A stretch of 20,000 nucleotides of DNA, from assembly GCA_018649885.1 (NCBI GenBank), contig JABIHA010000069.1:53977-73976 (forward strand). The letters are read 5' to 3'. Below the pieces are notes generated by a model. That model ran no database searches. It was not told the origin of the DNA and saw only the letters and a list, made by a program, of their open reading frames with translations. How positions within the stretch are numbered: position 1 is the first letter of the stretch; each line of letters opens with the position of its first letter. Below, piece after piece: positions 1-20,000 of this stretch. This stretch comes from Bacteriovoracaceae bacterium. Lineage in GTDB: Bacteria > Bdellovibrionota > Bacteriovoracia > Bacteriovoracales > Bacteriovoracaceae. The position numbers were made by a program, and so were the translations under genes.

Positions 1-770
1 TAACGGTTAATTAGCTGTCTCAATTTTTTGACAATGGATCCGGCCACTTCCTTCAATTGTTTCCCATGATTAAAACGACCTGCATTTGAGTGATCAAAGA
101 GTTCTGAGAGAAAAAATTTATATTGTTTTCTGATGTGGTTTAAATCATCAGATAGTGGAAGAATATTTTCTAGTAAGAGCTTAGAAAGCTCTGGTCCTCT
201 AACATAGATGTGACCATGACCACTTTCTCTCAGAGTCACATATTTTTGTTCGCCAAATTCCTCACCCTTTCTACAAATAAGGCTGTAGCCTTTATTGTCA
301 CTGTCATAGTAATAGAAATCAACAGAGTATTTTTTCATTGGATGAATATCTTTTGTCACTATTGTTCTGTATTCTTGCTTTTTAAAAAGGCTATAAATAA
401 AGAGAAGGTGAGATGGAGTCATAGACTTTTTAGGAAGCATGATAGTGGTGAAGTTTTTCTTTTTTAGTTCACGGTATTCCTCAGAGAGCTTACCAAACAA
501 AATTATAAAAACGACCTTAGGATTTTGATGAAGAGCACTTTCATAGAGTTCTTTTAAATGTACTTTTTGTGATAAGAATCTTTCATTATGAAGTAAGTCA
601 CAATCAAAAATGACAAAGTCTTGTCTCTCGGCCTGCATTACTTCCACGGCCTTTTTTGTATTTCTTATTCCAAGGTATTTGCAGTCAAAGTCAAAGGTAG
701 GCGCTAGTTTTTCTTCCAAATGAAGATCTTGGCCTATGAATAAAAACTTCGGTGGAGGTAGTATTCTCAC
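1..770 (-). CDS. Partial gene running off the left edge; degenerate receiver-like N-terminus, probably an HD-GYP/HD-type signalling protein
   Basis: Not in the ORF track. My manual translation is open from GTG at 770 (AGGA upstream) to the window edge: MRILPPPKFLFIGQD...QDFVIFDCDL...PKVVFIILFG...VDFYYYDSDNKGYSLICRKGEEF...HIYVRG. The start resembles a REC fold and the middle resembles the pre-HD region of Bdellovibrionota HD-GYP proteins. The HD domain itself is not visible. Confidence 0.6.
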   Translation of the reverse strand, partial: MRILPPPKFLFIGQDLHLEEKLAPTFDFDCKYLGIRNTKKAVEVMQAERQDFVIFDCDLLHNERFLSQKVHLKELYESALHQNPKVVFIILFGKLSEEYRELKKKNFTTIMLPKKSMTPSHLLFIYSLFKKQEYRTIVTKDIHPMKKYSVDFYYYDSDNKGYSLICRKGEEFGEQKYVTLRESGHGHIYVRGPELSKLLLENILPLSDDLNHIRKQYKFFLSELFDHSNAGRFNHGKQLKEVAGSIVKKLRQLINR

Positions 771-860
771 TTTTATTTCCTATGGATGGTTCGCATCTAT
801 AAGATCTTTTCGGTTTATAGAAAGAAAAATTGACTACAAATTAACTAGTACCCGCGTGAA

Positions 861-2639
861 TTAGACAACCTTTAAGACTTCATCGATATCCGTGATTCCT
901 TCAATAACTCTTCGGGCAGCGTTAACATTCATTCGAGTAAAAGAGTTAGCTGTTTTTGCTTCAAGAGTACTAAGCTCAATATCAGGAGTAATCAGTTTTC
1001 TTGTTTCCTGATTTATCACAAGAAGCTCATAAATACAGAGACGACCCAAGTATCCGGTGTTCTTGCACTTTGTACATCCAACGTGTTTATAGACGTATTC
1101 TGGAACTATCCCCTCTAGGTCATCACCGACCAGTAGATTCCACAGCTCTTGTGGTGTCTTCTCTTTTTTCTTGCAATGAGGGCATAGTTTTCTAACAAGT
1201 CTTTGGGCCAGAATTCCCCTAAGAGTAGCGTTTAGCAGATAGGGGGCAATCCCCAAATCTAAAAGCCTTGTGATGGTAGAAAGTGCACCGTTAGTATGAA
1301 GTGTAGAGAAAACTAAGTGACCCGTAAGAGAAGCTTGCGCTGCCATTTCTCCCGTTTCTGTATCTCTAATTTCACCTACCATTATAATATCTGGGTCTTG
1401 TCTTAAAAAGGCCCTAATGGCACCTGAAAAATTTAAGTTAATATTCTTGTTAATTTGTAATTGATTAAACTTATCATTAATCATTTCCACTGGATCTTCG
1501 ATGGTACAAATATTGACATCATCTGTGGCCCGGGCCTCAAGAGAGGTATATAGGGTAGTAGTTTTTCCCGATCCAGTAGGGCCTGTGACTAAAATAATTC
1601 CATTATTTGCATTTATCAATTTAGTCCAAATATTTTTATCTTGTGGATAAAATCCAAGTTGTAAAAAATCTCTTTTGGCAACTTCTGGGTTGAATACTCT
1701 TATCACTAGCTTTTCACCAAAGAGAGTAGGGACACTTGAAAGTCTTAAATCTAAATCATTAACATCAAAGTGATGTCCCTTTATCCTTCCATCTTGTGGC
1801 TTTCTTTTTTCATCCACTTTCATTCCGCACAATATTTTTAATCTACTGACTACTGGGACAAAAATTTTAGGATCCATTTTGTAGACAGTTAGAAGGATTC
1901 CATCAATACGAAACCTAATTTTGCATAGGCCTTTCTTGGGTTCAAAGTGGATATCTGAGGCCCTTTCGGTATAGGCATATTGTACAATCCAGGTGACAAT
2001 TTTTACTGTTGCTGAATCTTCTGTTCCAAGGGATCTATTTTTACTATGCTCAACGAGCTTTTCAAGCTCATTAATATTTCCTGACCTCATCATTCTGGTG
2101 GATTTTTTGTGAGAGAAATCGCTTCCCTTTAAAAATCTGTGAACAGAGAAAAATTCAACTATAAATTTATTTATTGCTATGGGATTTGCAAAAACAACTT
2201 TTACTTTACGCTTGAGGATCGACTCCATTTCACCAATCCAATGATCTGTATGTGGACTGCATGTGGCGAATGTTACTTCAGACTTTCCTACTAAAATGGG
2301 AAGGATTCTGAGTCGTTTTGCGTAGGCCTCTGAAACAATTGTAGTGACCGATTGAACTTCGATTTTCAGGGGATCAAGTTTCACGTAGGGAATTTCAAAG
2401 TATCCTGCAAAGAATTCGCTCAGTCCTTCATGTGTCAGTACATGATTTTCTATAAGAGGATGCTTCAATTGATAGCGGGCCAGTATGCTGATGGGGTTGT
2501 CTCTTAGATCACGGTCATCTTTTAGAATTTGGATTGCTCTTTTTTTAGGCAGCATTTTAAGCTCTACTAAAATCTTCAAAGCATGTGAAAGTTCAAATTT
2601 TTTTTCTCGAATTTTATTCCGTGTTTTTCTCTCAAACAT
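861..2639 (-). CDS. GspE/PilB (PulE) family secretion/pilus ATPase
   Basis: Motifs ASDIHFEP, PQDGRI, Walker A GPTGSGKTTT, TIEDPVE, LRQDPDIIMVGEIRD, TGHLVFSTLHTN and tetracysteine CPHC...CTKC. The likely start is ATG 2639, after AAGGGG. Confidence 0.95.
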   Translation of the reverse strand: MFERKTRNKIREKKFELSHALKILVELKMLPKKRAIQILKDDRDLRDNPISILARYQLKHPLIENHVLTHEGLSEFFAGYFEIPYVKLDPLKIEVQSVTTIVSEAYAKRLRILPILVGKSEVTFATCSPHTDHWIGEMESILKRKVKVVFANPIAINKFIVEFFSVHRFLKGSDFSHKKSTRMMRSGNINELEKLVEHSKNRSLGTEDSATVKIVTWIVQYAYTERASDIHFEPKKGLCKIRFRIDGILLTVYKMDPKIFVPVVSRLKILCGMKVDEKRKPQDGRIKGHHFDVNDLDLRLSSVPTLFGEKLVIRVFNPEVAKRDFLQLGFYPQDKNIWTKLINANNGIILVTGPTGSGKTTTLYTSLEARATDDVNICTIEDPVEMINDKFNQLQINKNINLNFSGAIRAFLRQDPDIIMVGEIRDTETGEMAAQASLTGHLVFSTLHTNGALSTITRLLDLGIAPYLLNATLRGILAQRLVRKLCPHCKKKEKTPQELWNLLVGDDLEGIVPEYVYKHVGCTKCKNTGYLGRLCIYELLVINQETRKLITPDIELSTLEAKTANSFTRMNVNAARRVIEGITDIDEVLKVV

Positions 2640-2773
2640 TTTACAACCCCTTCTCATAGGGCTTTTCGGCATTTTTGCAAATTTCAGTAGAAGCAAAGTG
2701 TTATGATCGGGTACTGTTATAAAACTATCACTTTATGAGTATAATAATCTAATTTCTATTTATTGGAGAAGAT

Positions 2774-3238
2774 ATGTTGGGCCCAGAAGATCTGAAGTTG
2801 AGTGCTATTGACTGTAAAAATGGTGAAGAGGTTGATTTCCTATATCAATTTATTTTTGATCACCATTCGACACCCAAAAACTTATTGCCCACGAAAGAAG
2901 AGCTTAACTCACCCTCACTTTTCTTTTTTAGGGCAGTACTTGATGAGAAGCTCATTGGCATGTCTAGCTACTACAAGGTCACTCCATTTTTGGCGGAAAC
3001 CCAAAAGACCATAGTCCTTCCCGAGTTCAGGGGGAAAGGCTTTGGTAAGAAAATCTCCTCACTTATGGAAGATCTTATTAAAAATAGAGGATTCAAGAAA
3101 ATTCGTTCTGCTATCTATATCCAAAATCTCAAGATGCTCAAAATCAAATTAGACCAAAGCTATATTATTGAGGGACTTCTAAGGGATCACGATGCTCCTG
3201 GGCTTCATGAATATAGTTTGGGAAAAATCCTCGGCTAA
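2774..3238 (+). CDS. GNAT family N-acetyltransferase
   Basis: Acetyl-CoA motif A (IVLPEFRGKGFGKK), 154 aa, GGAG RBS. Confidence 0.88.
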   Translation: MLGPEDLKLSAIDCKNGEEVDFLYQFIFDHHSTPKNLLPTKEELNSPSLFFFRAVLDEKLIGMSSYYKVTPFLAETQKTIVLPEFRGKGFGKKISSLMEDLIKNRGFKKIRSAIYIQNLKMLKIKLDQSYIIEGLLRDHDAPGLHEYSLGKILG

Positions 3239-3290
3239 GTATTTGAAAAGATAAGGGTTTCAAGAAAAGATGAGATTCTTTTGGGTATTA

Positions 3291-3318
3291 TGAAACCTTT
3301 TTCCATAAGCCGCGTATT
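3291..3318 (+). promoter_or_regulatory. ECF-sigma-type promoter, copy 1
   Basis: TGAAAC (3291-3296), a 16-nt spacer starting CTTTTT, then CGTA (3313-3316). This matches the Bacillus SigW-type consensus TGAAAC-N16-CGTA, and the layout is identical in copy 2. Confidence 0.65.
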
Positions 3319-3323
3319 ACCTA

Positions 3324-3450
3324 TGACATAACATCCTTATGCTTTTAATTTGCCCCCCCAAGGCAATTTTGATTGTGAAGGATCTAAAGATGGATTCTTC
3401 ACATAAAGGCTTACCAGAGACTCACGGAGTAGTTACTGGTAGGCCTTTTT
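3324..3450 (+). ncRNA. Candidate small regulatory RNA, copy 1
   Basis: Three hairpins: TTGCC-CCCCCAA-GGCAA; TGTGAAGGATCTA-AAGA-TGGATTCTTCACA; and AAGGCTTACCAG...CTGGTAGGCCTT followed by a T-run. Paralogous to 3590-3716. The ends are estimates. Confidence 0.7.
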
Positions 3451-3555
3451 ATTTTTCCCCCTACTTCATTTCTAATTTAAATCTGAAATTAAAACACTCC
3501 TTAACTAGTTGAATTTACTTGATTATTTAAAAGGTTTATTTTATTTCGATTTTTT

Positions 3556-3583
3556 TGAAACCTTTTTCCCTAAGCTTCGTATT
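3556..3583 (+). promoter_or_regulatory. ECF-sigma-type promoter, copy 2
   Basis: TGAAAC (3556-3561), a 16-nt spacer, then CGTA (3578-3581). Confidence 0.65.
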
Positions 3584-3589
3584 ATCCAT

Positions 3590-3716
3590 AACACAACATC
3601 CTTCTGCTTTCATTTGCCCCCCAAGGCAATTTAGAATGTGATGGAACTTATGATGGATCCACCACAGAAATGGCCCTCAGAGACTCAAGGAGAGTCCTGA
3701 TTGGCCCTTTCATATT
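3590..3716 (+). ncRNA. Candidate small regulatory RNA, copy 2
   Basis: Same three-hairpin layout as copy 1 with stem-preserving substitutions. An inner hairpin GACTC-AAGGA-GAGTC sits within the terminal stem. Confidence 0.65.
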
Positions 3717-3872
3717 TCCCGCACTGAAAGTCATGGTAACCTCTTAAATTTACAAGTATTAAAATCCTTAATTTCAAGATAGGCCCTGCGTATTAATTTT
3801 TCTGGTCCAGTAGACCAACTCTACCAATAAATGTAAGCTGAACGCCTTCAATCTTTGAACTAGGAACTATAA

Positions 3873-4262
3873 ATGGGGAAAGCTCTTCTGTGCTTTGCGG
3901 TCGGTGTTGCTCTTACTACTAATCTCTACGCTTTAGAATCGGGTATAACCGGAAAAATAAAGCTCACTAAGGCACTTGCAAAGAAGATAGGCAAAAACTC
4001 AACTCTCTTTGTTATGGCGAAAAGAGTAGGTCGCTCAGGTCCTCCTGTTGCTGTAGTAAAAATAAAGTCTCCTGTCTTTCCACAAAAATTTAAAATTTCC
4101 CAAAATGATGTGATGATGAAAGGTCTTCCATTTGAAGGACCATTTATTATTGCTGCCAAATTGTCTCCCAGCGGAGACGCAATGGATGGGATGGCGCGCG
4201 GGTCTCACAGAAACCCTGTTCCTATTGGAAGTCAGAATATAGAAGTCATTCTTAAAAGGTAA
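3873..4262 (+). CDS. Secreted protein resembling the C-terminal Ig-like domain of CcmI/CycH
   Basis: Signal peptide, then TLFVMAK...GPPVAVVK...FPQKF...D.MM...AKLSPSGDA, a pattern typical of the CycH C-terminal domain. Confidence 0.75.
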   Translation: MGKALLCFAVGVALTTNLYALESGITGKIKLTKALAKKIGKNSTLFVMAKRVGRSGPPVAVVKIKSPVFPQKFKISQNDVMMKGLPFEGPFIIAAKLSPSGDAMDGMARGSHRNPVPIGSQNIEVILKR

Positions 4263-4309
4263 CTTGCCTCATTTTTTTGAGAGATACCATCTGGAGCCTA
4301 TCAAATCGA

Positions 4310-4741
4310 TTAAGTGCAGTGACCTAAGAGTTGTGATTTCCCTATAGCTCCAATATTACAACCTTTTTCAAAAACAACTTTATAATTAAATGGCATGTTG
4401 TGAATCACTTCATTGGCCCCAATCATAGCTCCAGGGCCTAGCTCGGTGATTTTTTTATTGGAATGAAAAATTCGAGCTTTTCCTTGCACTATAAGATACG
4501 CCACAAGTGGAATCTGCCCCTTATCAATTGATACATAATCACTTTTTAACTTGTGGAAATAAGCGAGGTGCTTTTTTGAAAGATAAAAATGAGTGCTTGA
4601 ATTTATGGCCGCGAACTTGATTCCCAAAATTCTAGTCAACAAAGAACATTGAATACATACTTTCTCAACTACAAATGCAATTGAAAATAAACTAAAAATA
4701 ATAATCCCTCCAACAAACAAGTAACTCGGTATAAGAAACAT
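4310..4741 (-). CDS. Membrane-anchored cyclic-nucleotide-binding-fold protein
   Basis: Hydrophobic N-terminus ending CIQCSLLTRILGI, then a cNMP beta-roll (KGQIP..AYLIVQGKA...ELGPGAMIG). GGAGGGGGG RBS. Confidence 0.7.
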   Translation of the reverse strand: MFLIPSYLFVGGIIIFSLFSIAFVVEKVCIQCSLLTRILGIKFAAINSSTHFYLSKKHLAYFHKLKSDYVSIDKGQIPLVAYLIVQGKARIFHSNKKITELGPGAMIGANEVIHNMPFNYKVVFEKGCNIGAIGKSQLLGHCT

Positions 4742-4770
4742 ATTCCCCCCTCCAGGTACGTTACTACTTT

Positions 4771-5229
4771 TTAAAAATGAGATTTATTAGCGTATTGATC
4801 TTTTAAACTCTTTTCGTTTTCCATGATTTCTTTCACATATTTCTTGTCAAAAAAACAGGCCACAGTGTCGGTCAAAGCCTCGGCTTTAAAGTCAGTATAT
4901 TCTTCTTCTAAATGACACATGCCTATTGTACTACCAGGTCCTAATTCTTTACTGGTGATGGTCCCATCTTTATTTTTTGTGGAAAAATTAATAAGCCCAG
5001 ATTTTATACAAAAAATTCCATAATAAGGGGTCTTAAAATCAATAAGTGCTTGTCCCTTTTTATAAAAGTTAAATATTTTCATCTTGCTATTCAAATCTAA
5101 TTGGTCCTGGTTAAAACCACAGAATATTGATTTCATTAAAACATTGCATTTTGAACACTGTGGAGGAGCATTTTTTTTGATAACAACCCCCTTGCTACTT
5201 ATACATTGATAAAGATTTTGCTGTAACAT
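4771..5229 (-). CDS. Crp/Fnr-type sensory domain with N-terminal Cys cluster and no HTH
   Basis: CSKC...SIFC, YKKGQALI, GIFCIKSG, AEALTDTVACFFDK. The protein ends shortly after the beta-roll. The start codon is uncertain. Confidence 0.75.
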   Translation of the reverse strand: MLQQNLYQCISSKGVVIKKNAPPQCSKCNVLMKSIFCGFNQDQLDLNSKMKIFNFYKKGQALIDFKTPYYGIFCIKSGLINFSTKNKDGTITSKELGPGSTIGMCHLEEEYTDFKAEALTDTVACFFDKKYVKEIMENEKSLKDQYANKSHF

Positions 5230-5452
5230 TTTGAGATCGGAAAGTCTTTACGTCACATCTGAAACTGATTATTGTCAAAGTGATTTTTTAAACTATTAAA
5301 AATCAGAGGGAATAATTTTCCACAAATAATACTAAGAAAACTTAATGACAAACTCTGAGTACATTTTTGCTAAGTGGCACAGATCCCTCGCAATTGGCAA
5401 ATAAAAATTACAGCAGTAGCGGAACTCTATTTTGATGCTAATTATAAAATAT

Positions 5453-5863
5453 TTATTTTTTAGAAAGGGTCATAGCAACGAGGCATACTTCAATATTGGG
5501 GTCTGCTTTGGATTGGAGTACTTCAAATTCGCCTCCGATTTTTTTAAGAATATGTCTGTCGTATTCCATTAAGCGATGGCAGGCGGACAAATCTCCACTT
5601 GCTGTCACGGGGCACTTACCTAGAATTTGGGCATATACCTTATTTTCATCATGGTGAGTGATCGGGACAAATTTCTTGGAAGGAAACATTCTTTGCCACT
5701 CATTACCCAATTGTTCTAAATCATTTGCTCTTCGAGCTCTTTTTACCAGCATTGTTAAATTGGCAAATGCACGCATAGTATACTTTGAGACAAGCTGAAG
5801 CCTGGGATTTTTGGAGAGGGCCCCAAGGAGGTTTAAAAATAAATTAAAGGTAAATTTACTCAT
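5453..5863 (-). CDS. Hypothetical protein, possibly V4R/ATC-hydrolase-like fold
   Basis: 136 aa with GKCP...ACHRLMEYD...EVC. The start overlaps the bfr stop (TAATG). The fold call is an inference. Confidence 0.6.
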   Translation of the reverse strand: MSKFTFNLFLNLLGALSKNPRLQLVSKYTMRAFANLTMLVKRARRANDLEQLGNEWQRMFPSKKFVPITHHDENKVYAQILGKCPVTASGDLSACHRLMEYDRHILKKIGGEFEVLQSKADPNIEVCLVAMTLSKK

Positions 5864-6330
5864 TACATTTGTGATTGTTGGTAATTCTGAATACCAATCT
5901 TTTCCATCAGCTCAAGATTTGTTTCAAGCCAATTAATATGATCTTCTTCTGTTTCTTTTAAAAGAGTAAGAAGTATTTCTCTAGTAACAAAATCGCCCTC
6001 TTTTTCACAAATTTGAATGCCACTTTCGAGCTTTTTGGCCACTACAAGCTCAAAATCGAGACCCTGTGAAAACATGCTCTTGACATCAGTAGCGATCTCA
6101 ATAGGGACTCTTTTTGAAAGAATCGGAGTTCCTTCTAGTAGTAAAATCCTTTCAATTAATTTGGTGGCATGGATATTTTCATCATCTTTTTCATGGTCAA
6201 ATTGTTGGTAGAGCTTAGTTAGACCCCAGTCTTTGTACATTCTGGAGTGAACAAAGTAGACATCAATGGCTGTCAGCTCAAGGCTTAATAGCTCATTTAA
6301 GTGGTTTATGATATTTTGATTTCCCTTCAC
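5863..6330 (-). CDS. bfr: Bacterioferritin, BfrA/FtnA-like subtype lacking the heme ligand Met52
   Basis: E18, Y25, E51 and H54 are present, as are ERILLLEG and TEEDH..WLE. Residue 52 is Asn. GTG start with AGGAG RBS. Confidence 0.93.
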   Translation of the reverse strand: MKGNQNIINHLNELLSLELTAIDVYFVHSRMYKDWGLTKLYQQFDHEKDDENIHATKLIERILLLEGTPILSKRVPIEIATDVKSMFSQGLDFELVVAKKLESGIQICEKEGDFVTREILLTLLKETEEDHINWLETNLELMEKIGIQNYQQSQM

Positions 6331-6448
6331 TTTAACTCCTAGATATTATTTGCCTAACCTTTTTACCGCAATTGATATAAATTTTCTACCAAATCTGCAA
6401 ATAAAACCAACAGAAAATCAAAGGGACATTTAAGCAATCTGTTCTTTT

Positions 6449-6679
6449 TTAGGATAGCTCTTCTTTCATCTTATTAAATTGACTTAAGGAGATATCACCT
6501 TTTGCATATCGCTTTTTAAGAATTTCAAGATGCGATTCAGAGTCACTCTTTGAACTCGCAATTTGCTTGATAAATAGAACTACTCCTACAATAACAGCAA
6601 TAATAACCACCCACCAAATGATCATAAATCCCCCGTGTCCTAAGAAGCTCCAATTGCCCATATCATACGTCATCATCAT
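6449..6679 (-). CDS. SHOCT domain membrane protein
   Basis: One TM helix, then LEILKKRYAKGDISLSQFNKMKEEL. AGGAG RBS. Confidence 0.9.
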   Translation of the reverse strand: MMMTYDMGNWSFLGHGGFMIIWWVVIIAVIVGVVLFIKQIASSKSDSESHLEILKKRYAKGDISLSQFNKMKEELS

Positions 6680-6965
6680 CTACTCCTATATGGCCCAAAC
6701 GCCAACCCCGTGGTCATTATCGCTAAAATAAGGAACAACATCGATGATAAAAATCACTAATAAAGAAGATCAATTCGAGCTTCACGATTGATAGGATCAA
6801 GCTGCTCATCAGAGGGTTAAGCTAGAGCTCACACTAATGAATACTGGGGAAATCCTCTCCCTTAGTGTCCTAATATTCGCTTATAATGGAGCATTGTACT
6901 CCCATTGAAAAAACTACAGTTTAGATTAAACTTAGCAAGTGACGGCTTTTCTCTGGAGGATAATT

Positions 6966-7317
6966 ATGAATCTTTTGGTTCTTTTTATTACCACCTTCTT
7001 ACTTACCCTAAATGTGTTTGCTGCTGGAAAAGATAGAGCAGGAGTCTATGCAACTGGCCTGTACGCTATAGGCCCTACCTCCAGCTCTGCGGCTGCTTGG
7101 GACGGAATGGACTCGGGAGGTTTTGGCGCTGAAGTAGGGTACAGAGGCGAAAGTGGCCTTAGTGGCGAGGTCTTTGTCAGAAATCATGACTTTGATGAAA
7201 AGACCACAGCTTCAGGAGTCGCAGGAATTTCTTTTAAAACCAAACTCAAAGTTACAAGTCTTGGTGTTGGGGGAAAGTATTTTAGATCTGGCTGGAGGGC
7301 TTAGGTTCTACTTCTAA
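6966..7317 (+). pseudogene. Outer-membrane beta-barrel gene with an apparent internal deletion/frameshift
   Basis: GGAGG RBS, ATG 6966, signal peptide and about 4 amphipathic strands, then a stop at 7304. A second frame at 7282-7317 reads LDLAGGLRFYF*, a typical C-terminal beta-signal. Confidence 0.7.
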
Positions 7318-7379
7318 CACTGGCTCCTGTTTTGAAAAAAGGTGAAGCCCTTATGGACTCCACCTAATTATTAGGCTAA

Positions 7380-7991
7380 CTAACATCTTCTCCATTGAAT
7401 TTTGTAAATGATACCTGCATGAAAATCTGCTGAGTCCACAGTGGCCAGTGCATCATCTTTATTTCTATTTGACCTAACTAGCATACTGGCGTTGACACGC
7501 AAATTGACATCATCCCCACAACGAGACCATGACAGTGCTGCTATCCCGATTGGATTGTTTAAGAAATAATCATTGTCAAATCCACCTCTGAAAGTTCTTC
7601 TAAAACGAGGGCCTCTTGTTCCCGCAAAAAAGTATTCAGTACTAAATCGGGCCATGCCGCCAGGAGGAACCGAAACGAAACCACGATAATCCACTTGGAT
7701 GATAGAAATGCTAAGTCCTTGGGGAACATGAACTGGTACTGCAATATTACAGCCTTTTCTTGCGATTCGTCTTGCTCGTGGGCCACCACCTGCTTCAACA
7801 ACAAACGAGTCAAAAAGAAGACTCAGCTCTTTTCTGTCTGGGCTTAGTGTTGCTGATACCGATCCTCCAGGGCAACCTGTTCCGCCGTAACCTGGCAGAC
7901 CTAGTTGAATATCATTGGGGTCAGCAAAAGCAGATGTGCCAAAAGCACCAGCAAATACAAATAGTATTAATTTTTTAACAAAACTTTTCAT
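7380..7991 (-). CDS. DUF4360 domain secreted protein
   Basis: Signal peptide; YGGTGCP.GS, SPD..ELSLLFD.F, RK.CNI.VP..VPQG, DYRG, WS.CG, C-terminal WRRC. Confidence 0.9.
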   Translation of the reverse strand: MKSFVKKLILFVFAGAFGTSAFADPNDIQLGLPGYGGTGCPGGSVSATLSPDRKELSLLFDSFVVEAGGGPRARRIARKGCNIAVPVHVPQGLSISIIQVDYRGFVSVPPGGMARFSTEYFFAGTRGPRFRRTFRGGFDNDYFLNNPIGIAALSWSRCGDDVNLRVNASMLVRSNRNKDDALATVDSADFHAGIIYKIQWRRC

Positions 7992-8177
7992 ACAAACACT
8001 CCCTTAAATTTAAAGGCAATATTGCCTAACAATTATTTCCTGTATTGATCAATTTCCTAAGTGCTATCAATCATAAATTTTTATCTACATTTTTTTTAAA
8101 TCCTTTGCTATCAATTGCAAGTCGTATCGAGAGAATACAAAACAGAAAAGATATATTTAAAAAACTAGGAGTTGCAA

Positions 8178-8921
8178 ATGATAAATGGCATAAAAAATTA
8201 TAATCGTGGTACAAAAATAAAATGTATTCTATTAATTTTAACTTTATGTATTCCTGGGATTTCATATGCTCAGAATAAATTTACTTTTGATCAACCAGTA
8301 TTGAGAGGGACTGGTTGTCCCCGGGGAACCACATCAGTGATTATGAGTCCAGACAATCAGGAAATTACTTTGCTATTCGATAGATTTTCAGCAGAGGTTC
8401 CACAAGTAGATGGTGACAATGATAATGACTTAGTTACATCTGAAAATCCAGGTAGAGGCAATCGTCGAAATAAGAATCGTTCACATAAAGTATGTAATAT
8501 GATTGTCTCTGCCAGTCTTCCTGAAATGAGGAGAATCGTGGGACTAGGTATATCCATTGATTTTCGCGGTAGTACAATTATTGAAAACAATGCACGTGCA
8601 GTTTTTCGTGCAGTTTTACTTAAATGGAAAGGTCCCAGAGGAAAGCGTGGCAAACGTCATGAAGTTCATCGCCGCGCCTGGCGTGGCCAATTTGTTAATG
8701 ACAATTGGTTTATTAATCTGCATAAATTGACCAAGCTACGCAGTGGCTGTTCAAAAAAACGTGAACGAAAGGTAGTCTTTAAGCTGAGAAATATCATTAT
8801 GGCGTCTATACCTAAGCGAGTTGATGCAACTAACGCATCCGCTTTAATTACACTAGACTCTCAGGATATTTCTGGAAAAATGAAATTTAGGGTGAGGACA
8901 GCTCCATGTCGAAATCTCTAG
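8178..8921 (+). CDS. DUF4360-like secreted protein (divergent paralog)
   Basis: GTGCP.GT, SPD..EITLLFD.F, KVCN, DFRG, TLDSQD and a terminal Cys. ATG 8178 follows AGGAG. Confidence 0.8.
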   Translation: MINGIKNYNRGTKIKCILLILTLCIPGISYAQNKFTFDQPVLRGTGCPRGTTSVIMSPDNQEITLLFDRFSAEVPQVDGDNDNDLVTSENPGRGNRRNKNRSHKVCNMIVSASLPEMRRIVGLGISIDFRGSTIIENNARAVFRAVLLKWKGPRGKRGKRHEVHRRAWRGQFVNDNWFINLHKLTKLRSGCSKKRERKVVFKLRNIIMASIPKRVDATNASALITLDSQDISGKMKFRVRTAPCRNL

Positions 8922-9039
8922 TACGAAACGCTACAAATTTTCTGAAAATCATAGATAGAATTGATTAAAGTCCAAGTAAATATTTACAACTTGATGATAC
9001 ATTACTCCAATCTATTTTAATACAGCTAAGGAGTTGTAC

Positions 9040-9540
9040 ATGACACTTAAAAATGTAATTCGAACCGATGTAGAAGCAATTGTAACGACAGGAACAGTCA
9101 AAGAGGCTGCAGCACTTATGTACCAAAATCATGTAGGTTCAGTGGTCGTTATTGCAAAATTAAATGGCGTAAGAAAAACCCCTGTAGGTATTATCACTGA
9201 CCGTGATATTGCACTATCACTTGGTAAAAATAAGCGCTTTGACTCAAATTTTTCTGTGCTGGACGTAATGACACCCAATGTAGTTGTGTGCACTCCTGAG
9301 GATAGCATTCACCAGACAATTCAAAAAATGTGTCAAAATGGCATCAGACGTATTCCTGTAGTGAACAATAGGGATGACCTTGTTGGCATTGTTACTTCTG
9401 ATGATCTTCTTAAGCATGTTGGAGAAGAGCTGAAGGACTTGTCTCGAATCATTTCGAGTGAAATAGGTAAAGAAAATCACATGAAGCAAACGTTTGAGAA
9501 AGAAGTGCAGCTTAAATCTTATTCCCGAGCTACCCTTTAA
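9040..9540 (+). CDS. CBS domain pair protein
   Basis: EAAALM...VGSVVV...PVGIITDRDI; DVMT..VV; GIRRIPVV...LVGIVTSDDLL. AAGGAG precedes ATG 9040. Confidence 0.93.
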   Translation: MTLKNVIRTDVEAIVTTGTVKEAAALMYQNHVGSVVVIAKLNGVRKTPVGIITDRDIALSLGKNKRFDSNFSVLDVMTPNVVVCTPEDSIHQTIQKMCQNGIRRIPVVNNRDDLVGIVTSDDLLKHVGEELKDLSRIISSEIGKENHMKQTFEKEVQLKSYSRATL

Positions 9541-9558
9541 CACTGTGGAGGTTTTGAT

Positions 9559-9810
9559 ATGAGAAATTGTGAAGTTTGTCAAAACGAATATAGAAATACT
9601 TTTGAGGTCATTATGAGAGGCAGGTCTCATATTTTTGACTCCTTTGAATGCGCCATCCATGCTCTCGCCCCACGATGCCGACATTGTGGATGTCGAGTTG
9701 TAGGTCATGGGGTTGAAGCAGACGGCATAGCTTTTTGTTGCGCTCATTGTGCTCGTCAGGAGGGCTATCAAAGCATGAAAGATCAGCTGTCAATATCATT
9801 TCTTGAATAA
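9559..9810 (+). CDS. Cys/His-rich small metal-binding protein (often annotated as prokaryotic metallothionein-like)
   Basis: CEVC.N.Y...F, FDSFECAIHALAPRCRHCGCRVVGHGVE, FCCAHCA. GGAGG RBS. Confidence 0.85.
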   Translation: MRNCEVCQNEYRNTFEVIMRGRSHIFDSFECAIHALAPRCRHCGCRVVGHGVEADGIAFCCAHCARQEGYQSMKDQLSISFLE

Positions 9811-9849
9811 CCTCCTCGGAGAATACGTTAATGTGGAAATGGGGGGGCC

Positions 9850-10533
9850 ATGTTCAAAAATAGAGAGGAAGCTGGTAGGTCTTTAGCACAAGAGTTTGGA
9901 GAAAAGATTAAAAAGCTTAGAGACCTTGTTGTTGTTGCTCTACCTAGAGGTGGAGTCCCTGTGGCCTTTGAGATAGCACAAAGACTTAAACTTCCTTTAG
10001 ACGTTTTTTCAGTGAAAAAGATTGGAGCTCCTGATAACCCCGAGGTAGCGTTAGGGGCCGTCACCGAGGATGGAGAGGTTTTTCTAAATCGTGAAATTGT
10101 TGGACACTACAAAATCAGTAAGGGTGAGATCAATCTTTTAATCAAAGAGACCCAGGCAAAAGCTCAAAAACAAGCGCGAAAGCTTAGAGGGGAGCGAAAA
10201 TCTTATGATTTAATACACAAAAATATAATTTTAGTCGATGATGGTATCGCTACTGGAGCAACGATTCATGTTGCGATTAATTTTCTTAGACAGCATGGAG
10301 TTAATTTTATAATTATTGCTATTCCTGTGTGTTCAAAAGATTCATATGAAGAGCTAAAAGAAATGGTAGATGATTTTTATGTTCTGGAGATCCCTTTTTA
10401 CTTTAGCTCAGTAGGCTCTTTTTACCAGCACTTTCCTCAGGTGCCATGTGAAAGAGTCATCTCACTTTTACAAGAGAATAGATTTACACTAGACAAAATT
10501 AAATTGGAAGGAGAAAGCTACAATGAAACATAA
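9850..10533 (+). CDS. Phosphoribosyltransferase family protein (stress-associated type)
   Basis: F.NREEAG..LA, ALPRGGVPVA, KIGAP.NPE.A.GA, PRPP loop ILVDDGIATGAT, VG.FY..FPQV. Confidence 0.92.
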   Translation: MFKNREEAGRSLAQEFGEKIKKLRDLVVVALPRGGVPVAFEIAQRLKLPLDVFSVKKIGAPDNPEVALGAVTEDGEVFLNREIVGHYKISKGEINLLIKETQAKAQKQARKLRGERKSYDLIHKNIILVDDGIATGATIHVAINFLRQHGVNFIIIAIPVCSKDSYEELKEMVDDFYVLEIPFYFSSVGSFYQHFPQVPCERVISLLQENRFTLDKIKLEGESYNET

Positions 10534-10633
10534 TAAGCAATTAAAAAAGGAAAGAATTAATATTATCTATCCTATTCTTGCAGTGGTCATTTTAATCATG
10601 TTTATGTATTTTTACAGTAATGATTTTCAATAA
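10523..10633 (+). CDS. 36-aa single-pass membrane microprotein (below the ORF track cutoff)
   Basis: AAGGAG at 10508-10513; MKHNKQLKKERINIIYPILAVVILIMFMYFYSNDFQ*. It overlaps the PRTase stop and ends just before the terminator hairpin. Confidence 0.6.
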   Translation: MKHNKQLKKERINIIYPILAVVILIMFMYFYSNDFQ

Positions 10634-10641
10634 TTAAAATG

Positions 10642-10692
10642 GTACCACCTCACTTTATATGAACAACTAAGTCGTAAAAAGTGAGGTGGTAC
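10642..10692. terminator. Long hairpin, likely bidirectional terminator
   Basis: Perfect 15-bp inverted repeat GTACCACCTCACTTT / AAAGTGAGGTGGTAC between convergent genes. Confidence 0.8.
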
Positions 10693-10702
10693 TAGTTTTA
10701 AG

Positions 10703-12148
10703 TTATCTTAGGAGATCCCTTACATAATCTCCCATTCCACCGTTACCTGTTAGCAAGTTCCAATTGCTATCAAACATTCTTGGCCCCCAAAGGCTATCAA
10801 AGCACCAGGCGGTCCAAGAAAGTTGATTGTCGTCCATCCACTTTACAAAGGGAACGCCAAAACCTGACTGTGTTCCGCCTTGGTTGCTGCCTGTTTCAAA
10901 ACCCCATTCTGTTACGAACATGGGGAATTTTCTCATCGTGGGCCCAAAATTTCTCTCCCAGTCAGAGGCACTTTGATTGCTATAAACATGAGCAGTGTAA
11001 ATGATATTATTTCCTTGAACTGGATTGGTGGCCGCACCTGACATATGCGATGACCAAAATGGCCCCCCCACTATAATCAAATTATCTGGAGCTAAGGATC
11101 GAATCAAATTAACTGCAGGTTGAGCAATCTCATCTTTCCATGAATTCCAATTATCAGGATAGATAGGTTCATTAAAAATTTCGTAAATAACATAGGGGTT
11201 ATCCTTGTACTTAGGCGCCATATATGTCCAAAATTCCTTTACCCTTGGATAGAGTCCAGACCAATCACTGACATAATGTAAATCGATAATGGAATAAATT
11301 CCTTTGCTAGTGAGGTCATCCACTAGTGGTTTGACGTGATTGTTAAAGTACTTTTCTCCGCCATTTATTTCACTAAACCACCCCTCTGTTGGATAGTTTG
11401 GATCCCCTGGATGTACTGTAATACGTATAACTTGTGCATGAAATTCATTGACTGCTTTATCTACAACCCATTGGGCAGAGATTCCTGGCCTTTCATTGTC
11501 TTTGAGATTCAAGTGTTCTGGATCTGCGATATTAACTCCCTTTAACCTCAAGACTTGTCCCAGGGCCGTATAAATTTTATTTCCTGAAACAAAGGCGTGG
11601 CCCGCAGGATTGGGATTTACAGTTGGCACAGCTGTTGGTATGGGAGTCGGAATGGACGTAGGGACAGCTGTCGGTAGGGGAGTTGGAATGGACGTAGGGA
11701 CAGCTGTCGGCATGGGAGTGGGAACAGATGTCGGTATTGGTGTTGGCACAGGGGCCGAAACTGTGCCCTCTCCACTCAATGTTGTCTTCAGCTCTCGCCA
11801 AGTCCAATTTCTCCTCCTATAGTAGCCAATATGAAACTCAGCGTAGTAGTCTCTTTCGCTCTTTGGAGAAAAGGTAATACTATAGGTGCAGCTTTGTCCT
11901 TTTTTTAGAATGTACTCATTTTCCCTACAGGTCCCACCAGTTTTCGTAAAGGCGTCATCAGTAAACCAAAATTCGTCGATTCTAATTTTTCCTCTGCGCC
12001 TGCGATTTTTAATGGTAATTACTTGAGTTTTTGTACTTCCTATTTCAACTTTCCCAAAATCTTTAATTCCCGAAAAACTAATATCAAGTGCATAAAGATT
12101 AGGTAAAGTAAAAAATAGAAAACCTAAGATTGAAAAATATTTAATCAT
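10703..12148 (-). CDS. Secreted GH5 glycoside hydrolase with an N-terminal Ig-like (ASH/choice-of-anchor-D-like) domain and Pro/Thr linker
   Basis: Signal peptide; DFGKVEIG...ITIKN...GQSC...ITFSP...TLSGEG; a PT linker; GH5 motifs LKGVN, IIDLH, YEIFNEP (acid/base), AHVY, FVTEWG (nucleophile) and WTAW. Confidence 0.9.
   Translation of the reverse strand: MIKYFSILGFLFFTLPNLYALDISFSGIKDFGKVEIGSTKTQVITIKNRRRRGKIRIDEFWFTDDAFTKTGGTCRENEYILKKGQSCTYSITFSPKSERDYYAEFHIGYYRRRNWTWRELKTTLSGEGTVSAPVPTPIPTSVPTPMPTAVPTSIPTPLPTAVPTSIPTPIPTAVPTVNPNPAGHAFVSGNKIYTALGQVLRLKGVNIADPEHLNLKDNERPGISAQWVVDKAVNEFHAQVIRITVHPGDPNYPTEGWFSEINGGEKYFNNHVKPLVDDLTSKGIYSIIDLHYVSDWSGLYPRVKEFWTYMAPKYKDNPYVIYEIFNEPIYPDNWNSWKDEIAQPAVNLIRSLAPDNLIIVGGPFWSSHMSGAATNPVQGNNIIYTAHVYSNQSASDWERNFGPTMRKFPMFVTEWGFETGSNQGGTQSGFGVPFVKWMDDNQLSWTAWCFDSLWGPRMFDSNWNLLTGNGGMGDYVRDLLR
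11620..11755 (-). repeat. Coding 12-bp/36-bp tandem repeat encoding a (PTxx)n linker
   Basis: PTPIPTSVPTPMPTAVPTSIPTPLPTAVPTSIPTPIPTAVPT. GGAATGGACGTAGGGACAGCTGTCGG recurs 36 bp apart. Confidence 0.9.
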
Positions 12149-12411
12149 ATTCCCTCCGTTTGTTTTCCATTTGAAAAAATCTTAAAATGGGTTGTAGAAA
12201 ACACTTCGGAGGAAGATTTTTATCAGTTAAGTAATTTGTCTCAAATGAACGAAGTTTTGGGGCAAGAAAGCAAATGCTTCAACTGTTGCAATAAGGATAT
12301 AGGCCTCTTATTGAAGATCGCTTTTGATGTGTATAATAGCTAGAGAGTTTGACCCACAGAGATCTATGCCACCTATGATAAGTGGCGAGAATTTACTAAA
12401 TCTGATTTAAT

Positions 12412-12690
12412 TTAAATAGGTTCTGACTGTGAAGGAAAGCGATTTTTCTTTTGATTGAAAATTTCATTGCAAGGGCAGTAGGGAAGATGTTCACCTTTTT
12501 TCAAGTCACTAAGCATTGCTTGAATCATAATCATGGCAAACATCCCCATGACCACCATAAGAGATGATCCAATGAGCCACAAGAAGCGAATCACCTCTGC
12601 CTCTAAATAATAACCAAGTGTTAATGAAAAAATACCAAAAATAATAGGTAGCAAAGGCATATATTTCATATTTCTTATACAATACTTCAA
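12412..12690 (-). CDS. Small two-TM hypothetical membrane protein
   Basis: Two hydrophobic segments and a C-terminal CPC. A G-tract RBS precedes the TTG start; an alternative ATG lies at 12669. Confidence 0.6.
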   Translation of the reverse strand: MKYCIRNMKYMPLLPIIFGIFSLTLGYYLEAEVIRFLWLIGSSLMVVMGMFAMIMIQAMLSDLKKGEHLPYCPCNEIFNQKKNRFPSQSEPI

Positions 12691-12737
12691 GACGGAACCC
12701 CCCCTATGGATTTGGTGTCATTCTTTGCGTGGAAATT

Positions 12738-14735
12738 TCACTTAACTGTTTTAAAAATCCCATTTTCAACTGTATGCCCATATGAAGGGACGATGATTTT
12801 TTTGATTTTCCCTTTTTGTCTGATGAGAATACTACCATCACCTTTGGCATTTAACTCTCTATTGGGACCATTGGGCCTAAGAAGTGGTATCTCGCCATCA
12901 AGTCCAAAATATTTTACTAGCTGATCTCGTCTGCCGATCAATTTTTCAGAAACAAATAAGGCTCCGTTGTACCCAAGCCCTGACGTTGAAAAGGCGTTGT
13001 GTAATTGCTTTTCAGTTAAGCTTGCGATTAAGCGGGTTGCCCATTTCAAATCATCAATCGTTAAATATCGAGTTAACACATTAAGTCTTTTGGAACGAAA
13101 AAGAATCAAGTCCTTTTTCACTTGCTCTATGGCCATTTTTTCTGAATCAAAACTCCCTAAAATCTTATCCTGAGATTCATCAATAAAAATACTCCAACCA
13201 AAGCGATTCATTTGCACTTCTAGGTCAGAAAGATTTTTGTAGGATTCACTAAGCTTTCTAAATAATTCAAATTTTGACTCTTTAAGCGCCACGCGAAGCT
13301 TAGTGGGGAGATAGCCACCTTCAATGAGTAAATCAACCTGAAGGTCATGGGGAGCAAGAGAATCCCCGGTATCGACTAAAACGTAGGAGAATTTTCTGGG
13401 AAGACTACCATCAGGAGTTTCTTTAAAGACAACTTTTAGGTTGTATCCAAAATTATCTACATTCCCAAGCCAACTATCAATTAACAAAAGTGCTCGTAGT
13501 TCACGGCGATCTTGATGAGACAGCATCATTCTATTCCAGCTAAAAACTCGTGTGTATCTCTTGGACCTCTTCTCTAGGTGGACTCCATATGTACGAATAA
13601 AACCAATTTTCCCTTTAAATTGCTCTTTAATTACATATGACTCTACTGGAGTCCCAAATACATTAGTTTTTTTAATTTTTGAGTGATCCATATAACGGTA
13701 AACATCAACAGCATCTTCAAATGCCACTTCTTCTCCGCTATCCAGAATAAAGCTTTTGTAATACAGTCTCAAATCAAAAATATTAAGCTGAATAACTTTA
13801 CTCTTTGATAAACTAAATAAATTAGGATGAAACTTCATTACGATTGAATCGCAATAGTAAGCTTTGTCAACATTATAGCCCATTGCTTTGTAGAGGATAT
13901 TGATTCCTGTTTCAATGTAGGCTTCTTGTTTGTGAAAAATGGGGATCTTGGGGTTTTGGTATCTCATTGCAAATTTTGCAGAGTATGTATCTTTGTCGAG
14001 GCCTTTTTTCGAGTCTTCAAAGAATGTATAAAGCTTTGCCCCGGGATTCCTACCACCACCATACTCAGGAATTATTTTTCTTTTCTTAAAATGAAAGATT
14101 CTATCTTTAGCACAGATCTCATCCTTTTTTTGGTGATAGTAATATGTTTCAAGTGACTTTTCTCTTTTTTTCCAAAATGCAGATTGCCTTGGGTTCGTTT
14201 TGTCATTTGTAGTTGTTGAATCAACTAAATTGAGAGCTTTCCCGAAAGGTTTAGAGGTCTTGATATTCAATGAATAGACTGCCCAATAAGGGTGGGCGCG
14301 TCCCTCAAAAAATGAATGCTTTATCCTTGGTCTTTTATCTACATAATAGGGCAATTGGTAAATCAGCTGTTGGTACAGACTCGCTAATTCAACTATTTGC
14401 ACTAAAATTTCATGCTTTTCCTCGTCGATGCTTTTTAAAAAAGAAAGTTTGTATTCATCATCCTTTAAAAGGGTCACACGCACAATCAATTCATCGAGTA
14501 CAATTTTTTGTTTTTTATTTAGGTGAATATCAAAGTTTTCGCGATCAGAAAGAAGTCTTTCGTAGAATTTTTTTAGAAAATGTCCTTCTCGCTCAAGTCC
14601 AGTTAACTTCTTGAGAGTGTAAATTTCGTACTTTCCATGAGCGACTAAGGGTAAATTAAATCTTTGCGTGGTCTTTTGCGATAAATCTGTACCAAAAGAT
14701 GTTGCAGAAATCAATAAACAGATTAGAAAATTCAT
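12738..14735 (-). CDS. Secreted hypothetical protein with atypical (HipA/PI3K/Fam20-like) kinase motifs
   Basis: Signal peptide; Gly-rich GGGRNP; AKF lysine; EAYIE; RRELRALLLIDSWLGNVDNFGYN; LVDTGDSL; DDLKWATRLIASLTEKQL. The kinase call rests on motif inspection only. Confidence 0.6.
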   Translation of the reverse strand: MNFLICLLISATSFGTDLSQKTTQRFNLPLVAHGKYEIYTLKKLTGLEREGHFLKKFYERLLSDRENFDIHLNKKQKIVLDELIVRVTLLKDDEYKLSFLKSIDEEKHEILVQIVELASLYQQLIYQLPYYVDKRPRIKHSFFEGRAHPYWAVYSLNIKTSKPFGKALNLVDSTTTNDKTNPRQSAFWKKREKSLETYYYHQKKDEICAKDRIFHFKKRKIIPEYGGGRNPGAKLYTFFEDSKKGLDKDTYSAKFAMRYQNPKIPIFHKQEAYIETGINILYKAMGYNVDKAYYCDSIVMKFHPNLFSLSKSKVIQLNIFDLRLYYKSFILDSGEEVAFEDAVDVYRYMDHSKIKKTNVFGTPVESYVIKEQFKGKIGFIRTYGVHLEKRSKRYTRVFSWNRMMLSHQDRRELRALLLIDSWLGNVDNFGYNLKVVFKETPDGSLPRKFSYVLVDTGDSLAPHDLQVDLLIEGGYLPTKLRVALKESKFELFRKLSESYKNLSDLEVQMNRFGWSIFIDESQDKILGSFDSEKMAIEQVKKDLILFRSKRLNVLTRYLTIDDLKWATRLIASLTEKQLHNAFSTSGLGYNGALFVSEKLIGRRDQLVKYFGLDGEIPLLRPNGPNRELNAKGDGSILIRQKGKIKKIIVPSYGHTVENGIFKTVK

Positions 14736-16402
14736 TACAGCTGTCCTTTGTAAAATGGATCAATTTTGATTCCTAAATCAGATGGTTTAAAAGTGCTATA
14801 TTTAATCTTGATCCCCCTAGAAGGGATTTTATAAAAACGAACCGACCAACCAGGTTGATCTATATTTATTGCGGGATACTCTTTATTAACACTTTTTATT
14901 TTAATACTTACACTTTGTTGAAGCGGTGACTTATTAATCACTACTACTGTCAATTTATTTGTGGTCTCACTGAGCAATGTGGCGTATACGTTCACCCATT
15001 TGTTGGATTCACTTTTTACATCTAAAACACTTCCAACAAAATTATGAGTGAATTCGGAATACAAATCATATAGAGCTGTAGGTCTATCATTATTAATTAA
15101 AACCCAAGGTAACTTGTATGGGTCATATGTATTCAAAAATGCTCTTCCAAAAAATGAAAACCCTCCTGAGGCAAGCCTACCTATTAGATCGGCCATATAA
15201 AGAGGTCTAACTATTGGGTGATAACCAAAGCTTGAATCATAGGAGTCAAGGGCAAACTCAGAAAGGGCCAATTTAGCCTCAGGGTAATACCCCTTAACCC
15301 AACTCTTCATACGACCCAATATATTGGGTGAAAAATTGCGATAGGAGCTGATATCAATTGTATTGGTAAAATTGGGGTCATCAAGAACCCTTGTATGGTT
15401 AAGCATTTGTTGAACTTTTTGCTTTCCATTTTGGTGTGAATTAATACTATTAACATCAGAAATTTTAGTTCTAAAGTTTGGGTAATAATGAATACTTGCG
15501 TAGTCTAATAGTTTATACCCATTGGGATTTAATGCTTGGTCTTTTTCGATTTCAGATAGTCTTTGGAAGAAATAGGGTAGAAAGTGATCAAATTCTCCAT
15601 TTTTCCCGTAGTGACACGAAATTTGTCCCCAAACTTCTGTCCATTCACAATCTTTACTCATATTCCCCGTCTGCCAATCATAGTAACTAATAGAGATCTC
15701 AGGTCCCCATAATTTAATATCATCCGCATTTCCACTAACTTCCTCTTGTGCTGCTCTCATGGCCATCGCATACTTAACATACCGATCAATATATTGATCA
15801 GCATTTAGTGGCTCTTTAAATGGATAGATATCGCTGTGTGTGTCCTTCCACTGTAATGGCTCATTTCCCATGCAAAAATGTTTTACTTTTAACCCTAATT
15901 TACCGTTAAGGAATTTTACAAGCTCAGACGCAAAAGATTCATCTGCAAAATCTCTGAGGACATAGCCACTTGGAGTTCTCTCTTCATCTGGTAGTCGTTT
16001 CCTAACTGCTTTTCCCAAAAAATTAACCTGAAATATCGGCTCAACATTGTGCTGTTTAAAATACTGAGCGAATTCTTCAAAAGGGATACTCTTTTTAGGG
16101 ACATCTGAAGGAATATACAAAAAACCATTCTTCCAATTAAATCCATCATAGAGGTTTCCGCCTATTCGCACCATCCCTAGTCCCAAGCCCTTTAGAACAG
16201 AAGAGCTCGGGTTGGGAACAAAGTTTGAAATTTGGCTACCGTAAAACTTGGAATTAATTTTATGGGCATTTTTTGCAGAATTAAGATCTACTGTGATTCT
16301 AATGTCAGCAGCTTCATTAAAACCTTTTGCTATTGGTGCATAACCTTCGGTCACAGCGAATACATTAGCTGAAATTAGCATTAAAAACCAAGTCATTTTC
16401 AT
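14735..16402 (-). CDS. Secreted glycoside hydrolase, GH44-like
   Basis: INSKFYG, RIGGN..DGFNW.NG, MGNEP.QW..TH.DI, KLWGPE, LLDYASIHYYP, RMKSWVKGYYP.AKLALSEF, and a C-terminal beta-sandwich (VYAT...TVVVINK). Confidence 0.82.
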   Translation of the reverse strand: MKMTWFLMLISANVFAVTEGYAPIAKGFNEAADIRITVDLNSAKNAHKINSKFYGSQISNFVPNPSSSVLKGLGLGMVRIGGNLYDGFNWKNGFLYIPSDVPKKSIPFEEFAQYFKQHNVEPIFQVNFLGKAVRKRLPDEERTPSGYVLRDFADESFASELVKFLNGKLGLKVKHFCMGNEPLQWKDTHSDIYPFKEPLNADQYIDRYVKYAMAMRAAQEEVSGNADDIKLWGPEISISYYDWQTGNMSKDCEWTEVWGQISCHYGKNGEFDHFLPYFFQRLSEIEKDQALNPNGYKLLDYASIHYYPNFRTKISDVNSINSHQNGKQKVQQMLNHTRVLDDPNFTNTIDISSYRNFSPNILGRMKSWVKGYYPEAKLALSEFALDSYDSSFGYHPIVRPLYMADLIGRLASGGFSFFGRAFLNTYDPYKLPWVLINNDRPTALYDLYSEFTHNFVGSVLDVKSESNKWVNVYATLLSETTNKLTVVVINKSPLQQSVSIKIKSVNKEYPAINIDQPGWSVRFYKIPSRGIKIKYSTFKPSDLGIKIDPFYKGQL

Positions 16403-17367
16403 TGATCTTCCTTTTCAACTTCACCAAGATCGAAAATCACCTCTTCACCCGCGAACTCATCTACTCCACATGTATTTAATGTGTCATCATATCCAACACT
16501 CATTGATCTAAAAGGGTTCTCGGCCATGGGATCAACTGCTATGGCAGGATAATTTGTTTTATAATAGTTTAAAATACCGACCCCAACATGTTCTAGTGTT
16601 CCACAAAGAGATGGTTTGTAAACTTCGTAGTAATCTTTAAAGAGCGTCTGTTGTTTTCCAAGGATAATTGTCTCTCCCGGCTGAATTCGCGTTGTTAAAT
16701 TTCGATTGACAGATTTCACAGTTCCTCTTGCAACTGATTTCATTGAGTTAAAAGTTGGACCCATGTCAAATAGGTTCATAAGACTTAGTCTGAGGAAAAA
16801 TGAAGTTGATTTTCCTTCGCTTCTATATACTGAATTAATCACCTGCTCAGAAACATTGACAATCCTTTCTGTTGAAGTTGAATTGTGAATTAGACCTGTC
16901 AATTTTTCAGTTCTAAACCTTTGAAAGCAATCTAGACTTGTATCCTTACTTTTTTGGAAAACTAGCTTTTTATATACACGAAACTCTTTTGAGGCCGTTT
17001 GGGCCAATTCACCATTTTTTTGCTTTCTTACAACTATAATTGTATTTACTGCAAATTGAAGATCATCACTAACCGGGTGAACCGAAATTTTAAATGAATC
17101 TTTCTTTGTTTCAAAAGTTTTATATTTTTCAAGACTAATATCGTTATAGCCATTATTAGAATAGGTAACGACAAAGGTGTCGTCTTCATCAGCACCTAAA
17201 ATCCTGAATTTAATCTTCTCTTTTTCTTTTGGACTAAAAATGGCCTTTGGGTATTTACAAAGAGCATAATCATGACCTTCAATTTCTGAGTCAATAACAA
17301 TTTCGAGTTTAGCATACACATTCTCAGTAATAGCGACTAAGAATAGAAATAAAGTAAGTTTTTTCAT
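16399..17367 (-). CDS. Secreted protein with a putative aerolysin/ETX-MTX2-like C-terminal module
   Basis: Signal peptide; HNSTSTERIVNVSEQVINS, an alternating hydrophobic hairpin TSFFLRLSLMNLFDMGPTFNS, a Ser/Thr-rich return strand, then TRIQPGET. The CDS is secure; the fold is inferred. Confidence 0.55.
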   Translation of the reverse strand: MKKLTLFLFLVAITENVYAKLEIVIDSEIEGHDYALCKYPKAIFSPKEKEKIKFRILGADEDDTFVVTYSNNGYNDISLEKYKTFETKKDSFKISVHPVSDDLQFAVNTIIVVRKQKNGELAQTASKEFRVYKKLVFQKSKDTSLDCFQRFRTEKLTGLIHNSTSTERIVNVSEQVINSVYRSEGKSTSFFLRLSLMNLFDMGPTFNSMKSVARGTVKSVNRNLTTRIQPGETIILGKQQTLFKDYYEVYKPSLCGTLEHVGVGILNYYKTNYPAIAVDPMAENPFRSMSVGYDDTLNTCGVDEFAGEEVIFDLGEVEKEDQ

Positions 17368-17388
17368 TTTTTCTCCAACTTTTAAAAA

Positions 17389-18435
17389 CTAATATTTATC
17401 TGGTTCAACCAGGTTCATCTCATAGTGTTTTAGGCGCTCAATTACAGAAATTTCACCGTTCTTGGATAAGAAACCACATTCATTGGCACTGTATTTTGAA
17501 AACTTTGAATCAATTAGAGTTAATACTTCGACAATGACTCCTGACTCCTCAGGAAGCAATGTAAAGGTTGATTTTGTGGAAAGAGTTTTCTCCAAATCCA
17601 TTATTAAAGAATTTGTTTTAGCTGTATTCACAAAAAAAGATATGGCAAACCCTTTTGAATATAGATTCCCCATAGAGAAAATATCTTTTGTATTAGGCAT
17701 AGGGTAGAAGTTTTTTAGAATTCCTCCTCCGGCCCCTCCTCCTCCAGCTCTATCATAAGTGTCTGCAGACATTAGAATAAGGCCTACGGAACTTCCTTGA
17801 GCTATTTCAGCAGAAAGGCTACGCTCAGTTGAGGATTCTTTTTCTTTGCTTGATTCATCGCTAATATAATCCTCGTAAGTGATTTCTAGTGCCTCATCAC
17901 TTTGGCCGTTATGGTACAGTTTTGAGACAACAGAAGTCTGTTCACTAATCAAACTGTCAAAATTTCTCTTTTTAATTAATATTTCATGGCCTTGCTTTAT
18001 AAAAGAAAATGAAAAGGATTTCTTTAACTGTTTTCTTGTCCCTTTAACTTTAAGAAGGATTTGAATATGTGAAATATCTTTTTTTGATTTCACTTTGAAT
18101 TCATTCATTCCAATAGTTAAACGATACAATCTTCCCACCAGGCAATTTTTCACACATTTAAACTGAGGCGTAGAGTCAAAGTATAAAATTCTCGTTTTAT
18201 TTTTATTTATTTGAATTTGGTAGGCTCCTATGGAGATAATCCGTCCTAGACGTTGTAGCTCTTTTTGAGAGAACTTCACTACCAAATCGATATTTTCTTT
18301 TAAATGTGGATAAATAAAATATGACGAACTATTTTCACATTTAATTTGATCGCTTTCAGACCCAAAGATCATCACCTCTACAGGGAATGCTGAGCTCGAA
18401 ACAGTAATGAATAGAATTAAAAATAAGTATTTCAT
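17389..18435 (-). CDS. Secreted protein, paralog of 16399-17367
   Basis: Signal peptide; KLYHN...ITYEDYIS..S..S; TFTLLPEESGVI..LTL...Y...CG.L...G aligns without gaps to the neighbour. Confidence 0.55.
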   Translation of the reverse strand: MKYLFLILFITVSSSAFPVEVMIFGSESDQIKCENSSSYFIYPHLKENIDLVVKFSQKELQRLGRIISIGAYQIQINKNKTRILYFDSTPQFKCVKNCLVGRLYRLTIGMNEFKVKSKKDISHIQILLKVKGTRKQLKKSFSFSFIKQGHEILIKKRNFDSLISEQTSVVSKLYHNGQSDEALEITYEDYISDESSKEKESSTERSLSAEIAQGSSVGLILMSADTYDRAGGGGAGGGILKNFYPMPNTKDIFSMGNLYSKGFAISFFVNTAKTNSLIMDLEKTLSTKSTFTLLPEESGVIVEVLTLIDSKFSKYSANECGFLSKNGEISVIERLKHYEMNLVEPDKY

Positions 18436-19238
18436 AGATAACTCACCCTTATGGAATTTTTTACTATTTTTTCATATGAGGGGATTGCCAACATCTTTAA
18501 GGCAGTACTCAAGGCAATTAATAGTAAAAGGCTTAACGAATTTCTGTGTCTAATATAATATAAATCGTAAATGATCTTTTTTTCTGCGATTGAATCGTAT
18601 TCAGCAACAATTTGAGCAAGGCCTGTGATGCCAGGTTTAACTAATTCTCTATATTTGTAGCCATATACAATTTGATTGTAACTTAAAGTAAACTCTGGTC
18701 TTTCGGGTCTTGGCCCAATGAGATTCATATCAGATTTTAAGACATTAATTAATTGCGGGATTTCATCAAGATGTGTTTTTCTGAGAAATCGTCCAAACTC
18801 TGTTACCCTTGGATCTCCTTCCCAAGAAAGGACTGCACCCGTTTTTTCTTCTGCATCTGTATACATTGTTCTAAATTTAATGACTTTGAATATCTTGCCT
18901 TTTTTTCCAACTCTTTTTTGAGTGAAAAAAAGAGGAGCAGTTGGGTTATCAACTTTCATGGCAATCGCAATGATAATTGCGATCGGCAAAAATAGTAAGA
19001 AGAGAATGGTACTTGCCAATAACTGAATGTACTCTCCAGCCTTGACACTTAATTTCCTTTCTAGGTTTTTAGCCTCGGTCTTTAAAAAATTAGCATTTTC
19101 GATCACAGAGAGATTATGAAAAGTGGCATTTTCATCAATTCCAAATGCCTCCTCAAGAGATTCAAATCCTAATCCCACACCATTAAACTCTGAGCTATCA
19201 AGTTTTTTAAAACTTACCTGGTTTTCATTAAACATCAT
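18432..19238 (-). CDS. Bacterial sugar transferase (priming phosphoglycosyl transferase, WbaP/WcaJ catalytic domain)
   Basis: One hydrophobic helix; FFTQKRVGKKGK.F..IKFRTM, DPRVT..GRFLRKTHLDEIPQL.NV, GPRPE, VKPGITGLAQ, YDLYY. Confidence 0.95.
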   Translation of the reverse strand: MMFNENQVSFKKLDSSEFNGVGLGFESLEEAFGIDENATFHNLSVIENANFLKTEAKNLERKLSVKAGEYIQLLASTILFLLFLPIAIIIAIAMKVDNPTAPLFFTQKRVGKKGKIFKVIKFRTMYTDAEEKTGAVLSWEGDPRVTEFGRFLRKTHLDEIPQLINVLKSDMNLIGPRPERPEFTLSYNQIVYGYKYRELVKPGITGLAQIVAEYDSIAEKKIIYDLYYIRHRNSLSLLLLIALSTALKMLAIPSYEKIVKNSIRVSYL

Positions 19239-19401
19239 TTTTCTCTTTGTTGTGTTGTTTAAAGTATTTTTAATTTTTAGTTTTTTATAGCGAGGAAATG
19301 AAATTGTGTATGAGGGTTGTCAATTCTAAAATTGTCTTTTGCTTTCAATGTTTTTTATATTCCAAAAAAGCATGACCTAGCTTTGTTTAAGTATCAAACC
19401 A

Positions 19402-19425
19402 AGTTGGAGTTGGAGTTGGAGTTGG
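19402..19425. repeat. Hexamer SSR (AGTTGG)x4
   Basis: Four exact copies, read directly from the sequence. Confidence 0.9.
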
Positions 19426-19532
19426 TACAAGTTCACAATGATATTTTTGAGTACTAGCTTTTGTAACAAGTGAGAAAAGTTAACTCCAATTTTAATTTGA
19501 CCTTCCTCATAGCTCTGTTCAATAAGTGACGT

Positions 19533-19607
19533 TTAATTTGTTAATTTGTTAATTTGTTAATTTGTTAATTTGTTAATTTGTTAATTTGTTAATTTGTTAA
19601 TTTGTTA
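19533..19607. repeat. Octamer SSR (TTAATTTG)x9 plus TTA
   Basis: Nine exact copies counted, with ACGTT at both junctions. Confidence 0.95.
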
Positions 19608-19860
19608 CGTTGGGGAGTAATGGGATTTGTATTTTCGATTACTAGGTTTTTTGTACAAAATCATCAAGCTATAATCCAAAGAAAACCTTTTGAATTTAAT
19701 GTGTTAGTAAAGAGTTTACTCATGAGAAAAGTTTTGGACAAGAAAACTTAATGTTCAAAATGTAAAATATTCGAAAGTAAATATTAAATAATATGTCTGT
19801 GTTTTTTACACGGCTGATTTTCAACAGTTGACGTATTTTGAATACGTGTATAGTCAGTTG

Positions 19861-20000
19861 TGGATTGGACCCCATTTGAAGCTACCGATTGTTAGCTGAT
19901 TTTTGATACTCTAGTGGACTTTTCATTCCAAGTCCAGAATGCGGGGCCACACAATTATAATCTTTGAACCATTCAGGTAGCATTTTTAAAACTACCTTCG
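19861..20000 (-). mobile_element. Right end of an IS3-family (IS2-group) insertion sequence
   Basis: The terminus TGGATTGGACCCCATTTGAAG resembles the IS2 end TGGATTTGCCCC. The transposase tail stops 21 bp inside the end. Confidence 0.8.
19882..20000 (-). CDS. IS3-family transposase OrfB C-terminus (partial)
   Basis: Manual translation KVVLKMLPEWFKDYNCVAPHSGLGMKSPLEYQKSANNR* contains the IS3 signature W...YN...PHS.L...SP. Confidence 0.85.
   Translation of the reverse strand, partial: KVVLKMLPEWFKDYNCVAPHSGLGMKSPLEYQKSANNR

Follow-up and report, generated by a model that had tools for sequence, protein, structure and literature searches.

A paired gene family resembling aerolysin-type proteins in surface-polysaccharide operons of Bdellovibrionota

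The window analysed here is a stretch of 20,000 nucleotides from a Bacteriovoracaceae bacterium (contig JABIHA010000069.1). Two adjacent open reading frames on its minus strand, to which the coordinates of all features of the operon refer, encode an upstream protein of 348 amino acids (U, P0002; 17389-18435) and a downstream protein of 322 amino acids (D, P0001; 16399-17367). They lie within a block of five genes ordered priming glycosyltransferase, U, D, GH44 glycoside hydrolase and a 665-amino-acid exported protein. The stop codon of the priming glycosyltransferase (Bac_transf, E = 7e-56; 18432-19238) overlaps the start of U by 4 bases, and the start of the GH44 gene (E = 2e-15, with a weak EpsB match; 14735-16402) overlaps the stop of D by 4 bases. 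The NEP and SEF motifs of the hydrolase are retained. The 665-residue product of the last gene (12738-14735) has no match in Pfam, NCBIfam or PDB, and it carries Asp/Asn-rich motifs that we take to be reminiscent of CotH/HipA-type kinases. Neither U nor D is matched in Pfam or NCBIfam, and no lipobox was found in either of them.

The block is present twice in the source genome (G000, 92% complete), at 12736-19028 of the window and at G000:C84:80145-86438, and the two copies are 72.7% identical in nucleotide sequence over 6.3 kb. The 665-residue protein is retained in both copies and is 72% identical between them. The window copy is near a contig end, separate from the remaining polysaccharide cluster; the C84 copy belongs to a cluster that also contains a Wzx-like gene, an O-antigen-ligase/Wzy-like gene, glycosyltransferases and deacetylases. 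Downstream of the block in the window are a GH5 cellulase (10703-12148, minus strand) that has an Ig-like domain at its N-terminus and a Pro/Thr linker containing a 36-base repeat (11628-11724), and two divergent DUF4360 genes (7380-7991, minus strand, and 8172-8921, plus strand). A perfect 8-base tandem repeat of 9.4 copies is found upstream of the operon at 19533-19607.

The original prediction regarded U and D as adjacent divergent paralogs on account of a 38-residue stretch that can be aligned between them. Both reading frames and both stretches are present as described, at D residues 225-262 (16582-16695), which include the P230 turn and C255-G256, and U residues 290-327 (17455-17568). 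They have exactly the ten listed residues in common, and an L.HN motif precedes each of them (LIHN at D 159, LYHN at U 173). Taken by itself this likeness is weak and near chance: its score was reached by 15 of 300 shuffles, its identity count by 239 of 300, and BLASTP matches U to D with E = 0.13. The paralogy is borne out instead by profile comparisons. A profile of 26 relatives that included neither upstream gene of the source genome recovers both of them among its 9308 ORFs (E = 7.4e-9 and 1.9e-9; next match 0.065), and a profile of 51 sequences free of any G000 sequence ranks the four G000 genes at the top. The alignment of a U-only with a D-only profile extends over 274 columns with a probability of 97.7% and E = 2.3e-12. 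On these sequence comparisons, U and D are established as whole-length paralogs. Searching with the U-only profile gives just two matches, both of them upstream genes of G000, and these are weak (E about 5e-4). A quick tree of 57 proteins largely separates upstream from downstream copies; the long branches of the G000 upstream pair and of the first gene in a triplet of genome G116 lie closer to the D group.

Each protein is predicted to consist of a signal peptide, an Ig-like domain (about residues 17-148 in U and 20-134 in D) and a long beta domain, which in D is modelled as an aerolysin-type pore-forming module (about residues 140-301) and in U bears an extended Gly-rich hairpin tip. The N-terminal halves, previously described as different, do differ in sequence but not in predicted fold, as both are modelled as Ig-like sandwiches. 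Vibrio RbmA was found among the Ig-type structural matches. Every structural match to the C-domain is a pore-forming protein; among them are lysenin (5ec5), Dln1 (4zno/4znq), lamprey LIP (5zu4) and aerolysin (9fml), and LIP and Dln1 are within the top ten for each of two separately built models. Atlas features place aerolysin clusters at 0.76-0.81, which is a lead only. The lysenin match spans its residues 9-154, and the N-terminal part of lysenin is its pore-forming module according to the available text of PMC4823867. The Pfam models Aerolysin (PF01117) and ETX_MTX2 (PF03318) match neither P0001, P0002, any of the 25 aligned members nor G000 (E <= 10), and the Pfam aerolysin and ETX/MTX2 models have no match in 301 genomes of the phylum. 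Overall, an aerolysin-type beta core in the pair has moderate support.

The predicted barrel-forming stem of D comprises residues 168-228 (16684-16866; 23% Ser/Thr), in which strands 168-186 and 210-228 flank a poorly ordered loop. The sequence and a low-confidence stretch of the model suggest a membrane hairpin at residues 188-211 (16735-16806), and in its sequence F190/L192/L194/L196 and F200/M202/P204/F206 are interleaved with polar residues. Measured between N162 and P230, which are anchors of our own choosing, the segment is 69-77 residues long in 32 D-type proteins; by the modelled strand limits alone, the loop and strands of D add up to 61 residues. The Ser/Thr content of the D-type segment averages 24% (range 16-30) versus 15% in the rest of the protein, and it is the higher of the two in 32/32. 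Stem length and Ser/Thr content of D agree with the values published for the barrel-forming region of the aerolysin family, 75 +/- 8 residues with 23-44% Ser/Thr, as given in the available text of PMC4823867. The oligomer of this family is described as a concentric double beta-barrel that forms a membrane pore (PMC6572795, in the part available).

The corresponding region of U is less regular. In P0002 it is an unmodelled stretch of 90 residues (194-283; 17587-17856) at the position equivalent to the D hairpin; compared with D, it has a Gly-rich insertion of some 45-50 residues. Across U-type proteins the equivalent segment varies from 53 to 120 residues with a mean Ser/Thr content of 15% (n = 23, the proteins of two single-gene loci being excluded), and one U clade has a short hairpin with a 53-residue segment. 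The Ser/Thr-rich strands that had been attributed to both proteins are present in the pair itself (23-26% in P0001, 23% in P0002) but not in the U-type average, while the alternating hydrophobic segment is clear in P0001, partial in the D-type average and irregular in the U-type proteins, as judged without a shuffle control. D looks like a constrained barrel former and U like its free-tipped partner. The conserved order of U and D and their largely separate clades support the proposed two-component system, but Bin-type binary toxins, which have an N-terminal beta-trefoil domain, are a poor model for it because the N-domain here is Ig-like. A CDCL/MACPF fold, in which helical clusters refold into hairpins, was rejected for D, whose model does not have any helix of 4 or more residues.

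Word-indexed sequence searches gave almost no relatives. An exhaustive search with D gave 14 matches, from which two repeat proteins were dropped. D alone as the query identified the family in 12/238 genomes of the class, and the profile in 16/238, three of these being spurious signal-region matches; over the phylum the occurrence is patchy (13/401 genomes). When named genomes were scanned with the alignment of synthase-type D proteins, 19 loci were recovered, all in MAGs, of which 18 are from Bdellovibrionota-type taxa and one from a 'Proteobacteria bacterium'. No family match was found in plasmids and viral contigs. An NfrB-like GT2 is present in 14 genomes of the class, and 12 of these also carry the U/D family.

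The 28 loci tallied comprise 23 complete multi-gene blocks, 3 contig-end fragments and 2 single-gene loci, and a polysaccharide gene is found within 1.5 kb in 23/23, 3/3 and 0/2 of them, respectively. Two unrelated systems host the pair: 20 blocks are of an NfrB-like synthase type and 3 are Wzx/Wzy-type clusters, where the pair is beside GH44. As the loci are related, the linkage represents two contexts and long retention rather than 23 independent events. The synthase-type order is GT2 (seen in 19/20), U, D and a GH113-like/DUF2334 gene (seen in 19/20), usually with WecB and GH113; the GT2 is NfrB-like at E = 4e-94, under the family cut-off. The order U-then-D is fixed across blocks, and in at least four families the pair keeps the same mid-operon slot, flanked by the genes for the synthase and the hydrolase-fold protein, and stop codons overlap start codons. 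The gene after D opens with the GH113-like domain. Its IGAEL motif has Gly in place of the Glu, which is presumably catalytic, in 14/14 examined, as taken from the printed motifs (the aligner placed a gap there).

Several loci depart from this plan. The operon of G004 (99% complete) has a barrel, GT2, GH113, GH26, DUF2334 and WecB, and both the pair and the GH113-like domain of the post-D gene are absent from it; it encodes a 585-residue protein without a Pfam match (L127:13710-15464), which is a candidate functional replacement. G148 has the barrel and GT2 only. In G469, GT2 and U are in one ORF of 855 amino acids (L078:10104-12668), with an internal Met ahead of the U signal-like stretch. 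The single family genes at L083:9819-14461 and L088:5871-10597 are each the last of a conserved four-gene run with no glycan genes nearby, their partners being uncharacterised proteins of 611-647, 141-149 and 416-417 amino acids.

Identity was averaged over 36 pairs from 9 synthase-type loci and is 49.6% for GT2, 47.4% for WecB, 44.7% for D, 41.8% for the GH+DUF2334 protein and 27.0% for U, which is less conserved than GT2 in 36/36 pairs. Within D the Ig domain is 41% and the stem with the hairpin 52% identical. When the two G000 blocks are compared, identity is 77% for D and also for GH44, and 55% for U. The conservation of D is on a par with that of the operon enzymes.

By combining these observations, it is possible to propose what the pair might do. 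The exported U and D would assemble into a two-component ring inserted in the outer membrane of the producer itself. D would provide the membrane barrel with its fixed-length, Ser/Thr-rich stem and hydrophobic hairpin, and insertion is implied by the conservation of this membrane-type hairpin. U, with its variable tip, would act as partner or platform. The glycan may be held by the Ig domains together with the adjacent glycoside-hydrolase-fold protein, so that the ring would be an accessory anchor and the main exporter something else. An anchor fits best, since operons can do without the module, it is portable between two polymer systems, and a glycoside-hydrolase-fold gene is always next to it. 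That U and D anchor the surface polysaccharide in this manner is our tentative preference, held at appreciably less than an even chance. The wider statement, that a domesticated aerolysin-type pore former of Bdellovibrionota makes a heteromeric ring in its own outer membrane, serves as a polysaccharide anchor or channel and is portable between systems, comes only a little short of an even chance.

The pair might, however, be a secreted two-component pore-forming toxin directed against competing bacteria, prey or grazers, with one subunit serving as platform and the other forming the barrel; co-expression with the polysaccharide might then serve biofilm defence, or the glycan locus might give self-protection. 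The exclusively pore-forming C-domain matches, the Atlas lead, the absence of a lipobox, the patchy occurrence, the pair-less operon of G004 and the precedents of CDCL pairs (PMC11169675) and BSAP genes (PMC4999547), as far as these sources were available, all agree with a toxin. Such a role nevertheless fits poorly because the mid-operon slot is fixed in at least four families and D shows enzyme-like conservation that extends to its Ig domain; furthermore, plasmids and viral contigs contain no match, and no small lipoprotein gene directly adjoins the pair in ORF maps of ORFs of 100 amino acids or more. A toxin is the chief alternative to the anchor, possible but rather unlikely. As the pair is conserved inside surface-polysaccharide operons, a setting that the toxin framing of the original prediction overlooked while its beta core gained moderate support, the pair likely makes a ring in a membrane for the producer's own sugar coat.

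If the ring were an export conduit, it would assemble in the periplasm and enter the outer membrane from the periplasmic side; the Ser/Thr-lined barrel would let the polymer or its hydrolase through, and the variable tip of U would be at the cell surface. In the source genome no Wza (PF02563) was detected at E <= 0.001 (the control was positive in 4/14), which favours a conduit. The barrels of the synthase-type operons (L072:13825-14568 and equivalents), at about 250 amino acids, are too short for the TPR part described for NfrA, and the 585-residue protein of G004 might substitute for the pair. The role is weakened, however, because probable outer-membrane barrels, called by length, alternation and a terminal aromatic residue and without a Pfam or NCBIfam match, are found in 16/20 synthase-type blocks, the other four being interrupted by contig ends, and on C84 as well. 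A Wza-like domain also coexists with the three paralogs in the C25 cluster of G116, where it shares an 835-residue ORF, a possible fusion or sequence error, with a Wzx-like flippase (L075:14937-17441). Polysaccharide exporters are usually system-specific, whereas the pair serves two systems. A conduit is therefore improbable.

More doubtful still is a matrix scaffold that polymerises via its long strands and cross-links the polysaccharide extracellularly without entering a membrane, as the Ig-like N-domains, the RbmA match and the short hairpin of one U clade might suggest. Equally doubtful is a convergent likeness, in which the C-domain would have a different elongated beta fold and the protein would be an accessory to polysaccharide synthesis, given that LIP and Dln1 recur in the top ten of both models, the lysenin match is within the pore-forming module and the stem agrees with published values.

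Literature searches gave no report of such a paired aerolysin-like system in polysaccharide operons. At the least, U and D make up a new two-component family that resembles aerolysin-type proteins, although no sequence-family model recognises them, and they are possibly a new kind of envelope component. If the domesticated ring is real, this class of component would be derived from a toxin fold; a fold that bacteria are known to use as a weapon would have become an envelope building block. Polysaccharide could then be anchored or exported by a new route, and the ring would be a natural nanopore of two subunits. If the pair is a toxin, glycan loci would be associated with a two-component aerolysin-like family that has so far gone unrecognised. 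In either case the pair is small, defined and directly testable.

The outer-membrane proteins Wzi, HfaA/B/D and CsgG retain a surface polymer or let it through; the role proposed for U and D is alike, but the folds are unrelated. With lysenin, Dln1, LIP and aerolysin the pair would share an extra binding-type domain joined to a long beta module, and a loop between two long Ser/Thr-rich strands with a stem of about 70 residues in D. It differs from them in having no sequence match, an Ig-like N-domain, a U tip of very variable length and a conserved pair or triplet of genes in polysaccharide operons.

Among paired toxins, the two-component CDCL proteins of Bacteroidota are also two paralogs, one a membrane platform and the other the builder of the pore, which is a possible model for U and D; the available text of PMC11169675 describes a CDC/MACPF fold, a highly variable binding domain and an immunity lipoprotein, the latter two not seen for D. 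BSAP-2 of Bacteroides uniformis likewise adjoins glycan biosynthesis genes, but it is a single, strain-variable MACPF protein, and BSAP genes are beside target-replacement glycan genes (PMC4999547, in the part available), whereas U and D are a pair fixed mid-operon across families. The NfrB-like GT2 and WecB of the relatives' operons recall the E. coli Nfr system (NfrB, NfrA, WecB; PMC8669472, in the part available), from which they differ in a GT2 of 473 amino acids against an NfrB model of 723 positions and in the short barrel lacking a TPR part; the window locus is of the Wzx/Wzy type, with a priming glycosyltransferase and GH44, and no NfrB-like GT2 was detected in G000 at E <= 1e-30. BmALP1/BmALP3 of the toad beta-gamma-CAT are animal and endolysosomal and, in the available text of PMC7995273, unconnected to polysaccharide synthesis, but like U and D as proposed here they are aerolysin-family paralogs, one regulating the other, that serve the physiology of their own producer.
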